Shown: in pieces, positions 1 through 64,000 of the stretch
Position numbering within the stretch: position 1 is the first letter of the stretch
How the letters are laid out: the number at the start of each line of letters is the position of its first letter
Source: a virus
Strand: one strand, 5' to 3'
DNA: 64,000 nt
Virus record (IMG/VR): IMGVR_UViG_3300020183_000046
Location: 1-64,000 of that record
Program-made: the position numbers and the translations under genes
The notes under the pieces: model-generated
Database searches by the model: none
What the model saw: only the letters and a program-made list of their open reading frames with translations
Told to the model about the DNA's origin: nothing

Positions 1-961
1 TGAGTACAATAATATCTTCTATTTCTTTGTGCCAGATTGGGAAGTGGACTGTCGCTGATCCACCTCTGATGCCATTTTGAGTGCAGCATCGGACAGTTGC
101 CTCAAACTTTTTGAGAAATGGGACAACACCTGTGTGTTGCACTTCTCCACCTCTGATTTTAGAGTTGATGCCCCTGATGCGACCTGCGTTGATACCGATG
201 CCCGCCCTTTGTGCAACATATCTGCCAATAGCCATATCGCTACTAAAGATACTATCGAGGGTGTCATCAACATCAACAAGAACACAGCTAGCGAATTGTC
301 TAAGTGGCGTTCGCACTCCTGCCATGATGGGGGTTGGAATGTTGATTTTGTGCTTGCTGATTGCGCTGTAGTATCGACGGACATAATCGATCCTGGTTTC
401 CTTAGGATAATTTTGGAACAGGGTAAGAGCGATCATCATGTACATAAACTGAGGAGTTTCGTAGTGGACTCCCGAGCTTCTATCCTGGACAAGATATTTA
501 TCCACTACTTGTCGCAATCCAGCATATGTAAACAGAAAGTCACGATCGTGATCGATGAATCTATTCAGAACATCCCATTCTTCAGCAGAATATTTTGCAA
601 GAATAGTCTTGTCATATACTCCTCTTTCAACACAAAGTTGTACCTGATCTACAAGACCAGGAAATTCTTCAGGGTGTCCAAAGACAGACTTCCTCAAACC
701 AAAAAGAAGTAGCCTTGAAGCTACGTATTGGTAGTTTGGGTTGTCTAGAGTAATCAAATCCGAAGCAGATCGAATCAAGATCTCTTGGATTTGACTTGTC
801 TTGATGCCATCAAAAAATTGCAGACCGCTATTGATTTCTACTTGAGATGGGGAGACTCCTGCAAGACCTTCACATGCCAGGTCCACCATCTTATGAACCT
901 TGTCAAGATTAATGGGCTCAGTTCTACCATCTCTCTTAACAACTTTGATTCCGTTACTCAT
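1..961 (-). CDS. nrdA: Ribonucleotide reductase class Ia alpha subunit (5' part; runs off window)
   Basis: Not in ORF track. Manual translation from ATG 961 gives MSNGIKVVKRDGRTEPINLDKVHKMVDLACEGLAGVSPSQVE, an ATP-cone N-terminus; ATGA overlap with primase stop. Confidence 0.93.
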   Translation of the reverse strand, partial: MSNGIKVVKRDGRTEPINLDKVHKMVDLACEGLAGVSPSQVEINSGLQFFDGIKTSQIQEILIRSASDLITLDNPNYQYVASRLLLFGLRKSVFGHPEEFPGLVDQVQLCVERGVYDKTILAKYSAEEWDVLNRFIDHDRDFLFTYAGLRQVVDKYLVQDRSSGVHYETPQFMYMMIALTLFQNYPKETRIDYVRRYYSAISKHKINIPTPIMAGVRTPLRQFASCVLVDVDDTLDSIFSSDMAIGRYVAQRAGIGINAGRIRGINSKIRGGEVQHTGVVPFLKKFEATVRCCTQNGIRGGSATVHFPIWHKEIEDIIVL

Positions 962-1953
962 ACTTTCCAATCTGTAAGTTTTAACTTTGCTTCTAGCCCT
1001 TGATAGATGTTAGATTCTATCACATCTTTGGCATTAATGCCAGCTTTAACCATGTCATTAATATCCTTTTCGTGAATACCCTTTGGCCAAATAACCACTG
1101 GATATCCAGAATCTATTGCTTTCTCAATTCGATCTGTAATTTGTTTGTTTCTCGGTTCATTATCAAAGATGTATACAAGATTATAGTTGAATCCACTGAG
1201 ATCTACATCAGCACCACACATGGCGATGCTGTTTTCTAAGAATAGAGAATCGAATGGTCCTTCAACAACGTATACGGTTTCATCATTCTTTACTCGATCA
1301 AGACCAAAAACCTTTGGGGCATCTTCATCTAGCATGATGGTGATATAACGCATTCTTGCGTCTGGTTCTAGAGATCTTCCCTGGTATCCGAATAGATTTC
1401 CTTCCTTGTCTTTGAGTGGAATGATGATGCGTTCATCGTCTTTGTTGGTATCCGAGAATGTTTCCTTTTGTTTATTCGTCCACTCTTTGAATTTTGGACA
1501 GAAATAAAACTCCTTTAATTTTTCTTCTGGAATACCTCTACCAAGCAAATATGCCCGAGCTGGGTGAAAGTTATTTAGCTCAGATATTGGTGTAAGGTCT
1601 ATTACTTTTTTTGATTTGAAGACAGGCGTATCAAAGGTCGGAAGGGTTGGTTTGGGAATAGGAGTTCCCTTACCAGTATGACCTTCACTATAGTGTTCCA
1701 TCAGATACTCATCATAAAGATGAGGCACCTGCTCCTTTATGAAGTTAGAAAAGGATCTACCTACGCCACAGTTATGGCACTTGTAAAAATAATCAGCCCT
1801 CTTCTTAACAAGATAACCCCTAGCTTTGTTTCGGTGCTTTTGAGAGTCACCGCAGTAGGGGCATCGGAAGTTATATACTCCAGGTTTTTTCTTGGAGAAC
1901 TTATCTAAAAAGGAGGACGAAAGACTTATGTACTTTTCGTCAATAAAACTCAT
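958..1953 (-). CDS. g61: DNA primase (T4 gp61-like)
   Basis: Zn finger NFRCPYCGDS..CHNCG; TOPRIM VVEGPFDS and DNEPRN. Confidence 0.96.
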   Translation of the reverse strand: MSFIDEKYISLSSSFLDKFSKKKPGVYNFRCPYCGDSQKHRNKARGYLVKKRADYFYKCHNCGVGRSFSNFIKEQVPHLYDEYLMEHYSEGHTGKGTPIPKPTLPTFDTPVFKSKKVIDLTPISELNNFHPARAYLLGRGIPEEKLKEFYFCPKFKEWTNKQKETFSDTNKDDERIIIPLKDKEGNLFGYQGRSLEPDARMRYITIMLDEDAPKVFGLDRVKNDETVYVVEGPFDSLFLENSIAMCGADVDLSGFNYNLVYIFDNEPRNKQITDRIEKAIDSGYPVVIWPKGIHEKDINDMVKAGINAKDVIESNIYQGLEAKLKLTDWKV

Positions 1954-2339
1954 CTAGGCAACTTTGTCTCTGCCTGAATATTAGCACTGTCTGGGGAAGG
2001 AGTCAAGATGGGTTTAAGAATTCTAATACCAGCGTCGGAAACCATAAACGTGAGAACAGCGAAAGCTCCAGCGATGCTCCACAGTTTCTTTTCCAATTCT
2101 CTGATACGTCCATCAACAAGTTTGATGTCACGCTCACATCCTTTTTTGATTTCGTCAGTCTTTTCGTGAAGATCTTTATGTATATGTTCTATCTTCTCAA
2201 ATAAGATGTCATCTGCCTTTTCTTGCTTATCAAGTTTCTCTTGATGAACAGCGAGAAGCTGCCCCATCTTAATAGAGTTATCTTGAAGTGAAGCTACTAT
2301 TCTTTCTAGTCTGTCAATAATGGCAGAGTTAGCATCCAT
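1950..2339 (-). CDS. Coiled-coil protein with C-terminal hydrophobic helix (XhlA/holin-like?)
   Basis: Heptad-rich body, then LWSIAGAFAVLTFMV; late-promoter-like TAAATA near 2370. Confidence 0.6.
   Translation of the reverse strand: MDANSAIIDRLERIVASLQDNSIKMGQLLAVHQEKLDKQEKADDILFEKIEHIHKDLHEKTDEIKKGCERDIKLVDGRIRELEKKLWSIAGAFAVLTFMVSDAGIRILKPILTPSPDSANIQAETKLPR
1978..2006 (-). promoter_or_regulatory. Sigma70-type promoter for primase/nrdA
   Basis: TTGACT-17 nt-TAATAT with extended -10 TG, 25 nt upstream of primase ATG. Confidence 0.65.
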
Positions 2340-2377
2340 CGTACAAAAAAGCTGATTGGAATCAAAATATATTTATT

Positions 2378-3127
2378 TCAAAAGTATATTCTATAAATCC
2401 CATTACAATTTACACCATGTCCTTGTAGGGTAATTCTTTTATCATTTGCTGACAAATTTTTACCAGGAGCAATTTGATGTAGTACATGCCCAGTATGATA
2501 AAAAAGTTTTCCAACTTCATACTCTATGATTTTTGGGGTTGGAACTTGATTTTCTTTATCTCTAGGATCTTGAAAATTGAAAGTAGATATTTGATCAGCA
2601 GTAAGATCTATACTATCCCATAGATATAAAGATCCTCCTGTTTTTGGCAACTCCAAAGAAAGCGTAAAAGAAAATAAATCATTATAATCAATTGGACCAA
2701 ATTTATTCCAAACATTATAATGCTCCTGATATTGGATATCAACATGCAAAGAAGCTAATGGTTTTTGCATCGCTTTCAGTGCAGAAGGAAGCATCATTTC
2801 TCCTAACTTTGAACCAAAAATATGAAACCCAGGATATGCAACTTCCGAAAGTAACTCACAAGGTCCAAAGTGATCGGATAATTTTTTCAAGACAATATCA
2901 TACAACCAAGAAAAATTCTTGAGTAGTATTGGATTTAAAAGTTTCCTATGCTTGTGGTACTGCTCTTGACTTCTACACGCATCAATATAAGTTACAGCAC
3001 CTAACGTATAAAAAGGAACAGGATCAGGAGATCTCCTGATCCAAACCTTGTTTAATTTGTGAACTACCTCGACAGATTGCTTAGCTTCAGATTCACTCAA
3101 TACATCAATATATCCAAAGGGCATCAC
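2378..3127 (-). CDS. 2OG-Fe(II) oxygenase-like protein
   Basis: HVD...FTLSLELP..GG.L..W...LHQI...RITLQ (HxD..H..R); AT-rich. Confidence 0.7.
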   Translation of the reverse strand: MMPFGYIDVLSESEAKQSVEVVHKLNKVWIRRSPDPVPFYTLGAVTYIDACRSQEQYHKHRKLLNPILLKNFSWLYDIVLKKLSDHFGPCELLSEVAYPGFHIFGSKLGEMMLPSALKAMQKPLASLHVDIQYQEHYNVWNKFGPIDYNDLFSFTLSLELPKTGGSLYLWDSIDLTADQISTFNFQDPRDKENQVPTPKIIEYEVGKLFYHTGHVLHQIAPGKNLSANDKRITLQGHGVNCNGIYRIYF

Positions 3128-3852
3128 ATTTGCATGAAGTTGATAACAAAGTCTGCGCTTGATGGAAGAAGATTAATAAACTTTTCCATATTTTCTTCGC
3201 TGAGTTCTTCAAATCTAGCGATGAATTGTCCTGCCATCTCAGCAGTAACTTCCAGTTCGCTCTCGTCGTTAAAGAAATAGTATACTGGATTTTGATTCTC
3301 TTCTTTGAGTTGACTTAAAAACGATTCAAGATAAGTCAAACCATCAAAGTCATATGAATTATTTTGTGCTTGCCTCTGCAGTTGCTGTGCGAGACTTTGC
3401 TGACGTGCTTTTGCTTTCTTCTGATAGTCAGTAGACTTAGCACGAGAAATTAATTGAATCTCTTGCTTACGATTTGCTGCACGCTTTTCACGCTCTTGCT
3501 TCTTCAGAACCTTACGTTTCTGAGCGATGAATTTATAAGCTTGTTTGGTTGTTTCTCCACCACTCGATGAAGAACTAGATCCTTCAGCTTCAAGAATTGT
3601 TTCTTCTGACATTTTTCTTTTGCGTTTAGCGAGACGTTTAATAAGTTTGCGAGCAGCTTGACTCCTACCATCTATATAGGTAGGATCATTTCTACGACGT
3701 TCCCACTGTTTACCAGCGGCTTCCATTTTCTTACGTTTTTTAGTTGCCCTTTTGGAAAATTTCATGATTGGATCGACGCCAGCGATGGCACCTTGCCCAG
3801 TCGTAGGTGTATTAATAGGACCAACGTTTGTAATTCCTGCAGATCCCATCAT
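3124..3852 (-). CDS. Basic putative internal head protein with gp23-like N-terminal peptide
   Basis: N-terminus TNVGPINTPTT..G...G.DPI matches gp23 residues 55-76; K/R-rich segments; ILE-A putative gp21 site. Confidence 0.65.
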   Translation of the reverse strand: MMGSAGITNVGPINTPTTGQGAIAGVDPIMKFSKRATKKRKKMEAAGKQWERRRNDPTYIDGRSQAARKLIKRLAKRKRKMSEETILEAEGSSSSSSGGETTKQAYKFIAQKRKVLKKQEREKRAANRKQEIQLISRAKSTDYQKKAKARQQSLAQQLQRQAQNNSYDFDGLTYLESFLSQLKEENQNPVYYFFNDESELEVTAEMAGQFIARFEELSEENMEKFINLLPSSADFVINFMQM

Positions 3853-4220
3853 AACTTTTTCAACTCCTCTATTATTTCATCGTTGATTTTGATTTCCCTT
3901 AGGCTTGTAGTATCTGGTTCTGGATATCTACTCAGGAAAATCATGAGCGATTTCAAAATTGACCAGAACTCCTTTTCCATTTTGAAAAATAGGAGAGGAG
4001 TTGCAGCTTCACCAAAAACATTATACAGTATGATGATATGATTTAAAAGAAGATTTAACTTAATCTCCTCACCCTTTGAATACTTTTTTAAGAGGCGCTT
4101 TATGTATTTAAAGCGCCTCAAGTCTTCAAAGAAATCCTCTTTGGTTGCTGCCTGAGGATTGTCATAATTTCTAATGGCGAAGAGAAGATAATTATCTTCA
4201 TTCAATTCATCAAATCTCAT
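3849..4220 (-). CDS. Conserved T4-like cyanophage hypothetical protein
   Basis: MRFDELNEDNYLLFAI..YDNP..F.EDL.RFKYIKRLL motif; coupled to neighbours. Confidence 0.75.
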   Translation of the reverse strand: MRFDELNEDNYLLFAIRNYDNPQAATKEDFFEDLRRFKYIKRLLKKYSKGEEIKLNLLLNHIIILYNVFGEAATPLLFFKMEKEFWSILKSLMIFLSRYPEPDTTSLREIKINDEIIEELKKL

Positions 4221-4229
4221 TACAAGTTA

Positions 4230-4847
4230 TCAGGTTCCAAAGGTCAGAGTTGCAGCGCCATTAGAAATCACTTCTTCTGTACCGCCAGTAGAAGTGACTT
4301 TAACGCGATACTTGTAACCATTAAGGGTAGCACCTGCAAGACCGCTATATGCGAGAGTTGCTGTTGTGAAACCAGCATAGGTGATACCGCTATCAAGAGA
4401 GGCAGTGATATCGGTCCAACGACTGCCAGTTGCGGTTTGACGCTGCCACTGATAAACAAGAGTTCCAGGAGTTCCAGTTGTCGTTGTAGTAAGGGTGAAT
4501 GAACCAGCACCAGAGGAAGAAGTGGAACTTGCAGGTTGAACAGTAATAGTTACTGACGATGCTACGTCTGCTGCGTATGCGTCATCAGCGAGAGTCTCAT
4601 CAGCGTTAGCTTCAGGACCAGCAACTACAACCATCAGTTCTGCTTTGTGACGGGTGTTACCGTGCATGTCGGTATAGGTATCATACGCCCACCAACCTGG
4701 AGAAGTCAAACCGCGAGACTTGTTCTCCTCAAGCTGAGCTTCAGTGTCATCGATGAAAACAATTATTTTTGTGTTTGAGTCTGAAACAACACCACGACCA
4801 GCCTTAGTCTGGTTCTCGGTGCTGTCCGTTCTTCCGTATAAGGACAT
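4230..4847 (-). CDS. Virion structural protein with C-terminal Ig-like domain
   Basis: ITVQP...YQWQR...YKYRV...ATLT Ig motif; late promoter upstream. Confidence 0.7.
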   Translation of the reverse strand: MSLYGRTDSTENQTKAGRGVVSDSNTKIIVFIDDTEAQLEENKSRGLTSPGWWAYDTYTDMHGNTRHKAELMVVVAGPEANADETLADDAYAADVASSVTITVQPASSTSSSGAGSFTLTTTTTGTPGTLVYQWQRQTATGSRWTDITASLDSGITYAGFTTATLAYSGLAGATLNGYKYRVKVTSTGGTEEVISNGAATLTFGT

Positions 4848-4879
4848 GGTTTCTCCAGGTTTAACGAATATCTATATTT

Positions 4880-4912
4880 TATTTATAAAAAGGGAGACCT
4901 TATTTGTCTCTC
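4880..4912 (-). promoter_or_regulatory. Intrinsic terminator immediately followed by T4 late promoter TATAAATA
   Basis: GAGAGAC-AAATAAG-GTCTCCC-TTTTT, then TATAAATA at 4880-4887. Confidence 0.7.
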
Positions 4913-4917
4913 AAATA

Positions 4918-5097
4918 TCATGCTTCGGCTTGTGGTTTAAACAGAAGTTGCTTAACAGTAACAAGAACCATGTCGTCAATACTATTGTCAGTTGTCTTTA
5001 CATACTTAGTTAAAAGATCAATCACAAGATTCTTAACAGCTGGGTGTGTCGCAAGTTGCATAATAATTGGTTTTACGACCGATACTACTGCGCCCAT
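4918..5097 (-). CDS. Small amphipathic protein (59 aa)
   Basis: Manual translation MGAVVSVVKPIIMQLATHPAVKNLVIDLLTKYVKTTDNSIDDMVL...; fills the intergenic gap. Confidence 0.7.
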   Translation of the reverse strand: MGAVVSVVKPIIMQLATHPAVKNLVIDLLTKYVKTTDNSIDDMVLVTVKQLLFKPQAEA

Positions 5098-5119
5098 GTT
5101 TTAATCCAAACTCTACAGT

Positions 5120-5818
5120 TTATATAGCATCTGGATCCTCTTCTAGAAGAGCTATGCCATGTTTTGTTAACTGTTCAATACTATAATCGAGAATGACAAT
5201 AATCCTGTCATGACTTCCCTCATGCTTAACCCAGTGCTTGTCATGATCTTTGAATGCAAAAACCTCACCGACATTCCATACTCTTCTTCTTCCTCTGACT
5301 TTAATCCATGCGCCAGGATCTGTAACGACAGGAAAGTGAATACGGAGTGAATCGATGTCTCCACAGTGAGGATTAATAATTGTTCCTGGAGAAAGACGAG
5401 AAATAGTTGCAGACTTTAAAAGTTTATTATCAATATCTTCCTGTAAGTATTTAAAGGTAAGAGGACAAGTTTTAATAAAACTTTGTCTTATTAAAGGAAG
5501 AATCTCTTGACATCTTTCTGTTGTGGTATTGAATAGCTTTGTGAAAGTAACCATCTCACTGAGCTCAAAGTCCTCATCAGTTGCAGTGGTTCCCACACAG
5601 TTAATTGGGAATGGAATAACTCTCCAGTCACCATCCCACAACTTAACTCTACCAAGGTTACGATCATCAACCCATTTATCCAAGCGCCATTCATCAAGTA
5701 TTCGTTGATTGTCTTCAACGAAACTTAAAACTTCTGGGATAATGTCTTGATAATATGTTTGAAGATTACGAAAAGAGGATAGCGTTTGAATGCTATCCTC
5801 ATGCCAAATTTTTCTCAT
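5120..5818 (-). CDS. Aspartyl/asparaginyl beta-hydroxylase-family 2OG-Fe(II) oxygenase
   Basis: SRLSPGT.I.PHCGD..LRIHFP...F.D...HWVKH....RI..ILD. Confidence 0.85.
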   Translation of the reverse strand: MRKIWHEDSIQTLSSFRNLQTYYQDIIPEVLSFVEDNQRILDEWRLDKWVDDRNLGRVKLWDGDWRVIPFPINCVGTTATDEDFELSEMVTFTKLFNTTTERCQEILPLIRQSFIKTCPLTFKYLQEDIDNKLLKSATISRLSPGTIINPHCGDIDSLRIHFPVVTDPGAWIKVRGRRRVWNVGEVFAFKDHDKHWVKHEGSHDRIIVILDYSIEQLTKHGIALLEEDPDAI

Positions 5819-5821
5819 ATA

Positions 5822-5995
5822 TTATCTTTGCTCTGGGCAACCCTTAGTTCCATGTACGGGACATTCTACACCTTCTTTGGTGTGATTGCAAGCCGCTTCT
5901 ACTTTTTGTTTAGGTGCCTTTGGCATCTTTTTGTCGCCTTGCTTCTGTCCCTCTGGGTCTTCGATCTCAGGCATGATCTCAACGGGACCGACTAC
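5822..5995 (-). CDS. Cys/His-containing ORF; candidate -1 frameshift extension of 5992-7410 (or a separate 50-aa ORF from ATG 5974)
   Basis: -1 frame is open for 57 codons after A AAA AAG: VVGPVEIMPEIEDP...CNHTKEGVECPVHGTKGCPEQR. Confidence 0.6.
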   Translation of the reverse strand, partial: VVGPVEIMPEIEDPEGQKQGDKKMPKAPKQKVEAACNHTKEGVECPVHGTKGCPEQR

Positions 5996-7410
5996 TTTTT
6001 TTCAGCGATCTCCTTACGCCAGTCAGAGAAGGTATGCTCTTTCTTAACACAGTTAGGAACTTCCTTACCACCTTTTTTCTTGGTGCCTTTTGCTTCATAA
6101 CCATCCCAGCAGGTAGAAGCACCGACGTTAGCACGAGCAGCTTTCATGCCCTCTTCAACCTCTACCTCTTCCTTCTTGGTTTTGTTAGCGTGCTTCCAAG
6201 CAGTAGCGTAAGCGATGGACTTTTCCTTCTCAGTCAGGTTTCCATCTTTTGAATATGACTTTTTGATGTGCTTCACCGTGCGCTCTGCTTTATCACCAGG
6301 AGGAGCAACCTCATCAAGTTCTACTTCTTCTTTCTTAGCAGTCTTTGCTGCTTTCTTGAAGGCATCCTTTGCAGGATAATCCTCTTCACCTGGTCTAGCT
6401 GGACGCTCGCCACGCTCTCTCTTAGCGTGGATATTTGCATAGAGACCTTTCTTCTCTTCAATCTCTCCAACCTCTTCCTTCATCTTCTTACCCATCGCCT
6501 TGGAAACAGCGGCGCGACGGTTCTTCAAGTACGAATCAGATGAATCAGAATCTCCATCATTATCTACATCGTCATCTTCTTTACCAACTGGATCAAGCTT
6601 CTTTGCTTTCTTTGCTTCGAGGACTTCTTGATTCTTCTCATCGTTGATGACATGCTCATGCATTTCGCTAACGAGAATATTAAGTGAAGCAACAGAGACA
6701 TTATGCTCAAGACCATGCTCAAACATAACATCATAGTGAGTGATGTTACCTTGCTCATCGAGTGTATGCATCTCCTTGATGCAGTTACCCTCTCCCCACT
6801 CAGAGTGCTCAACTTTAGTAGCGCAAGAGTGCTTAGGTTTCTTAACCTTTGGCTTACCCTGTGTTCCAGCTGGTTCTGCCATCTTCATGCCAGGGGCATC
6901 ACCGCCTCCGACTCCAGATGCACCAAGACCTTTAACGTCTTTGTTTGCCATCTTGGCAGAGTTATCATAACGCCAGGTCTCATCCACACGATCCAGGGGA
7001 CCTTGATATTTTACTTTGCCAGAAAGTGCGGCGACTCCAGCTAATACGTACTCGTTGTTTTCCATCTTATCTTTTTTGGGGTCTGGGGGAATGACTTGTT
7101 TTACTTTAATTTTAGAGAAGGGTTGCTTCTTTTCTCCAGGAGTCAAAGACTGGAGATACTCTCGGTAAGCATCAGTGCCGATTTCAAATGCTTCTTTGAT
7201 ATCGGTAATCCATGTCCTAAAAGTTGTTTCCTCAGTAGTCAAACAGAGAACATAATTTGGTCCACGGCGGATGATCTTTCCAACCTTTCCACTTTCCGTA
7301 AGAATCCACTCACCTACTTTATAAATTTCATTACGATAAAACTTGTTACGGTTGATGTTTGTTTCCGCAACCTGTGCTTTCTTATGGAACTCGCTAAAAC
7401 TATTCATCAA
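5992..7410 (-). CDS. Modular, highly charged late protein (putative internal head polyprotein)
   Basis: N-terminal globular domain (GKIIRRGPNYV..FRTWITD), then short K/E-rich modules separated by [ILV]xE motifs; TATAAATA upstream. Confidence 0.7.
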   Translation of the reverse strand: MMNSFSEFHKKAQVAETNINRNKFYRNEIYKVGEWILTESGKVGKIIRRGPNYVLCLTTEETTFRTWITDIKEAFEIGTDAYREYLQSLTPGEKKQPFSKIKVKQVIPPDPKKDKMENNEYVLAGVAALSGKVKYQGPLDRVDETWRYDNSAKMANKDVKGLGASGVGGGDAPGMKMAEPAGTQGKPKVKKPKHSCATKVEHSEWGEGNCIKEMHTLDEQGNITHYDVMFEHGLEHNVSVASLNILVSEMHEHVINDEKNQEVLEAKKAKKLDPVGKEDDDVDNDGDSDSSDSYLKNRRAAVSKAMGKKMKEEVGEIEEKKGLYANIHAKRERGERPARPGEEDYPAKDAFKKAAKTAKKEEVELDEVAPPGDKAERTVKHIKKSYSKDGNLTEKEKSIAYATAWKHANKTKKEEVEVEEGMKAARANVGASTCWDGYEAKGTKKKGGKEVPNCVKKEHTFSDWRKEIAEKK

Positions 7411-7431
7411 TAATGTTTGAGGATCATACTT

Positions 7432-7439
7432 TATTTATA
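7432..7439 (-). promoter_or_regulatory. T4-type late promoter
   Basis: Exact TATAAATA. Confidence 0.75.
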
Positions 7440-7441
7440 AC

Positions 7442-7996
7442 TCATGACATATTAGACCTAATCTCTTCCATCAATTTCCGCGCATCTGAATCACTCAAAG
7501 CCTTTGGAATACCAGATCTAAACGTTGCCAGATCTCCAGCAAGAGCTGCTCTCCGCATCTTGGTTCCAGATATTGCAAATGTATCTCCATCAGCATCTCT
7601 TTCACCAGAAGAGATCACTTCAAGTTTCCTAAAAAAGAAGTCCTTACCATTATACTTTTTAATCCACTGCATAGCAGGAACTCGATCAGATCCAACTACC
7701 ATAACAGCATCATCATATCCTTGTGTCTGCAGCTCTTGCAAGATTGATACTGGATCTTTGGGTCCACTGCGAAGATTGTTTGTAGCCCAAGGAAACATCT
7801 TCTTAGCGTAAAATAATTTACGATCTGGAGGTAATGGATTTTGCCCCTTACTATCTACACTCTGAGACAAATAAATGTACCAGTCACATCCTCCAGCTTT
7901 TGATCTGACTGCTCTAAAGTTTTCTTCGTGTCCTATAGTTGGTGGTTGAAATCTACCAAAGGTAAAGTAGACGCATTTATAATCTACTATTTCCAT
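7442..7996 (-). CDS. Cytidylyltransferase-like (HxGH superfamily) nucleotidyltransferase
   Basis: FGRFQPPTIGHE, VVGSDR and ISGTKMR motifs. Confidence 0.85.
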   Translation of the reverse strand: MEIVDYKCVYFTFGRFQPPTIGHEENFRAVRSKAGGCDWYIYLSQSVDSKGQNPLPPDRKLFYAKKMFPWATNNLRSGPKDPVSILQELQTQGYDDAVMVVGSDRVPAMQWIKKYNGKDFFFRKLEVISSGERDADGDTFAISGTKMRRAALAGDLATFRSGIPKALSDSDARKLMEEIRSNMS

Positions 7997-9220
7997 TTAC
8001 TTCCAGTCCTTCTCTACCGTGAAATTGTTATAAGAAAATTCCAAACGATTCACCAACTTAATCATGTCCCCATCAAGGTGAAGTACATATCCTTCAGGAT
8101 TAGTTACCTGATAACCATTCGGAGTCTTAACAAAATATCTCACTGCCCCTAAACCTTCTACTCGGTTGAGCTCATCAATAACAATTTGTTTGTTATCTTG
8201 TATCTTTTTATATAGCGCAAGCATAGCGCGAAACTCATTCTCATGATCCTCAAGATATTTCAAACCAGCATACATTAAGGTTCTCTTTTCTGTTTTTGCT
8301 TTATCGGATTTGAGTCCATCTATAACCTTCATCATTTTAGTATGATAGAACTCACCCAAAGCCTTTAAAGTTTTTCTTGGATCAGATATAGATCTCTGCT
8401 TCTTCACTTCATCATTAAAAAATTGCTTGACGTAGGAAGCAACATGATATTTTTTATCACCAGTTGTTCCCATGTTTGCGACAAGAGCATTCAAAAAATC
8501 TTTGGTGATGGTACACATTCTATTAATGATCGTCACATTTTGTTCGAATGTTCTCAATTGAGATTGAGGAATTGCAGTGTCAACTAAAGGAGTATCATTA
8601 AAGAACTGAACAACTTCTGGTAGATCATTAGTCTGCGGAACATTTGCTCCAGCTCTTGCTTGCAAAGCAGATGGGTCCATGTACTGACCATCATAATGAG
8701 TATGAAATACAATACCCACCTTAGCTTGCATGATCTGTCTACCCAAAGGGTGATCATAAGGAACAGCATATGTGAGAGTGTTCATCCTAAATGTGACATA
8801 CCTCTCTTTATCAATTACCTCTACCTTCAATTTGTCTTCTGTGAAAAGAACATCACCCTGAACAATCCCTTTGATATTCATTCTGGGAAAATACTTGAAG
8901 CATGTCTTTAAGGTTTGCCCAAGACCACCAGATCCATACAACATATCAATTTCTTGTTCGTTGTATGCAATCTTTGGAGTTCCTACATTAAATGCAGATT
9001 TGTTTGCCACAAAAAAATCATTAGATTCTGGATCGTATCCACAGACTATAGATGGAGATCCATCCCATTTTGTCTGCATATAACCAGATCCTTTTTTCTC
9101 TCCCATCATTTTGATGAGTTCGCGCATGAACCTAACTGCGGCATGACATCCTTCTACGCCATAGTTAAGCATTTCATCTTCAAGGTGTTCTAGGTGAGTA
9201 AGGTGAACTACGTTTGCCAT
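7997..9220 (-). CDS. Conserved phage protein with ligase-like KxDG motif (DUF6267-like)
   Basis: HLEHLED, TKWDGSPSIVCG, QGDVLF, PEGYV, KLVNR.EFS; start set at MANVVH, overlapping the upstream stop. Confidence 0.7.
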   Translation of the reverse strand: MANVVHLTHLEHLEDEMLNYGVEGCHAAVRFMRELIKMMGEKKGSGYMQTKWDGSPSIVCGYDPESNDFFVANKSAFNVGTPKIAYNEQEIDMLYGSGGLGQTLKTCFKYFPRMNIKGIVQGDVLFTEDKLKVEVIDKERYVTFRMNTLTYAVPYDHPLGRQIMQAKVGIVFHTHYDGQYMDPSALQARAGANVPQTNDLPEVVQFFNDTPLVDTAIPQSQLRTFEQNVTIINRMCTITKDFLNALVANMGTTGDKKYHVASYVKQFFNDEVKKQRSISDPRKTLKALGEFYHTKMMKVIDGLKSDKAKTEKRTLMYAGLKYLEDHENEFRAMLALYKKIQDNKQIVIDELNRVEGLGAVRYFVKTPNGYQVTNPEGYVLHLDGDMIKLVNRLEFSYNNFTVEKDWK

Positions 9221-10410
9221 CAGATCATCTCCCACTCCGAACGACCAGCTTTAGGATAGATAAAGATTCTAGTCCCAGGAACTCCAAAGTCAGAGCGATC
9301 TCCTTTACGTGCCATGAACACTGGTCTTGCCTCACCACTAAGAAGTTCGTTCATTTCATTTTGACTATCAGTGTGGATACTTCCTTCAACTTTCAAAACC
9401 TTTTGATCGTTACCAGAAAGGCTAGTTGGTTGACCCTGAATAATTAACTGAACTGAGTCGGAATTGTATGACCCTCTTCTATACAAAGGACCATAAACTG
9501 CTTCCACCTTCAAAGTATTATCATCTATCTCTCTTCCAATATTTGTTCCAGGAGGAGCACCATTTGGATATCTAGTCTTTAGATCATTAACAAAGTCTAA
9601 AACTTCTTGGTTGTTCCTATATCCAGATAAACCACCCCACTGTTGGAAATCTTTTGGTTTGCTTCCTTCCTTCAACGAAGTAAATCCAGTGATTCTCAAG
9701 TCAGTATTATTCTTGTAGTATAGGAATACAATATCTGCTTTTGGATCAGACGAAGCTCCAGGTGCTCCCATGGCACCAACACAATTTGGAATTATGAGAC
9801 TTCCAACCTTAAGATCAAAGAGCATAGACTCCCCGTTCTTTCTTCTCTTTTCTCTCTCAGCACCAACCAACTCATTAAAGTTATCTAACCAATCAGCTTC
9901 AACTGTTTTACCTGGTTTTAATAGAGTGAGGTTTTCTGCTGCAGCAATAGATTCAAGGTGTCCCCATTTCATATTTCTAGAATTCATGGAGACTTCTCTT
10001 CCACCAAAATCTGTTGTCTTCGACAGAATTCCCATAGAATGTAATTGATAGTCTTCAGAGATAACAAATATTTTTGTACCGAATCCAGGATCAGTTTTCG
10101 ATCTAAAATAATTATTGAATCGATTTATAAACTTCCGTACATCTTTACCGTAATTTGCTGGGTAAATGCATTTGTAATCTTTAATGTCACACCCCAACAG
10201 TCTTTCTGCTTTTGTACCTTTTGCTAGGGTACGAGGACTTTTATAGGCGAGACCAATAAGCTTTACACTATCTCCTGCAGGAATGTTTTTGCCGTAGACC
10301 TTGACTTCTTTTTCCAAAACAAATCCAGCTCCATCAACAACGTACTCATGAAATCTGCGTAGATTCTGGAGTTGCCTCTTTTTAAACTGAGACCAAGAAA
10401 GTGCTGCCAT
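9220..10410 (-). CDS. Putative PD-(D/E)xK-type nuclease-like protein
   Basis: DPKADIV...TSLK motif; late promoter TAAATA at 10430-10435. Confidence 0.5.
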   Translation of the reverse strand: MAALSWSQFKKRQLQNLRRFHEYVVDGAGFVLEKEVKVYGKNIPAGDSVKLIGLAYKSPRTLAKGTKAERLLGCDIKDYKCIYPANYGKDVRKFINRFNNYFRSKTDPGFGTKIFVISEDYQLHSMGILSKTTDFGGREVSMNSRNMKWGHLESIAAAENLTLLKPGKTVEADWLDNFNELVGAEREKRRKNGESMLFDLKVGSLIIPNCVGAMGAPGASSDPKADIVFLYYKNNTDLRITGFTSLKEGSKPKDFQQWGGLSGYRNNQEVLDFVNDLKTRYPNGAPPGTNIGREIDDNTLKVEAVYGPLYRRGSYNSDSVQLIIQGQPTSLSGNDQKVLKVEGSIHTDSQNEMNELLSGEARPVFMARKGDRSDFGVPGTRIFIYPKAGRSEWEMI

Positions 10411-10411
10411 A

Positions 10412-10461
10412 TAAAAAAATCTCCCCATCTATTTAGAATCGTTTCCAAAAGCGTGGGGAGA
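10412..10461 (-). terminator. Terminator-like hairpin with late promoter in its loop
   Basis: TCTCCCCA/TGGGGAGA arms, then T7; loop contains TAAATA. Confidence 0.5.
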
Positions 10462-11071
10462 GTAATCCTGCTTCACTTCCAACCTTATGTTTTTTCAAGG
10501 TTAGCACGATGTCTCCTGCTAGAGATATCCGAGTGTGCAGTCTGTCAACTGGCACAGTGTAGTGCTCTAGTGAACCAGGGAATATTAATAGATGTTCCGC
10601 TTTGGGTTCAATCACATAGTCTCGTGTGTTCAACCCGTTCTGCTGACCAGTGAAAGAGAATGCTGCACCAAACCACTGGTTAGGATTTTCTGTGTGAAAT
10701 ACAATTGGATCTCCAGTTGGTTGCACATAATATACAAAGCTAATATGAGCACAAGAGTGATAGTGCATCGGAAAGGATTGACCAGGTTCACAAATACCAA
10801 ACCAACTTTTTGTTACATTAACCTCAAAGGAATCAGTATCCATATCAAAGTGATTGAGATATTCTCTCGTCTTCCTACCAATCGCTTTGAAGAAATCATG
10901 CAATCTCTTATCTTGATGAACTAAAACCTTTCCAGTTAGCTCACCAGTTATCTTACCGCCATCAGTCTCAAACTTATGATCGTCATACGATTTATAAATG
11001 GCAGGCAAAAACCCTGGTAGGTCTGTTTCGTAGACTACCAGGGGAGCAAAGGTATGGAAATTATACGCCAT
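10433..11071 (-). CDS. 2OG-Fe(II) oxygenase (TIGR02466-like)
   Basis: SW..PMHYH...ISFVYY...LIFPGSLEH...RISLA. Confidence 0.85.
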   Translation of the reverse strand: MAYNFHTFAPLVVYETDLPGFLPAIYKSYDDHKFETDGGKITGELTGKVLVHQDKRLHDFFKAIGRKTREYLNHFDMDTDSFEVNVTKSWFGICEPGQSFPMHYHSCAHISFVYYVQPTGDPIVFHTENPNQWFGAAFSFTGQQNGLNTRDYVIEPKAEHLLIFPGSLEHYTVPVDRLHTRISLAGDIVLTLKKHKVGSEAGLLSPRFWKRF

Positions 11072-11354
11072 ACTTGTCAAACAACTTGCGGATGTTTTGT
11101 GTAATGCCCATGCCGCCAGTGTAAGTTTCTAGAAGTTCTGCATTCTCATCAACAACAATCAAAACGGGAGTGGCAGTTACACCATACTTCTTTGCAAGAT
11201 CCAAATTCTCTTGTGGAATAGGGACATCACTGAAGTCTTCGAGATAAACTTCTTCAATAACACTGGTACGATTATCTTTAAGTGCATTAAGATATCGCTT
11301 AACTAATCCACAAGGACCACAAGAGTCCTTGGTAAACATAATAAACTTATTCAT
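11061..11354 (-). CDS. Thioredoxin/glutaredoxin-like protein
   Basis: CGPC active site; YGVTATPVL cis-Pro loop. Confidence 0.85.
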   Translation of the reverse strand: MNKFIMFTKDSCGPCGLVKRYLNALKDNRTSVIEEVYLEDFSDVPIPQENLDLAKKYGVTATPVLIVVDENAELLETYTGGMGITQNIRKLFDKYGV

Positions 11355-11755
11355 CGATCATCGGAAGCACGGTTTTCAGAATAGTGAATATCAAACTGCC
11401 CGCCAGGATAACGCTTCTCAAGCTTCTTGACATTACGCTCTAAGACTTCATCAAATGAAATTCCAAGTGCTTGAGTTGCTTGTGCTACGTACCAAAGAAT
11501 ATCACCCAACTCAATAATGAGATGTTCTCGATTGTCGTCGTTCCAAGGCTTACCTTGGAAAACCATCTTCTTAACAATCTCAAGAAACTCACCGCCCTCA
11601 GCATTAATGCCAACGCCAGCAGTAAGCAGTCGTTCAATATTGGCACCTTTAGCATCAAGCTCAACAAGGCGATCAGCAAGGTAAACAAAATCTTTAGAAG
11701 CGTCACTGGTGACTTCATCTACAAAATGTTCATAACGCTTGAAATCGATGCTCAT
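11351..11755 (-). CDS. mazG: MazG-like nucleoside triphosphate pyrophosphohydrolase
   Basis: EGGEFLEIVKK...ELGDILWY...KL.KRYP. Confidence 0.93.
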   Translation of the reverse strand: MSIDFKRYEHFVDEVTSDASKDFVYLADRLVELDAKGANIERLLTAGVGINAEGGEFLEIVKKMVFQGKPWNDDNREHLIIELGDILWYVAQATQALGISFDEVLERNVKKLEKRYPGGQFDIHYSENRASDDR

Positions 11756-13128
11756 ACTTTAAATCCTGAAAATTTTTGTAAAATATCACTGGGGTTGATC
11801 TCTTCATCAAAGTCTTGCCCAGAATCAACAAGGTTTTTTTGTGCTGACTGTTCACAATCATACAGCCTCATCTTCGCTCTGTCAATACCTACGACAAACC
11901 TTTTGTTAATGGTGGGATCGTTATATCTATTCTTCAATTGTTTGATCATAATCTGTCCAACCTGTTCCAGGTCTTCCGTACTAATAAGAGCAAACATAAG
12001 ATCGGCAGTAGCAGGAAGCCCAAAGGATTCAGAAGTATCAGTAAGTTCAACATCAGAGCTACCATAACCAGAGCGAGTAGTTTGGGTGGCTGATACGATG
12101 GGAACGTTGAACTCCACGGCGAGTCCTCTAAGTTCTTCTGCGATAGCTTTGACAAATGTGTAGGAGTTGACCAGAGAACCCTTAAAACGCTGGGAAGAGC
12201 AAATATTAAGGTAATCAATAAAGATAATATCTGGTCGGAAATCTTTCTTGAGAGCAAGATCATTAAGAAGAGCACGGAAATGACCAACGTGTGCTGATGC
12301 AGTAGGATACTCTTTAACAATTAACTTACCTTGAGTTTTCTTAGCAAGACTATTTACCTTGTTTTCAAACATCATCTTAGGCAATTGTGCCAGTTCTTGA
12401 ATGTTAACGTTTAGAAGGTTGGCATCAATACGTTCTGCAATCTTCTCTTCAGACATCTCCAAGGTAACATAAAGAACGTTCTTATTTTGCAGAAGAGTTG
12501 CAGCTGCCATGTGACACATGAACAGAGATTTACCTACACCTGTACCAGCAAGAGCGATATTAAGAGTCTTGTTTGGAATACCTCCCTTTGTGATCTTGTT
12601 TAGCATCTCAATATCAAAGGGGATCTTACTCTCTACCCTGTGGTAGCTTTCATAGCGTTCACTATAATCTTCGATGTAGTCATGACCAATATGATTATCG
12701 AAAGATACTCCCAGCGCGTCACTAAGAATACTAGGAATAGCATCGGGAGTCTTGTTATCATCCTTGCCATCTGCAATTCGGATAGACTCCATGAGCGCAA
12801 GGTAAATTGCCCTCTCTTTACACCACTTCTCCGTGGTGTCGAGCGCCCATTCAAGTTCCGATTTCTCATCATCAATACCTTGTATATACTCAACAATCTT
12901 TTTGTGCTGATCGTCAGAAATATTATCAAGGTGTCCAGCTTCAATCTCCATAGCTTCCTTAGATGGAATGGAGTTGTACTTGGAAAAATAATCAAAGATC
13001 ATCTGGAAGATAGATCTATCCTCCATGCTTGAAAAATATTCTGGCTTGACAAATGGTAGAGTCTTTCTTAAATACTCCTCATCATTCAGAAGATTCTTTA
13101 ATACCAGATTCTCTACTGTACTCATCAT
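11752..13128 (-). CDS. g41: Replicative DNA helicase (gp41)
   Basis: Walker A AGTGVGKS; IDYLNI; SATQTTR; TSESFGLPATAD. Confidence 0.96.
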   Translation of the reverse strand: MMSTVENLVLKNLLNDEEYLRKTLPFVKPEYFSSMEDRSIFQMIFDYFSKYNSIPSKEAMEIEAGHLDNISDDQHKKIVEYIQGIDDEKSELEWALDTTEKWCKERAIYLALMESIRIADGKDDNKTPDAIPSILSDALGVSFDNHIGHDYIEDYSERYESYHRVESKIPFDIEMLNKITKGGIPNKTLNIALAGTGVGKSLFMCHMAAATLLQNKNVLYVTLEMSEEKIAERIDANLLNVNIQELAQLPKMMFENKVNSLAKKTQGKLIVKEYPTASAHVGHFRALLNDLALKKDFRPDIIFIDYLNICSSQRFKGSLVNSYTFVKAIAEELRGLAVEFNVPIVSATQTTRSGYGSSDVELTDTSESFGLPATADLMFALISTEDLEQVGQIMIKQLKNRYNDPTINKRFVVGIDRAKMRLYDCEQSAQKNLVDSGQDFDEEINPSDILQKFSGFKV

Positions 13129-13663
13129 GCGTAACCACAAAAGTAAACATCAAAGTAAATCTCTCCTCCTTAGACGTATTGATTGGAGAAGATGTATCCA
13201 CGTAGGAAGGATAGATTACAAGATCTCCTTCCTTCACCCACAGTCCCTTTACAGAATCAAACTCATTTGTAATGGTTTCTGGTTTCACACAGTTTAGCAC
13301 ATTATAAGCTGGATGGTAGTAGACATCTGCATGATGTTTGGATTCGTCATATTTCAAATAGTGTACAGCACTGTAGTGCCCTGGAAGGTAGGTGTCCCTA
13401 GGAAGAGACTCTCCTGATTTTAGCACAACCAGGGCGGCAGATGTGATGGTGATAGATCCGATTGGATAGACCTCATCTCGGAATTCATCCAGAGTCTCCA
13501 CATAGATTCCAAGAAGTTCTTGGATGTAATCATCGTAGTAAATGAATGGAGAGGGAACTTGAAATTTATTGGACTGATAGAACCCTAAAATGTTTTGCTT
13601 TACTTCTTCAGTTAGATCTATGTGATACTTTCTAAATGGTGCAGAAAACAAATCAGACTTCAT
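13082..13663 (-). CDS. Degenerate 2OG-Fe(II) oxygenase-fold protein
   Basis: Family scaffold SAVHYL...EGDLVIYPS...R.T..F is kept but the metal-binding His residues appear replaced. Confidence 0.6.
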
Positions 13664-14676
13664 GATTCAGTTCCATATTTAAACTCTTGCCCTGCTGCCC
13701 AATCAAGCTTCTCCATCACTTCTTCGGTGAAGTATTTTTCGGGATCAGCAAGAATAGCAGAAGGATAAACGGAAGATTCCCCAACAACGACCCTATTGCC
13801 TTTGCGTTCGAATACTCCGTACTTCTCACCCAATTCCAGTAGTCCGTAATAGCGATCCAGTCCCCTTGCATCATAGTACAACCTTGTTTCTACCTTTGCA
13901 TTCTCTTTCGTCAGACGAGACTTTGCAGTAGTTGCCTTAATGATATTACCGATGACTTCTTTACCATCTTTCTCCTTTGACTTGCTGAGATAGATGATAG
14001 TGCTAGCTGCATACTTCAGACCACTTCCACCACCCATTTCTTTGGTGGGAACATAAGCACCAACAACATCATAGGTGTGGTTAGTTACCAGCATAGGAAC
14101 TCCCGCTTTACCAAGCTTGAGAGTAAGGATCCTAAAGATTGCTTTTACCACTTGAGCACGGGTCATATCTCTGGTATCTTTTCCAGCAGCAGAGTCTTCC
14201 ATCTCTTTACTAGTGGAAAGCATACCAAGACTATCAAGTACAAACATCATGGGTTTGCGATCTTCTTTCTTTTGCTCAAGATACTTATCTAGGATCTTGA
14301 TAGCTTGTGTACGAAACTCCTGCACTGTAGTAACAGGAACCAGAATCATTCGATCTCCATCAATACCACGCGAGAGAATCATCTCTTTGCTGATGGCAGA
14401 TTCAGATTCAAAATAAACTACTCCAGCGTCAGGGTTCGCCGCCAGGTAGTGCTGTACCACCCCGAGGCAGAAAAAGGTTTTACCAGTAGACGACTCACCC
14501 GCGATGGCTGTGATCTTGTTTGATGGTACACCACCGAAGATAGAGCCGCTAACCAGAGCGTTAAAAATATAAGAACCGCTATCAATAAACGATTCGATGT
14601 CACCGATACCTCCTTCGCTAATGAGTCCCGCATATTCATTACCGATGTCTTTGACTACTTCTTGCAAAAAATTCAT
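13660..14676 (-). CDS. uvsX: RecA-like recombinase UvsX
   Basis: AGESSTGKT; LDSLGML; [12 protein letters not shown]. Confidence 0.96.
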
Positions 14677-17174
14677 GAGAATAAAAATTCAAGGTTAGTT
14701 ACTTTTTCCGTCTTCCATCCTATCACGTCTAGGATGATTTGTAAAGGATCGACAAATGCTTTTTGGAATTGAGCATCACGATCTATGCTATTCTCCAGCT
14801 CAAGTTCTGTGGGGAACGTATTGAGAAAAGAGATAACATTTTCATTAATTTTATTTGGGCGGCGAAGATAAAGAAACTTAATCTTTTCACCTTCCTGAAT
14901 TAATGGATACTTATACTCTAGGTTTTTTTGAGCAACATAAAAATTGTATAGCAGCGTGCCACGAACATGTATAGGGGTTCCCTTTGTATACACTGTTCCG
15001 TGCGATTTGAACTTACTGAGCCCATTTACAGACCTCGGAAATGCGATATCTTCGGGTGGTAATGAGTTGAATTCATCCCTAAAGTTATCTATGAATTCAA
15101 TCAAGTCATCTTCAGTTTTCGACATAATAATTGTCAGGGCTTCCTTAATTGCCTGACGGCAAGGAGCAGGTGTTGAAGACTTTACTGCTTCGATTCCCAT
15201 CATCTTGAGCTTGGGTTCTTTATAGCGAACACCCTCACTATCCCAGACGTTTAGGATATAACGTTTTTTGGCAGTCCAGATTCCACTAGAAGCGATGTTC
15301 TCTCGCTTCATCATCATCTTCTGCTCATATGCATTTACATATCTCGCAAGGGTCGAATAAGAATCTTCAATATATTTTTCAAGTTCCATTTGACACACCT
15401 TGTCAAGGAACCCCACGATGCTCTCATCATCTTTCTCTCTTCCTTCGTATACACGTTCAACCAGAGGACCCAGATTAAGGTAGATTGAATCAGTATCAGA
15501 AGCAATAACATAGTCAACTCCATCAGTTTTGAGAATCTTGTTTAGGTAGGCATTCATCTTGTTCTCAATCCAGCGGATAGATACCTGACCAGAAAGAGTG
15601 ATTGCCTCAGCATTTGCTAGATTGTAATAACGGAAGTATTGATTTCCGATGGCACCATAGGCAGAGTTAAGCTGGATCTTCCTTGCCATCTGAATGTTGT
15701 TGTATTTACTAATTGCTTTGGTCAATTCCTGAGATGGATTCTTTTCATACTCTTGCTTTGCCATAAGCATTAGCTTTTTAGACTGGACACGTTCATCGTA
15801 GATCTTCTGCATCATCTCTGGCAGAAAACCATGAATGTCTTTGCGATACTGAGATCCATTTGCACAGAGACAATATTTTGGATCGGGTTGAATCTCTTGG
15901 TTTAGGATCCTTTCAACAGTCGCAGTGGGATGTCGCCTTTCGGTAAGTGTCTCTGGCGAGATGTTGTACTGCATAATAAGATGGGGATACAGGCTATTAA
16001 GGTCAAAACTAACCACCCAATCATAACGCCCAGGAATCGGTTCTTTGACATATGCTCCAGCGTACTTTTCGCTTTTATCGCTACGTTTAGAGGGAGGAAC
16101 AACAATATTCTTATCGCGAAGAAAGTTGTAGATTAAGGTATCCCACATGCGTACCTGGAAGTACACATCTTTCATGTTTACCTTAGCGTCATATGCAAGA
16201 GCAATAGCAAGTTCAACGAGTTTCATTTTTTCTTCAAGGCGAAGAACAAGCTCCACGTCCTTGATGTTGTAGTCGATGAACTTTTGCCAGTTACGAGTAT
16301 AGAACTCCTTGAAGTTCTCAAACTCACTGTGGTCCAATTTGTTCTGTCCCAATTCTACATAGGCTATATGATCCAATCTATACGATTCTTGGTTCGTATA
16401 TGTGAACTTTTTATACAAATCAAGGTAATCCAAAACATTAACACCATAGATGTTGTAAATGATTTGCTTCCTTCCTTTGATTTCCATCTCCTCTCGGTGA
16501 ACAATTCCCCAAGGGGAGATCTGCTTCATTTCCTTTTCCCCAAACAGACGTTCCAAACGTCCACAAATGTACGGGATATCATACAGCTCCACATTCCATC
16601 CCGTGAGCACATCTGGAAATGCAGTTGACCAATAAGATAAGAAAGAACGGAGCAGATGTTCTTCACCGTCACACAGAATATATTCAACATCCTTGCGATC
16701 TGTCTGATAGGGTTTCGTACCCCATACCTTAATCTTCTTGGAGGTATAGTCCTGGACTGTAATCGATAGAAGCGGTTCAGCGCACTCTTGCACGTTAGGA
16801 AAACCATTTTCACATGCAACTTCAATATCAAGCGACGTAATCTTAAGAGCCTTAAGATTATAATCAACTTCTCCTGGGTACTCCTCTGAGACAAATTGAT
16901 ATAAGAAACGGTCATATCCATGGACTTCAAAACCCTGTACTTCCCGATACCTATCTATGAACTGACGAGCTTCACGAACGGATTCGAACTTGATAGGCTT
17001 GGCGTAGCGACCATCCAAGGTCTTGTGCTTGGTCTGCTTATCAGTAACAACAAAAAGAGTCGGAGAGAACTTCATCTTCCTTTGGATACGCTCAAGCAAC
17101 CCGCCAGGTCCCTCTTCATATCCAAGGTAGAGAAGGTCATCTCCGACCAATTGAACGTTTGTGTAAAAACTCAT
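14673..17174 (-). CDS. g43: Family B DNA polymerase (gp43)
   Basis: Exo DIE; SFDLNSLYP; KIQLNSAYG; SDTDS. Confidence 0.97.
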
Positions 17175-17410
17175 TTAGTCACTTGCTCATACTTCAAGCG
17201 GATCTCCTCCGCTGGTTCTACTATTGTAGCAAGTGTTTCGGAATAAAGCAAGATCTCGTCATCATTTGACCAGATTGGCCAAGGAGCTAGAGTGCCGTCA
17301 TCTCGAACCATATATGGTTGGGAGAGATGGCAAGCTGGTTCCTCATCCAGTTGCTCCACCTTGGAGATCAGGGTCATTCCCGTTCTCAGAATCACTAACA
17401 TCGTTTTCAT
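17171..17410 (-). CDS. Small Sm-like-family hypothetical protein
   Basis: MKTMLVILRTGMTLISKVE...L..PY.....L.PW pattern shared with the two upstream ORFs. Confidence 0.6.
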   Translation of the reverse strand: MKTMLVILRTGMTLISKVEQLDEEPACHLSQPYMVRDDGTLAPWPIWSNDDEILLYSETLATIVEPAEEIRLKYEQVTK

Positions 17411-17834
17411 TTTCTTCATCCTCTCGTAAGATTTTTTCAGCTTCTTCAAAAATAGATTCCATATCCAATTCATTAAGACCCTTACCTGCAAGCATAGCTT
17501 CATGCTTCTTGAAGTTTTCTTCGTAGGTATCCTCTTTGATTGCAGAAATATATTGCTCTGCAATTGTATCCAAAGGATCATATGCAGTTAGCACATGATG
17601 ACCAGGAAGGAAAAAGTCTCTCTCTTTACTCAGAGGAGCCCAGGGGAACCAGTGCAATTGATATCCCTTTTCTCTATTAAAGATAATACCACCGTCTACA
17701 TCAGAAACAATATCTAGACGAAATGGTTTGTGTAAATGAAAACCGATCGGATCATTACTTTCAGGAGAACAGATCTCCTTTACTTCACTAATGATTTCTT
17801 CACCAGATTTCAACAACAAAAGCTTTACGCTCAT
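17343..17834 (-). CDS. Sm-like-family hypothetical protein
   Basis: VKLLLLKSGEEIISEV...L.KPF...PWAPLS. Confidence 0.7.
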   Translation of the reverse strand: MSVKLLLLKSGEEIISEVKEICSPESNDPIGFHLHKPFRLDIVSDVDGGIIFNREKGYQLHWFPWAPLSKERDFFLPGHHVLTAYDPLDTIAEQYISAIKEDTYEENFKKHEAMLAGKGLNELDMESIFEEAEKILREDEENENDVSDSENGNDPDLQGGATG

Positions 17835-18166
17835 TCTACTTCACCGCCCATTTTACGAACATTCTCGATGTATGTATCTCGAAGGCTAGGAACTGGTTCA
17901 AGAATAGTTGCAACAAAAGAAGTATTAATTGCCATCTGAACATCTGCACTCAGAGGACACCAAGGTTCATAATGAACTTTAACTTCTGGATCAAGCACAA
18001 TACCTGTACCATCAAGTTGTGGTTGATCGTAAGTAACTTTGTATGGAAAATTAAATACCCAAGCTTGACGTTCTCCAGTATCTTTATGCACTGCTTCCTG
18101 AACATCGGCAATCACACGTTCACCATTTACAAGAACTACAACTTTAACTCTATCTGCGTTGATCAT
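17831..18166 (-). CDS. Sm-like-family hypothetical protein
   Basis: VKVVVLVNGERVIADV...FPY...PWCPLS. Confidence 0.7.
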   Translation of the reverse strand: MINADRVKVVVLVNGERVIADVQEAVHKDTGERQAWVFNFPYKVTYDQPQLDGTGIVLDPEVKVHYEPWCPLSADVQMAINTSFVATILEPVPSLRDTYIENVRKMGGEVE

Positions 18167-18189
18167 ATTTTCAAGTAGTTTTACTATAG

Positions 18190-18227
18190 ATTATAGAGGG
18201 GTTCTTGGTCTTTGTCAAGAACCCCTC
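18190..18227 (-). promoter_or_regulatory. Consensus sigma70 promoter inside a 12-bp inverted repeat
   Basis: TTGACA(18218-18213)-17-TATAAT(18195-18190); arms GAGGGGTTCTTG/CAAGAACCCCTC. Confidence 0.85.
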
Positions 18228-18254
18228 AGCGCCGACGATATTTGGCGCAACTAT

Positions 18255-18689
18255 TTAGAGGTAATCTTTACGAGCATGATGTTCTGGAATAACCTTACCA
18301 AGAACAATTGTCAGTAATCCATTATCAAAGGTGACATCTCGTACTTCTGTATCATCTGAGAGTGTCCATACTCTTTTGAAAGATCGTTGAGCCAATCCCT
18401 TATGGACGTAACGTGTGTCAGATTCTTTATCTTCCTTTTGTCCTTCAACAAAAAGTTTTCCATACTCCGTGTACACATTCACTTCTTCATTTTTAAATCC
18501 AGCTAGTGCAATTTCCAGACGTGATTCTACGTTACTTACCTGAACAAGATTGTATGGAGGATAATTTGAAGTGGTTTCATGAAGATTGAATAGACGGTCA
18601 AAGTACTCGTCCATTCCAATACTGTTGCGAGTGATCTTTTCCATCAGGGTAGGAAGATCCGCAGCCGTATAACGGGTAACATTAGTCAT
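18255..18689 (-). CDS. hsp20: Small heat shock protein
   Basis: YPPYNL..LEIALAGF...HKGLAQRSF...F.NGLL.I; SD AGGAG before MTNVTRY. Confidence 0.93.
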   Translation of the reverse strand: MTNVTRYTAADLPTLMEKITRNSIGMDEYFDRLFNLHETTSNYPPYNLVQVSNVESRLEIALAGFKNEEVNVYTEYGKLFVEGQKEDKESDTRYVHKGLAQRSFKRVWTLSDDTEVRDVTFDNGLLTIVLGKVIPEHHARKDYL

Positions 18690-18765
18690 TATGGTAGCTC
18701 CTTTAAAAGCGAGTTTGTGTTTTGTGGACCCTTTCGGCATCCAATACTATTTAACCACAAAACGA

Positions 18766-18845
18766 AAAAGAGAGGAACGGTAAAAACCGAACCTCTCTTT
18801 AGGGTGTTCCGACTTTTGTAGAGACCGCACGAAAGATCTCACAAA
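18766..18845 (-). ncRNA. Candidate small late RNA between regA and hsp20
   Basis: ATAAATA at regA stop, hairpin GAGATC..GGTCTC, linker, then terminator AAGAGAGG..CCTCTCTTTTT; no ORF. Confidence 0.4.
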
Positions 18846-18848
18846 TAT

Positions 18849-19274
18849 TTATACTGCCTTTTTCTTTCCGATGTTGTACTTACTCTCCAGTGTCCAATCA
18901 TTCTTTTCCTTGTAAGAAAGAACTTTGATCTGACTCAGAGGAGCTACATCAACTACATCATCCTTCTTAGCAACAGTGATCAGACCCCAATCACTAAGCA
19001 ATTGAATAATACGATTCCTTCTCTGTACATCGTTAATGCTAAGATTTGCTTTCTTACCATCAAGAGCAAACAACTCTTTAAAGTGTACGATGTAATACCT
19101 ACCTTGCTTATGAAGGATGTGGCAAGACTGATAGAGTTTCTTTTCTTTGCGAGAAGCAACACCAATCCTGGTTAAGGTCTCACGAACTTTTAAGAAATCA
19201 TCTGGTTCATTCAAGCTAACTTCAACCATGCAATCGGAAGTCCAATACACTTCCTGCTCAGCGACCGCTGTCAT
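18849..19274 (-). CDS. regA: Translational repressor RegA
   Basis: PDDFLKVRETLTRIGVASRK..LYQSCHILHKQG.YYIVHFKELF. Confidence 0.96.
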   Translation of the reverse strand: MTAVAEQEVYWTSDCMVEVSLNEPDDFLKVRETLTRIGVASRKEKKLYQSCHILHKQGRYYIVHFKELFALDGKKANLSINDVQRRNRIIQLLSDWGLITVAKKDDVVDVAPLSQIKVLSYKEKNDWTLESKYNIGKKKAV

Positions 19275-19654
19275 CTTTTTCCTCCCATGTCATGTTTTGT
19301 TCTAATAAAATCAAGTTGTTGTTCAGTTAGAAGAGTGAGAGCGATCTTTGCTTTTTCGTTGCTATAACCATAGTAACTTTTTACATGCTCTAGATCGTCA
19401 ATCTTAGCTTTCTTCAACCAAGGTGAAAACCGTTTTCGTTTCCTAACGATATTTATATAAAAATCATATTGCATCCTCTTATCTAGATGATGCGCTTTGT
19501 TCATTTCGTTTGCAAACAGAACAGTATCAACGTGTCCAGCAAGACACTTGTTGATAATGTAAGGAGGATATGCTTTTTCTAAAGTAGGATCTTCTTCTAG
19601 AATATTTTGTTTGTTATCATTAATACTGTTTAACCAGTCCTTCAATTCTGCCAT
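19271..19654 (-). CDS. g62: Clamp loader small subunit (gp62)
   Basis: YPPYIINKCL..ANEMN..QYDFY..RKRKRFSPW; synteny. Confidence 0.9.
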   Translation of the reverse strand: MAELKDWLNSINDNKQNILEEDPTLEKAYPPYIINKCLAGHVDTVLFANEMNKAHHLDKRMQYDFYINIVRKRKRFSPWLKKAKIDDLEHVKSYYGYSNEKAKIALTLLTEQQLDFIRTKHDMGGKR

Positions 19655-19656
19655 AA

Positions 19657-19869
19657 TTAAGTGATAATCTTAGTTGGACCAACGACTCCAGTTCCACCAC
19701 TATTGACCTTGTAAATAGCAACAGAACCACTCTTGAGGGTCACATGAACCTCATCACCATTAATCAACGCAAACTGTGCATTTGGACAGAACGTTGATAG
19801 AGCTCCTCTTGTAGTGTGATACAGTTGGCAGTAACCACTACGGAGAACACGCACCCCTAAACTTCCCAT
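19657..19869 (-). CDS. Hypothetical protein (70 aa)
   Basis: Tightly packed ORF in operon. Confidence 0.6.
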   Translation of the reverse strand: MGSLGVRVLRSGYCQLYHTTRGALSTFCPNAQFALINGDEVHVTLKSGSVAIYKVNSGGTGVVGPTKIIT

Positions 19870-20722
19870 AATTAGTAAGAATCAATTCACGACGGTCTTG
19901 TTGGTCTGCCATGTAATCTCCAGTAGATCGCATGGTATAAGTGTGGGCATAATCATACTGACACCATTCAGTAAACCTTTGACAAATGTCTGGATGATTG
20001 TTGTATGAGATCATGATGTTGCATAACCAGCAATCCATCTCATCAGCAAAACGAGAGTGATCAAATCCCTTGTGCATACTTCCTTTATTGCCATAGAGAT
20101 TATCTTTAATGTCATAGGGAGGATCCGCATACACAAAGACATTCTTATCATCAGACTTAAGATGATCGTATGACAAGTTTGTAATCCTCCACTTCTCAAT
20201 TACTTTTGAGTAGTCTGGGAACTTTTCAATTCCTCGCAAGGTGAAGTTGGCGACGCTTGCTTGTTTTGAGAAGGAGGAAGATTCAGTAAGACCAGAAAAA
20301 GAGCACTTATTGACAATCCAAAAATCAATAGCTCTCTGGTAGTTATTTGCTGTTCCGTCATTTAGTTCACTTTTAGCTTTAAGAAATACCTGTTCGGCTC
20401 TTGCGTAATATGAGTTGAGTTCTACAGAGTCTGATTTGTCGGGAACAACTCCAAGATCATTTTTAATTTGAGTTAGATCTTTACACATCTCAGGTCCAAA
20501 CGCCTGAAGTTGTTGCCAAAAGTTAACCAGTGGCTCATAAAGATCATTTACCCAAACCACTCTACCTGGAAAAGATTTGGTAACTTCTATTGCCATACTA
20601 CCACCACCTAAGAAAGGTTCTCTATATTCAGAGAACGGTTCATCAGGCAAATATTCAAATAGTTTAGTTAAAGCTCTGGACTTACCGCCAGGATAACGAA
20701 GAGGTGTTTTCAGAGATTTCAT
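19838..20722 (-). CDS. dam: DNA adenine methyltransferase (Dam/D12 class)
   Basis: LRYPGGKS; EPFLGGGS; NDLY; DPPY. Confidence 0.9.
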   Translation of the reverse strand: MKSLKTPLRYPGGKSRALTKLFEYLPDEPFSEYREPFLGGGSMAIEVTKSFPGRVVWVNDLYEPLVNFWQQLQAFGPEMCKDLTQIKNDLGVVPDKSDSVELNSYYARAEQVFLKAKSELNDGTANNYQRAIDFWIVNKCSFSGLTESSSFSKQASVANFTLRGIEKFPDYSKVIEKWRITNLSYDHLKSDDKNVFVYADPPYDIKDNLYGNKGSMHKGFDHSRFADEMDCWLCNIMISYNNHPDICQRFTEWCQYDYAHTYTMRSTGDYMADQQDRRELILTNYGKFRGACSP

Positions 20723-20724
20723 AA

Positions 20725-21264
20725 TTACATAAAGGTACAGATAAGAACCACTCGTCTTGATTTTGAAGGAAGGTAATGATAGTGTTCTCCCTCAAAAACT
20801 ATTATAGCATCTTCTTTTGGGGAAAAGGATTCTCCTCCACAAACAGTATCACCATCTCCACCATTTAAATAAATAAGTAAATTTTTATGAGGGAAATCAT
20901 GATCTACATGTGGTAATGTTTTTTCAGATCCTATAACTGGTATAGTTAAATTTACTCCAATCCTAAAAACACATTCAACATTTATTTTATTATAAAGAAA
21001 TATTTGCTGAAGTATGGAATTAGCTATGTTGACGTATGCAGAAGTTTGCTTTGGGTATAAATTATAATCAGGTGGATCCAAAGGTCGTTTTACTATGGTG
21101 TGAGTAAATACTGGAATTGGATTTTTATGTGGATTATCATCTTCATCCTGAACACTATCCGCAGTCCAACACCAAGGAAAGTAACAATCAAGAACTTCTT
21201 TTTTAAATTTTAAATATTCTTGAGTTTTTGGATTACTAAACTCCGAAATCATTTGAATTGACAC
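20725..21264 (-). CDS. 2OG-Fe(II) oxygenase-like protein
   Basis: PHVDH...LIYLN..DGDT...HYH....RRVV; AT-rich. Confidence 0.7.
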   Translation of the reverse strand: MSIQMISEFSNPKTQEYLKFKKEVLDCYFPWCWTADSVQDEDDNPHKNPIPVFTHTIVKRPLDPPDYNLYPKQTSAYVNIANSILQQIFLYNKINVECVFRIGVNLTIPVIGSEKTLPHVDHDFPHKNLLIYLNGGDGDTVCGGESFSPKEDAIIVFEGEHYHYLPSKSRRVVLICTFM

Positions 21265-22193
21265 TCACACATAATTTCAGTAAGAGCAGCAAGAAGATTA
21301 ATTTCTTGATCAGCAACAAAAGCAGATTGATACTGATACTTGGCAATCACCAAGACTGCATGAGGAATGCTCTGAGGTTGAAGACTATCATACAGAGTTT
21401 CATAGATCGTCCTAAGAATAATGTTAGGGTCATTATCCAAATTAGTATTGACCCACTTACGAGCTAAGGTAAACTCTTTATTCTTCAAAGCTTCCATAAG
21501 TTCGCCCATGCGAACTTCCGCCATGTTGGCAAGAATACCTGTATCAATTATACCACCAACGCTATAACGTTGCAACTCATTTAGGGTACGTCGAAAATCG
21601 GGAAAGTACTTTTGGACAACCTCTGCGAGAACCTTCGGATCATACTTGATACTTTCGCTCTCAAGTATAGTCCTGACACGGTTGAAGAAATTTCCAGCAA
21701 TCTGAACTTTTTGCTTTCCTTTGATTCCAAAGTCAACAACGGCACACCTTGAGTGGAGTGGTTCGATAATTTTGTTCTTGTAGTTGCAGGTAAAGATGAA
21801 ACGGCAATTGCCAGCAAATTCCTCAATAGACGCCCGTAGGAGGAGCTGTACATCGTGGGTTGTGTTGTCTGCCTCATCAATAATAATAACCTTGTGCTTA
21901 GCAGACGAGGTAAGTGAGACGGTCGAAGCGAAAGACTTCGCATGGTTTCTGACAGTATCAAGGAATCTACCTTCGTCGGATCCATTAATGACATAGGAAT
22001 CTACATTAAGTTCATTACACAGTGCTTTAGCTACCGTGGTCTTTCCAATACCAGCGGTGCCACAAAGAAGAAGGTTGGGGATCTCCCCAGCATCAACAAA
22101 AGATTGGAATGTATCCTTCGTTTCTTTAGGAAGAATACAGTCCTCAATAGTTTGTGGGCGATACTTTTCAACCCACAGAAAATCATCCTTCAT
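21249..22193 (-). CDS. g44: Clamp loader large subunit (gp44)
   Basis: LWVEKYRP; GTAGIGKTT; IIIDEAD; SRC. Confidence 0.96.
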   Translation of the reverse strand: MKDDFLWVEKYRPQTIEDCILPKETKDTFQSFVDAGEIPNLLLCGTAGIGKTTVAKALCNELNVDSYVINGSDEGRFLDTVRNHAKSFASTVSLTSSAKHKVIIIDEADNTTHDVQLLLRASIEEFAGNCRFIFTCNYKNKIIEPLHSRCAVVDFGIKGKQKVQIAGNFFNRVRTILESESIKYDPKVLAEVVQKYFPDFRRTLNELQRYSVGGIIDTGILANMAEVRMGELMEALKNKEFTLARKWVNTNLDNDPNIILRTIYETLYDSLQPQSIPHAVLVIAKYQYQSAFVADQEINLLAALTEIMCECQFK

Positions 22194-22837
22194 ACTTAGA
22201 GTCGGGTTCAAGGGCAATCAAATATTCCAAATCCAGTGTAGCATGTCTGAAGAGAGATGCGTTGTGCTTACTGACAACGACAGAATAATCACCAGGAAGA
22301 AGCTTCAGGGTCTCAACCTTAAAATTGAAACAGAAGTTCGAATCTGTTTCTCCAACGCTAACAGCATAGCTGTTAGAGGTGTCATTCTTTTTATCTCTAA
22401 CGACCAGATCAATAGTAGATCCATTTCCAACGACAGACAGATCTTCTACACCATAGATGCCAGCAGCTTTAATAATGTTTGAAAGGTCGGTTGACGATAC
22501 AAGGAAGCAAACATCTTGAGTTGGCAACTCAACTTTTTTATCTGGTGGAGTTGTAATTACAGAAGGATCTGCAAAGAAATACCGAGTCTTGTTACGACTA
22601 TCTTTAATTGTAAGATAACTATCGTTTGTAAAATCAAACTCAGCATCGTTGAATAGAGTCAGACCAGAGAGAAACTCACTCAGATCATAGATTGCAAAGT
22701 CTCTTGGAAACTTTTCTTCTACAACGCAACGACCAAGAATGTTTTTTTGAATCGAAAGAGTTGAAACTTGACTACCTTTCTTAAAGCAAATCGACTGATT
22801 GATAGTGGAGAAATTCTTCAGAATGTCGAGGGTACTT

Positions 22838-22851
<14 letters not shown>
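22183..22851 (-). CDS. g45: Sliding clamp (gp45)
   Basis: MKLS..T..ILKNFSTINQSI; FAIYDL.EFL; YLIALEPDS. Confidence 0.95.
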
Positions 22852-24963
<2,112 letters not shown>

Positions 24964-24991
24964 AGTTGGTTTCCTTGATTGGTATGGACAT

Positions 24992-25046
24992 ATCATAAAG
25001 CAAAAACCCGCCTCAGGGGCGGGCAGTGGACACTTAAGAAAGTGGT
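24992..25046 (-). promoter_or_regulatory. Composite early-type element: palindrome + GC hairpin + -10 box
   Basis: CACTT-N4-AAGTG, then CCCGCC..GGCGGG-T5, then TATGAT 33 nt after the palindrome. Confidence 0.6.
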
Positions 25047-25369
25047 CTGAAGAACTCCTGACTAACCATGTTGTCAGCATAAAGCATTTTCCTCATGTAT
25101 TCGACTCCATCCTGAGGGGTTGTGTGATCTCCACATGTAAAAATATCACAGACCGCCATCCCTAACTCTGGCCAAGTGTGAATGCTGATATGACTTTCAG
25201 CAAGCATAGCTACACACGTCACTCCTTGTGGATCAAACTTGTGAGAATTAATCGCCAACAGAGTCGAGTTGCATTTGATAGCGGCATATAACACGACATC
25301 TTTGACGTATTGCTCATCATCAAGAAGTACAGCAGAACAGTTTTTCAAAGTAAAAAGGACGTGTCTCAT
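25034..25369 (-). CDS. speD: S-adenosylmethionine decarboxylase proenzyme
   Basis: F.PQGVT..LAESHISIHTWPE...DIFTCG. Confidence 0.93.
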   Translation of the reverse strand: MRHVLFTLKNCSAVLLDDEQYVKDVVLYAAIKCNSTLLAINSHKFDPQGVTCVAMLAESHISIHTWPELGMAVCDIFTCGDHTTPQDGVEYMRKMLYADNMVSQEFFRPLS

Positions 25370-25893
25370 ATCCAGTAAGGTTTTCTCTCAGGTTTACGAA
25401 GGTAATTTGAAGCAGCCCAAGGTTTAGATGCAACATACATTTTGTATGCGTCGAATGTATCTATACTTGTGTCAAGCTTAAATTCATCTGGCATGGCACG
25501 GGCAAAGTTCTCTGCCATGCAATAACAAGTTATGGTCTTACTGGTTTGCTGATGAAAAATTAACTTAGCTTCAAACAAAGACTTGGCGCACGAATGCACT
25601 TTATTATATCTATAAGAGTATTCAGATGACAAAGCACAACCGTGCTGAATCAACCAAGCTAGATTGTAAATGTTTTGTGCTGCCCATTTTGTACAAGGAT
25701 GATTACGAAAAGCACCCTTTGCTGTTGAATAAGCTTGTCCATCTGCTCTATGAATTTCACCCCAGTTAAGATACCACTTAGAGTAGATGATGGAGATCAT
25801 CTGACAACATTCTAGTGGCATCTTAACGATGTGCTTATCTGGCAAAGAGATAGCAGATCTACGGGGAGATGGATCGGTCGCGAAAATGTTCAT
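25366..25893 (-). CDS. Pyrimidine-dimer DNA glycosylase/DenV-like protein
   Basis: MNIF..D.HIVKMPLECCQM...NHPCTKW...EY..RY.K.H. Confidence 0.75.
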   Translation of the reverse strand: MNIFATDPSPRRSAISLPDKHIVKMPLECCQMISIIYSKWYLNWGEIHRADGQAYSTAKGAFRNHPCTKWAAQNIYNLAWLIQHGCALSSEYSYRYNKVHSCAKSLFEAKLIFHQQTSKTITCYCMAENFARAMPDEFKLDTSIDTFDAYKMYVASKPWAASNYLRKPERKPYWI

Positions 25894-27989
25894 GCAATCT
25901 GCTCGATAAAGGATGAGAGAATCTTCTTGTTGGACTTCTTGCCGCTCAGGGCTTTTCTAAATGCACTCTTGATCTGTGCTTTAGACGCATCCTCTCCTAC
26001 TACAAACTCGGTGTCTGTGTCAAGGCTTTCGTTACGAAGTGCGTAGGAAATGCTGTATGCAGTATGTGGATTGATGTAGCAGCGATTCTTCTTCCACTCT
26101 TCATCAGCTTGGATTGAGTAGGTACGCCCATAAGGAAGATCGGACATCTTGTAACGATTCCATTCACGACCAGAGAGGATTCGAATCGAAATGATCTCAC
26201 AGTCAGAGAAACGATCTCGGAAGTTTTGCACAAAAGTGCTGGTCTGAGCCCACTGATTATGACCAAACTGATAGGTCTTTCCAGTCTTTCTATCGCGAAG
26301 CAGACAGTTACCGTAAATAGGATTGCGAATAATCATAGAAGATCCATCACGATAATTGCGGACTGACTTACTACGGCACATGGGATGACCCTCACCATCA
26401 GTCAGATTAATGATGTGAACCTTCTCGCACTTGTTTTCCTTCTTGAACTTAGGTGCGATATGGAACATAGATAGCACAGCTTCATTCAACGGAGTGCCAG
26501 AAAGATGAAGCTTCCTAGCAACAGGATAGTATGTCGGAAAGTTTGCACGACCTAAAGTAGCTGCAAGTCTAAAAAGATTGCGGCACTGACGCTCATGCTC
26601 GGAGTTGTTGGACTTGCTAGTAAGAAGAGTCAGCATGGAAAAATCTGGATGAATCCAAATCTTATTTGCCTCTTCATGAGCAAAGTCTCGAAAAGTTTCT
26701 GGAGTCCAACCATCACTAAAAGCATACACGGTGTATGCAATACCAACTTTACGGCAGAATAAAACCAGAGCAATCAACTGCTTGAAGGTAGCAAAGATTG
26801 TATCCCGCATAGAACCAGACCAATCAAGGTTAAAGATCAGACCATGGTTCTTGCCCTGCTGAAGGTTGGTAACCTTCTTGAAGAGATCTTCGTTGTACTT
26901 ATAGGTATGAAGCTTAGTGCAATCCAGAACACCAGTGCGAGAGGTAGTAGCGCGAGCATATGAGCTTGCAGACTTCTTACACTCAAACTCTTTCACGAGA
27001 TAGTTGACTTCCTGGGCACAGTTTTTCTTGAACTGACGATACTCAGAATCTACACGGTAGAAAGATTCACTACTATCATCATAATCATTTGCTTCCCAGG
27101 CACCTTGAATGTGCTCATGGACACGGGAATTGCTAACGATGACTTGGTTCCAATCGAAGTTCGGAACTTCGAGATAATCAAACAATCCGCCGTTGTTGTC
27201 AATCAGATCCTTAACAAAGTCGTTAAAGTTAGAATCAGTCTGAACCTCAACATCATCTGCACCATGATCTTCAAAGTCCTGGGATTCCTGCTTGATCTCA
27301 GGAGAACCAGAAAGATCGGAAGGAGATTCATTAGTACTATCATCTTCATTCTCCCCATCCTGAGAATCAGAGAAGTCAGATTGAGTAGACTGACCCTGAG
27401 ATGGTGAAGTGCTCTGAGGAGCATCAGCATCAAGATCTTCTACTTTCTCTTTGATGGATTCCTTACAGAACTTATAGATAAGCTTTGCAAGCTCAACAGC
27501 ATCAGCAAAAGTCTCCAGAGAGTTTGCAATACTCACAAACTCTTTTTCCTCTTCGGAGAAAGGAACGGTAACAAAATTACCAATCTTGAAATGAATGTTC
27601 AGACGATCGGCAGTGTTATAGGAACTGAGATCGGAATCACCGATAGAGAAGAAGTCTTGGTCGCTGAGATCTTTATATCCACGGAAGAAAGTCTTTGCAA
27701 GACCAGGATAGCGACGCTTCATCAACTTCTCAACACGAATGTCCTCAGTGACATTCACAAATTGAGTAGGAACCTCGCTCTCAAAAGACCAGTCATTAGG
27801 AGTGTAGAGAGCATGTCCAACCTCATGCGAGATCAACAAATCAAGAACATCATTACTAGCTTTCTTCCACATAGGAAGAGTGAGCACACGAGTCTCTACG
27901 TTGAACTGTGCAGTCTCAACCTGTCTGTGCTCAACAATCAGATCCTCTTGAGCGAGAAGGCGAGCGAGATGGTCTTTGACGTTGTTCAT
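25890..27989 (-). CDS. Metallopeptidase-like + VWA domain protein (CobT-like partner of CobS)
   Basis: HEVGH (HExxH); MIDAS DWSGS, GTPL, LTDG. Confidence 0.85.
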   Translation of the reverse strand: MNNVKDHLARLLAQEDLIVEHRQVETAQFNVETRVLTLPMWKKASNDVLDLLISHEVGHALYTPNDWSFESEVPTQFVNVTEDIRVEKLMKRRYPGLAKTFFRGYKDLSDQDFFSIGDSDLSSYNTADRLNIHFKIGNFVTVPFSEEEKEFVSIANSLETFADAVELAKLIYKFCKESIKEKVEDLDADAPQSTSPSQGQSTQSDFSDSQDGENEDDSTNESPSDLSGSPEIKQESQDFEDHGADDVEVQTDSNFNDFVKDLIDNNGGLFDYLEVPNFDWNQVIVSNSRVHEHIQGAWEANDYDDSSESFYRVDSEYRQFKKNCAQEVNYLVKEFECKKSASSYARATTSRTGVLDCTKLHTYKYNEDLFKKVTNLQQGKNHGLIFNLDWSGSMRDTIFATFKQLIALVLFCRKVGIAYTVYAFSDGWTPETFRDFAHEEANKIWIHPDFSMLTLLTSKSNNSEHERQCRNLFRLAATLGRANFPTYYPVARKLHLSGTPLNEAVLSMFHIAPKFKKENKCEKVHIINLTDGEGHPMCRSKSVRNYRDGSSMIIRNPIYGNCLLRDRKTGKTYQFGHNQWAQTSTFVQNFRDRFSDCEIISIRILSGREWNRYKMSDLPYGRTYSIQADEEWKKNRCYINPHTAYSISYALRNESLDTDTEFVVGEDASKAQIKSAFRKALSGKKSNKKILSSFIEQIA

Positions 27990-28162
27990 ACTGAGGTCTC
28001 TTGGATGTACCTACAATACGAAGAAACCCCGCGCTTGGCGGGGTTCATGTGACACTTCTTGAAGTGGCTCAGGCGAGCTTTCGCTTGTCTTAGTGCCTGT
28101 GGCTTAAGGTGGCGCTTCTTCTCCTTCTTGGAGTGGTGCTGCCAGTTTGGTACGTTAGTCAC
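27986..28162 (-). CDS. Small basic hypothetical protein
   Basis: GTG start: NVPNWQHHSKKEKKRHLKPQALRQAKAR. Confidence 0.55.
   Translation of the reverse strand: MTNVPNWQHHSKKEKKRHLKPQALRQAKARLSHFKKCHMNPAKRGVSSYCRYIQETSV
28013..28067 (-). promoter_or_regulatory. Second copy of composite early-type element
   Basis: CACTT-N4-AAGTG, then AACCCCGC..GCGGGGTT hairpin, then TATTGT 34 nt after the palindrome. Confidence 0.6.
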
Positions 28163-28475
28163 GTTGCCTCCAGTCGTCGGGTTTGTCTTCGGTGAACCAG
28201 TCCACCATGTCATCCACACTATTAAAACCCCTTCTCCCGAATCTGTCAAGCCCCGTCCCACCAATATCAAGTTGGTTTAAAAAATCATCCATATCTCCCT
28301 CCTGCATATCTGGGTTCTCAGCAGTCCTACGTGCTTGACGGAGGATGGTAGCAGCAGAGCGATTTGCCTTAGCAAGTTTCTCTGCCCAGATCATATCTTC
28401 GAGACTTACTTCTTGATGTTTTGCAATCTTATCACAGATTCCTTCAAGGCGAAGACGATATTGTGCTGACAGCAT
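28155..28475 (-). CDS. Conserved hypothetical protein
   Basis: MLS.QYRLRLE.IC...W..KLAK.N...W.QRD. Confidence 0.7.
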   Translation of the reverse strand: MLSAQYRLRLEGICDKIAKHQEVSLEDMIWAEKLAKANRSAATILRQARRTAENPDMQEGDMDDFLNQLDIGGTGLDRFGRRGFNSVDDMVDWFTEDKPDDWRQRD

Positions 28476-28508
28476 ATGAAATTTCTAGATGGGGTTGGTT
28501 AGCATTAA

Positions 28509-28703
28509 TTACTTGATCCTTGATTCCAAATCGTTAATCCTATTGAATTCTTGATATGCTCGTTCAGATCTCTCTGAGAGGATATCAGATATATCATTTA
28601 GGATAATTTCATTTTCAATTTGCTCATCCAGATAATTATCGATCGCTTCTTTCAGATACCTTTTACGATGCCATTCTGGAGTATATGGTTTGTAGTGTGT
28701 CAT
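28509..28703 (-). CDS. Hypothetical protein
   Basis: YKPYTPEWHRKRYLKEA; operon position. Confidence 0.65.
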   Translation of the reverse strand: MTHYKPYTPEWHRKRYLKEAIDNYLDEQIENEIILNDISDILSERSERAYQEFNRINDLESRIK

Positions 28704-28725
28704 GACAAAATGTATGATTTATTAT

Positions 28726-30444
28726 TTATTCTTCTGTTATAACAGAGAAGTTCTGCTTTTTTTCTATACGAAGAATACTAGCAAACTTATCCTGCAATAC
28801 ATCTGGTTTATGAGAAATAACAAAAACATTTGTATTGTCAGAGAATGTCCTAAGGATTTTCATGAAGTCCTCTGTTCCAGAAGTATCCAGACTACTATCA
28901 AAAATTTCGTCCAGAATAAGGAGGTTGGTATTAGCACTGTTCTTCATCTTAGCAATAGTTCTCCAAGTAAACAACAGAGCTAAGTCTATTCGCATCTTTT
29001 CACCTTCGCTAAAAGAAGCATAAGAGAAGTCATCACGATAACGTGACTTGATGGTTTCCTCAAAGTTTTCACTAAGACTAAACGAAACATAAAAGTCCAA
29101 CTCTTTGAGATAACGGTTGATGAGTTGGTTCATCACGGGCAGATACCTTTTAATGATCTGGGATTTGATACCAGTATCTTTGAGCATGGAAAGGACAACC
29201 TCGTGGTTATCCCTTTTATGTTTTGTGGAAGAAAGTTCTTTTTCAATCGAAATTCCTTCCTTAGCCAACTCCTTTAATTTTTCTTGTTCCCGTATTAGGT
29301 TCGCCCCGCCACCATTTTGCTTTTCAATTTCTTCTTCAATTTTTCGTATAGAGTCTTGCTTCCACTGGATCTCCCTATTATTGGTAGAGATTTGCTGCTG
29401 GAGGTCTTGGTAATTTTTAAGAAACTCTTTTTTCTTATTGAGGGATTCAGTGATATCATGGATCTTAACCTTAAGATCTTTTGTAGCGGACTCTAGCTCC
29501 TCAATAGAGGATTCAATATTTGATTTCTTTTCTACTCTAAGTTCTTCAGTTATACTTTGCTTGCAAGTAGGGCACGTATCATTCTCTTCAAAGAATTTAT
29601 AGTCGCTCTTCAGTTTTTTAGATTTGTCTTGGAACTTAGATTCGAAGATTTTGAGTTTATCAAACTCATCTTCTACTGTACCACATTCATCGATTTGGTT
29701 TTGTATTCCCTCACACAATTCAAGGTTCTCAATATTGATACCTTGAATCAATTCAATCTCAGATCGAATGGAGTTAATACTCGATTGTCTTTGAACGTTG
29801 TTAGCTGCAGACTGCTCCTTCAGATCAGCAATAAATCTTTGTTGCAGTTGCACCTTTTCTTTAGCGATCTCCATCTTGTAATCAAGATCTCTAATATCAT
29901 CCCGAATGATTTTAATTCGATCTTTAAGAAGAAGATTCATCGTAGAGAAGATCTTGATATCAAGCAAGTCTTCAATAACTTCTCTACGATGCGCTGGAGG
30001 AAGCTGCATGAATGGAACAAAAGTAGATGAACCAAGAATGACAACCTGAGTGAATGACTTGAAATTCAACTTCAGAATGTTTTGCTCTAGGGACCTCTGC
30101 TGATCAACAGCTGAAGCTTCTTGATTCAACATTTGTCCATTCAGATGTACCTCAAAAATAGAGGGTTTGATTCCACGACGAACAAGATATTCTTTAGAAC
30201 CAACACTGAACTCTACTTCAACAAGGCAATCTTTTTCATTAATCGAGTTGATTAACTGGGGTTTGTTGATTTTCCGAAAGGGTTTGTTAAACAGGGCGAA
30301 GCAAATCGCATCCAAAAGAGTGGACTTGCCAGCACCATTACTACCCACGATCAGAGTAGAAGGACTGTTATCAAGACGCAGTTCAGTAAAAACATTTCCC
30401 GTAGAGAGAAAGTTTTTCCAACGTATAGACTTGAATATAATCAT
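28726..30444 (-). CDS. g46: Recombination endonuclease ATPase subunit (gp46, Rad50-like)
   Basis: GSNGAGKST; CPTC hook; FSEGEK; LILDE. Confidence 0.96.
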   Translation of the reverse strand: MIIFKSIRWKNFLSTGNVFTELRLDNSPSTLIVGSNGAGKSTLLDAICFALFNKPFRKINKPQLINSINEKDCLVEVEFSVGSKEYLVRRGIKPSIFEVHLNGQMLNQEASAVDQQRSLEQNILKLNFKSFTQVVILGSSTFVPFMQLPPAHRREVIEDLLDIKIFSTMNLLLKDRIKIIRDDIRDLDYKMEIAKEKVQLQQRFIADLKEQSAANNVQRQSSINSIRSEIELIQGINIENLELCEGIQNQIDECGTVEDEFDKLKIFESKFQDKSKKLKSDYKFFEENDTCPTCKQSITEELRVEKKSNIESSIEELESATKDLKVKIHDITESLNKKKEFLKNYQDLQQQISTNNREIQWKQDSIRKIEEEIEKQNGGGANLIREQEKLKELAKEGISIEKELSSTKHKRDNHEVVLSMLKDTGIKSQIIKRYLPVMNQLINRYLKELDFYVSFSLSENFEETIKSRYRDDFSYASFSEGEKMRIDLALLFTWRTIAKMKNSANTNLLILDEIFDSSLDTSGTEDFMKILRTFSDNTNVFVISHKPDVLQDKFASILRIEKKQNFSVITEE

Positions 30445-30460
30445 AATGAAAGGACAAAAA

Positions 30461-30724
30461 TTAATCTTCTCTAGGAGGTATCACTATATCGTCGGGAGTT
30501 ACGATATAGTATGGATGACCATGCTGCTCGCAAGCTCGCATAGCATTACGGTCTTCCACTTCTACTACTGACATTTCTGGAAAATCATCTGCTTCCAGAA
30601 GACCAGCATAGCGCACTGCGTCGTCTTTGTCAAGAAAAAGGTACACAATCTGCTCACCCTCATCTGAAGTGACAGCATATGCACCTTCTTCTTCATAACC
30701 TTTCAGTGCGAGTATGTACATCAA
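30461..30724 (-). CDS. Conserved acidic hypothetical protein
   Basis: GAYAV...F.DKDDA.RYA..LE...TPDDIVIPP between g47 and g46. Confidence 0.7.
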   Translation of the reverse strand: MMYILALKGYEEEGAYAVTSDEGEQIVYLFLDKDDAVRYAGLLEADDFPEMSVVEVEDRNAMRACEQHGHPYYIVTPDDIVIPPRED

Positions 30725-31767
30725 ACAAGCTCCAGTGCTTCGACGTACAAAGATTTCAAAAGATTCTTGAGACCAGATTTATCTTGATGCTCAAGGTCAT
30801 CAACATACTTCTCAAGAATAGTGAGAGTGTCTTCAGTTTCAATATCAATTTCTTCTCGGAGATCTGATTCGAAAGAAGGGTCCTCGATGATCTTTACTTC
30901 ATGTACTCCTGCTGCAAAAAGTTGAGTTACAAAAAAATCAAACTTGTGAGAGTCATTTTTCTTTTCAACTACAACCTTAACAAATTTCTCTGAGTAATCT
31001 TTGTACTTAAACTTAGAACTATTTACCTTGCTTTCATCATAGTAAATCTTTTCATAGATTTCATATGGATTTTGAATGTACTCAAGTTCAAGAGTGTCTG
31101 TGTCAAAGATATGAAATCCTCTTTGATCTTTGTAATCATTCCAATAAATTTGGTAAGGATTGCCAAGGTACTTTACATTAGCTCTGGATGACTTGTGATG
31201 GTAGTGTCCCGAGAATACTTGCTTGAACTTTTTATAGCGACCGCTCTCATCACCGTGGTCCATGATGAGTCCTCTACGGACTTCAAATCCGTTGAGCTCA
31301 AGGTGCCCCATCGCACACTCGCAAGTTGTCTTTTCAATAAGTTGGAAAGTTTCTTCAGCATTTTCTTGATTGATCCATGGAACAAACAAAATACCCAAAC
31401 CACCAATATTCACTTCAGTTGGTTTTGAGTATATCTTAATATTATCATACTGCCCAAGAACGTTATCCAGGGTGTTGATGTTATTGGTATCTTTAAAGTA
31501 TGCCGTGTGATTACCAACAACAGAATAAACATTCACGCCCATTTTATCTAGGCGGTCGTAATAATTTTTTCTAGCCCAGTGAATAGACCACAAGTCAATA
31601 TTGCGGCGGTTGTCAAATGTATCACCTAAGTCAATTACTACTTTGATGTCACGTTCTTCCAGTGTTGGAAAAAAGATGTTGTTATAAAATTTTAGGAAGA
31701 AGTCATGAAAGATTCTGTTTGACTTTCTTGCTCCAAAATGCTGGTCTGTAATGATCGCTACTTTCAT
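30721..31767 (-). CDS. g47: Recombination endonuclease nuclease subunit (gp47, Mre11-like)
   Basis: TDQHFG; DLGDTFD; GNH; SGHYH. Confidence 0.96.
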   Translation of the reverse strand: MKVAIITDQHFGARKSNRIFHDFFLKFYNNIFFPTLEERDIKVVIDLGDTFDNRRNIDLWSIHWARKNYYDRLDKMGVNVYSVVGNHTAYFKDTNNINTLDNVLGQYDNIKIYSKPTEVNIGGLGILFVPWINQENAEETFQLIEKTTCECAMGHLELNGFEVRRGLIMDHGDESGRYKKFKQVFSGHYHHKSSRANVKYLGNPYQIYWNDYKDQRGFHIFDTDTLELEYIQNPYEIYEKIYYDESKVNSSKFKYKDYSEKFVKVVVEKKNDSHKFDFFVTQLFAAGVHEVKIIEDPSFESDLREEIDIETEDTLTILEKYVDDLEHQDKSGLKNLLKSLYVEALELV

Positions 31768-31832
31768 AATTTAAATACTCGTTACAACTTGCCACCTACG
31801 TAACCTTCGTGGGTTGAAATTGGATCTGGAAA

Positions 31833-32054
31833 TCATTTCTTCTTTTTATTCTTAGGTTCTTTGTGATCTAGAACTTCAACGTGACTTAAAAAATTACCAC
31901 CACGCTCAAACCACCTACGCTGCACATCTTCATAATTATCAAAGATAACAGATTCGCCAGTGCTTGTTACTAATTTATAATCGTGACGGAGATATGGTTC
32001 GTCAGATGTTTGTCGGAAATAGCGTGGATCAGAGGGGTCAATAAGCTGAGTCAT
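31833..32054 (-). CDS. Hypothetical protein
   Basis: ORF track; ATGA coupling. Confidence 0.6.
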   Translation of the reverse strand: MTQLIDPSDPRYFRQTSDEPYLRHDYKLVTSTGESVIFDNYEDVQRRWFERGGNFLSHVEVLDHKEPKNKKKK

Positions 32055-32236
32055 TCGAGTGTAATTGCAGTGCGTGGGGTGTGGGGTGTACGGCGAATAG
32101 ATGATGCTTTGAATATTTTAGCAAAGGAAGAGTCCCATACAAGTTCTTCATCTGCTTCTGTTAGCGGACCCCAACGGGAGGTAGCAAGTGCTGATTTAAG
32201 TAGTGTTTTAATAAGATCAATCATAATCATTTGCAA
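32051..32236 (-). CDS. Hypothetical protein
   Basis: ORF track; coupled to downstream ORF. Confidence 0.45.
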   Translation of the reverse strand: MQMIMIDLIKTLLKSALATSRWGPLTEADEELVWDSSFAKIFKASSIRRTPHTPRTAITLE

Positions 32237-32260
32237 TACGTTCTAATTCTTCTTCGTTAC

Positions 32261-32731
32261 TCATTTGATTCTAATCTCTACGTTTTCTTTGATGGTGTTA
32301 TAGTCCGAAGAAAAATCGTTGTCATCAGAATGAAACACTTGTTCATATCCAGATCTAGTAAGAATTTTATTCTTGATTTCTAGCTGACGTTTTTCTTTTT
32401 GGATTCTACGCAAGAAAGCATAGTAGATGATCTGAGTAAAGTAAGCAAAGGGATTGCTTGATTTATCAGGATTAAAGTTCTCGATGTATTGAACGCAGTT
32501 CTCAATTCCATCACAGATCATATCCTCTCTGAACATGTAGTTCACGAAGTTTGGTTTGTATGATAAGTGAGTTGCGATCTTCAGAAAACACTCGCCAATA
32601 TAATTATTAATTTGAGGACGTGGTTCACCCTTCTCAGCAGCAACTTTGCACTTGCGTTTGAATTCGATGAGTTCCTCTAAGAATTCTTTGTTATTAACGT
32701 AGTGTTCTGATTTTCCAGTTTTCTTTGTCAT
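32261..32731 (-). CDS. g55: Late transcription sigma factor (gp55)
   Basis: HYVNNKEF; NFVNYMFREDMI.DG; NPFAYFTQI. Confidence 0.96.
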   Translation of the reverse strand: MTKKTGKSEHYVNNKEFLEELIEFKRKCKVAAEKGEPRPQINNYIGECFLKIATHLSYKPNFVNYMFREDMICDGIENCVQYIENFNPDKSSNPFAYFTQIIYYAFLRRIQKEKRQLEIKNKILTRSGYEQVFHSDDNDFSSDYNTIKENVEIRIK

Positions 32732-32758
32732 TCATACAACATGTATTGATTTTCTATA

Positions 32759-32787
32759 AGTGTAGCAAATTGAACTGCGTAAGTCAA
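32759..32787 (-). promoter_or_regulatory. Sigma70-type promoter for g55
   Basis: TTGACT-17-TACACT. Confidence 0.7.
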
Positions 32788-32792
32788 GGGGC

Positions 32793-32821
32793 TTGACAGA
32801 CCCCCCAAAAAACGATACAAT
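32793..32821 (+). promoter_or_regulatory. Divergent sigma70-type promoter with no plus-strand gene downstream
   Basis: TTGACA-17-TACAAT. Confidence 0.65.
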
Positions 32822-32857
32822 AACCCTGTGGAGGGTTCAAAAAATAGTTAATAGCTT

Positions 32858-33241
32858 TTATCTTTTAAATAGATTCTCTAATCTTTTTCTAGCTTCTTCT
32901 ACAGATCCAAGTCTTCCTATCCCGTTTGTCTTGTCTACATTCAATTGATTTGAATCACGATTTAATTTTCTCAAAGAGAGCTTGTAGAATACTTCGACTT
33001 CTGAACTGACTTCTACAAGTGTGACAATTTTTTCTTTTGGAATAATGAATACAGTTTCATTTGAGAACTTCATCCAGGGTCCAACTTTGGCTCCTGCTTT
33101 CCTACCGAGTTGAACTTCTTCTACTTCGATTGGATTCTCAACAATTACATATTCTCCAGCTTCATCATTAACAGGACAAACGACAGCAAGAATCTCTTCA
33201 CCAGTAATTAGTTTTAGTGCGGCAAGAAATTCCTCATCCAT
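32858..33241 (-). CDS. Sm-like conserved protein downstream of uvsW
   Basis: LKLITGEEILAVV...NPI...PWMKFS. Confidence 0.75.
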   Translation of the reverse strand: MDEEFLAALKLITGEEILAVVCPVNDEAGEYVIVENPIEVEEVQLGRKAGAKVGPWMKFSNETVFIIPKEKIVTLVEVSSEVEVFYKLSLRKLNRDSNQLNVDKTNGIGRLGSVEEARKRLENLFKR

Positions 33242-33242
33242 T

Positions 33243-34715
33243 TTAGTTATCTCGAATGCGAACATCGATGAATTCATAATTAAAGTTTTCTTCGTTGTAT
33301 ATTTTTACTCTTTCTACTAAGTGATTGAGTGTATAGTTTTTTTTTGATCCTTTTGATATATCGTCAGCAATATCATAAAGTACTGCTTTTCTTTTGTTCT
33401 CACCTTTTCTGAGAACGCGCCCGATACTTTGTAAGTTTCTTACTCTTGATTTTGACGGGGAGGCAAATACAACATTATGAAGATTACGAATGTTGATGCC
33501 TGTACTAAATGTTCCGTATGATGCAACGATGATAGAGTTCGATGTAGTCTCTGCGATTTGTCTAACTTTCTCGCGGTCTTCGACTTCTACTCCCCCGTGT
33601 ACCAAGAAGACCAATCGATCTTCTCCAACTTTATTATTTATGAGATCAAATAAAGGCATACCATGACGCTCAACGTAGTTAAACAGCACGAGAGTATTAC
33701 CCTCAAGATCACACACCAGATTGCGAATGAATTTGTTTCTACCAGAATGCTCTACAAGGTAATCAATCTCTTGCTGGTAGCTATCAAATGCTTTTGAGTC
33801 ATGCTTTAGAATAAGAACCTTAATTTCAAATTCAGAGAGATGCCCCTGTTGAATAAGACTCTCAGTCTTAATGACTTTATTGACAGCACCAAACACACCT
33901 TCAAGAACAAGGCGATTGGTTGCAGTTCCGTCTAATGTACCTGTGAACCCAACGCGGTATTTACAATCATGCAACTTATTCATGATCCCAGTGAGTGACT
34001 TAGCTTTAAAGAGATGTGCCTCGTCTCCAATCACTGCTCCAAAATCATTAAAGTAATTCTTAGGGAGCTTGTAGATAGACTGCCAAGTTGTAATCACCAC
34101 ATCCTTTTTGGAAATCGGAGATTGTCCACCATATACTTTATGGCAGTGGTGCTTAGCGTTCCAACCATAATCCTCAAAGTCCTTATACATCTGTTCGACC
34201 AGCGATGTAGTTGGGACAACGATGAGTGTCTTTAAATTCTTTTTCTCGAAGTATCTGATAATCGCATAGATCATCAGCGATTTTCCAGATCCAGTCGGAG
34301 ACAACAGAAGCTTCCTTTTGTTTCTCAGAGCTTCGTAGATGCCTTTGTATTGATAGTCTCTTACTTTATGTGGTATGTTTAGAGTCTTTACGAATTCTCC
34401 GATTCCTTCAGGGGTGACAAACTCATCCACTTCTGATGGAAGTCCGTAAAACTTGTTTTCTCTATAGACATATTCATACCCCCTTTCCTTGCAAAAACTT
34501 GTAACGTAAGGGAGAAGACCAACATAAATCTCGCCCGTACCAGGGGAGAATAATTTGATTTTGCCATCCCAGAACCTCTTCTTATAAGCTGACATGAATT
34601 TCGCTTGAGGTACATCAAACGTGAACTCGTCAGCTAACTCATATTGTACGTGCGGTTCACAATCAATCTTTAAATAAACCTCGTTCTTCTTTTCGATGAT
34701 GACACTAGACTTCAT
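33243..34715 (-). CDS. uvsW: RNA-DNA/DNA-DNA helicase UvsW
   Basis: SPTGSGKS; DEAH; TGT; QSIGRVLR. Confidence 0.95.
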   Translation of the reverse strand: MKSSVIIEKKNEVYLKIDCEPHVQYELADEFTFDVPQAKFMSAYKKRFWDGKIKLFSPGTGEIYVGLLPYVTSFCKERGYEYVYRENKFYGLPSEVDEFVTPEGIGEFVKTLNIPHKVRDYQYKGIYEALRNKRKLLLSPTGSGKSLMIYAIIRYFEKKNLKTLIVVPTTSLVEQMYKDFEDYGWNAKHHCHKVYGGQSPISKKDVVITTWQSIYKLPKNYFNDFGAVIGDEAHLFKAKSLTGIMNKLHDCKYRVGFTGTLDGTATNRLVLEGVFGAVNKVIKTESLIQQGHLSEFEIKVLILKHDSKAFDSYQQEIDYLVEHSGRNKFIRNLVCDLEGNTLVLFNYVERHGMPLFDLINNKVGEDRLVFLVHGGVEVEDREKVRQIAETTSNSIIVASYGTFSTGINIRNLHNVVFASPSKSRVRNLQSIGRVLRKGENKRKAVLYDIADDISKGSKKNYTLNHLVERVKIYNEENFNYEFIDVRIRDN

Positions 34716-35118
34716 AACCTTTCAAAAATTTGGCAAACTCAATCGCGTTCTTAATATGGAATGAACGATTGTTAATTGCCGTGATGATGGTCTTTAGTGA
34801 TTCGACCATCTGGTTATAATACTTAAGTTTCAGAACCGCTCTTTGATATTCTTCGTCAGAGTCTATGTAGATGCCTACATCTTGTTTGAGAAGTTTAATG
34901 TGAAAAGGTTTTTCTGATTTGCCAGTATAAAATTCCCAACGATCACGGTATACCGATTTTACGGTTAGCTCTTGCTGATCCCGAAGAACCGCAAAACTAT
35001 TGTATAGTCTTAAATATTTAGCATGTAATCTGGGGATCGATAATGAGTCATGATCTAATTTTTCATCATCTAAGTGGGAATCCTTTTCCCACATTTCGTC
35101 AAGGGTTTCAAGATTCAT
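34705..35118 (-). CDS. uvsY: Recombination mediator UvsY
   Basis: IPRLHAKY...I.NRSF.IKNAIE. Confidence 0.9.
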   Translation of the reverse strand: MNLETLDEMWEKDSHLDDEKLDHDSLSIPRLHAKYLRLYNSFAVLRDQQELTVKSVYRDRWEFYTGKSEKPFHIKLLKQDVGIYIDSDEEYQRAVLKLKYYNQMVESLKTIITAINNRSFHIKNAIEFAKFLKGYEV

Positions 35119-35672
35119 ACAATCTGTCCGTCAGAGTCAGTGATTTCATATAAAGTATACTTGAAATTTACCTCTGCTGTAAAGTAATTAATATCTGTAG
35201 CAGTGGAATCAAATTCCAAGGTTGTTAAACTAGTTGGCCAAATATTGTAAAAATTGACACTCGATACTGTATTGTAGTTGCTATTAAGAATCAGTAGACG
35301 TGCGTCACTCATTTGTTTAGTGAAGCTTGTAGATCTACCTGATTCATCTACAGTTTGAATATACTCATAGAACTCTTCCCATTCCTGTGGGTTTGTGAGT
35401 CCTTTGAGCCATCTGTAAATCTCATAATAATTATCAAGTGTTTCGTTCACCAGGAATCTGAGATTCAGATCTCCGTATGTGATCTTGTCTCCTGGTACAC
35501 TGAAATCTTTGATTGGTGTTTGGATTTCTCGAATACCAATATTCACATCTGGAATCGAAGCTGATTGGCAGAAGTAGTCCACGTTTGGAGTTCTACCAAT
35601 AACAAATTTGAATCCTACTGGAGATAAGAAGTTTTGATTTCTTGGAGAAAATAAATTTGTTTCAGACGCCAT
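35115..35672 (-). CDS. g3: Tail completion/terminator protein (gp3)
   Basis: NFLSP.GF; F.CQSA.IP; FLV.E.L.NY; synteny. Confidence 0.88.
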   Translation of the reverse strand: MASETNLFSPRNQNFLSPVGFKFVIGRTPNVDYFCQSASIPDVNIGIREIQTPIKDFSVPGDKITYGDLNLRFLVNETLDNYYEIYRWLKGLTNPQEWEEFYEYIQTVDESGRSTSFTKQMSDARLLILNSNYNTVSSVNFYNIWPTSLTTLEFDSTATDINYFTAEVNFKYTLYEITDSDGQIV

Positions 35673-35823
35673 CTTTCTTATCACCACTAATCATATTTAG
35701 TTTCATACTGTCACAGGGTAAAGTAACTGATTCCACATCCACATAGCGCATGTAATCAACCTTACAAACGTTAGGTCCGATTTCTGCCATACCAATAATC
35801 GCAAATGCGATTAGGTCAATCAT
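35662..35823 (-). CDS. Small hypothetical protein (53 aa)
   Basis: Manual translation MIDLIAFAIIGMAEIGPNVCKVDYM...; ATGA overlap. Confidence 0.5.
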   Translation of the reverse strand: MIDLIAFAIIGMAEIGPNVCKVDYMRYVDVESVTLPCDSMKLNMISGDKKDGV

Positions 35824-35927
35824 TTTTTCTTTCCTCCGTTCTTAGCTTTATTAGCGGTAGCGTTACCTTGGTTTTGCTTTTTATTATTGGCAGATCCTTT
35901 CTTGCCTTTGTTAGCTGACTTCGCCAT
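35820..35927 (-). CDS. Small basic K/N/A/G-rich peptide (35 aa)
   Basis: MAKSANKGKKGSANNKKQNQGNATANKAKNGGKKK following an ATAAATA late promoter. Confidence 0.55.
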   Translation of the reverse strand: MAKSANKGKKGSANNKKQNQGNATANKAKNGGKKK

Positions 35928-35961
35928 GGTACATGTGCGTGGAATAATATATTTATCCCAA

Positions 35962-35987
35962 TAAAAAAGGACCTCCGAAGAGGTCCC
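35962..35987 (-). terminator. Intrinsic terminator of g23
   Basis: GGACCTC-TTCG-GAGGTCC-TTTTTT. Confidence 0.9.
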
Positions 35988-36007
35988 AGTAAATGTGAGG
36001 GAAAGAC

Positions 36008-37369
36008 TCACATGAGGTTCTTAACGCGAACGCGACGATAGTAAGCGTTAGCAGACAGGTTGCTGCTGTGCTGAGGATCGCTATTGCTCAGTGCAGTCAG
36101 ACCCTTAGCAAATGGGTTCAGGACCATGCCGTAGCGGGTCTTGAATCCGATGCGTGGCTGGAAGGTATCCTGACCGATCGCTCTGTACATTTGCAGAGGA
36201 ACGTATGGGCAATAGAAGAGACCAGCGTCATAAGCGTTGGAACCCTTGTAGCCAACAACGTAGTATTGGTCAGAAGCAACGTTTGCCGAATAAGGATCAA
36301 TATAGACCTTGAAGCGACCGTTGAGAGTGCCGACAAAGGTGTTACCAGTGTCATCGATCTCGCCCAGACCACCAACAGCTTGATTGATGCCGCTGGAGTA
36401 GTCCAGAACGCCTGCCATAGCGAGTGCAGAAGCAACGTCAGCAGAAGTGACGATGACGTTACCCTTCCCTCTACGAGTCTCTTGTGCGATTGCGTTGGCA
36501 TCGCGCTCGATTTGGAAGAGCAGACCTTTGAACTTCTCAACCGACCAACGACCGTTGGAGTCAACGTCGAGGTCAAATACGCCAGCGTTAGCAACGTTAG
36601 CTTGAGCACCAGGCTTAGCACCGCGATATACGGTACGAACAACCTCACGGTTGATCTCAGCAAGGATCTCGGTTGACAGAATGTTTGCCAGCTCCGACTC
36701 GGCATCAAGACCGTGGATCGCCTTGAGGTCTTGTGCCAGTTCAACGGAGTAATCGGCTCTCAGCGCACGACCTTTTGCTTCAACAGCAATACGATCGATG
36801 GTGAATGCCATCTCGTTGAACTCACTACCGCTGTCACCAGCAGCTTCCAGGTTTGAAGTGGAGAGCTTGGAGGAAGCGAGGTCGTAGTTGGTTGCGGTTG
36901 TACCACCACCAGTTGCGTCGTTGATCAGACCTGGGTTCAGTTCTGTGGTTGGGGTTGTGGTTGCGCCCAGAGTACCAGAGAACTGTGCGTCTGCCTCGTC
37001 GAAGAAGGCTTCAGAACCAGTCTGGTTGGTGTAACGTGAACGCATCGCGAAGATGAGTCCAGTAGGACCTGTCATAGGTTGAACACCTGCGATGTCATAA
37101 GCAATCAGCTTAGGCATCGAACGGCGGATCAGGCTAATGAGGATAGGGTCGAAACCGAAAACATTACCTGATGCGGTTGTTGGGGTGTTGATAGGACCAA
37201 CGTTGGTTGGTGCTTCGGTAAGGATGGCACGCTCCTCACGCATAGCTTTCTCTTGGTTTTCCAGGAGGATAGCGGTAACAGCCTTACGATAGTTATCCTT
37301 GATTTCAGGAAGACCATCATGGTTAAGGACTGGTGACCACTTCTCTTGGAGGTTCTCAGATTGATACAT
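36008..37369 (-). CDS. g23: Major capsid protein (gp23)
   Basis: VQPMTGPTGLIFAMR; YSVELAQDLKAIHGLDAE.EL; FQPRIGFKTRYG. Confidence 0.98.
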   Translation of the reverse strand: MYQSENLQEKWSPVLNHDGLPEIKDNYRKAVTAILLENQEKAMREERAILTEAPTNVGPINTPTTASGNVFGFDPILISLIRRSMPKLIAYDIAGVQPMTGPTGLIFAMRSRYTNQTGSEAFFDEADAQFSGTLGATTTPTTELNPGLINDATGGGTTATNYDLASSKLSTSNLEAAGDSGSEFNEMAFTIDRIAVEAKGRALRADYSVELAQDLKAIHGLDAESELANILSTEILAEINREVVRTVYRGAKPGAQANVANAGVFDLDVDSNGRWSVEKFKGLLFQIERDANAIAQETRRGKGNVIVTSADVASALAMAGVLDYSSGINQAVGGLGEIDDTGNTFVGTLNGRFKVYIDPYSANVASDQYYVVGYKGSNAYDAGLFYCPYVPLQMYRAIGQDTFQPRIGFKTRYGMVLNPFAKGLTALSNSDPQHSSNLSANAYYRRVRVKNLM

Positions 37370-37405
37370 TTGAGTTCTCCTTTTAGGGGTTTAAGTGGGT
37401 TACAA

Positions 37406-38461
37406 TCAGATGCGCTTAGCGAGAGCAGCAACGTATGCTGACATAGACTCGCTAACGACTTCAATTTTGGCTGGTTCATCTGAAGAAATTTCTCCAGGAA
37501 CCTCTACTTTGGGAGCACCAAAGTATGATTCTTTGATTTGAATCAGCTTCTCACGATACGACTCTTCAGTTTTGAATTCAACTGCTTCAGCGAGAGAGGT
37601 GAACTTATCCTTTTGGGTCTCTGCGAGACCACGGGTCAGTTCATTCAAAATCTCATTTTTACGATAACCAGATACCTTCTCATGCAGTTGGATATTCTTC
37701 TCAACTTGTTCGTTGAGTCGGGTCTCCATTTCATCAAGCTTTTCGCTCATCTCTGAAACAAGATCAAGTTGCTCGTTAGGAACGTTGATGTTGCTTTCGA
37801 TGAACAGATTTCTAAGACCTTCCATGAAGCTCTCTACAATTTCAGCGCGGAGACCTTGCTCAATAGAGAGCTCGTTCTCGGTCATCCACTCTTCACATGC
37901 ATAATTCAGGAAGTTCTCTACACGTCCAGCAAACTCTTCTTTGATCGATTCGATCTCTTCAGTGAGTTTTGCTTCGACGGATTCCTTAATAGCAAAAACC
38001 TTTTCTTCTACTTTTGCAGATACTGCTGCTTCGAAAACGGTTTTTGCTTTTTCTTGGAATTCTTCGGACAGATCAGCACCAGACAGAATCGCTACGATGT
38101 CTTCGGTGTTGTCCTCTTCGGTAACTACCTCGCCCTCTGCCTCTACTTCGTCAAAGATCTTTGCAGACAGAGCACCAGGCATAGCGGAGGAAGCACCACT
38201 AGGCTTGGTCTTGAGGGTAGAATCTTTAGTCGCAGTCACAGGAGCAGCAGCCTTGGCACCAGGATTATCTGTGCCTTCTGGTTTCTCCTTGCTGTTGCTT
38301 GCAACCTCCGAACCATCATTCTTGAGGTCGGACTTTTGAGGAGGAACAGCGCCTTTCTTGATGGCAGCATCGCCAGTGGCAGCTTCTTCCTCAATAACTT
38401 CTTCTTCAACCGCAGTCTTTTCTGCGATCAATTTCTGAAATTTTTCATCAATAGTAGACAT
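37406..38461 (-). CDS. g22: Prohead core scaffold (gp22)
   Basis: LSEEF.EKAKTVFEAAV; acidic coiled coil; TATAAATA at 38506-38513. Confidence 0.93.
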   Translation of the reverse strand: MSTIDEKFQKLIAEKTAVEEEVIEEEAATGDAAIKKGAVPPQKSDLKNDGSEVASNSKEKPEGTDNPGAKAAAPVTATKDSTLKTKPSGASSAMPGALSAKIFDEVEAEGEVVTEEDNTEDIVAILSGADLSEEFQEKAKTVFEAAVSAKVEEKVFAIKESVEAKLTEEIESIKEEFAGRVENFLNYACEEWMTENELSIEQGLRAEIVESFMEGLRNLFIESNINVPNEQLDLVSEMSEKLDEMETRLNEQVEKNIQLHEKVSGYRKNEILNELTRGLAETQKDKFTSLAEAVEFKTEESYREKLIQIKESYFGAPKVEVPGEISSDEPAKIEVVSESMSAYVAALAKRI

Positions 38462-38515
38462 AATTGCTCCTACGGGTAATAAGACTGCGGGGTAATTTCT
38501 ATATTTATTTATAAA

Positions 38516-39163
38516 TCACAAATTTCTGAGGAAAAGTTCAAATGCGCGTAACTTTCTCTCTTGAAGCTCTTGACTACTGGGTGCAGTGTCAAGCATTTGC
38601 TTGATCTGTTCGATGTGTACTTCCTTAATGCGGTTACCTTCCATGACCCACTCTTTACCTTCATAGATTCCCTCAACAAATGCATCGGGGGCAGAAGGAT
38701 CTGCTACGATATCCGCAGCAGTAGCAAGCATAAAGTCATCAGCAACTACATTAGTGTTTCCCTCTTTTCTAATGGAACCAAGTCCTCTAGAAGAGACACC
38801 GAGCTGAACCCCCTCGTCAAGTAAGCTCTTTGCGATCTTACCCATAGGGGTTTCTAAAAGTTTTGCCTTACCAATAAAGTTTGTACCTTCTGGATAAAGC
38901 TCAACAATTTTATGTGACACACGATCGAGGTTAATCGTTGGACCGTCAGGATGTCCAAGTTCTCCGAGAGCACGTCCGCGCTGAACGAACTCTTCGTTGT
39001 ACTTATTGACCTCACGTTCCATGGTTGCATATTTGTACATGCGCCCATTTCTGTTATTGATCTCAGTTTGAAGGAAGATACCCTTAATAAAAGTATCTTT
39101 CTTACCGTCGTTTTCTTCGGTAAGAATTTCAATATCTTCAATCTGTTCCGTGATCAGTTTCAT
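38516..39163 (-). CDS. g21: Prohead protease (gp21)
   Basis: NRNGRMY; ALGELGHP; GVSSRGLGS; DIVADPSAPDA. Confidence 0.96.
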   Translation of the reverse strand: MKLITEQIEDIEILTEENDGKKDTFIKGIFLQTEINNRNGRMYKYATMEREVNKYNEEFVQRGRALGELGHPDGPTINLDRVSHKIVELYPEGTNFIGKAKLLETPMGKIAKSLLDEGVQLGVSSRGLGSIRKEGNTNVVADDFMLATAADIVADPSAPDAFVEGIYEGKEWVMEGNRIKEVHIEQIKQMLDTAPSSQELQERKLRAFELFLRNL

Positions 39164-39386
39164 CGGTTTCCTCTTCTGTGGTTTCGTCTTCAGTTTCTTC
39201 CTCTTCTTCGCTTTCGGGTTCTCCGTCTACGGGAACATGAGGAAACATTTTTGCTGCAATATCTTGTTTAGAAGCATCCACTGCCATAGCAGCTTTTACC
39301 TGCAGCATGTCTTTGAGTTTTGCAAGCGCATCCGCTTGATCATTATCCCAAAGCAAATCAACGATTTCTCGCTCTTGTGTATCCAT
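39138..39386 (-). CDS. Small acidic prohead core protein (gp67-like)
   Basis: Position between g20 and g21; acidic tail. Confidence 0.6.
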   Translation of the reverse strand: MDTQEREIVDLLWDNDQADALAKLKDMLQVKAAMAVDASKQDIAAKMFPHVPVDGEPESEEEEETEDETTEEETDETDHGTD

Positions 39387-39406
39387 AATATTAACTTGAC
39401 TGTAAA

Positions 39407-41035
39407 TTATTTATTACTGTTGCTCTTTTGAGATGCGGGTTTGGGCGGATTTTTAGCTTGCTGGATCTGAACCTTCTTCATATCCATGTCCAAGTCTGCG
39501 CTTTGCTGCTCCCTATCCATGGAATCTTTCTCTTGAGATACCGTGTCGAGCGGATCAATTACTTTGCCAGACTTGATATCATTTGCCATTTCAACATCCA
39601 ACTCTTCCATTTGTTTCTCAGTCTGACCAAGAATTTGTTTGCGAATGTAATCCGTAGAGAAATACTTACCGACAAATGGATCCATCTGCGCGAGAATCTG
39701 AAGTTTCTCGTTCATCATCTCAAGGTTCTTTAATTCCGTGAAATGATTGTCATACAGATAGTCATACTGAATGTGCTCCTTCATCTGCTCCCAATCTTCA
39801 GGAGTAATAACTCCTTTGAGAATCAATTGAGTTTTCAGAGTATCTTGGAACAGTTCACTGAACTTTTTACGAAGCTTACCAACAAACTTTGTGAACTTTA
39901 GTTCATCTCTGGTGATCTCAGAAGATCTACCAAGGTTAAATGAGGTAGCGGAATCGAGTCTACCAGAAGGGACATTTAACGCTTTGTAAAGTTTTGTTTG
40001 GAAATATTGCACATCTGTAAGCTCTCCGAGGTTCTGCCCTCCTGGGAGAGTTGTGATCTCCGTGCCACGACCACCTTCCCTACGTGGAAGCCAAAAGTCT
40101 TCCAGCATAGACATATATTTGCGATCGTCACGGATCTCCCCAGTATTGGCGTCGTAAACTAACTTGTTACGATAACGACCCATTACCTCTCTGAGGTATT
40201 GTTCTGCTTTTACCTTGGGAAGATTACCAACGTCGATGTAGAAAATTCTACGTTCTGGTGCGCGAGAGATTCTGTAAATAACAAGACTGTCCTCAATCAT
40301 TCTCAGTTGATTGAGAACTTTAATTGCCTTGTGTAAATATGAAAGAACAATATTTCTATTCGTATCTAAGATGCCAGATGTCACATAGGTGATAGCATCT
40401 TTTGCAATTTTAATACCACTATTTGCAGCAGTATTGTTTAATCCTTTTGAGTTGTAAATGAAATATTCCTCGGTCCTACCGAAATCATAATTCATAAACT
40501 CGTCAACGTTCTTCGGATTCTTATTAATCTGACGAACTTTTTTAATCTTGTTTGGATCGATATAACGCAGCTCAAGAATGCCATCTTGAGGTTTGTTTAA
40601 GTCGATTACTTTATGATAATATAAACGCCCATCGATGTACCAACGACGGAACATCTCATGGGCTTTGTTATCAAATCCAAAAAGATTTTTGATATAATCA
40701 AACTCTTTGCGAATCATTCCCTTGACGCTATCGCTAACTTCAAGGTTGTCAAGATTAATTTCTACTGGGGAATCATTCTGATCAGCAACGATTGCTTCAT
40801 GAACAATATCCTCAATAGCGGAATCAACTTCTGGATGCATCGCCATTTCGCGATACTTTACCACCATGTCAAACTCGGTCTTAAAGTTACCATCTAAGTC
40901 AATATACTGACCGTAGTAACCTCCAGCAATAAAGCTAGTAGCGCCGTCTTCGTTTGTAGGGGGAACAGGGGAAGGTGCGTTTACCTTTTTCCCCTGTTCT
41001 TTTTCCCTAAACGAAAATCCAAATAACTCTGCCAT
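39407..41035 (-). CDS. g20: Portal protein (gp20)
   Basis: IYRISRAPERRIFYIDVGNLPK; EDFWLPRREGGRGTEI. Confidence 0.97.
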   Translation of the reverse strand: MAELFGFSFREKEQGKKVNAPSPVPPTNEDGATSFIAGGYYGQYIDLDGNFKTEFDMVVKYREMAMHPEVDSAIEDIVHEAIVADQNDSPVEINLDNLEVSDSVKGMIRKEFDYIKNLFGFDNKAHEMFRRWYIDGRLYYHKVIDLNKPQDGILELRYIDPNKIKKVRQINKNPKNVDEFMNYDFGRTEEYFIYNSKGLNNTAANSGIKIAKDAITYVTSGILDTNRNIVLSYLHKAIKVLNQLRMIEDSLVIYRISRAPERRIFYIDVGNLPKVKAEQYLREVMGRYRNKLVYDANTGEIRDDRKYMSMLEDFWLPRREGGRGTEITTLPGGQNLGELTDVQYFQTKLYKALNVPSGRLDSATSFNLGRSSEITRDELKFTKFVGKLRKKFSELFQDTLKTQLILKGVITPEDWEQMKEHIQYDYLYDNHFTELKNLEMMNEKLQILAQMDPFVGKYFSTDYIRKQILGQTEKQMEELDVEMANDIKSGKVIDPLDTVSQEKDSMDREQQSADLDMDMKKVQIQQAKNPPKPASQKSNSNK

Positions 41036-41076
41036 TATAAATCTTTTGATTCCGTTCTACTATTTAGTTTACTAAT

Positions 41077-41679
41077 TTAGACGTTAGCTGCTTCCATAGT
41101 ATTACCACCACCGCCTTGTTGGGCAGATGTGGTAAAGAACTGGTATGCAAACTCTACGTCAAATTCCTCATAGGAATCGTTGTTGTCATATGCAACAGTT
41201 ACCTGAGAAACTGAAACTGGGAAAGCTTGAACCAGAGTGTAGCTTCTAATAGCTCTTAAACCATTAGCGCCACCACCAAACTTATCAAGTTGTGCAATTT
41301 CAATATCCTTAAGGATATCGCTATAAGCAGTTACTTCAGAAATGTTGGCGTTAACTCTGTTTGTCAGATCAACCCATCTTTCGTAGGCACCTCTGAGTTG
41401 GAAGCTATCATCCATGTAGAATGTTGCTGTCCAGTTCTCAAAGGTTCTGTCTCCAGGAACTTTAATCACACGACCACGGAAAGGAAGTTCTACCGTTCCG
41501 ACGCTAGTTGCTGGCAGAGCAGCGGACTTACACATGATTGAAACTGTCTCTCCATCTGGTCCATTCAAACCACCAGCATCAGGAAATGAATGCTGGACTT
41601 GGAACAGATTGGGGCGAACTGCCCCTTTGATTTTATTTTGAAATTTGCTCAACCCAAGAGCACTTGCTTCTAATGCCAT
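41077..41679 (-). CDS. g19: Tail tube protein (gp19)
   Basis: RPNLF; PFRGR.IK.PGDRTF..W. Confidence 0.93.
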   Translation of the reverse strand: MALEASALGLSKFQNKIKGAVRPNLFQVQHSFPDAGGLNGPDGETVSIMCKSAALPATSVGTVELPFRGRVIKVPGDRTFENWTATFYMDDSFQLRGAYERWVDLTNRVNANISEVTAYSDILKDIEIAQLDKFGGGANGLRAIRSYTLVQAFPVSVSQVTVAYDNNDSYEEFDVEFAYQFFTTSAQQGGGGNTMEAANV

Positions 41680-41701
41680 TTTAGATACTTCTCCTGATTA
41701 A

Positions 41702-43663
41702 TTATCTACGGGGAACGACTTCTTCAAAGCTAACTCCAGTGCGAGTTGCGATGAAGGTCAGGGTGATGAAGTTAATAGAGCGTGCTGGTTTGATGTAAAT
41801 CTCAGCAACGAATTCGTTGGAATCAATTACTGCAGCAGTGTTATTAGTGTCATCGCAGACTACAAGAAAATCTGTGATGCCTCTAGCAGCTTGAATGTCT
41901 CTGAGGAATGGCTCAACAACATTCTTAAAGTTTGCTCTAGTGAACTCATCGTTAATTTCAAAGAGTACCCCCTTCGCAGCGTTACCGATTGTCTTCTCTG
42001 CAATCAGGAAGAGACGGCGAACGTTAATGCGATCAAATGCGGATGGCGAAGCGAGAGCTGTTTTGTCACCAAAGAGAACAATTCCTTGACCAGGCAGAGA
42101 AGTAACTGGGTTGATTCTCTTCTGATAGAGGCGATCTCTTTCAGCTTTGGTTGGTGAATATGCTAACTTAATAGCATTTTTGATTGAACCACGATTCAGA
42201 CCAGCTGGTGAGAACCATGGAGTTCCGTTTGCTGTAACGGAAGCGCACAGACCAGCAACATCTGGGTTGCAAGGAATGTAGCGATACTTATCGTTGAATC
42301 TGTCATAGATGTACTTATATCCGTTATCGAAAACGGCATATGAAGTGCTTTCTAACGAATCGAAGAAAGAGACAACGTTGTTAGTTTGATCAGTCGATGA
42401 CTGTACACCGATAACGTTTGATCTTGCTGGTGAAAGGAAAGCGATGCAATCTTTTCTGGAAGATGCAATACTGATCAGAGAAGCTGCTTTTGACTTAGCA
42501 TCAGAAACGCTACCAGCAGAAGGACCCATCAGGAGATAGTCAACCTGAACGGTTTCTGGATCAGCAAGTTCTTGATATGCTTGTTGTACTTCACCAAGAG
42601 TAACTGCAAAATCATCTGCACCCTTTGCAAGAGTGTATACGTATTTTCCAAGAATATCAAATGCAGTTGAAGAAGTGCCACCAGTATTGGTGTTAGATGA
42701 AGTAACTGCATTTGCGCTTACTTCATAAGAATCTTCTTCATGCTTACCCCAGTGAACCCAAGATGAAGCTTCAAGAATAACATCTGGATAGTAATTAACT
42801 CCACCTTCTGCAGTTCTTGCGTCAGATGCCTTCGAGAGATAGGTCAACTTTTCAAGAACAGTATTTGGAGTTCCAGTGATCTTACCATCAGCATCATATA
42901 CAACCATGTGAAGTTCATCTCTTGAACCACCACGATCTGATACAAACTTTGAGGTGCCAGGACGAGGAGCGATATTGTTCCACTTGAGACCAGTGAAAAC
43001 TACTTGCTCATCGTACCATTCAGCAACTGCTGAGATTGACAGGTCAGTAGCACCATTTTCTACAGAGTCGCTTCCAGTAAACTCACCACCAGTTTTGTTA
43101 ATAATGGCAAGCTTGTTAGATACAGAATCCCAGGAATAAATCCATGCCTCTTTAGTTGCACCAACGTTAGTGATTACTGTACCAACAGTAGTAGTCGAAG
43201 GTGCGCCACTCAGGGTCAGGATTTGATCAGCGCCAGAATCAATAAAAGCAACACGTAAAGAGTTTCCAATTGCCCCAGGTGTTCTGGCAGCAAAGTGCCA
43301 ACCGTTATTACCAGTGTAATAGTTTGATTCGAAATCTTCCTTATTCTTGATCTTTAAGGTATATGGGAGTGTTGCGTCATCCGATGCGTTGAGGTGACTT
43401 GCATCACATCTTACAACATCAAGAACACCACCATAAGCTAAGAAGCTCGATGCACACCACCAGTATTCGTAGTTCTCTTCTACTGGTTTACCAAAGATTT
43501 CCAGGAGCTGCGCTTCACTGGTAACTCTGGTTGGTGTAAGAACTGGACCCTTTTGGAAAGGACCAGCAATAGCTCCTACATTAGTTTCTACTGTCTCAAT
43601 CGATCCAAGAGTGAGGTCTCTTTCTTGGATCGCTACTCCTGGCGAGAGAAGCGTGCTAGCCAT
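41702..43663 (-). CDS. g18: Tail sheath protein (gp18)
   Basis: SPGV...E.D; WFSPAG.NRG; FDRINVRRLF; TATAAATA at 43704-43711. Confidence 0.97.
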   Translation of the reverse strand: MASTLLSPGVAIQERDLTLGSIETVETNVGAIAGPFQKGPVLTPTRVTSEAQLLEIFGKPVEENYEYWWCASSFLAYGGVLDVVRCDASHLNASDDATLPYTLKIKNKEDFESNYYTGNNGWHFAARTPGAIGNSLRVAFIDSGADQILTLSGAPSTTTVGTVITNVGATKEAWIYSWDSVSNKLAIINKTGGEFTGSDSVENGATDLSISAVAEWYDEQVVFTGLKWNNIAPRPGTSKFVSDRGGSRDELHMVVYDADGKITGTPNTVLEKLTYLSKASDARTAEGGVNYYPDVILEASSWVHWGKHEEDSYEVSANAVTSSNTNTGGTSSTAFDILGKYVYTLAKGADDFAVTLGEVQQAYQELADPETVQVDYLLMGPSAGSVSDAKSKAASLISIASSRKDCIAFLSPARSNVIGVQSSTDQTNNVVSFFDSLESTSYAVFDNGYKYIYDRFNDKYRYIPCNPDVAGLCASVTANGTPWFSPAGLNRGSIKNAIKLAYSPTKAERDRLYQKRINPVTSLPGQGIVLFGDKTALASPSAFDRINVRRLFLIAEKTIGNAAKGVLFEINDEFTRANFKNVVEPFLRDIQAARGITDFLVVCDDTNNTAAVIDSNEFVAEIYIKPARSINFITLTFIATRTGVSFEEVVPRR

Positions 43664-43723
43664 GCGTTAACTCCTGAATAAAGATTTCATTTTTGTCTAG
43701 AATTATTTATAAATTGCCTTGTT

Positions 43724-45400
43724 TCAGCGATACTCCCACATGAAGGAACGATCACCATATTCGTCAAGATTCCATCCAGCATTCCGATCATTAATATCTG
43801 CAGTCCAAATATTTCCTTGACTGTCAACTTCAACCATATCATCTAGACCATCAAGAATAAAACCAAACGGTGCCATGTCCTGCTCAATTTGATTTTTCTG
43901 CTCTTCATATATCCTCTTTCGGATATCTTGATCTGTCATCTCCTTAAAATAAGGTTGTTGAACCAACCAAGAAAAAATAACCAAACACATTACCAAGTCA
44001 TCGTTGTATCCTTCATCGGCTTCAAACGATTGTTTTCTTTGAATGAACGTTGTTAGTTCCGAAACAATATTGTAATCATTTACAACTAACTTATCGTCTT
44101 CTATTAATGTCTTTAAGTTTGAACATCCTTGAGCTTTAACTGTCTTGGACATCTTGACTCCCATTTGAGTTTTACCTCCAGAGAATCCATGTCCAACTAT
44201 TTGACCTGCACGACCTCTCATCGCACACATCAAAACATTTTCATATTCAATATCATAGTGAAGCATGGAGGCAACAGCTTCTCCAATATCATTTACTTCA
44301 ACTAAAACATATGCATTATTATAACTTGATGCCACCCGTTGAATAACATTAGGAAGCAACATGGGTTTGATATCATGGTCCCTATATTTTGCCACTAGCT
44401 TCCACGGAGCTTGAGTAATATCAATAACAACGAAAGCAGAGTAGTCCTGAGACAAACCTCTACTAACATCAACACATATAATATAATCGTGGTTATCGAG
44501 TGCTGGTTCATATACATCCAAACCTGCGTTACTTGTGATGGGATCTTCGTATATTAATGATCTAATTTTTGATGCTGAAATTAAAGTATCAACAGATCCG
44601 AGAAACTCACATTCAAATTCTTGTGTGAACTGTCGTTCAGATGTATTAGCTATTGTAGTTCGTTTCCAATCATCATCCCTACCAGGAACTTCTGACCAGT
44701 GAACTTCGGTCCAAATATATCCATTCCTATTCTTCTGAGCATCAACCCAAAGTTTATAGAAATGGTTCATTCCATTTGGCGTTGAAATAATTATGACCTT
44801 CGTGCTTTTACCTGAAGTAATAGTAGGATAAACAGAGGCAAAGAATTGCTCTGCAATATGGTTTGGAATGAAAGCGAATTCGTCGAGGAAGATGATATTA
44901 AACGACATGCCTCGGACAGCAGACGCAGATGTAGAAGCTGCCAATATCTTACTGCCATTTTCCAACTCCATCGAACCTTTGTTGTAGACCACTATACCCT
45001 GTTGCATCCAGAGTGGCAACTGTTCATAAGCTAACTGTAACCTACCCAGAAGGTCCCTGGCTGTGGACAATTTGTTTGCCAGGATGCCTATGTTGACGTT
45101 ATCGTTAAACAGGGCATAATGGAGGAGATACGATACACACGTTGTTGATTTGCCAGTCTGTCTTGGCAACTTTGCAATATTGAATCTATGCTCGTGGAAA
45201 TTTTGAATGAGCTGCTTTTGAAAATCCCACATCTTAAAGGGAACAACACCTTCATCAAGAGAGATAATTTTCACATAGTTCATAGCAAAGTAGACTGGAT
45301 CTTCTTTGCACTTGATGTATTCTTGAATCTGTTCTTCCGTAAACTCAATTGGCGTTCCAACTTTCTTGAGGTTGGGGTTACCAAGATAAAATTCAGACAT
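43724..45400 (-). CDS. g17: Terminase large subunit (gp17)
   Basis: PRQTGKST; FLDEFAF; STPNG; DDLVM. Confidence 0.97.
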   Translation of the reverse strand: MSEFYLGNPNLKKVGTPIEFTEEQIQEYIKCKEDPVYFAMNYVKIISLDEGVVPFKMWDFQKQLIQNFHEHRFNIAKLPRQTGKSTTCVSYLLHYALFNDNVNIGILANKLSTARDLLGRLQLAYEQLPLWMQQGIVVYNKGSMELENGSKILAASTSASAVRGMSFNIIFLDEFAFIPNHIAEQFFASVYPTITSGKSTKVIIISTPNGMNHFYKLWVDAQKNRNGYIWTEVHWSEVPGRDDDWKRTTIANTSERQFTQEFECEFLGSVDTLISASKIRSLIYEDPITSNAGLDVYEPALDNHDYIICVDVSRGLSQDYSAFVVIDITQAPWKLVAKYRDHDIKPMLLPNVIQRVASSYNNAYVLVEVNDIGEAVASMLHYDIEYENVLMCAMRGRAGQIVGHGFSGGKTQMGVKMSKTVKAQGCSNLKTLIEDDKLVVNDYNIVSELTTFIQRKQSFEADEGYNDDLVMCLVIFSWLVQQPYFKEMTDQDIRKRIYEEQKNQIEQDMAPFGFILDGLDDMVEVDSQGNIWTADINDRNAGWNLDEYGDRSFMWEYR

Positions 45401-45423
45401 GTCTAATAGTTCTTCACAGAACT

Positions 45424-45453
45424 ATTTAACAAAAAAAGGAGGTCAAGCCTCCC
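45424..45453 (-). terminator. Terminator followed by late promoter for g17
   Basis: GGAGG-CTTGA-CCTCC-T7, then TAAATA. Confidence 0.7.
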
Positions 45454-45628
45454 TAAAGTTATTTAAATAATACCAATCTTCTGCAGTTTCGTAACTCTCA
45501 AAGTAGTGGATTCTACCTTTCCAAACTAAAGTAAATCTTCCAATCAAGCTATCGAAACCGATGTTAGGCTTACCATCCTCTTCAATTTCGTCTTCGACAT
45601 AGAGACGATCTTCTGGAACTTCACTCAT
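45443..45628 (-). CDS. Hypothetical protein
   Basis: ORF track. Confidence 0.5.
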   Translation of the reverse strand: MSEVPEDRLYVEDEIEEDGKPNIGFDSLIGRFTLVWKGRIHYFESYETAEDWYYLNNFREA

Positions 45629-45770
45629 CTAAAACCTTCTCCCTTTCTACTCTTGCGAGTTCACGTTCAATTATAGCACGAACTTGTCTTGCTCGTCCAG
45701 TCTCTCTAAATTGCTCTAGTATAAAAAGTTCTCTTTGTAGGTCTTCGATCGAGGGAAATCTTTCTTCCAT
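45621..45770 (-). CDS. Hypothetical protein (49 aa)
   Basis: Manual translation MEERFPSIEDLQRELF...; downstream of a sigma70 promoter. Confidence 0.5.
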   Translation of the reverse strand: MEERFPSIEDLQRELFILEQFRETGRARQVRAIIERELARVEREKVLDE

Positions 45771-45796
45771 AACACTACTCTGTGAATGCAATCCAG

Positions 45797-45825
45797 AGTA
45801 TATATCCTACGCAGAAAAGTGTCAA
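45797..45825 (-). promoter_or_regulatory. Sigma70-type promoter within the g16-g17 variable region
   Basis: TTGACA-17-TATACT. Confidence 0.7.
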
Positions 45826-45878
45826 TAATAATCCTACACAAAGGATTGCTACAACACCATATGGAAAATCTTGTGGCA

Positions 45879-46091
45879 TTATGGGTGATCTTCTTCTAAT
45901 TCTTTAAGTCTTTTTCCCCAGGTTGTTCCCTTTTCGGAACCCCTCTTAGGATTTATACAACTATCATCTCCAAATTGATTACAAACAAGACCTGCTAGAT
46001 CATCTTCATTTCCAAGCTTGTTTGTACCAGTCCAATAATGTTGGTTGCCAATCCAGGTAGCCCCGCATTTAGGGCATATCTTTGTGTTCAT
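45879..46091 (-). CDS. Small Cys-rich protein
   Basis: CPKC...LAGLVC......CINP. Confidence 0.65.
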   Translation of the reverse strand: MNTKICPKCGATWIGNQHYWTGTNKLGNEDDLAGLVCNQFGDDSCINPKRGSEKGTTWGKRLKELEEDHP

Positions 46092-46299
46092 CTTTATACT
46101 CCTTGAGGAACTTTTGGAAGTCGGTTGTGTCTCTCACTAGTTTCCTCTTGAGTTTCCAACCCATCCATTTCATTTGAACTCTTACGAATGCATAACGCAC
46201 TTGCAAATCCGCATAAGCAAAAAGCTTCATGGTCTCTTCCAATCCAGCGTAAGCTACCAAGATTGCAAAGAAGACTATGATGAAATAAAAACCGTACAT
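46069..46299 (-). CDS. Small membrane protein
   Basis: N-terminal hydrophobic helix FYFIIVFFAILVAYAG. Confidence 0.65.
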   Translation of the reverse strand: MYGFYFIIVFFAILVAYAGLEETMKLFAYADLQVRYAFVRVQMKWMGWKLKRKLVRDTTDFQKFLKEYKDEHKDMP

Positions 46300-46395
46300 T
46301 TTGGTAACTTTCTGCTACACAGATTATACCACTATTTACCAAAATGAAACATTCTTAAAATTAATGTGATATATCAAAAGAAATTATTAATGATT

Positions 46396-47004
46396 TCATC
46401 GGCAGTTCCATCTCCTCAGTGCTTTATTGATTCTGCTATCTGGATCTCTAGCAGTTTTAGATGAAGTTAGCTTTGTCTTCATTCCTTTCATACGGCGACA
46501 GAATGATGCTCTACGCTTAGCTCTTTTTCCTTTGGGTTTCTTTTCAGTAACTGCGGTCTGTAGTTTAGAACCTGGGTTCTCTTTACGATATGCATTAACT
46601 GCTTTCTGACTCAACCCATCCGTTTTATCCTTACGATTGACTGACTGCCAATCCTCCTTTTGCATCTTCTTAACATTCTTCTGTGCTTCAGGGTGCTCTC
46701 TAGAGTATACTTTCTTATCGTTTGTAGATTTTTCTACCGCACATCCACAGTGCTCTCTAAATTCTTTGAATGTTTTCATTTTCCTTTCTTCTTTAGTTAG
46801 GAATACTGAAGAATCTGTAGGATCAGATTCCCAAAACGTAACAACTCTACTTCCTGGATAAATCCTATCTACAATTCTTTGAGCTTGAGATCTTTGCATT
46901 AATGCAGTTTTAGATCTAAAAACATTTACAGAAAAAGGTGACCCTCTCCACATCAAGGAGATGGTATAGTATCTACCATAAGAAGTGGGAAGTCTTTCCG
47001 CCAT
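46396..47004 (-). CDS. Basic conserved phage protein, putative internal protein
   Basis: NPGSKL..AVT...RR.SFC.RM.GMK...DP.SRINKALRRW.C; internal MKTFKEF motif. Confidence 0.7.
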   Translation of the reverse strand: MAERLPTSYGRYYTISLMWRGSPFSVNVFRSKTALMQRSQAQRIVDRIYPGSRVVTFWESDPTDSSVFLTKEERKMKTFKEFREHCGCAVEKSTNDKKVYSREHPEAQKNVKKMQKEDWQSVNRKDKTDGLSQKAVNAYRKENPGSKLQTAVTEKKPKGKRAKRRASFCRRMKGMKTKLTSSKTARDPDSRINKALRRWNCR

Positions 47005-47303
47005 CAGTTTCTATATGCAATAGAGGTTGCATACACAATTCCATCAGCGTAGATAAAATGTGCTGGATTCTTTTCAATAACTAAAGTTTCTTGAAGTGCA
47101 ACTCTGATGGATGCAATTGGAGCTTGACCTTGAGTGGATACAATATTGATTGTTATACCATCTTGATCTTGAGTTGTTCCACCACCAAGAACCAAACCCG
47201 CTGGATAAACGTGAATTAATTTGGCATTACTTAAAGTCGTTGCAGTGCCACTACTGGTTGGTAATAACGCCGTAGTGTTCAGTGGCTTAATGATACCTGT
47301 CAT
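47004..47303 (-). CDS. Hypothetical virion-associated protein
   Basis: ORF directly after g16. Confidence 0.6.
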   Translation of the reverse strand: MTGIIKPLNTTALLPTSSGTATTLSNAKLIHVYPAGLVLGGGTTQDQDGITINIVSTQGQAPIASIRVALQETLVIEKNPAHFIYADGIVYATSIAYRN

Positions 47304-47325
47304 TTTATTTTAAGTGACCTTCTTT

Positions 47326-47745
47326 TTATTTATCTTTTTTCTTCGATGCGTCTTTCAACATCTTTTGTAGATCAGCCGTGCTTCCAACAAAAAGAGCATT
47401 AGTTACATTAGTAGGACCTTTTGCTTTCTCATCCTTAACATCTTTCTTGAGTTTTTGGAGTGCCATTAATTTATCGGCAACATCCCCTACGTGCTTGATT
47501 AACTGTCCAGCAACTTCGTATGCTCTAGGGTGATCAGAAGACATAGCCAAATCAAGAGCGCCGTTGATAGCTTCTTGTCCTTTGTCCACCAGCAGGTATA
47601 AATTGGATCTTGCATATTCATAGTCGCTTTGAACATCATCTCCATCAGGTTTTTCTTTCTTTACCTGAGGTTTTTCTTCTTGTTCAACTGGAACTATCTC
47701 GGCAAGAGTCTCAAATGCTTGATCTAAACCTTCAAAATTATCCAT
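47326..47745 (-). CDS. g16: Terminase small subunit (gp16)
   Basis: DYEYAR..L; HPRAYEVAGQLIK; FVGSTADLQK. Confidence 0.92.
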   Translation of the reverse strand: MDNFEGLDQAFETLAEIVPVEQEEKPQVKKEKPDGDDVQSDYEYARSNLYLLVDKGQEAINGALDLAMSSDHPRAYEVAGQLIKHVGDVADKLMALQKLKKDVKDEKAKGPTNVTNALFVGSTADLQKMLKDASKKKDK

Positions 47746-48739
47746 AGAAAGAAGTCAATTCATTAAATCCAAAGTCATCTCCAGCTTCAACCAGAGCATC
47801 ATCTGCCGTAGTAATTACATCGACAGGTGTTCCAGCAGCATGTGCGTCTGCTATAGTACCGTTCTGAGCTCGAACGACGGCAATCTTATTCGTACCTGGT
47901 TTTGATTTAACCTTCATTACTTCATTACCAATTTCTACAAATGCTCCAATTGGAATATTTGTAAAGTCCGCAACCTCAATAGTGAGAGTCTTAGTTGTAA
48001 TTGCACTAACAATAGTTGTTGTGTTATCCTTGTCTCTATCAACCAGTGCCTTTGGAGTAACTTGATAGGATACTTGTCTAGTTGCAGCTAAATCAACCTT
48101 GGTATGATAATCGACAGTTGCTTTTTTGATTGGCGACGTTGTTCCAACGGGACCAAAGACGTATGCTTTAGCTGTAAAATTTAAAGTGAAAAGTGTGAGT
48201 TTGCGATCATCAAATGATCCTTCATAATCATCTGAATATGAGATACTATTCAGAGTGATTGGAACGTCTCTAAACTCTTCCATCTCTTCTACAAGTTTGA
48301 TGGTAAGGTTATAAGATGGTTGGAAGAATGGTAAAATCTGCTCGACAATTTCTAACGCATCATCATTTGTCTTTGAGATAATATTTAACTCAAAGTCAAT
48401 ATTGTATGGGACAGGAGTAAATTGCTTCTTGACTACGTTATTATCTACAGACTTAAATGTAGTTGTGATTGGAGCTAACTTTCTAGATGCATCATAAGAA
48501 ATACCAGTCATCTCAAATGAAAGACGTGGTAAAGTAATAGCAACCTTTTGATTTAAGTCTGCTTGTTCTGTAATTCTTGCGAGAAACTTTTGGCGAGGTC
48601 CATATGCAAGAGGAACTTTCATCCTACTATAAGTAGTTCCATCTGGATTTTCTTTTCTTACTTCAATAGTATTGAAGACAGTTCCGAATGCAATAACACA
48701 CTTTCGGATTATCTTATTATAAGTATAGGTTCCCAACAT
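47738..48739 (-). CDS. g15: Tail sheath stabiliser (gp15)
   Basis: AFGTVFN; KVPLAYGP..KFL; LPRLSFE; EQILPFFQP. Confidence 0.93.
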   Translation of the reverse strand: MLGTYTYNKIIRKCVIAFGTVFNTIEVRKENPDGTTYSRMKVPLAYGPRQKFLARITEQADLNQKVAITLPRLSFEMTGISYDASRKLAPITTTFKSVDNNVVKKQFTPVPYNIDFELNIISKTNDDALEIVEQILPFFQPSYNLTIKLVEEMEEFRDVPITLNSISYSDDYEGSFDDRKLTLFTLNFTAKAYVFGPVGTTSPIKKATVDYHTKVDLAATRQVSYQVTPKALVDRDKDNTTTIVSAITTKTLTIEVADFTNIPIGAFVEIGNEVMKVKSKPGTNKIAVVRAQNGTIADAHAAGTPVDVITTADDALVEAGDDFGFNELTSFYG

Positions 48740-48740
48740 A

Positions 48741-50069
48741 TCAAGTAGCTACTCCAAATGGATTCGATTCAGTGAAATCTATAATGTCATCACCACTGAC
48801 TTCATAGAATTCATTTTCATAATATTTAGTATCTGTACTATCTATGTTATTATAAGAGTTGAGTGAAATGATCGCTCCAGAATTATCTCCAATAATCGCT
48901 TCACCGAGACTAAATGATTTTGTTGGATTCTTGAGTTTAATCCAACCCTCAGATGAATCCCACTCAACGAGTTGTGCTTGAGAACCAGTTGTTCCACCAG
49001 TTACAGTTTCTGGCACAACAAAAGATCCAGTGATTCCTGATGGTGGAGCAGAGAATGAGACAGTGGCAGTGGTATATCCTGAACCTGCATTTGTTACATC
49101 AATAAGACGAACTGACTTGTAGTTTGATCCACCATCAAGTAACTTGATAGATGTTAAAACTCCATTCGTAAATACTGGAAGCATAGAAGCAGTTTGTCCA
49201 CCAGTATCGGGATCTGAGACAACGAGAATTGTTCTATCCTCGTCATAACTTAAACCACCATCAACGATAGTAACTGCTCTTATTTCTCCATCCTTTACAG
49301 TAGCTCTAATTTTTGCTGCTCGAATAGGAGTTCCACCAGTCAGAGATACTGTTGCGAGATATGCTTTTGCAGTAGCTCCATTTCCATCTCCAGCAATTGT
49401 TACTGTTGGTGCTTCCATATATGAAGATCCACCATTAGTAATCAGAACTTGCTCAATCGATCCATTATTACGAGTAAGATTAGCAGTTGCAGTTGTTCCA
49501 GTATCTTTAAGGTAGTAGTACTTAACAGTATATCCAGTATCAATAAGTTCTTCGTCTCCCTCAAAGATATCTCCTTTCTCATCTTGATATTCAAAGAGCT
49601 CACACTTGAGTTTAAATATGTAGTTCTTTCCAATCTGATAGAATGGTTCTTCGTGTTCTACAAATTTGATTTCAAAATAATTATTAGTTAGTGGGAAGTA
49701 AACCAGATCACCTTCCTGTGGTCTTGTTCCTAAAAGAACTTCTGGATCTGCTAGTAAAAACTGTGAGATAAGATCCTCAAATCTTTGCTGGGAAATGACA
49801 AGAGTAATCTCATCGGATTGTCTAATTCCAAATTTAGTAAGTAAGTCTCCACCACCTTGGAATCCCTCGGCATTTTCTAAGTAAGCTTCGATGATATATG
49901 AGTCATCAAATTGAGAAATGATCTCTTCGTTAAAAACACTATCCTTACTAACAAGTTGTCTTGGAATATAAAGAATATCCATCCCAAACATCTTGAGATA
50001 TTCCTCCACAAGATTTTGTTGAAGGAATTGTTCGTTGCGAGTTCCGTGAGTGAAGTATACGTTTCTCAT
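48741..50069 (-). CDS. g14: Neck protein (gp14) with C-terminal repeat insertion
   Basis: RPQEGDLVYFP; FEIKFVEHEEPFYQ; IIDFTESNPFG. Confidence 0.92.
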   Translation of the reverse strand: MRNVYFTHGTRNEQFLQQNLVEEYLKMFGMDILYIPRQLVSKDSVFNEEIISQFDDSYIIEAYLENAEGFQGGGDLLTKFGIRQSDEITLVISQQRFEDLISQFLLADPEVLLGTRPQEGDLVYFPLTNNYFEIKFVEHEEPFYQIGKNYIFKLKCELFEYQDEKGDIFEGDEELIDTGYTVKYYYLKDTGTTATANLTRNNGSIEQVLITNGGSSYMEAPTVTIAGDGNGATAKAYLATVSLTGGTPIRAAKIRATVKDGEIRAVTIVDGGLSYDEDRTILVVSDPDTGGQTASMLPVFTNGVLTSIKLLDGGSNYKSVRLIDVTNAGSGYTTATVSFSAPPSGITGSFVVPETVTGGTTGSQAQLVEWDSSEGWIKLKNPTKSFSLGEAIIGDNSGAIISLNSYNNIDSTDTKYYENEFYEVSGDDIIDFTESNPFGVAT

Positions 50070-50875
50070 CCGATCATATCCAGCGGTGGCATTTCGTACA
50101 TCGTGAGCATTTCTGACTCAAGTTTTTCTACTGCTTCTTTTCCTTCGTTGTAAATAAATTCACCGTTCATGGTGATTCCACCAGGAAGTTGAGCGCCCTG
50201 GAACTTAATCAGGTTTGCTCCCCACTGACGACGAATCAAAGCAGTTAGATATCTCTTAACCCAGATATCGTTATATACATTATTGTAATCTGCTGGATCA
50301 ATAGCTCGATAACATTCGAATACCAAGTAGTCTCCAGCCGCAAGATCTTCTTGAACGTCGATATCTAAGAAGAGGCGATTTCCTCTCATATTAAATCTTA
50401 CTTGCTTCTGCCCTTCGAGTAAAAAATAGATATCTTCAAGTCTTCTGTTTACCATTTCATAAGTCAGAATCTCAGTTTGAGTAAGATCCCAAAGATCATT
50501 AAGTCTCCACTGATATCTAACATCAAAAAGATTAGTTGTATTTTTTGAAGTAAAATCAAAGATCTTGATCACACTTGTAATGTGAGATGGAAGTGTGATA
50601 AAATTATTTTGCTCTTTAAATGATGTAGATCTTGCACCAACCTGAGTCGTTGTAGTAGTCGTATCAGTTTTCATCAGGTCAATTGTTGCTTGATCAAATT
50701 GATACTTCAAATAAGTTTTGATGTATCCATCCATGTGACGCTCATTATAAAATTGGATAGCGTCATCTACGAGATCATCGATCTGATCATCATCGACGTT
50801 AATTTCTAATACTGGAGCTCCCAACTGACGCAGAGCGTAGTCGATAAGATTTTGTCTGGAAGATGGCTTTGACAT
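50066..50875 (-). CDS. g13: Neck protein (gp13)
   Basis: LRQLGAPVLEINVDDDQ; QWG.NLIKF.G.QLPGG. Confidence 0.94.
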   Translation of the reverse strand: MSKPSSRQNLIDYALRQLGAPVLEINVDDDQIDDLVDDAIQFYNERHMDGYIKTYLKYQFDQATIDLMKTDTTTTTTQVGARSTSFKEQNNFITLPSHITSVIKIFDFTSKNTTNLFDVRYQWRLNDLWDLTQTEILTYEMVNRRLEDIYFLLEGQKQVRFNMRGNRLFLDIDVQEDLAAGDYLVFECYRAIDPADYNNVYNDIWVKRYLTALIRRQWGANLIKFQGAQLPGGITMNGEFIYNEGKEAVEKLESEMLTMYEMPPLDMIG

Positions 50876-50877
50876 GA

Positions 50878-53800
50878 TTAAACTTGATTTACGTTGAACC
50901 TAATACGTACATAATAAGTTGTGTTTGGATCTAAAGATACATCCTGTGGTAGAATGTATTGGGTCTTGTTAGCGGTGTTACCAAGTGATTGGTGAATGAT
51001 TGTTTGGAATTGGTTTGTTGGTGAAAACTGCCAATCACTAGATGTGTGTGCATATCCAGCTTTAACTTGTGCTGGGTCTACATTAATTGTTGGATTAAAC
51101 GCGGGAACAATTGTTTGGATAACTGGTTGATCTACGAATGGAGTTGTGAAGTTTTGAGCAGAAGTGTAAGAACTTTCAAGACCATTTTGGTCTCTGAATT
51201 TTACTTGAACACTATAAACAGTATCAAATGACAGAATTCCAGGTGGGACTGTAAATGTTGTTAGATTTCCAGTGTCACCTGCTGCAAAAATGCTTGCTGT
51301 ATCATAGATGATTGTGTTATCTCCAACTCTTTTGATTCTCCAGAAAGTTGAATAGTGAGTCGATCCAGTATATTGAGAAACAAATGCTGATGTAGTAATT
51401 GTAGGAGTTCTGGAGAATGTTTTCAGCGTATCTGGATCTGTTGTTACAGTCACAGTAGCTGGAGCACTTACAAACTCAGATTCATTTACAGTCAACGTTG
51501 CAACGCTAGAAGTTACAGTAGTTGCAGCAAGGTTTGTTAGCACACATCTATATTGTACGTTTGGAGTTGTTGGATATACAGTTGGGGCAGTTGTATAACT
51601 GGAAGAGTTCGCACCATTAATATTACTCCAGTTAGCTCCAGAGTTACTTGAGATTTGCCACTGATATGAAATTACATCACTAGTAATCGTTGCAATTACA
51701 GTAAAGGTTGCAGTAAATCCTTCAATAACAGCAACGCTTTGTGGTTGTGTTGTTATTGTAATTACTCTGAGAACTGTAAGTAATGCAAATGTTGATGTTT
51801 GTGATCCAGCAGAACCAGTGAGAGTTACAACGCAACGATAACGATCATTATTATCTTGAGTGTATACTAACTGAGGAGTCGTATATGATGAGTTGGTCGC
51901 ACCAGAAATATTAGAGTAGTTAACACCACCATCATCAGATCTTTGCCACTGATAAGATGGAGCTCCACTACTTGCGCTAACAGTTACTGAGAATGTAACA
52001 GTACTATTTTCATTTGCTGTTTGATTATTTGGATTTGCAGTAATTGTGAAAGTTCTTAGTACAGTTAATGTGACACTATTTGTGTATGCTGGCGCAGCTG
52101 CACCAGTAGCATCAATTTTACATCTGTAGCGATCTCCATTATCACTGGCATATGTAAGAGTTCCTGTTGTATATGATGCTGAAGTAGCTCCAGAGATATC
52201 TCCCCAGTTGCTTCCGCCATCATCTGATTTCTGCCACTGATATGTTACTGGTGGTTCGTGCTGGGACTGCAGAGATACTGAGTATGGATCTATGGAGTTA
52301 CCACTACCTGCAGAAGGAGTTGTGAAATCTTCAACGTCAAAGGAGGATGAAGCTGCATTAGCTCCAATCTGACCCATCGTTACATCACCAAGACATGTAA
52401 ATGTTGCCGTGGCATTTTCATTTGCAGTTTTATTTGTTGGTTGTTGAATAACTACTGGAGTTACTGTTTCTACTTGTAATGTTGCACTTCCCGAGTTGAC
52501 TGGAGTAGCTCCAGTACATGAAAGAACGCAACGATATCTTTGCTCATCATTTGATGCAGTTAATGTTGGAGTTGTATAAGTTGCTGTTGTTGCACCACTT
52601 CCTCCAACTACGTTAGACCACGATGCTCCACCATTAATTGAGAACTGCCACTGGTAGGTAATATCTCCAGGATCACTGTCGGAGGTTGTAGCTACAACGC
52701 TAAACTGTACTGTACCACCAACTGCTCCAGTTACATTTTGAGGTTGAGTTGTAACTGTAATTGTTCGAGTCAATAGCAGTTGAGCTGCACTTGACGTTAC
52801 TGGAGATGCTCCAGTTGCTGAGCAAATGCATCTATAGTAATGTCCAAAATCAGCATCGTATGTTGTTGCTCCTGTTGTATAAGACGCAGACGTTGCTCCA
52901 GATACTGATGTGTATGAGATACCATCGTTAGATTTTTCCCACTGATAAGATATTGATGCAGCATCAAGTGTAGATGCGGTTACGAAGAATGTGGCTGCAG
53001 CAGGAGCCACTGGAGTTTGGTTAGTTGGTTGAGTGCCAATAGTAACTACTCTGAATACTGTTAGTGTTGCTGAGTTTGTCGTTGTTGTTGCAACTGCAGT
53101 CGCACTGTTAAGAACACAACGATATTGATTGCCATTAAAAGCAAAATCATCATCTACGGTAAGAGTTCCAGTTGTTTCTCCACTATGTCCAGCAAGAGAA
53201 GAAATATTTGCCCAAGTAGAACCACCGTTTGTTGAACGCTGCCACTGAAAAGTAACGGTTGATCCATCATCTGCAGTACCAGCAGCAGTAAATGTTGCGT
53301 TAATACCAGCTCCCGCTTCTACTGAAGTATTTGATGGTTGAGTTGTGACAGTAATTGCTACCCCAGTGCCAGTAATTGTGAAGTTATAATTTCTAGACTG
53401 ACCAGTTGTAGTTTCAGTAACTGTAATATTATATGTAAGATTTTGATATGATGCAGTTACTGTACCAGAAAGAACACCAGTGGTTCCATTAAAGGTAAGA
53501 CCAGTTCCAGAAATACTAGTGCCACTTAAAGTGTAACCTTGAATTGTAATTGGTTCTGAAGCCCAAGTTGTAAGTGAACTAAGTCCAAGATTGAGATTGA
53601 TTGATGCTCCATTCGCAAAAGGAGTTCCAGTGAGAGAACCAGATGCTGCCGCCCAAGTTACTATGATATCAACATATGGATAAACGGATCCTCTATTAGT
53701 TGTACCTAAGCTTGAGAGATTAAAATCTACACCTGGATCTACTGGAATATTTTTAATAGCAGTGCTTGTACCTCCAGTCTCCTGGGCATCGGTTTGGGTA

Positions 53801-55950
53801 TACAGTTGAGTTCCACTAAATTCTGGTCCATCAGATGCTTCATGAGTTCCAGTTACAATAGCAAGATAATGACCAGATCCTCCAGCATTTGCCTGTGTTG
53901 ATAATCCAGAAGATGCCATAGTAACAGTAATTGTATAGTTCCCTGCATTTTGTGCAGAGATTGTCAACCACTGTGTACCTTGCTGTTGAATATTAACTCC
54001 ACCAACTGTTGTTCCTGATATAGCTCTTAACTGTACTTTCTTACCGACGTTTCCAATAAAGTATGCAGAATCTGCTGGATTGAAAGAGATAATTAAATTA
54101 CTTGATCCATTACTTACAGTAAATGGATTTGTTGGTAAAACTTTTTCTTCAATACTATTGATTGGATATTGATCTGTCCCACATCCATTTCCTAAGAAAT
54201 CAGCACCACTTCCCCTAACAAAAGATTTTGATAACTGTGGTAAGTATGGTGTTGTTCTTGTGTACGAATTTGCAGCGACCCAAGAAGCTAAAATACCAGT
54301 GACGATTGGGCAGGAGAAAGAAGTTCCGCTGATGATATCATAGTTAGATGTTGAGGTATAGACTGTGTTACTAGTCCAATCATACTTTGGAGAAACCAAT
54401 CTTATACCTGGAGCAGTAGTGGTTACACCACCACCATAGTTTGAAAAATATGCCCAACGGTCATTATATTCTGTTGCACCAACAGAAATTTTATTTTGAT
54501 TTGCATCAACTGAATTAAATACTGGATCACTATATCCAGCAGTTCTAGTACCTGCAATATACTTTCCTTGGATTGGACCAGCAAAATTGCCAGAGGTATC
54601 TACAAATCCATTACCAGCAGATCTAGCTAAAATAATATTGTAAGTATCAGTTACAGTCTTTTCAATTTCATCAAGCAATTCTACCTCAACTCCAGCATCA
54701 GTTCCAGCATCGTTGAGTTCAATATAAGGATATGATCCACTAGGAATTGTTGGACCAAATGATGCGTTGATAATAGCTGGACGATTGTTTCCTTTGTAGT
54801 TTGCATCTAAAGGATCGTTGTGATCAATTACTGCCTGATATGCCGATAAGATTTGAGAGTATGAAGAAGACAATCCGCTATTAAATGCCTTCAGTGAATA
54901 TATCCTTGCCTTTCTAGAAACACCTGCTGTTCTACCAGATGACATGATTGCACAGAAAGTTCCGTGACCATTATCATCTTCGTTATTAGTACCGTATGCT
55001 CCAGCATAGTGTGAGAGTTGATATACTCTATAGTTTTGTTGTTCTGCTGTACCGTTTAAGTTAGTTGCAAAATCTGGATCATAAAGTTCTGGGTGTAGTG
55101 CTGCGTTTGTTCCTGTTGGTCTGCTTGCTCCACGAACACCAGAATCAATAACATAGATGTCTACACCATCCCCAGTTTCAGTTGCACTAAATTCTCTATT
55201 GAGATATGAACGATCTGACTTTGTAATTCTATCCAGGTGCCAGTAATCATGAATATTAATTGTTCCATATAAATTTGGTGCTGCTTGATATCTGCCCATG
55301 CCAGAATGAACAGTACAATAGTAGAATAAAATGGATGGAGTCGTCGCTCCAACAACTATTCTAGTGTATGAACCAACAGTACCAGAAGTTCCAGATACAG
55401 ATACTCCAGATGTTAATTGGGTTCCACCACCATGAGTTCCATCTGGAGTTTCGGAAAATCTAAATGGGTGTCCAGCATTTGATGAGTGTGCAGTATCAAA
55501 TGTATATGTGCCACCCTGTAGGAATCCACTGAGGTTTAAGTATCTTATGTATATTCCACCAGATGTTTGAGAGAATGTATAAAAATTACTTCCACCAATA
55601 TTAGCAACTCTTACATATATTGTACCAGTGCCAGAAGTTGTAATATTTCTTGTTCCGTAAGTTGCATCCGCTGCTGCTTCATTTAAAGTTTCATCTTCAT
55701 GGGCAACAACATTCGATTCAACTGAATCTGCTGGATCACAAGTAACTTCCATATCCCATGTTGCCTGATGCCCTAATGAGCGAATATCATACAAGGCAGT
55801 TTCTTCGTTTTCCTCTGGTACATCAAAGGTAACGATACTAAAGCTTCTAAATTTCTCTACAAAAACTAAGTATCCAAATTGATCTAGGATAGAGTCCTTT
55901 GCCGCTTCTAGATCAGAATTATTGGTTACCTTGACTACTACCCTCTTCAT
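50878..55950 (-). CDS. S8 subtilisin-like serine protease with cupredoxin-like insert, six Ig-like repeats and FN3-like C-terminus
   Basis: Triad VIDSG / NGHGT / SGTSFSCP; oxyanion SAGN; six [FY]QW[QE]..YRC repeats. Confidence 0.88.
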   Translation of the reverse strand: MKRVVVKVTNNSDLEAAKDSILDQFGYLVFVEKFRSFSIVTFDVPEENEETALYDIRSLGHQATWDMEVTCDPADSVESNVVAHEDETLNEAAADATYGTRNITTSGTGTIYVRVANIGGSNFYTFSQTSGGIYIRYLNLSGFLQGGTYTFDTAHSSNAGHPFRFSETPDGTHGGGTQLTSGVSVSGTSGTVGSYTRIVVGATTPSILFYYCTVHSGMGRYQAAPNLYGTINIHDYWHLDRITKSDRSYLNREFSATETGDGVDIYVIDSGVRGASRPTGTNAALHPELYDPDFATNLNGTAEQQNYRVYQLSHYAGAYGTNNEDDNGHGTFCAIMSSGRTAGVSRKARIYSLKAFNSGLSSSYSQILSAYQAVIDHNDPLDANYKGNNRPAIINASFGPTIPSGSYPYIELNDAGTDAGVEVELLDEIEKTVTDTYNIILARSAGNGFVDTSGNFAGPIQGKYIAGTRTAGYSDPVFNSVDANQNKISVGATEYNDRWAYFSNYGGGVTTTAPGIRLVSPKYDWTSNTVYTSTSNYDIISGTSFSCPIVTGILASWVAANSYTRTTPYLPQLSKSFVRGSGADFLGNGCGTDQYPINSIEEKVLPTNPFTVSNGSSNLIISFNPADSAYFIGNVGKKVQLRAISGTTVGGVNIQQQGTQWLTISAQNAGNYTITVTMASSGLSTQANAGGSGHYLAIVTGTHEASDGPEFSGTQLYTQTDAQETGGTSTAIKNIPVDPGVDFNLSSLGTTNRGSVYPYVDIIVTWAAASGSLTGTPFANGASINLNLGLSSLTTWASEPITIQGYTLSGTSISGTGLTFNGTTGVLSGTVTASYQNLTYNITVTETTTGQSRNYNFTITGTGVAITVTTQPSNTSVEAGAGINATFTAAGTADDGSTVTFQWQRSTNGGSTWANISSLAGHSGETTGTLTVDDDFAFNGNQYRCVLNSATAVATTTTNSATLTVFRVVTIGTQPTNQTPVAPAAATFFVTASTLDAASISYQWEKSNDGISYTSVSGATSASYTTGATTYDADFGHYYRCICSATGASPVTSSAAQLLLTRTITVTTQPQNVTGAVGGTVQFSVVATTSDSDPGDITYQWQFSINGGASWSNVVGGSGATTATYTTPTLTASNDEQRYRCVLSCTGATPVNSGSATLQVETVTPVVIQQPTNKTANENATATFTCLGDVTMGQIGANAASSSFDVEDFTTPSAGSGNSIDPYSVSLQSQHEPPVTYQWQKSDDGGSNWGDISGATSASYTTGTLTYASDNGDRYRCKIDATGAAAPAYTNSVTLTVLRTFTITANPNNQTANENSTVTFSVTVSASSGAPSYQWQRSDDGGVNYSNISGATNSSYTTPQLVYTQDNNDRYRCVVTLTGSAGSQTSTFALLTVLRVITITTQPQSVAVIEGFTATFTVIATITSDVISYQWQISSNSGANWSNINGANSSSYTTAPTVYPTTPNVQYRCVLTNLAATTVTSSVATLTVNESEFVSAPATVTVTTDPDTLKTFSRTPTITTSAFVSQYTGSTHYSTFWRIKRVGDNTIIYDTASIFAAGDTGNLTTFTVPPGILSFDTVYSVQVKFRDQNGLESSYTSAQNFTTPFVDQPVIQTIVPAFNPTINVDPAQVKAGYAHTSSDWQFSPTNQFQTIIHQSLGNTANKTQYILPQDVSLDPNTTYYVRIRFNVNQV

Positions 55951-55963
55951 TCGGTAAGCACAA

Positions 55964-55998
55964 AAAAGTCCTCTGTTGTATTTATACAGAGGACTTTT
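55964..55998 (-). promoter_or_regulatory. 13-bp terminator hairpin with late promoter TATAAATA across its loop
   Basis: AAAAGTCCTCTGT-ATAAATACA-ACAGAGGACTTTT. Confidence 0.8.
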
Positions 55999-56000
55999 GG

Positions 56001-56321
56001 TTAAGTATCTAGATTTGGAACATTAAGTTCTCGTAGATTCTTCGGTGTCATTTTTTCCAGAGGTTTGGTGTATTTCAAATCATGCTGACTATCAAAAGTA
56101 AATCTTGTAGTCACATGAGTTCTATCACCTCTCACAACCAAACTATAGTTCCAACCATAAACAGTTTGAGCTGTTGATATGGAAAGAATCTCTCTTCCTT
56201 CGTATAGATCACCAGATCTGTATGGAAGAGTTTCTAAATCTCCATCAAATTTTATTGGATTTCTGGAAGAGTTGATGTGCTCTAGTTGTCTAGCATCACT
56301 CGGCGGATTCGGTGATCTCAT
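56001..56321 (-). CDS. Hypothetical protein
   Basis: ORF track. Confidence 0.6.
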   Translation of the reverse strand: MRSPNPPSDARQLEHINSSRNPIKFDGDLETLPYRSGDLYEGREILSISTAQTVYGWNYSLVVRGDRTHVTTRFTFDSQHDLKYTKPLEKMTPKNLRELNVPNLDT

Positions 56322-56481
56322 TCTCTTGATTCTTTAAAGTCATATTCAAAGCTTCTATTGCTCCTTCTAATCTGAGAACCTGATTCTTTCTCGCTGTCAA
56401 AGCTGTTTCAAGTTCAACAATAGTTGCTTTTTGCTCTTTCAGTTGCTCGGTGAAATCCTTCACCATATCTTCTGTAGTCAT
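56296..56481 (-). CDS. Small coiled-coil protein
   Basis: LKEQKATIVELE...LRLEGAIEAL. Confidence 0.65.
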   Translation of the reverse strand: MTTEDMVKDFTEQLKEQKATIVELETALTARKNQVLRLEGAIEALNMTLKNQENEITESAE

Positions 56482-56505
56482 GGTTAATAATGATAACTGA
56501 TTTAT

Positions 56506-57216
56506 TTATTGTAAAAATGCATTAAATGTTAGACGGTTAGTACTCCACTCTCCTTGTTTAAAATATGGAGAATGCCAAAGTCTTCCCTCATACAACAATA
56601 CGGAATTATATTCATGAAGTTCAACATGATATCTTTCCCATTCTTTTGATTTATATTTTGATGGATCAAAATTAACAAAAGCATTAATATGATTTAGTGC
56701 TCTAGATGATCTGTAATTTTTATCAGAAGAAACAAATTCTTCACACAATTCAGTATTCCTAAAGAAAGCGGTTCCAGAATCTGTACCAACTAATTCTTCT
56801 GACTTATTCAAGCACAATACAGCAGCATAGTGAGTATCATCCGTGTGGGGTGATAGGCTACACATTCTACATTTTTCATTTACTTCATACATTTGAAAAG
56901 TAAAATCCGACATAGCTGGAATACTCATTACAGATCTACCAGCTTCAAAGTAAGTATGACAAGCAAATTTGAATGGCTCATTAAATTGTTTTGAGGTATG
57001 TCCAATTCTATGGACATATCCAGGTAAGTTTGTATATTCACCATTTAGCGTAGAAACATAATCACATGATAATGCATATGCTCTAACTGAATCTGGATTC
57101 TTGAAAAAATTTTTTATTTTGATTATACGATTTTTACTCTTACCAATATGTGTTTGCTCAACATCCCAATCTCTAGGATGATGTACTTCTAATATATCTG
57201 GATTAATTACTTTCAT
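56506..57216 (-). CDS. 2OG-Fe(II) oxygenase-like protein (DUF6445-like)
   Basis: NFFKNPD.VR; PHTD..YAAVLCLN; GTAFFR; WHSP; RLT. Confidence 0.75.
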   Translation of the reverse strand: MKVINPDILEVHHPRDWDVEQTHIGKSKNRIIKIKNFFKNPDSVRAYALSCDYVSTLNGEYTNLPGYVHRIGHTSKQFNEPFKFACHTYFEAGRSVMSIPAMSDFTFQMYEVNEKCRMCSLSPHTDDTHYAAVLCLNKSEELVGTDSGTAFFRNTELCEEFVSSDKNYRSSRALNHINAFVNFDPSKYKSKEWERYHVELHEYNSVLLYEGRLWHSPYFKQGEWSTNRLTFNAFLQ

Positions 57217-58963
57217 TTCCAAAATACTCATCAACTACTTTAGTTTTCTCTAAGACCAAAACATGAATTCCATTCCACCAGTGGGTAGGATTTTCTATTA
57301 TACCACTTAGAAGTTTTCTTTCAAAATAACAAGTTAAATTATTTTCCTTTACGAATTGTACAGTTCCTTCAACAACACCATCAAAATTAGCATCATCCAC
57401 AACCAAAATAAATTTATCATCTAAAAATGGTAAAATATGATTGAGGTTATTCATCTGCTCAATCATATCATGATTTGCATCATAGAAAACTACATTTGGT
57501 TTATATCCATCAAAGTCATCTTTAGTTAGTTCTTGAGCACTAGCTTTTATGAAAACGGAATTACCATTTTCATATTTTTCCCAGTGCTGAACAAGCATAT
57601 CATATGGATTTGATATTTCTGCCCATGAAACATGGGGCATCATGGGTTTACATTCTGGTTCAGAAAAATCGTCAACTCCAAAACATTTTGTAGCATTATT
57701 CATTCCTGCAGCAAAGAATGTACTTCCAATAAAAGTTCCAATCTCTAAGTATACTGAATCTTTATGCGAACATAAACTATTTAAAAAATGTCTAACTCTA
57801 TCAGAGGTCAATCCACGTACAATATAGTTTTCTGGGTTATAGTTTGAAGATCTTGTCAATCCATCATTAATTGCTTTTAATGTTCTCTTTGTAAATTCAT
57901 CAACTTCAGTTGGTCTTTCATCTCGTTTGAGATGAGATTCAACAACAGCTTCACAGTAATTACAATCCCAGCAATTAAACTGGCAAGTTTTAATTTTTTC
58001 TCTCCAAATATCAATTGGTTTTTTCTCCATGGATAAATCTTCCATGTAATTATTAAAGGTTGGAAAAAGTAAATCATCTTCTTTTGCCCACCTTTCAACA
58101 ATATCCATAGATTCTTTTAACTTCATGGTGTTTTCTCTACCATGCATTTTAAATACATCAATACCTAAATCTAAAAATTCATTCCAGTCCTCTCTCCATG
58201 GTGGGAGATTTGCAGATTTTAATGCATGTGAATTATCTTGAATATCCCAAAGAGCACATGAATTTGTACTAATTGGATCCATGAAATATTGAGGAATATT
58301 TTCAGTTCTAGTGTTATTAAAATGGTAGTGTTCATCCATCATGGAACATCCTCCCCAGCAACCCTCATTTGCCAAAAGAGAAAGTTCTACTGGTTTACCA
58401 ATAGATGCACAGTATTCCTTAGATTTTTTAATCTTAAGTAAGGAATCTCTATCTCTCATTAAATCCCTATCGAGATTAATATAATGAAACCCAGCATTAG
58501 CTAGTGATACAATCTCATTTGCTTTAGTTACATTTCTCAGGATTGTATTTTTAATTTTAAGTTCTGGAAATTCTTTTTGTATAATGCCAGAAGCAACCCA
58601 ACTGGTATGTGGAATAGTTGCTATTCTAACTCCATTATCATATAACTGTTTGAAGTTGTGTACAAATAGATCTAAATTTTCTTGGTCTGGTCTAACATAG
58701 ATATTATTGAATGTTGCGGATAATGGAATTCCTGCTGCATCTGCAATAGATTTTGCATTATAAAAAAGTTGCACAATATCTCCAGCAAAAACATCTCCCA
58801 TAGCATCATTAACAAATGGGGGCATTCTTGATGTAAAATAAAGATCTACAATATAATCTTTATATTTTTTTAACCAAGGAACAAATACTGTCTCTGCAAA
58901 TTTAGAATCAATCTTCGGATTTATTGGAAGACTGAAGACGAATTTTTTCTTTTGGGATGTCAT
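57203..58963 (-). CDS. Peptidase U32-family (Fe-S) domain fused to class I SAM methyltransferase
   Basis: INLDRDLMR; NEGCWGGC; DVFKMHGRE; CxxxCxxCxxC; then YLEIGTFIGST, GVDDF, FYDANH, VDD. Confidence 0.75.
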   Translation of the reverse strand: MTSQKKKFVFSLPINPKIDSKFAETVFVPWLKKYKDYIVDLYFTSRMPPFVNDAMGDVFAGDIVQLFYNAKSIADAAGIPLSATFNNIYVRPDQENLDLFVHNFKQLYDNGVRIATIPHTSWVASGIIQKEFPELKIKNTILRNVTKANEIVSLANAGFHYINLDRDLMRDRDSLLKIKKSKEYCASIGKPVELSLLANEGCWGGCSMMDEHYHFNNTRTENIPQYFMDPISTNSCALWDIQDNSHALKSANLPPWREDWNEFLDLGIDVFKMHGRENTMKLKESMDIVERWAKEDDLLFPTFNNYMEDLSMEKKPIDIWREKIKTCQFNCWDCNYCEAVVESHLKRDERPTEVDEFTKRTLKAINDGLTRSSNYNPENYIVRGLTSDRVRHFLNSLCSHKDSVYLEIGTFIGSTFFAAGMNNATKCFGVDDFSEPECKPMMPHVSWAEISNPYDMLVQHWEKYENGNSVFIKASAQELTKDDFDGYKPNVVFYDANHDMIEQMNNLNHILPFLDDKFILVVDDANFDGVVEGTVQFVKENNLTCYFERKLLSGIIENPTHWWNGIHVLVLEKTKVVDEYFGNESN

Positions 58964-59684
58964 ACTTCACTTCAGGTAATGTTGGTTTTTGGTCAGTCAA
59001 TTCAGACCCATTAATTTGTGGAGGTCTAAAGTCTTCAAGTTTTCCATTCAATATAGATTGCATAGCTGGTTCCATTTGTTTTTGCATATTTCCAATACCA
59101 GCACGAAGGAGAGATGAATGATGAACGGCTCCAGATAAAACTTGAATTTGATCTTCTGGTTGCATGTTCATAATTGAATCCATGTTTCCACTTCCAATAT
59201 TCCCAAAGGAAATGATATCAACGGCAGCTTGTTTTGCCATTCTACTGATCCAATATTTACGATCCTCTTCTTCATTATTTTTCAAATAGTATTCTTTACC
59301 AAGATTGGGATCGATATCTTTCTCTAATTCTTCTACGAAGTGCTCAACTTCTTTCTTGATAAGTCTATATTTCTGTTCCCAGATAGATTTATCATAGTGA
59401 GCTTTTTCAAGTTCGATCGCAATCATTTCTTTCTCAAGATCGTCTTGCTCTAATTTTAAAGCTCTTTCTAATTGTTTAATCTGAACAGTATTTTTCTTCA
59501 GACGATATTCAAGCTCTACCCTACTATTATCTCTCATCTGGAGTTCAAGAAAAGCTTGTTGAACTCTTTTGAATGGAGTTATTTGGGATCCACAAACAAA
59601 ATTTTGATTTTGGTATCTTGTTTGCCCACCCTCTAATTTGTAAGATAATTCAATCCAAGATTTTTCAGAATCCGAAAGTTCCAT
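58908..59684 (-). CDS. Helical hypothetical protein of the fibre-associated cassette
   Basis: YQ..NFV..SQITPFKR..Q..LEL; YWI.RMAKQAA.DI...G.I..GNMDSI. Confidence 0.7.
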   Translation of the reverse strand: MELSDSEKSWIELSYKLEGGQTRYQNQNFVCGSQITPFKRVQQAFLELQMRDNSRVELEYRLKKNTVQIKQLERALKLEQDDLEKEMIAIELEKAHYDKSIWEQKYRLIKKEVEHFVEELEKDIDPNLGKEYYLKNNEEEDRKYWISRMAKQAAVDIISFGNIGSGNMDSIMNMQPEDQIQVLSGAVHHSSLLRAGIGNMQKQMEPAMQSILNGKLEDFRPPQINGSELTDQKPTLPEVKYDIPKEKIRLQSSNKSED

Positions 59685-60597
59685 AAGCTAGTTCTCCATC
59701 AATTCGCTTTCCATTAGAATCGATTCTTCCCAGCATTTCTGCCTGCTTTATTGGCATACCTACATTCAAGTAATCTTCATACAAGATGTTGATATCCCAC
59801 ATATTATCACAGTTTTTAAACTGAGAACGAATCGCATGATATTTGCCCAACAAAGAGGCATAATCTATAAGATATTTATCATGATGATCAAGCACTCTTT
59901 TTACTAAAACTTCCTTTGCCATTCCTCTAGTCATGCAAAGAATATCTAAAAATGGAGTCTTTGCTTCTTCATTTTCTTTATATTTTCTTGCTTCTTCTAA
60001 CTGATAAATCCAAGATTCAGTTTCAACATCGCAGCAATTTTTAAAATTTTTAAATCGTAAATCAAATTCATGCTCAATAACTAAGATTGCTTGCTTTTTC
60101 ATGAAAGAAATTGCAAGTTGAATATTTTCTTTCGGTGTAATTTTCTTTACTTTTTCGAATTTGAGCTCTCCAGTATCAGTCATTACTTGCTCATATTCTT
60201 TGTAATGAGCTCTAGTTTCCCCCTGAAATCTTACTCCATGAGTAAATTCTTTTTCTGGAATCTCGACATATCTCCTAAAAGATGATTTGATTGTTTCAAA
60301 AACAATTTTATTCATCTTGATTGTAGAGACATTACAAAAATTATATAAAACAAAGTAAGTAGTTTCGTCGGCTTTAATGTCAGCCAACCTCAAAGCATCT
60401 TCATGGATCATCATGTAGATAAACCCTTCTTTGATCTTCTCTTTATCCTTAATAAATTTTCTTGTCTCTAATTCTAAAGGATGCTGTGGTTCATATTTTG
60501 GACGTAAAAAATCTTCCTCTTGAATTAAATCTTGAGGGATTCTTTCCTTCCAAGCAACATCAAATGATTTTTCTTCTATAAAATTACTTGTTTCCAT
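59665..60597 (-). CDS. Hypothetical protein with tail-fibre-assembly-like C-terminal motif
   Basis: E.ESW..Q.EEA..Y......TPFLD.L...RG....LV..V. Confidence 0.6.
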   Translation of the reverse strand: METSNFIEEKSFDVAWKERIPQDLIQEEDFLRPKYEPQHPLELETRKFIKDKEKIKEGFIYMMIHEDALRLADIKADETTYFVLYNFCNVSTIKMNKIVFETIKSSFRRYVEIPEKEFTHGVRFQGETRAHYKEYEQVMTDTGELKFEKVKKITPKENIQLAISFMKKQAILVIEHEFDLRFKNFKNCCDVETESWIYQLEEARKYKENEEAKTPFLDILCMTRGMAKEVLVKRVLDHHDKYLIDYASLLGKYHAIRSQFKNCDNMWDINILYEDYLNVGMPIKQAEMLGRIDSNGKRIDGELAYGTFGF

Positions 60598-60730
60598 CTT
60601 TATTCTTAAGTTCTTCTATTTCTTTTTTTAGATTTTCTACTTCTAACTTAAGATATTTAAATTCTTCATATAGAACAAAATCTGGTCTATTGAAAAACAT
60701 ATTATTACTACTTCCAGTTTTTGATGACAT
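60584..60730 (-). CDS. Small coiled-coil peptide (48 aa)
   Basis: Manual translation ...EEFKYLKLEVENLKKEIEELKNK; TAATG coupling. Confidence 0.55.
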   Translation of the reverse strand: MSSKTGSSNNMFFNRPDFVLYEEFKYLKLEVENLKKEIEELKNKDGNK

Positions 60731-62160
60731 TACTGATACCTCCTACCAGTTACTGCAAATGCACCACTCACACATGCTCCAGAAGATTGCCCTTGGTGAC
60801 CTTTTGGCTCGGACTTAAATCCAAGAACAATATCAGAATCATTAGCATAAAAACGCTTCCACGTCCTATTGTTCTGATAGTTTCCTCCAGCATCTCCATA
60901 ATTTCCTAAGCAATATCCCCAGTCTTGTCCCTCTTCCATGTTTTCTTCTCCACTTGCAACATCTTTTTGGTTGAATTGTGATCCAATAGTAGTCGCAGTG
61001 AGATCATTAAATTTAATCCAAGGTAAAGTTACGTTTGCTCCAGCTCCATGATAGCAGTGACCCCATTTAGATGAAAGATTTTTTTTCCATCCATCATTAG
61101 TTCCCCAGCTAGTCAAGGTGTAACTAGTAACACTTTCACTACTAAATGTGACATAAACTGCATTTGAGTTATCTCCAAACAAATATCCTCTAGTTTCCCC
61201 TTCGCATCCAGTGGCATTACCATTAGTAAATCCACCAGCTAAACGAGTTGACATTTCAGTAATAAAGTTTAATCTTTGAATACTTGCTGGTCCACCACCA
61301 GCAGTATATCCTCTTTGAGTCACAAAACCAGAAACAGAACCTGGGTCGTCAGTACTATCCCAAGTATCCATGGAAGCACCGAGACTATCTGGAGTAGTGC
61401 TATAAGCGTCTCCGTGACCTGGACTGCCATTCGGACCAAATGTTCTATTCGTTCCGTTATGTAAGTTTATACTAGAAACAGATGCACCAGATCCACCGTA
61501 TGCGTTTTCTGTTCCAAATACATATCCATTAAAATCTCCAAAGTTTCCATCTACATACGATGCTGCTCTATCCAGCTGATCACCGCGAGAAATAGTAATA
61601 TCGGTTGCATGGAAAGTTTGATTTACAGTTCTCCATGGATTTGATCCACGGTATCCACCGATCAAAAATCCATGAGTAAAAATACTTCTATATCTAAAAC
61701 TTGATCCAACAGTAATATTATATAATGCCCCAGTAGAATCATACCACTGACCAGTTCCAGTATAGGGCAAATAATATGCACTAGATATTGTTGGATTTTG
61801 CCCTCCAGCAAGAGTAGTTGTTGATGGAGTGGATCTATACGTACCAAATTCATTTGAAAATGTTGTTAAACTCCCACCAGTATTCGGTCCTGTTGGTTGA
61901 GTTGCCCAATATGCTCCAGCACCAACACTTTCATTTGGCACAGCATTAGCCCAAAAAGCATTTTGTCCATCTGACATCAATACCGATCCAGCAGTTGCTG
62001 GAGATTGATTTGGGATTGCTGCAAATGGTTGACCGTTTTGAAGTAACTGACCCGTGAAGTTAATATTTCCAGTTACATCAACATTTTTTGGAATAGCTAC
62101 TGTGGTCCCACCGCTGGTTAAAGTATTGGCTTGTACAGTAGTGGTAGTTACCTGAGACAT
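60730..62160 (-). CDS. Putative virion fibre-tip protein with propeller-like repeats
   Basis: Fibre-like N-terminus; repeated G[YF]..GG units (HGFLIGGY, RGYTAGG, RGYLFG, WGYCLG). Confidence 0.6.
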   Translation of the reverse strand: MSQVTTTTVQANTLTSGGTTVAIPKNVDVTGNINFTGQLLQNGQPFAAIPNQSPATAGSVLMSDGQNAFWANAVPNESVGAGAYWATQPTGPNTGGSLTTFSNEFGTYRSTPSTTTLAGGQNPTISSAYYLPYTGTGQWYDSTGALYNITVGSSFRYRSIFTHGFLIGGYRGSNPWRTVNQTFHATDITISRGDQLDRAASYVDGNFGDFNGYVFGTENAYGGSGASVSSINLHNGTNRTFGPNGSPGHGDAYSTTPDSLGASMDTWDSTDDPGSVSGFVTQRGYTAGGGPASIQRLNFITEMSTRLAGGFTNGNATGCEGETRGYLFGDNSNAVYVTFSSESVTSYTLTSWGTNDGWKKNLSSKWGHCYHGAGANVTLPWIKFNDLTATTIGSQFNQKDVASGEENMEEGQDWGYCLGNYGDAGGNYQNNRTWKRFYANDSDIVLGFKSEPKGHQGQSSGACVSGAFAVTGRRYQ

Positions 62161-62166
62161 GATTTA

Positions 62167-62493
62167 CTACTCGGGTTTTGGATATTTTGCCTTAATGCTA
62201 TTTATTGTTTCTTTCCAAGCATCAATATCATGATAAATCATATCAAGTTGTTCTTCAATTGGAGGATACTCTGACTTTCTAGATCTTTGATATCTAGCAT
62301 TAGTATATTCCAACTCTAATTTTTTTACTTCTTGGTTTATTTCAAATTCTGAAGGGCACTCGCTATCATTTTCAGGTAACCAATTAATTCCTTCATATGA
62401 ATTATTTTCCACAATCCATTTTGATCCTGGTCTGAGACTTTCTAAAGCCAGGGCAATATTAATTCTTTTACCATCATCTCTAATAATTGTCAT
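62167..62493 (-). CDS. Tail fibre chaperone-like (XkdW-type) protein
   Basis: AL..LRPG..W; R..EYP.IEEQLDM.YHD...W...I..IK.KYPKP. Confidence 0.7.
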   Translation of the reverse strand: MTIIRDDGKRINIALALESLRPGSKWIVENNSYEGINWLPENDSECPSEFEINQEVKKLELEYTNARYQRSRKSEYPPIEEQLDMIYHDIDAWKETINSIKAKYPKPE

Positions 62494-63077
62494 ATTCTAA
62501 TCTCCCATATTTGAATATAATTTGATCCCCATCCATAGTTGAATTCACCAACTCCAGCATAAGGAGTAATACCAAGAGTAAATGTAGTTGAATTTTTATT
62601 TACAGCTGCGACTGATGTAAATACTCTAATTTCAGAGTGATGATTTAGTGCCTCTCCTTTATAATAAAAATCAAGAGAACTTCTTTGAAATGATGGATTT
62701 ACAAAAGTCCCATCTCTTTTTAAATACCCAGACATACCGAATCCACCATTAGATCTAGTTTGACACTGTGCAAAAATAACCAATTTACTATCAGAATATT
62801 TTGGCGTCATAGAAAGTGATACTGGAGTATCATAATTAGTTGCATCTGCAATATTCACATAGTTATCATTAGTAGATGGGACTATATAATCAACCATCTG
62901 TACGACACTTCCAGAGAACAAATTTGCCCCAGAAGATGTTTGTAAATTATCAGTTCTTACTGTTCCAGAAGTAAGAATACCACCAAAGTCAACATTTCCA
63001 GATGCATTTAGCTGCAAAAATGGAGTTGAAGCTCCAGCAGAGACGTGTTTGATTCTATCAACTCTAAGCTCAGACAT
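62490..63077 (-). CDS. Small fibre-associated protein
   Basis: MSELRVD.I; GSVVQ; ISMTP...SK..I-type motif; TATAAATA at 63101-63108. Confidence 0.65.
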   Translation of the reverse strand: MSELRVDRIKHVSAGASTPFLQLNASGNVDFGGILTSGTVRTDNLQTSSGANLFSGSVVQMVDYIVPSTNDNYVNIADATNYDTPVSLSMTPKYSDSKLVIFAQCQTRSNGGFGMSGYLKRDGTFVNPSFQRSSLDFYYKGEALNHHSEIRVFTSVAAVNKNSTTFTLGITPYAGVGEFNYGWGSNYIQIWEIRI

Positions 63078-63103
63078 TTTCTAAAATGACTATACAGGGT
63101 TAT

Positions 63104-64000
63104 TTATACGATGCTCCAGTATCCGCCACTATTGATGGTAACCGTAGTTCCATTTGCAATTGTGATTGGACCTGCGCTCATACAATTATCTCCATTAGCA
63201 ACAATTACATTTTCTGCTACTGTATTACGATTGCGCTTGAAGATTCCGTAAGTATCAATCCACTGCTTATCCCCAGTTGCTCTCAGAACAGTTGTCTTCT
63301 GACCACTAGCGAGTGCTTCTGCTGCGTTGATATTAATACCACTCTTAGCTCTTACTTCAAGTGCGTAAGTTGTCTGGAAGTAATCGGTGCCACTATTTCC
63401 ACCGAGCGTCATGGTGCCAGTATCAGTTAATGTGGCAACACAATTATCATTATCGGATCTCCAAACAAAATCATCTCCTGTTCTAAAGTATGTTGTGCCA
63501 TCAGTAGCAAAGAAGAATCTTTGTTGGGCATCAGTCGAAGTGATCCAAACATTAGTTGAACCTCCCAGGTACGGAAGCGTCAGTGCAGAGTAACCATCGA
63601 GCAGGTCAGCGTTCAGGTTGGTAACAACCGTAGTAGAACTAACCGTGAATGGTGCTGTTCCTGTAGCAACGCTAGATTCAAAGGTTGGAGATATCATCTT
63701 CACGTTAGCTGTAACATTACCATTTATGGCAATTGTTAAAGCATCAGTTCTAGTTGTTGGGAATAGTTGATTTCCATTACTGCTTGTTTGAGAAATTCTA
63801 AATAAACCACTCAACTGACCAATAGACCAGTGGGCAGTATCTATATCATGCAATTTGATACCAATACCATTACCAAAAGTTCTGCTTGCTACAGCATCAC
63901 CAATACGCATCCATGGAGCGTTTTGATCCAATCCAAGAGCGTTAACATCATTTGCATCTGTTCCAGCATTAAGAAGTCTCAGAATTGCATCGGTTTGAAC
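63104..64000 (-). CDS. Tail fibre protein, C-terminal part (5' end outside window)
   Basis: Frame open to the window edge; GTAPF.V.STT.V.NLNADLLDG and terminal SAGPITI..G.TVTI..G..W.IV motifs. Confidence 0.8.
   Translation of the reverse strand, partial: VQTDAILRLLNAGTDANDVNALGLDQNAPWMRIGDAVASRTFGNGIGIKLHDIDTAHWSIGQLSGLFRISQTSSNGNQLFPTTRTDALTIAINGNVTANVKMISPTFESSVATGTAPFTVSSTTVVTNLNADLLDGYSALTLPYLGGSTNVWITSTDAQQRFFFATDGTTYFRTGDDFVWRSDNDNCVATLTDTGTMTLGGNSGTDYFQTTYALEVRAKSGININAAEALASGQKTTVLRATGDKQWIDTYGIFKRNRNTVAENVIVANGDNCMSAGPITIANGTTVTINSGGYWSIV

Follow-up and report, generated by a model that had tools for sequence, protein, structure and literature searches.

An open reading frame on the minus strand of the window (the whole 64,000-nucleotide stretch of viral DNA analysed here) encodes a protein that opens with a copy of the mature N-terminus of gp23, the major capsid protein of the same genome. 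This ORF belongs to phrog_4187, the long form of a T4-like module typified by T4 gene 61.1. The copy is real and far beyond chance, it is under strong purifying selection, and it follows the lineage-specific sequence of the cognate gp23. The best explanation at present is a minor head-associated protein which would use its copy of the gp23 N-fist to bind whatever the capsid N-fist itself binds, i.e. docking on the capsid lattice; we assign this reading a probability of about 0.45, slightly below even odds. The window derives from a T4-like cyanomyovirus close to the Prochlorococcus phages P-HM1, P-HM2 and MED4-213 (genus Eurybiavirus). The coordinates of the features discussed are collected in Table 1.

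Table 1 Positions of the mimic gene, gp23 and associated features in the window
Feature	Position	Strand	Remarks
Whole mimic gene, 242-aa N-fist-mimic protein	3124..3852	(-)	phrog_4187; T4-like gene cluster 538 of P-HM1/P-HM2
Mimic residues 1-7, short lead M-M-G-S-A-G-I	3832..3852	(-)	
Mimic residues 8-29, copy of gp23 mature N-terminus (N-fist and first N-arm residues)	3766..3831	(-)	
Mimic residues 30-82, polybasic region	3607..3765	(-)	42% K+R; two helices predicted
Mimic residues 86-88, I-L-E, followed by Ala89	3589..3597	(-)	[IL]xE site of prohead-protease type
Mimic residues 100-163, long K/Q/R-rich helix	3364..3555	(-)	pLDDT about 80-89
Mimic residues 166-242, small acidic alpha/beta domain	3127..3357	(-)	pI 4.1
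gp23 major capsid protein gene, 453 aa	36008..37369	(-)	Pfam Gp23, E 2e-143
gp23 residues 53-76, predicted mature N-terminus, original of the copy	37142..37213	(-)	
gp23 residues 50-52, L-T-E, predicted maturation cleavage site	37214..37222	(-)	Alignment to T4 site
T4-type late promoter box TATAAATA	4880..4887	(-)	33 nt before ATG of first operon gene
First operon gene, head protein (phrog_613)	4230..4847	(-)	
Second operon gene, DUF7207 (cyanophage core cluster 198)	3849..4220	(-)	Translationally coupled to mimic
gp21-type prohead protease (Peptidase_S77)	38516..39163	(-)	Candidate enzyme for [IL]xE sites
gp61 primase	958..1953	(-)	Conserved landmark beside mimic genes in T4 and cyanophages

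The copied segment and the protein that carries it

Recomputing the alignment proposed in the original prediction gave the same result: mimic residues 8–29 (3766–3831) and gp23 residues 55–76 (37142–37207) align without gaps and share 16 of 22 residues, 11 of them in one uninterrupted run. BLASTP of the mimic against gp23 returned an E-value of 1e-9, the similarity being limited to gp23 residues 55–97. When the whole 78-kb record was searched in six frames with gp23 residues 45–95, only gp23 and the mimic ORF (E 5e-8) were retrieved. The gp23 segment begins two residues past L-T-E/A, which aligns exactly with the T4 maturation site F-L-T-E/A, so that the proposal of a predicted mature N-terminus following LTE-A is upheld. 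The copied residues align to T4 gp23 66–95, corresponding to the N-fist and the first residues of the N-arm. From these motifs and alignments, gp23 is predicted to be cleaved at E52 and the mimic at E88.

The protein had been described as K/R-rich with an ILE-A site, and both features were recovered: K and R make up 18% of the residues overall and 42% in residues 30–82, and I-L-E/A occupies positions 86–89. The charge is unevenly distributed, with a pI of 11.1 for residues 1–88 and 4.1 for residues 166–242. The AlphaFold model is of modest quality (mean pLDDT 66). It leaves residues 1–27, comprising the gp23 copy, disordered, and continues with two basic helices (28–55 and 65–90), a disordered Ser/Gly linker in which the E88 site is placed, a long helix (100–163), and a small acidic alpha/beta domain (171–241). 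A fold search with this model returned only the protein's own family in BFVD and no match in the PDB. No Pfam family matched either, the Gp23 family (PF07068) included. The full-length HMM match to phrog_4187 (E 9.8e-51, residues 2–236) is the sole phrog match of the mimic; phrog_1823 and phrog_2086 were unmatched. Only seven residues precede the copy, and they contain neither a targeting-type leader ending in [IL]xE nor a 10–19-residue propeptide ending in L/I-x-E such as T4 internal proteins carry. A longer in-frame leader upstream is ruled out by an in-frame stop 9 nt before the start.

Among cultured phages, the closest homologues are those of P-HM1, P-HM2 and MED4-213 only (57–61% identity), in which the gene is assigned to T4-like gene cluster 538 and its product is called hypothetical. 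Metagenomic homologues of the long form number more than 2000 and collapse at 50% clustering into essentially one full-length cluster and a few distant ones. Across a set of 121 homologues, no stretch is better conserved than the copied peptide (mean top-residue frequency 0.97, compared to 0.72–0.88 elsewhere), and all 121 have an [IL]xE motif whose Glu is residue 88 and whose next residue is Ala.

At the nucleotide level the two copies have drifted apart. A recount confirmed that seven of the 11 codons in the identical run differ synonymously between mimic and gp23. Across 12 mimic/gp23 pairs from subgroups A and D (see below), 95 of 208 codons at identical residues are shared, with 82 expected from codon usage alone, the nucleotide identity is 60–71%, and the longest identical run measures 14 nt. 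Codon sharing near expectation, the low nucleotide identity and the short maximum run rule out recent gene conversion. Since codon choice in one copy is almost random with respect to the other, it is the protein sequence that is under selection, and the earlier statement that the match is kept at protein level, and is no recent DNA duplication, can be maintained. The shortness of the matched segment (22 residues) could be taken to indicate a chance similarity, or a functionless relic of recent duplication or gene conversion. Such an origin has a negligible probability and is refuted by the E-value of 1e-9, by the copy being the best-conserved part of the metagenomic homologues, by the near-saturation of synonymous sites, and by the recurrence of the copy in four subgroups and in T4.

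Late operon and flanking genes

The mimic is the third gene of a late operon that starts with a head protein, and its start codon overlaps the stop of the DUF7207 gene (ATGA). On its 3' side, ORF 2378–3127 (-) overlaps the mimic stop by 4 nt. Two genes separate the mimic (3124–3852) from the primase (958–1953). The block head protein – DUF7207 – [slot] – DUF7201 – primase gp61 – nrdA is kept in P-HM1, S-RSM4, Syn1, P-SSM4, Syn9, S-SM1 and S-SZBM1, and T4 also has a mimic gene (61.1) beside its primase gene 61. Both a scaffold protein (T4_CASP) and a protease (Peptidase_S77) are encoded in the window.

The window holds eight TATAAATA boxes, all on the minus (coding) strand, where 3.3 would be expected on both strands together. 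They precede structural or late genes, for instance at 38506–38513 before the scaffold gene. One of the eight (7432–7439) belongs to a 472-residue charged protein at 5992–7410 (-), which by position and size alone appears to correspond to S-SZBM1_139 (457 aa). The latter, like the product of the neighbouring cytidylyltransferase gene, is among the proteins identified in S-SZBM1 virions (PMC9146016 Table 1). Between the portal gene (39407–41035) and the prohead protease, the position of the T4 core genes 67/68, lies an ORF of 82 residues (39138–39386 (-)) with a strongly acidic Glu/Asp/Thr tail and no Pfam match; it is possibly an analogue of gp67.

Two oxygenase-type genes flank the head-protein/mimic operon. 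On one side, 5120–5818 (-) encodes an Asp/Asn beta-hydroxylase (PF05118, E 2e-20; TlmH-like), and on the other, ORF 2378–3127 gave a sub-threshold 2OG-oxygenase/halogenase-like match (WelO5, E 0.09). Both corresponding clusters (536 and 539) are confined to the P-HM group (Sullivan 2010, PMC3037559). The N-fist of this group is rich in Asn, Pro and Thr.

These surroundings bear on a further reading, according to which some factor recognises the N-terminus of the capsid protein and the mimic serves as its decoy or as a co-substrate; this factor could be a host defence sensor or a phage enzyme such as those encoded by the flanking hydroxylase-type genes. The composition of the copied peptide, the proximity of the PF05118 hydroxylase and of the weak oxygenase-like ORF, and the hypervariability of the N-fist between lineages are in line with it. 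The module is nevertheless present in phages that have no such oxygenases, T4 included, and late expression fits poorly with early sensing. We know of no sensor of the gp23 N-fist segment and regard a decoy as very improbable.

Mimics in other phages and co-variation with gp23

The slot beside primase gp61 holds an N-terminus mimic across the cyanomyoviruses examined, and gp23 queries retrieve the mimic in other genomes with E-values of 1e-6 to 5e-5. Same-genome pairs of slot gene and gp23 were taken from phage records and long IMG/VR contigs only; IMG/VR contigs were often too short to hold both genes (10 of 12 in one set), and in another set four of five had no full-length gp23. Four subgroups can be distinguished. 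In subgroup A (the window, P-HM1, P-HM2 and contig L035), both genes carry an arm of the T-N-V-G-P-I-N-T-P-T-T type. Subgroup B (P0135-like) starts with a leader of 16 residues that ends in E-E, continues with a shortened arm which begins like that of the cognate gp23 (x-P-T-M/N-S), and then has A-I-A-G-L-P-P. Subgroup C, with S-PM2, Syn1, S-RSM4, S-CAM1, S-CAM4 and others, has an 11-residue leader ending in L/M-N-E, parallel to the M-L-N-E site of gp23, with a short arm next. It also belongs to phrog_4187, which spans the cyanophage clusters T4-GC 538 and 844; Syn1_168 matches this phrog at E 2e-125, and the sequence P0139 links subgroups A and C in tblastn. Subgroup D (P-SSM4, Syn9, S-SM1, S-MbCM6, P-TIM40 and S-PRM1) corresponds to phrog_696 and carries long copies, of the Q-T-T-G-Y-T-G-G-D type in Syn9 and P-SSM4 and of the A-P-T-M-S-A-G type in P-TIM40, each matching its own gp23. 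Like the protein in the window, subgroup D mimics have no leader, and in subgroups B and C the copy is directly preceded by sites of the [ILM]xE type. The copies begin at the position of the mature gp23 end or have a cleavage-type site in front of it, and a polybasic tract directly follows the copy in subgroups A, B, C and D as well as in T4. Sizes vary, from an 83-codon form in S-PRM1 to 123 residues in S-SZBM1_134.

Co-variation of the mimic with the cognate gp23 in other phages, to be expected if the original prediction holds, was found. Local alignment scores were calculated for each mimic against every gp23 arm in 27 unique same-genome pairs, which are not phylogenetically independent. 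The cognate scores summed to 1459, compared to 949 +/- 68 for shuffled pairings (z 7.5; reached in 0 of 20,000 shuffles), and omission of the shared G-x-x-A-G-F-D-P tail left the result intact (z 7.6). The signal stems from subgroups A and D; subgroup B contributes moderately, and the short copies of subgroup C show no cognate specificity. The window group, the P-SSM4/Syn9/S-MbCM6 group, P-TIM40 and contig L238 each have a distinct arm type on which mimic and gp23 agree, and a conservative count gives four or five independent matched types. In P-HM2, a parallel Pro-to-Gln substitution is found in both mimic and gp23, with flanking codons that differ between the two genes.

S-SM1 (1006–1554 of sequence L150) and contigs L211/L263 depart from this pattern. 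Their mimic arm reads A-G-T-G-G-F-S-G-S, compared to Q-T-T-G-Y-T-G-G in their own gp23, and the S-SM1-type mimic arm resembles the gp23 of P-TIM40/P-SSM2-type phages. The mismatch in S-SM1 and L211 suggests a horizontal exchange of the module or of gp23.

T4-GC 426/phrog_696, the family of PSSM4_163, Syn9 gp190 and SSM1_197, resembles the mimic in occupying the slot between DUF7207 and DUF7201 and in having an N-terminal module that copies its own gp23. It differs in its unrelated C-terminal body and in that no more than about 70% of its members have an [IL]xE motif after the basic tract. When the profiles of phrog_4187 and subgroup D were compared by hhalign, the N-terminal module alone aligned (29 columns, E 1.5e-5); homology of the C-terminal bodies of phrog_4187 and phrog_696 was rejected, as the E-value without the module was 0.12. 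Judged by these alignments, the N-fist copy and the polybasic tract form one module, fused to unrelated C-terminal bodies. Two unusual arrangements were also seen: a single ORF of the marine single-virus genome MH319754.1 (~57160–57255) has two N-fist-like peptides, and in P-SSM2 cluster 200 (PSSM2_205, 744–1391 of sequence L151, phrog_3286) the motif and a lysine run are located near the C-terminus.

T4 gene 61.1, virion data and a possible role in the head

The product of T4 gene 61.1 comprises 54 aa, belongs to phrog_1823 (long forms: phrog_2086) and is annotated ‘hypothetical’. It consists of a 10-residue leader ending in I-K-E, a copy of gp23 66–97 and a lysine run, and its Smith–Waterman score against T4 gp23 is 82. 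Like the mimic in the window, it copies the mature N-terminus of its cognate gp23, continues with a basic run and is encoded beside the primase gene. It differs in being the module alone with a leader; the mimic in the window lacks the leader and has about 210 additional residues, namely the basic region, the E88 site, the long helix and the acidic domain. In the literature searched, no paper on the function of T4 61.1 or of Syn9 gp190 was found.

The 61.1 leader is close to the capsid targeting sequence of IPIII, which draws attention to the T4 internal proteins. The T4 protease gp21 cuts after L/I-x-E, and internal proteins enter the core by means of 10–19-residue N-terminal signals (PMC9026906). 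T4 IPI, IPII, IPIII and Alt are, like the mimic, basic and late, contain [IL]xE processing motifs and start with a short N-terminal signal to which variable cargo is attached (PMC9026906). They share no sequence relation with the mimic in the window, however, their signal is unlike gp23, and the window protein has no leader. The mimic could be an internal core protein of this type, its N-terminal peptide providing, much like the equivalent region of gp23, a targeting and processing context for the scaffold core or the prohead protease instead of a dock; the basic part would then stay with the DNA and may be injected. Such a role would account for the T4 61.1 leader ending in I-K-E near the IPIII sequence (PMC9026906), for the [ILM]xE-type sites before the copy in subgroups B and C, and for the basic body, varying C-terminal ‘cargo’ and conserved E88 site. 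It also fits the location of the gp23 N-terminal region inside the unexpanded T4 prohead, probably on the core (PMC9546572). Against it stand the missing leader in the window protein and subgroup D, and the fact that a signal used for targeting alone would have no need to reproduce the mature capsid end or to track its lineage-specific sequence. Moreover, the part of T4 gp23 that binds the scaffold is believed to include the 65-residue propeptide lost on maturation, and the mimic has no such propeptide. An internal protein of the IP type is unlikely, albeit the main rival of docking.

What the real N-fist does in T4 constrains the location of any mimic. The N-fist is formed by the first 25 residues of gp23* and contacts four subunits (PMC9958956). 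Inside the unexpanded prohead, residues 66–105 of T4 gp23 show no order and probably rest on the scaffold core (PMC9546572). Expansion moves them to the outer surface, where they form the arm and the fist and contribute to the site at which Soc binds (PMC9958956, PMC9546572). The original prediction had the protein mimic the gp23 N-arm, and suggested that it could dock on the inner capsid surface or at the portal vertex, or regulate head assembly or maturation. A copy of the gp23 N-terminus is borne out. An inner-surface location does not follow directly because the T4 N-fist ends on the outer surface after expansion, and the portal has no direct basis: a reading of the copied peptide as the portal ‘whisker’ was rejected, as the published portal-anchoring ‘N-whisker’ belongs to the N-terminus of gp20 and not to gp23 (PMC7136217).

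As to presence in virions, the evidence is divided. The cluster 426 product, encoded by the subgroup D slot gene, was found in purified S-SM1 virions with 17 peptide counts, the portal reaching 18 (PMC3037559 Suppl. Table 8). It was undetected in Syn9 virions, in which neighbouring gene products were detected (PMC3037559 Suppl. Table 8). The S-PM2 member of phrog_4187 (cluster 844) is not among the reported S-PM2 virion proteins, and the 30 virion proteins of S-SZBM1 include the neighbours 136, 139 and 140 but not the mimic SSZBM1_134 (PMC9146016 Table 1). From phrog_4187 proper, no member was detected in the virion proteomes examined, and these non-detections carry little weight because short, very basic proteins are poor tryptic targets. 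Orthologues of the phrog_613 head protein were detected in virions of S-PM2 (PMC3037559 Suppl. Table 8) and S-SZBM1 (PMC9146016 Table 1).

The lack of detection of a counterpart in three of four virion proteomes would be explained if the mimic were an assembly regulator or competitor and no stable part of the virion. As a free peptide it would transiently fill N-fist sites or the protease, and either time expansion and cleavage or block off-pathway polymerisation of gp23. The predicted disorder of the isolated peptide is compatible with such a role, and the co-variation fits any direct contact with gp23. The 17 counts of the sister-family member in S-SM1 virions speak against it, and the conserved polybasic tract and the protease-type site would be left unexplained. 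A purely regulatory function is considered decidedly unlikely.

Taken together, the late promoter, the operon with a head protein, the E88 site, the protease in the window and the S-SM1 virion detection point to a link between the mimic and the head. Lattice docking is favoured on two grounds: the mature gp23 end is what the copies imitate, whether they stand at the very start of the protein or after a cleavage-type site, and their sequences follow the lineage-specific arms. In this mechanism, the disordered N-terminal peptide would bind the same gp23-lattice surfaces, or the same partner, as the real N-fist. The basic region would thereby be set against DNA or the acidic scaffold, and the gp21-type protease may cut at I-L-E88/A, so that the first 88 residues, a basic head piece, would come apart from the C-terminal body with its long helix and acidic domain. 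Counting against docking are the non-detections in the virions of Syn9, S-PM2 and S-SZBM1, the missing cognate specificity of subgroup C and the arms of S-SM1 and L211 that are unlike their own gp23. The outer-surface end of the T4 N-fist is hard to reconcile with an internal, protease-cut mimic, and docking does not explain the route of prohead entry, as the leader of T4 61.1 and of subgroups B and C is missing from the window protein. A complex prediction with two copies of gp23 77–453 and mimic residues 1–45 scored 0.00 and counts neither way.

Docking could be extended to all copies in T4 61.1, phrog_4187, phrog_696 and phrog_3286, which might represent a portable docking tag. The tag would plug N-fist sites left empty by the lattice (at the portal and the five-fold vertices) or thread through the shell on expansion, and so tether a basic DNA-binding piece or variable cargo. 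This generalisation is tentative and, for now, rather doubtful.

T4 head assembly is among the best-studied assembly pathways, and in the literature searched no description was found of a conserved gene that copies the maturation end of the capsid protein itself. New in the present analysis are the long phrog_4187 form with its invariant E88, the co-variation test on 27 pairs, the parallel substitution in P-HM2 and the occurrence of one module on unrelated bodies. SaPI1 CpmB imitates the C-terminus of the 80alpha scaffold and, like the mimic, is a separate protein imitating a short capsid-binding peptide of an assembly protein. CpmB is a parasite's device against its helper phage, whereas here mimic and gp23 reside in the same genome and co-evolve. 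The copied residues align to the N-fist/N-arm of T4 gp23*, but the mimic is a separate polypeptide without the HK97 fold. Should the copy dock on the lattice or on the core, an overlooked head component would come to light, and the module would be a naturally occurring, lineage-specific tag by which proteins could be placed on or into T4-like capsids. If it does act as a docking tag, it would stand for a kind of head component so far missing from the literature and for a new route by which proteins are directed to the capsid. The mimic family is abundant in the ocean, and it can be approached directly in T4 and in cultured cyanophages.

Docking would also explain why some slot genes are mislabelled in RefSeq. 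PSSM4_163, Syn9 gp190 and SSM1_197 are named ‘major head protein’ in NC_006884, NC_008296 and NC_015282, as is phrog_696. These genes share only about 25 N-terminal residues with gp23, and the label is misleading, likely an annotation error spread by the short similarity.

What the first reader, a model, noticed from the sequence alone, without database searches (positions are those of the whole stretch)
5822..6015. dnaX-like programmed -1 ribosomal frameshift adding a Cys/His tail to a late head-cargo protein
Seen on the minus strand: AAG GAG ATC GCT GAA AAA AAG TAG. The heptamer A AAA AAG (6001-5995) sits in the correct phase directly before the stop. An SD-like AAGGAG (6015-6010) lies 8 nt upstream, and a possible stem (GTCCC...GGGAC, with inner GATC/GATC) begins 6 nt downstream. 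The -1 frame is open for 57 codons and ends in C-x9-C-x2-H-x4-C. The alternative ATG at 5974 lacks a clear SD. Known: A AAA AAG with an upstream SD and a downstream stem is the E. coli dnaX/IS911 frameshift architecture. Inference: two isoforms (472 and about 529 aa) are made at a set ratio, the longer with a putative Zn-binding module. I know of no description of this in a T4-like head-associated gene.
Basis: partly seen in the sequence, partly recalled or inferred. Interest (0 to 1): 0.85.

Follow-up and report, generated by a model that had tools for sequence, protein, structure and literature searches.

The report
Conserved -1 frameshift extends cyanophage protein
At the end of a late gene of unknown function in this T4-like cyanophage, ribosomes very probably slip back one base on A-AAA-AAG, so some copies gain a 57-residue tail with a Cys/His knuckle that is now annotated as a separate small gene; the mechanism is textbook, but it is not recorded for this gene.

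Summary
On the minus strand a 471-aa late ORF (ATG 7407) ends GCT GAA AAA AAG TAG, with the heptamer at 6001-5995.

The heptamer alone is not above chance (24 copies in the window, 29 expected). The comparative evidence is strong:
- In 82 related contigs or phage records (62 distinct junctions, including P-HM1, P-HM2 and MED4-213), GAAAAAAAG is invariant and in phase. A 0-frame stop follows 0-1 codons later, and the -1 frame is never closed.
- The spacer before the conserved ATG evolves as -1-frame coding sequence, with indels of 3 nt only.
- Phages Bellamy and S-SM2 carry the same two modules in one frame, and there E-K-K is encoded without a slippery run.
- Two host-genus genomes each have a single tRNA-Lys(UUU).
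- An SD-like motif lies 7-15 nt upstream in all junctions.
- A hairpin starts 6 nt downstream. It is significant in relatives but weak in this window.

No protein or RNA data exist. "Head cargo" was not tested. The scan's first stage noted the same cassette on another genome (e1-5348331) without follow-up. I file it as a new member of the dnaX/IS3-type -1 frameshift signals.

The parts
7432..7439 (-). TATAAATA, which matches the T4-type late promoter consensus, 24 nt upstream of the ATG of the long ORF
   Evidence: Sequence read. That this is the late promoter consensus comes from my own knowledge of T4-like phages. Its function was not tested.
5992..7407 (-). 0-frame ORF of 471 aa plus a TAG stop. 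It belongs to the modular protein family phrog_22379, which GenBank names 'possible cytitidyltransferase' (T4-GC 534). Its last module is CWDGYEAKG..PNCVKKEH.
   Evidence: It has no Pfam family.
6010..6015 (-). SD-like AAGGAG, 8 nt 5' of the heptamer
   Evidence: An SD-like 4- or 5-mer lies within 17 nt upstream in 62 of 62 junctions, against 18% / 12% of windows in the upstream ORFs. It occurs in two codon phases, CAG GAG and AGG AGY.
5995..6001 (-). Slippery heptamer A AAA AAG in the X XXY YYZ phase of the 0 frame
   Evidence: GAAAAAAAG is invariant in 62 distinct junctions, while all 13 upstream 0-frame third positions vary.
5992..5994 (-). 0-frame stop TAG directly after the heptamer
   Evidence: TAA or TAG follows 0 codons (76 loci) or 1 codon (10 loci) after the heptamer in relatives.
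5947..5988 (-). Candidate stimulatory hairpin (GUCCC..GGGAC with an inner GAUC/GAUC) that starts 6 nt 3' of the heptamer. The ATG lies in its apical part.
   Evidence: It is weak in the window (z -0.42). In relatives z ranges from -1.8 to -4.3. On the alignment the named helix is 79% paired against 31-57% for slid controls, and pairs 48-68 and 38-77 covary.
5825..5995 (-). -1-frame extension of 57 codons (VVGPVEIMPEIEDPEGQK...CPEQR), followed by TAA at 5824-5822
   Evidence: The -1 frame has no stop between heptamer and ATG in 0 of 62 junctions, against 62 of 62 in the 0 frame and 35 of 62 in the +1 frame.
5972..5974 (-). Invariant ATG (M in VE[IV]MP). It is the annotated start of the 50-aa small ORF (phrog_32143, T4-GC 535) and may serve as an independent start.
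5837..5890 (-). C-x8-C-x2-H-x4-C module (CNHTKEGVECPVHGTKGC)
   Evidence: C37, G43, C46, H49, G50 and C54 are invariant in 52 sequences. The AF2 model has pLDDT 66.5, and there was no PDB match.

Best explanation
This is a programmed -1 ribosomal frameshift.

Proposed mechanism:
- Ribosomes translate the 471-aa late ORF and reach GAA AAA AAG with tRNA-Lys(UUU) in the P and A sites.
- AAG is read only by wobble, because the host genera have no tRNA-Lys(CUU).
- An SD-like AAGGAG 8 nt upstream, the adjacent 0-frame stop, and (more clearly in relatives) a hairpin 6 nt downstream slow the ribosome.
- A fraction of ribosomes re-pair one base back (AAA AAA), skip the TAG and read GTA GTC GGT... for 57 more codons.

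This gives two proteins. One is the 471-aa form. The other is a 528-aa form carrying an acidic/basic linker and a CCHC (probably metal-binding) knuckle.

In related phages the same site leads into longer -1 ORFs of 175-262 aa that add more modules, including DUF6321.

What is shown: the signal, its conservation, and the coding nature of the spacer. What is inferred: the slip itself, its ratio, and any function of the tail. The invariant ATG may also let the small ORF be made on its own.
For: 1. Anatomy is as described.

2. The related loci were fetched with peptide patterns that do not include the heptamer. All 86 loci (82 distinct contigs or records, 62 distinct junctions) have AAAAAAG in phase at the end of a 319-503-codon ORF. 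A stop follows 0-1 codons later, and the -1 frame is open into the CCHC module.

3. GAAAAAAAG is invariant at three synonymous sites, while all 13 upstream third positions carry 2-4 alleles.

4. The spacer between heptamer and ATG has no start codon, and in most loci a -1-frame TGA lies directly before the A run. Yet it shows -1-frame third-position variation. GGN uses all four bases and CCN uses three, and the residues are G-P-[VI]-E-[IV]. Of pairwise codon differences, 46% are synonymous, against 24% and 1.7% in the other two frames. Spacer lengths are 8, 9 or 10 codons before the M, so indels are 3n only.

5. Rosetta-stone evidence: Bellamy gp123 and S-SM2_109 carry CW..PNCVKK, then a linker, then CCHC, then DUF6321, all in one frame. 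Their consecutive segments align to frame 2 and then frame 1 of L099, with the switch at the heptamer. In the window the switch is from frame 1 to frame 3. In those single-frame genes E-K-K is GAA AAG AAA or GAG AAG AAA, which is not slippery. L048, L049 and L067 are further in-frame forms.

6. An SD-like motif is present in 62 of 62 junctions against 12-18% background. Its 3' end lies 7-15 nt from the heptamer, and it occurs in two codon phases.

7. The hairpin's 5' arm starts 6 nt downstream. Relatives give z -1.8 to -4.3, and there is covariation at synonymous sites.

8. Prochlorococcus SS51 (37 tRNAs) and Synechococcus RCC307 (41 tRNAs) each have one tRNA-Lys, with anticodon UUU.

9. An exhaustive profile search found no clean one-frame 'repaired' orthologue.
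Against: - There is no protein, ribosome-profiling or RNA evidence.
- The ATG is invariant, and every gene caller and GenBank record treats the small ORF as a gene of its own.
- The window's own downstream structure is not better than shuffles, and RNAalifold finds no single consensus over all 62 junctions.
- The junctions are related to each other, so the counts overstate independence.
- The SD-like motif partly follows from conserved residues (W-R-K-E, F-R-S).
- The true host of this lake-water phage is unknown, so the tRNA result is by proxy.
Confidence: 0.75

Rival explanations
1. Two ordinary genes. The small 50-aa protein is made only from its own ATG (5974), either by independent initiation or by termination-reinitiation after the TAG 18 nt upstream. 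The heptamer would be just an E-K-K tail.
For: - The ATG is invariant.
- phrog_32143 and GenBank annotate a stand-alone ORF.
- Gene callers start 200+ homologues at this M.
- From my own knowledge, SD-independent starts are common in marine picocyanobacteria.
- The stop-to-ATG distance suits translational coupling.
Against: This reading does not explain several observations:
- invariance of three synonymous sites in GAAAAAAAG, when Bellamy and S-SM2 encode E-K-K differently;
- -1-frame coding periodicity and 3n-only indels upstream of the ATG, where no start codon exists;
- single-frame homologues that join both modules;
- the ATG sitting inside the hairpin.

It can coexist with frameshifting, but it is unlikely as the only route.
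Confidence: 0.12
2. Transcriptional slippage. RNA polymerase adds one A in the A7 run, and the A8 mRNA encodes the same fused protein.
For: The product would be identical (E-K-K-V...). Homopolymeric A runs are known sites of slippage; this is from my own knowledge (Thermus dnaX, IS elements).
Against: - From my own knowledge, A7 is shorter than the runs of 9 or more that slip efficiently in bacteria.
- The run never lengthens in any of 62 junctions, although a longer run would favour slippage.
- The conserved SD-like motif and the hairpin at 6 nt are stimulators of ribosomal shifting, not of RNA polymerase slippage.
- No RNA run was available to check.
Confidence: 0.08
3. Artefact or pseudogene. 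A homopolymer sequencing error or a recent mutation split one ORF.
For: Error-rich long contigs do show A5 or A6 at this run, together with further frame breaks (P0118, P0174, P0175).
Against: - The same A7 stands in 3 isolate genomes and about 80 metagenome contigs from many samples.
- Four assemblies at 19-31x show no indel.
- No clean one-frame orthologue exists.
Confidence: 0.02

Closest known systems
E. coli dnaX tau/gamma -1 frameshift cassette
   Same: It shares the A AAA AAG heptamer, an upstream SD-like element, and a stem-loop about 6 nt downstream. The host decodes AAG with a single tRNA-Lys(UUU).
   Different: In dnaX the shift leads quickly to a stop and gives the shorter gamma. 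Here the shift bypasses an adjacent 0-frame stop and lengthens the protein by 57 aa (175-262 aa in relatives). SD spacing is 7-15 nt rather than 10. The window's own stem is weak. The gene is unrelated.
IS911 / IS3-family OrfA-OrfAB frameshift
   Same: A AAA AAG lies near the end of the upstream ORF with SD-like and structural stimulators. The fusion protein is made by -1 shifting, and the downstream ORF can also have its own start.
   Different: This is not a transposase. The ORFs barely overlap, because the 0-frame stop abuts the heptamer. The extension is a small CCHC module.
Phage T7 gene 10A/10B and lambda G/GT (phage -1 frameshifts that give C-terminally extended minor forms)
   Same: A late phage gene yields a major short form and a minor extended form from a slip near the 3' end. 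The site is conserved across relatives and is usually missed by annotation.
   Different: The heptamers, genes and genome positions differ. This gene is not a capsid or tail-chaperone gene, and its protein has unknown function.
Single-frame modular proteins Bellamy gp123 / S-SM2_109 (T4-GC 119), next to the terminase gene
   Same: They have the same module order: CW..PNCVKK, linker, C-x8-C-x2-H-x4-C, and (as in long-form relatives) a DUF6321 C-terminus.
   Different: They are encoded in one frame at another locus. They have no slippery heptamer at the linker and lack the VEIMPE..DPDG linker.

Membership tests
dnaX/IS3-type -1 programmed ribosomal frameshift signal | X XXY YYZ heptamer in the correct phase of the upstream ORF | tested here: met
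   A AAA AAG lies at 6001-5995 in phase. It is in phase in 86 of 86 loci.
dnaX/IS3-type -1 programmed ribosomal frameshift signal | Heptamer conserved beyond what the protein requires | tested here: met
   It is invariant in 62 distinct junctions, while all 13 upstream third positions vary. Single-frame homologues use AAG AAA instead.
dnaX/IS3-type -1 programmed ribosomal frameshift signal | The -1 frame downstream is open and evolves as coding from the shift site, not only from an internal start | tested here: met
   0 of 62 junctions have a -1-frame stop in the spacer. The spacer shows third-position periodicity, 3n indels, and 46% synonymous differences against 24% and 1.7% in the other frames.
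dnaX/IS3-type -1 programmed ribosomal frameshift signal | Upstream SD-like stimulator | tested here: met
   AAGGAG lies 8 nt upstream. The motif is present in 62 of 62 junctions against 12-18% background. Only presence was tested, not function.
dnaX/IS3-type -1 programmed ribosomal frameshift signal | Stable downstream structure 5-9 nt from the heptamer | tested here: inconclusive
   The window gives z -0.42. Relatives give z -1.8 to -4.3, with the stem starting 6 nt downstream. Covariation is 0.223 against 0.147 in shuffles, with 0 of 500 shuffles reaching the observed value. RNAalifold finds no single consensus.
dnaX/IS3-type -1 programmed ribosomal frameshift signal | Host lacks tRNA-Lys(CUU), so AAG is shift-prone | tested here: met
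   There is one tRNA-Lys(UUU) and no CUU in Prochlorococcus SS51 and in Synechococcus RCC307. These are proxy hosts, and the window's own host is unknown. The window encodes no tRNA.
dnaX/IS3-type -1 programmed ribosomal frameshift signal | Transframe protein observed | not testable with these tools
   No RNA holder was listed. No proteomics covering this gene was found.
Zinc-knuckle-like CCHC module | Four invariant metal ligands with fixed spacing and a compact fold | tested here: inconclusive
   C37, C46, H49 and C54 are invariant in 52 sequences. AF2 gives pLDDT 66.5 with no clear fold. There is no PDB or Pfam match.
T4-type head-internal (gp21-processed) cargo protein | Presence in virions, a capsid-targeting sequence, and protease cleavage | not tested
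   Only a late-promoter-like TATAAATA was seen. The virion proteomes published in PMC3037559 do not cover T4-GC 534/535.

The most novel reading that the evidence does not exclude
The frameshift site could be a conserved 'module junction' in a family of bead-on-a-string cyanophage proteins. The 0-frame body stays fixed, while the -1 frame carries interchangeable C-terminal cassettes:
- a 57-aa CCHC knuckle in this window;
- CCHC plus extra modules plus DUF6321 (175-262 aa) in about 20 relatives;
- CCHC fused onward to the TlmH-like 2OG hydroxylase in another lineage (P0005).

On this reading, recoding sets a fixed fraction of the protein that is tethered to variable cargo or enzyme.
Probability: 0.3. 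Interest if true: 0.7.

Novelty: new member of a known kind. Interest (0 to 1): 0.6.

Why it matters
T4-like cyanophages are among the most abundant viruses in the sea and in lakes. Current annotations of P-HM1, P-HM2, MED4-213 and about a hundred metagenomic contigs list two unrelated 'hypothetical' genes here.

If the slip is real, one more late protein of these phages exists in two forms at a set ratio, and the small Cys/His ORF is really a C-terminal domain. This would correct gene models. It would also give a compact, strongly conserved -1 frameshift cassette that works in cyanobacteria, which would be useful as a reporter. Together with other candidate sites noted by this scan, it would suggest that recoding is a routine expression device in cyanomyoviruses.

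Tried and rejected
- A megablast of 3 kb against phage records gave only a 96-nt hit.
- Pfam gave nothing for either ORF, and the ESM Atlas gave only the uninformative 'possible cytitidyltransferase' clusters.
- RNAalifold found no consensus structure over all 62 junctions, because clades use different 3' partners.
- AF2 of the 58-aa tail gave pLDDT 66.5, too poor for a fold search. A PDB profile search gave 0 hits.
- No RNA holder was listed among the sequencing runs, so expression and A8 transcripts could not be checked.
- Apparent one-frame 'repaired' forms (P0118, P0174, P0175) carry further frame breaks and sit on long contigs. I rejected them as homopolymer errors.
- P0113, a 1589-aa Big-repeat protein, matches only GPVNIMPQID and is a chance hit.
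- Literature searches found no description of this site. The terms were: cyanophage + frameshift/slippery, Prochlorococcus phage + frameshifting, DUF6321, locus tags, and P-HM2 proteomics.
- The second AAAAAAG in the same gene (6078-6072) is in the AAA AAA G phase and is not shift-prone.

Full report
**What is there.** The window is part of a 78-kb IMG/VR contig of a T4-like cyanomyovirus. Its nearest isolates are the Eurybiavirus phages P-HM1, P-HM2 and MED4-213.

On the minus strand a long ORF ends ...CGT AAG GAG ATC GCT GAA AAA AAG TAG. Its real start is ATG 7407, preceded by TATAAATA at 7439-7432.
- The heptamer A AAA AAG is at 6001-5995, in the X XXY YYZ phase.
- AAGGAG is at 6015-6010, 8 nt upstream.
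- TAG follows the heptamer directly.
- GTCCC begins 6 nt downstream.

The -1 frame is open for 57 further codons to TAA 5824-5822.

The long ORF belongs to phrog_22379, which GenBank names 'possible cytitidyltransferase' (T4-GC 534). The small ORF belongs to phrog_32143 (T4-GC 535). Neither has a Pfam family.

**Is it more than chance?** The heptamer by itself is not: AAAAAAG occurs 24 times in the window against 29 expected. The case rests on comparison with relatives.

I fetched relatives of the small ORF from IMG/VR with peptide patterns that do not include the heptamer region, and added the three isolates. All 86 loci that carry the CCHC module have the same layout. These are 82 distinct contigs or records with 62 distinct 110-nt junction sequences, and mean column identity is 70%.
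- A 319-503-codon ORF ends xxx GAA AAA AAG.
- A TAA or TAG follows 0 codons later in 76 loci and 1 codon later in 10.
- The -1 frame is open from the A run into the module.

GAAAAAAAG is invariant, including three synonymous sites. All 13 preceding 0-frame third positions carry 2-4 alleles.

**The spacer is translated.** Between the heptamer and the conserved ATG there is no start codon. In most loci the -1 frame has TGA immediately before AAA AAA. Yet this stretch evolves like coding sequence in the -1 frame:
- The residues are G-P-[VI]-E-[IV]-M. The Gly codon GGN uses all four third bases and the Pro codon CCN uses three, while second positions are nearly fixed.
- Of pairwise codon differences, 46% are synonymous, against 24% and 1.7% when the same bases are read in the other two frames.
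- No junction has a -1-frame stop there. All 62 have one in the 0 frame and 35 of 62 in the +1 frame.
- The spacer has 8, 9 or 10 codons before the M, so all indels are multiples of three.

Only ribosomes that enter the -1 frame at the A run can translate this stretch.

**Rosetta-stone evidence.** At another locus, next to the terminase gene, Synechococcus phages Bellamy (gp123, 618 aa) and S-SM2 (SSM2_109, 708 aa) encode the following in a single frame...CWKGYEKKG..PNCVKK, a linker, C-x8-C-x2-H-x4-C, further sequence, then DUF6321.
- Consecutive segments of these proteins align to two frames of the long-form relative L099. Residues 405-427 match frame 2 and residues 440-618 match frame 1, with the switch at the heptamer.
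- In the window the switch is from frame 1 to frame 3.
- In the single-frame genes the E-K-K before the CCHC module is GAA AAG AAA or GAG AAG AAA. The slippery run is absent exactly where no shift is needed.
- L048, L049 and L067 are further in-frame examples.

In about 20 relatives the -1 ORF is 175-262 aa long and adds more modules, ending in DUF6321.

**Stimulators.** An SD-like 4- or 5-mer lies within 17 nt upstream in 62 of 62 junctions, against 18% / 12% of windows in the upstream ORFs. Its 3' end is 7-15 nt from the heptamer. It occurs in two codon phases (CAG GAG and AGG AGY), which argues for nucleotide-level selection.

Downstream, folds of relatives begin a stem 6 nt after the heptamer (9 nt in P-HM1). 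They are more stable than dinucleotide shuffles, with z from -1.8 to -4.3. For a named 12-bp helix on the alignment:
- 79% of cells pair, against 31-57% for slid controls.
- The covariation score exceeds all 500 shuffles.
- The changes include synonymous-site pairs, such as CCC:GAG against CCU:GAA, and AUC:GAU against GUC:GAC.

However, clades use different 3' partners and RNAalifold finds no global consensus. The window's own fold is not significant: -13.7 kcal/mol, z -0.42, with an A.C mismatch at a covarying pair.

The host side fits. Complete genomes of Prochlorococcus marinus SS51 and Synechococcus RCC307 each have a single tRNA-Lys with anticodon UUU and none with CUU. From my own knowledge, this is the condition that makes AAG shift-prone in E. 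coli. These are proxy hosts; the window comes from lake-water metagenomes.

**Artefact excluded.** Four independent assemblies at 19-31x show no difference or indel over 5700-6300. The A7 run is the same in isolates and in contigs from many samples. An exhaustive profile search found no clean one-frame orthologue. The few 'fused' ORFs sit on error-rich long contigs with additional frame breaks.

**Rivals.**
- Separate initiation at the invariant ATG remains possible as an additional route. The ATG lies in the apical part of the hairpin, 18 nt after the stop. As the sole route it leaves the heptamer invariance, the coding spacer and the single-frame homologues unexplained.
- Transcriptional slippage would give the same protein. 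However, A7 is short, the run never lengthens, and the SD-like motif and hairpin are stimulators of ribosomal shifting.

**What is not shown.** No transframe protein or RNA has been seen. The shift ratio is unknown. Zn binding is inferred only from four invariant ligands, and AF2 gave pLDDT 66.5. 'Head cargo' is untested: the only support for 'late' is the promoter-like motif, and the published virion proteomes do not include this gene family.

**Known or new.** I found no paper describing this site. The paper that annotated P-HM1 and P-HM2 does not mention frameshifting. The mechanism is the textbook dnaX/IS3 type, so this is a new member of a known kind.

The scan's own index holds a first-stage note of the same cassette on another genome. 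That note (e1-5348331) describes a long form, 401 aa plus a 211-aa DUF6321 ORF, and was not followed up. The index also holds unverified notes of other A AAA AAG sites in cyanophage genes. My analysis of the L099-type loci independently agrees with e1-5348331.

Noticed in passing
window 5816-5824 (minus strand); protein P0005: The small ORF's stop (TAA 5824-5822) and the ATG of the next gene (5818) are in the same frame, one codon apart. That next gene is an Asp/Arg beta-hydroxylase-like, TlmH-like protein (PF05118). In some relatives the stop is replaced, giving a 281-aa CCHC-hydroxylase fusion ORF. P0005 and several other 281-aa members are seen on 5-12 contigs each.
   Followed up: partly
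L099:1498-2157, L108, L146 and about 20 other loci: In many relatives the -1 ORF after the same heptamer is 175-262 aa. It holds CCHC, KYARMVKHIKK..IAYATAWKH, a Cys-rich CKPIPKG module and a C-terminal DUF6321. The transframe product there would be about 600-650 aa and would mirror Bellamy gp123.
   Followed up: partly
L168:1620-1720 (MED4-213) versus L167:1600-1720 (P-HM2): The paralogous modular gene between gp16 and gp17 (T4-GC 119) is intact in P-HM2. In MED4-213 it is split into two overlapping ORFs by a one-base difference in AATAAAA(A)GAAG. This could be a mutation or a sequencing error, and there is no canonical heptamer.
   Followed up: no
L166 (S-SM2_109), nt 1896 of the ORF: An in-phase A AAA AAG lies in the AAWTKKSGK start of the DUF6321 module of S-SM2_109. 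The same spot in Bellamy is out of phase, so the site is not obviously conserved.
   Followed up: no
window 7432-7444 (minus strand): TATAAATA overlaps the end of the upstream cytidylyltransferase-like gene (stop at 7444-7442) and lies 24 nt before ATG 7407. The long ORF therefore probably has its own late promoter.
   Followed up: no
whole window: The contig is held almost identically by 20 lake-water metagenome runs of 2018. Its closest isolates infect marine Prochlorococcus. The contig has no psbA and no tRNA gene.
   Followed up: no
proteins P0118, P0174, P0175 (ENA contigs of 4-172 kb): Long, error-rich contigs show A5 or A6 at this A run and further frame breaks nearby. They produce spurious 'fused' or truncated ORFs in protein catalogues.
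   Followed up: partly

Follow-up and report, generated by a model that had tools for sequence, protein, structure and literature searches.

The window analysed here, a stretch of 64,000 nucleotides (positions 1 to 64,000 of the IMG/VR virus record IMGVR_UViG_3300020183_000046), encodes a fusion protein, P0001, and the question raised by this locus is which reaction a U32-like barrel and a methyltransferase might carry out in a single phage polypeptide, and on which target. A first-pass annotation had proposed that a U32 Fe-S domain, a SAM-dependent methyltransferase and an overlapping 2OG oxygenase form a system that hydroxylates and then methylates a substrate. The domain calls of that proposal and its analogy with the bacterial proteins TrhP and TrmR have held, whereas the sequence definitions of the U32 family are not matched and the coupling to the 2OG oxygenase is not conserved. 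Judging from sequence comparisons and predicted structures, P0001 probably adds a methoxy group to some target. The U32 proteins UbiU/UbiV, TrhP and RlhA are Fe-S proteins that serve the O2-independent, prephenate-dependent hydroxylation of aromatic or heteroaromatic carbons, and they represent one of the few known O2-independent routes to hydroxylation, the mechanism of which is unsettled. To our knowledge, only three U32 substrates have been established, namely ubiquinone precursors, U34 of tRNA and C2501 of 23S rRNA.

The open reading frame of P0001 (Table 1) contains the sequences NEGCWGGC (residues 199-206), FKMHGRE (271-277) and CQFNCWDCNYC (327-337), exactly as they had been quoted from it. 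The protein belongs to phrog_1458, and its counterpart in P-SSM4 is T4-GC 354 (PSSM4_035). A T4-type late-promoter consensus, TATAAATA, precedes the cassette and is next found at 55979-55986 (-), so that such sites bracket the cassette, which suggests that the latter is probably one late transcription unit. The P0001 gene is thus predicted to be expressed late, as part of a cassette between fibre and neck genes. A scan for sigma-70 promoters remained at chance level, with 33 found for 31.5 expected.

Table 1. Features of the P0001 locus, with positions given in the window.
Feature	Position	Strand	Description
P0001, 586-aa fusion	57203..58963	(-)	U32-like barrel, Cys-rich linker and predicted O-methyltransferase
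P0001 N-terminal domain, residues 1-345	57929..58963	(-)	(beta/alpha)8 barrel, assigned to the U32 superfamily by fold, bridging proteins and hhalign
Barrel cysteine triad NEGC202WGGC206 ... C236	58256..58369	(-)	Invariant; aligned with U32 Cys 2-4
FKMHGRE, residues 271-277	58133..58153	(-)	Aligned with K-x-E-G-R of bona fide U32 proteins
C327-x3-C331-x2-C334-x2-C337	57953..57985	(-)	Post-barrel, four invariant Cys; possibly another site for a metal or an Fe-S cluster
Class I SAM methyltransferase domain, approximately residues 370-586	57206..57856	(-)	Assigned by fold and motifs, with a Pfam score just below the cut-off
P0002, 236 aa	56506..57216	(-)	DUF6445, Fe(II)/2OG-oxygenase-like; Pfam match and invariant residues
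P0003 ('P3', phrog_1409), 258 aa	58908..59684	(-)	Helical protein; the end of its gene shares 56 nt with the start of P0001
P0004 ('P4', phrog_1604), 310 aa	59665..60597	(-)	No assigned function; syntenic among marine phages
P0005 ('P5', phrog_1417), 476 aa	60730..62160	(-)	Fibre-like, Gly/Ser/Thr-rich
T4-type late-promoter consensus TATAAATA	63101..63108	(-)	Upstream of the cassette

The N-terminal half of P0001 is confidently predicted to fold as a TIM barrel, with a pLDDT of 93.6 for the AF2 model of the domain. When this model was compared with 48,161 solved chains, the U32 protein Mk0906 (5d88) came first, with a Z score of 16.7 and an rmsd of 3.2 Å over 228 of 247 residues, and the runner-up barrels, with Z scores of at most 12.4 and thus 4.3 below 5d88, were generic TIM barrels. 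The best TM-score obtained with Foldseek was also that of 5d88 (0.53/0.71), in line with the TIM barrel of U32 type that had been anticipated. In terms of sequence, in contrast, the kinship is not caught by the usual definitions of the family. No match to PF01136 was obtained for P0001 with E values up to 1, for the six-frame translation of the whole record with E values up to 10, or for 20 relatives, and scans against Pfam, NCBIfam and PHROG assigned no function to the N-terminal domain. In the PDB, neither P0001 and P0002 nor the A1 and A2 profiles had a significant match. Similarly, the U32 signature E-x-F-x2-G-[SA]-[LIVM]-C-x4-G-x-C-x-[LIVM]-S, which matched three of the bona fide U32 proteins retrieved for comparison, was present in none of the 60 members of the P0001 family.

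The homology between the two groups is nevertheless supported by transitivity. Two proteins of one proteobacterial MAG score above the PF01136 cut-off of 22.4 bits (38.9 and 36.5 bits) and also match the P0001 family profile, with 74.5 and 46.2 bits, respectively, and both Cys motifs are present in them. The direct alignment of the P0001 family with bona fide U32 proteins by hhalign yielded a probability of only 76% (E value of 2.2e-5, 132 columns). The earlier assignment of a U32 domain is thus sustained by the fold, the bridging sequences and the alignment of motifs, while PF01136, the signature and the first cluster cysteine are missing, and the N-terminal half of P0001 most likely represents a very divergent, Cys-rich branch of the U32 superfamily.

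Among 60 homologues with a mean column identity of 24%, cysteines C202, C206, C236, C327, C331, C334 and C337 are invariant, and residues E200, E211, H212, D269, K272, G275 and R276 are conserved in at least 90% of the sequences. Their conservation across that many homologues at such low identity indicates that the motifs of P0001 did not arise by chance, and the seven cysteines are invariant again in a distant subfamily of 23 sequences. In a joint alignment with U32 proteins, C202, C206 and C236, which follow the same strand of the barrel as the U32 cysteines, fall on cluster cysteines 2 to 4, and FKMHGR falls on K-x-E-G-R, such that a K-x-x-G-R motif is common to both groups. The cluster of U32 proteins is held by four cysteines with the pattern C-x6-C-x15-C-x3/4-C (ligand positions in PMC6747719), the first of which is essential in TrhP and RlhA (PMC6599085). 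In the P0001 family, in contrast, this motif is replaced by C-x3-C-x(~29)-C, and the first cysteine has no counterpart. Given that this residue is missing, the cluster may have another geometry, or the barrel may catalyze a reaction other than hydroxylation. P0001 also differs from the classical U32 proteins in that it lacks the Peptidase_U32_C domain of TrhP, is fused to a methyltransferase, is encoded by a phage, and harbors after the barrel a C-x3-C-x2-C-x2-C motif that they do not have. This additional cluster, which had been noticed in the first-pass annotation, is retained in full in the family, as all four of its cysteines are invariant.

The C-terminal half, as judged from its model (pLDDT 83.9), is a class I methyltransferase, in agreement with the original proposal. 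The Pfam family Methyltransf_24 (PF13578) matches P0001 with 25.1 bits, just below the cut-off of 26.3, most homologues of P0001 have precomputed PF13578 matches, and fold searches with this half returned class I methyltransferases only. The top structural tier is composed of O-methyltransferases, including MeT1 (Z 15.3), TrmR (15.0), an Mtb OMT (14.9) and SpnH (14.4), and the best TM-score was that of TrmR (5zw3). The COMT/TrmR-like O-methyltransferases thus appear to be the closest relatives, although they are poorly separated from other sub-families, as methyltransferases of other types, including generic RNA methyltransferases, are found within approximately one Z unit of them. The analogy with TrhP and TrmR is apt because TrmR is among these top structural matches. 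Of the 30 Atlas neighbours of the C-terminal half, 26 are Methyltransf_24 proteins, and RMNT_CmcI and Methyltransf_3 are also represented. Motif I corresponds to YLEIGTFIGST (residues 405-415), in which E407, G409, G413 and T415 are invariant, and the invariant D431 of GVDDF (429-433) is the acidic residue that follows strand 2. Further invariant motifs are FYD (493-495), DDxN (523-526) and WWNG (562-565); D495, D523, D524 and N526 never vary and, on sequence grounds, constitute a candidate Asp/Asp/Asn metal-binding set. P0001 has the fold and motif I of the cation-dependent O-methyltransferases of the Methyltransf_3 and Methyltransf_24 families (COMT, CCoAOMT, MeT1, SpnH, CmcI), and its acidic FYD and DDxN motifs may correspond to their metal ligands, but it is only 12-18% identical to their solved members and is fused to a predicted Fe-S barrel. 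The two halves are encoded by adjacent, separate genes (for approximately 346 and 229 residues) in many IMG/VR loci, and they are fused in others.

The gene that overlaps the end of P0001 codes for P0002, which matches DUF6445 (PF20043) with 51.9 bits for a cut-off of 24, and all its close homologues carry the same domain. The open reading frame extends over 56506-57234 (-), and since all 13 aligned homologues start at its Met7 (ATG at 57214-57216), the protein is most likely composed of 236 residues, with a 14-nt overlap between the two genes; that they overlap had been correctly noted. Across 13 sequences with identities down to 24%, residues H130, D132, H221 and R234 do not vary, and P0002 thus keeps the H-x-D ... 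H ... R set of the Fe(II)/2OG oxygenases, a group in which DUF6445 is related to 2OG-FeII_Oxy_3; in one bacterial DUF6445 cluster, 2OG-FeII_Oxy_3 also scored in 47% of the members. The match and the residue set both favor the assignment of P0002 as a 2OG oxygenase made in the first-pass annotation. We know of no characterized DUF6445 protein, and no evidence was found in support of the label 'minor coat protein' that some P0002 homologues bear in RefSeq. In contrast, the proposed coupling of this oxygenase with the fusion protein did not survive a wider comparison. Of 126 phage records with the fusion gene, only 8 have a DUF6445 gene next to it, which makes the latter accessory and lineage-specific, and in other lineages its position is occupied by denV, an esterase, Trp halogenases, another 2OG oxygenase or a DUF401 protein. 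Prediction of a complex between P0001 and P0002 gave a score of 0.01 relative to a mark of 0.32, which provides no verdict either way.

Among viruses, P3 is the neighbour that most widely accompanies the U32-like gene, and it is a better candidate partner than P0002. In the Ralstonia jumbo phage RP31, a P3 homologue (ORF137, 116 bits) immediately precedes the U32-like gene, and the P5-P4-P3 synteny is kept in cyanophages and in most of the 80 IMG/VR loci that were compared. P5, for which related phages have one to three tandem paralogues, is a candidate substrate. Profiles of P3 and P4 found no matches in the PDB, and no longer, fused forms of P3 were found, which is weak evidence. Frequent partners in other genomes are radical SAM enzymes, whose genes are present near the U32-like gene in 64 of the 80 loci, and a DUF401 permease-like protein; no matches to Radical_SAM, 2OG-FeII_Oxy_3 or DUF401 were detected in the phage record itself, a fragment estimated to be 42% complete. 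Other oxidative or tailoring neighbours include Trp halogenases, 2OG oxygenases and a carbamoyltransferase accompanied by GT9 glycosyltransferases, and in Dehalogenimonas a B12-radical SAM protein fused to PqqD. The hints as to the substrate conflict from one context to the next: cyanophages have fibre genes nearby, RP31 has a permease gene and genes of nucleotide metabolism, a different marine phage has glycosyltransferases, and the bacterial homologues that bridge to U32 are flanked by lipid-type genes.

The model that we favor, to which as a whole we attribute a probability of about one half, is that P0001 serves a T4-like marine cyanophage as a tailoring enzyme that acts in two steps. C202, C206 and C236, together with a fourth ligand, would hold a [4Fe-4S] cluster at the mouth of the barrel, and the C327-x3-C-x2-C-x2-C337 motif would accommodate another cluster or a metal. 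The barrel would oxidize the substrate, most likely by hydroxylation, and the fused, probably metal-dependent O-methyltransferase of COMT/TrmR type would then methylate the hydroxyl so formed to give a methoxy group. P3 is the most constant viral partner, with the radical SAM and DUF401 permease-like proteins as frequent partners elsewhere, and the overlapping DUF6445 protein would act as an Fe(II)/2OG oxygenase responsible for a further, lineage-specific oxidation outside of the conserved core. As for the substrate, somewhat more than a third of the odds may be placed on a protein or peptide side chain, possibly of P3 or P5, a little under a third on a small molecule, and about one part in seven on a glycan and as much on RNA or DNA.

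An alternative, which appears rather unlikely, is that the protein tailors glycans, its C-terminal half O-methylating sugars of glycosylated virion proteins or of envelope glycans, and its barrel performing another type of sugar redox chemistry, such as dehydration or deoxygenation. This would agree with the genomic context of a distant homologue in a marine T4-like phage, which is found amid genes for three GT9-like glycosyltransferases and a NodU/CmcH-type carbamoyltransferase, with a 2OG oxygenase and a DUF6445 protein, just upstream of the neck genes. In addition, the top match of the methyltransferase half, MeT1, is a mannoside O-methyltransferase, the rhamnosyl O-methyltransferases SpnH and CalS11 were matched as well, and RMNT_CmcI was found on one Atlas cluster. 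However, the glycosyltransferase context is limited to a single lineage represented by three near-identical contigs, the cassettes of the window, S-CAM4 and P-SSM4 contain no glycosyltransferase, and sugars are not among the known substrates of U32 proteins.

That the barrel hydroxylates the C5 position of a pyrimidine in the tRNA, rRNA or DNA of host or phage, with the methyltransferase generating an mo5U-like base that would retune late translation, is also unlikely, despite the precedents. TrhP and RlhA, which account for two of the three characterized U32 systems, target C5 of RNA pyrimidines, while UbiU/UbiV target a quinone ring (PMC6747719; PMC6599085). Furthermore, in B. subtilis trhP1 and trhP2 share an operon with trmR (PMC6599085), as had been stated in the first-pass annotation; this trhP1-trhP2-trmR set (yrrN-yrrO-yrrM), involved in the formation of 5-methoxyuridine in tRNA, is a direct precedent for the pairing of U32 proteins with a COMT-like SAM O-methyltransferase, and TrmR, the ho5U O-methyltransferase, ranks among the structures most similar to the C-terminal half. 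Nevertheless, this likeness to TrmR is tied with that to sugar and small-molecule O-methyltransferases, and the arrangement in P0001 differs in that the two activities would reside in one polypeptide, or be encoded by adjacent genes in some phages. No RNA-binding domain was detected by Pfam in P0001, no tRNA gene was found in the window, and the neighbours are P3, fibre-like, radical SAM, halogenase and permease genes rather than RNA enzymes. Judging from the context, a target among peptides, proteins or small molecules is at least as plausible.

It is very unlikely that P0001 is a non-canonical radical-SAM-like enzyme, in which C-x3-C-x2-C at the C-terminal end of the domain would bind a SAM-cleaving [4Fe-4S] cluster and the barrel would carry out radical chemistry. 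The domain is indeed a TIM barrel, C327-x3-C331-x2-C334 has the spacing of radical SAM proteins and is invariant, and genes for radical SAM and B12-radical SAM proteins are recurrent neighbours. The motif, however, follows the barrel instead of strand 1 and comprises a fourth invariant cysteine, neither Pfam nor NCBIfam reported a Radical_SAM match, and the top 50 structural matches include no radical SAM chain, U32 standing alone at the top. That a distinct radical SAM gene lies in the vicinity speaks for another function of the U32-like protein. A canonical radical SAM enzyme was rejected, given that there is no match to PF04055 and that the Cys motif at residues 327-337 is located after the barrel. 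Finally, a peptidase that would, for instance, process fibre proteins, a reading inspired by the historical 'collagenase' name of U32 and by the vicinity of fibre genes only, was rejected as highly implausible, since the characterized U32 members are Fe-S hydroxylation factors and since the methyltransferase fusion and the seven invariant cysteines fit redox tailoring and not proteolysis.

Beyond the proposed role of P0001 as a hydroxylating and methylating enzyme, a broader and less likely possibility is that P3 and the seven-Cys barrel form the core of an undescribed phage pathway for O2-independent aromatic hydroxylation and methoxylation. The O-methyltransferase, the radical SAM enzymes, the DUF401 permease-like protein and the halogenases or 2OG oxygenases would be add-ons that vary with the lineage, and the target might be a ribosomally made protein such as P3 or P5, or else a small molecule that the permease transports. 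If this is true, phages would carry a tailoring cluster reminiscent of those for natural products, and U32 chemistry would reach a new class of substrates.

The P0001 family is represented in 126 records of cultured phages, and at least 1,925 proteins from public metagenomes match it with E values of 0.001 or better among 8,000 candidates scored. Searches of the literature for cyanophages and U32, for DUF6445, and for U32 and phages found no description of the fusion protein, and no solved or characterized member of the family was found. The fusion has so far been labelled hypothetical in cyanophages, including the widely studied P-SSM4, Syn19, Syn33, P-HM2 and S-RIM2. An abundant branch that has a different set of cysteines and is fused to the enzyme presumed to act next offers a compact system for biochemistry. 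The identity of its product would give a function to a conserved cyanophage cassette, and it could bring to light a chemical modification of virions, RNA or a metabolite with a bearing on how the main phototrophs of the ocean are infected.

The window belongs to a T4-like cyanomyovirus (Kyanoviridae), the nearest cultured relatives of which are the Synechococcus phages S-CAM4 and ACG-2014j, with 68% identity for the P0001 protein. Every gene of the cassette stretch, which encodes the fibre-like protein P5, P4, the helical protein P3 (P0003), the U32-like/methyltransferase fusion P0001 and the DUF6445 protein P0002, lies on the minus strand. The first-pass annotation had described the open reading frames, the motifs of P0001 and its overlap with a 2OG oxygenase gene, and was right in all details. 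On the upstream side, P0001 begins within P0003, the two sharing 56 nt, and at its other end it shares 14 nt with the start of P0002. The listed start of P0002 is a TTG at 57234; since 12 of 12 aligned homologues start at the equivalent of Met7, the shorter frame is preferred (see table). The deposited S-CAM4 orthologue (C440309_103, 527 aa) starts some 54 codons inside the conserved N-terminus, probably by mis-annotation, as the first barrel strand would be removed.

Coordinates of the fusion gene, its surroundings and the late-promoter sites in the window
Feature	Position	Strand	Remarks
P0001	57203-58963	-	586 aa
P0001 motif NEGCWGGC	residues 199-206		
P0001 motif FKMHGRE	residues 271-277		
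P0001 motif CQFNCWDCNYC	residues 327-337		
P0002	56506-57216	-	236 aa
Ig-like-domain protein	50878-55950	-	1690 aa; Pfam Ig_3 49.5 bits; own TATAAATA at 55979-55986
TATAAATA sites	4880, 7432, 18846, 19450, 38506, 43704, 55979, 63101	-	
TATAAATA copies flanking the cassette	63101-63108, next 55979-55986	-	

The T4 late-promoter consensus TATAAATA occurs eight times in the window, in all cases on the minus (coding) strand, against a chance expectation of 3.3 over both strands. Because one copy precedes the cassette and the next lies beyond it, the cassette probably forms a single late transcription unit. The gene for the large Ig-like protein separates the cassette from the neck genes.

The N-terminal half of P0001 received no name from Pfam, NCBIfam or PDB sequence searches, and PF01136, the U32 family, gave no match in a six-frame search of the entire phage record, even at E 10. 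An exhaustive phmmer search collected 280 cluster representatives related to this half, many of them stand-alone proteins of 330-460 aa; none of 20 scanned relatives carried any Pfam family above its curated cut-off. In an alignment of 60 of the representatives (mean identity 24%), C202, C206, C236, C327, C331, C334 and C337 are invariant, and E200, E211, H212, D269, K272, G275 and R276 nearly so; a distant subfamily, aligned separately, keeps the same residue set. The AlphaFold2 model built from the 60-sequence alignment is a confident (beta/alpha)8 barrel (mean pLDDT 93.6, pTM 0.92). Foldseek matched it to many TIM barrels with similar E-values, the best TM-scores (0.53/0.71) being those of the U32 protein Mk0906 (5d88). 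Similarly, a separate all-against-representatives structural search placed 5d88 first (Z 16.7, rmsd 3.2 A, 228/247 residues), followed by unrelated barrels at Z 12.4 or below. The proposal of a U32 TIM barrel is thus borne out by fold.

Further evidence came from bona fide U32 genes taken from five genomes that also encode distant relatives of the phage family. Two of the fetched proteins (390 aa and 402 aa), both encoded in a proteobacterial MAG, exceed the PF01136 cut-off (38.9 and 36.5 vs 22.4 bits) and score 74.5 and 46.2 bits, respectively, against the phage family profile. As they match both profiles and possess the C-x3-C ... C set as well as the four cysteines of the C-terminal motif, they bridge the two groups. 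Profile-profile comparison of the phage family with clear U32 proteins gave a probability of 76% (E 2.2e-5) over 132 barrel columns. In a joint alignment, C202, C206 and C236 fall on cysteines 2, 3 and 4 of the U32 cluster motif, C-x6-C-x15-C-x3/4-C, whose ligand positions are known (Pelosi et al., PMC6747719), and FKMHGR falls on the K-x-E-G-R motif. TrhP requires the Glu of this motif and its first two Cys (PMC6599085). In contrast to U32 proteins, the phage family has no counterpart of cysteine 1 and carries an additional, invariant C-x3-C-x2-C-x2-C after the barrel; a U32 signature pattern, which matched three of the fetched U32 proteins, matched 0 of 60 family members. Taken together, these results place the phage family within the U32 superfamily as a divergent branch, outside PF01136. 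The conservation and position of the cysteines suggest that the barrel binds an Fe-S cluster. In an Arcobacteraceae MAG contig, two U32-like paralogues of 539 and 553 aa are adjacent, recalling the UbiU/UbiV or TrhP1/TrhP2 pairs.

The C-terminal half scores slightly below the cut-off for Pfam Methyltransf_24 (25.1 vs 26.3 bits); most homologues have a precomputed PF13578 match, and in the Atlas this half neighbours Methyltransf_24 clusters, part of which score for RMNT_CmcI or Methyltransf_3 as well. All top Foldseek matches of its model (pLDDT 83.9) are class I methyltransferases, as had been proposed, with the best TM-score for B. subtilis TrmR. In an alignment with stand-alone and fused homologues from phage contigs, motif I (YLEIGTFIGST), the Asp that follows strand 2 and the acidic motifs FYD and DDxN are invariant; the acidic motifs recall the metal site of COMT-like enzymes, to which they may be equivalent. 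A wide structural search gave a top tier of O-methyltransferases: MeT1 mannoside O-methyltransferase (6g7d, Z 15.3), TrmR (5zw3, Z 15.0), an M. tuberculosis O-methyltransferase (5x7f, Z 14.9) and the rhamnosyl O-methyltransferase SpnH (4cdz, Z 14.4). Generic methyltransferases trail by about 1 Z or less, and O-methylation is favoured, short of proof.

Among 80 IMG/VR loci, the order is one to three P5 paralogues, P3, P4, often a radical SAM protein (333 aa, 64 loci), then the U32-like gene and, last, the methyltransferase gene; S-CAM4 and P-SSM4 likewise show the order P5, P4, P3, fusion. In many of these loci, the U32-like (~346 aa) and methyltransferase (~229 aa) proteins are encoded by adjacent genes, and in others they are fused (540-565 aa), a pattern that provides good evidence that the two halves of P0001 cooperate. 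In the Ralstonia jumbo phage RP31 (277 kb), the barrel stands alone (ORF136), preceded by a clear homologue of P3 (ORF137, scoring 116 bits with the P3 profile), and after it comes a CitMHS-like membrane protein of the DUF401 family (ORF135); the trio lies in a non-structural region near a dCTP deaminase. DUF401 orthologues occur in 50 of the 80 loci and in 12 phage records, all 12 of which have the U32-like gene; the two genes adjoin in S-H25, MbCM1 and RP12/RP31 and are 56 kb apart in S-CAM4. Halogenase homologues are present in nine of the 80 loci. A pair of flavin-dependent Trp halogenases (508 and 393 aa) directly follows the fusion in four IMG/VR loci (L107, L108, L114, L115) and in related ones.

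P0002 matches DUF6445 (51.9 bits, cut-off 24), which the Atlas links to 2OG-FeII_Oxy_3, and its H130, D132, H221 and R234 are invariant among homologues down to 24% identity; an Fe(II)/2OG oxygenase identity is very probable. The first-pass annotation had coupled this oxygenase to the fusion. The enzymatic assignment stands, the HxD...H...R residues being invariant, but the coupling is inconstant: of the 126 phage records with the fusion (123 of cyanophages, including P-SSM4, P-HM2, Syn19, Syn33, S-RIM2 and S-SSM2, and three of Ralstonia jumbo phages), just eight, those of S-CAM4, ACG-2014j and S-H9-1, have a close DUF6445 homologue beside it. DUF6445 is therefore an occasional neighbour. Elsewhere the fusion is followed by denV (P-SSM4), an esterase, a tail-fibre gene, two Trp halogenases, a 2OG-FeII_Oxy_5 protein or a DUF401 protein. 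DUF6445 homologues are called 'minor coat protein' in NC_031900.1, NC_026926.1 and NC_070961.1, as in the phrog_1644 label; a coat role is unsupported by the present data, the residues being the 2OG oxygenase set.

Distant homologues occur in other contexts. In another marine T4-like phage, one lies directly ahead of the neck genes, among three GT9-like glycosyltransferases, a 2OG oxygenase, a carbamoyltransferase and a DUF6445 gene. Three MAG contigs binned as Pelagibacterales, Nitrososphaerales and Chloroflexota share one gene order, T4 neck and gp15 genes included, and most likely represent one mis-binned marine phage type. Dehalogenimonas has three chromosomal copies, two of which adjoin a B12-radical SAM enzyme fused to a PqqD peptide-recognition domain (715 aa in Dehalogenimonas sp. 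XYDCF). All three copies, paralogues of the seven-Cys U32-like protein, lie amid reductive dehalogenase genes. The bridging bacterial proteins that pass PF01136 adjoin a B12-radical SAM enzyme and lipid-type genes.

The best-supported mechanism for P0001 is oxidation followed by O-methylation. The Fe-S U32-like barrel would oxidise the substrate, most likely by hydroxylation, and the fused COMT/TrmR-like domain would O-methylate the product, the same two-step logic as TrhP plus TrmR. Late expression, synteny with fibre genes, the universal occurrence of P3 as viral neighbour, and nearby enzymes of peptide and aromatic tailoring (radical SAM enzymes, the fusion with PqqD, Trp halogenases, 2OG oxygenases) speak for a side chain of a protein or peptide, or for a small aromatic molecule, as the substrate. 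The side-chain reading is given roughly one chance in three. A small molecule, suggested by the DUF401 permease, is a tentative second candidate. A glycan, for which the glycosyltransferase context speaks, is improbable, and RNA, suggested by the U32 precedents, is equally so.

A literature search found no paper describing a P0001-type protein. What is new here is that bridging proteins above the PF01136 cut-off connect the phage family to U32, that DUF6445 is merely an occasional neighbour of the fusion, that P3 is a conserved partner as far as the Ralstonia jumbo phages, and that the family is associated with DUF401 and radical SAM proteins.
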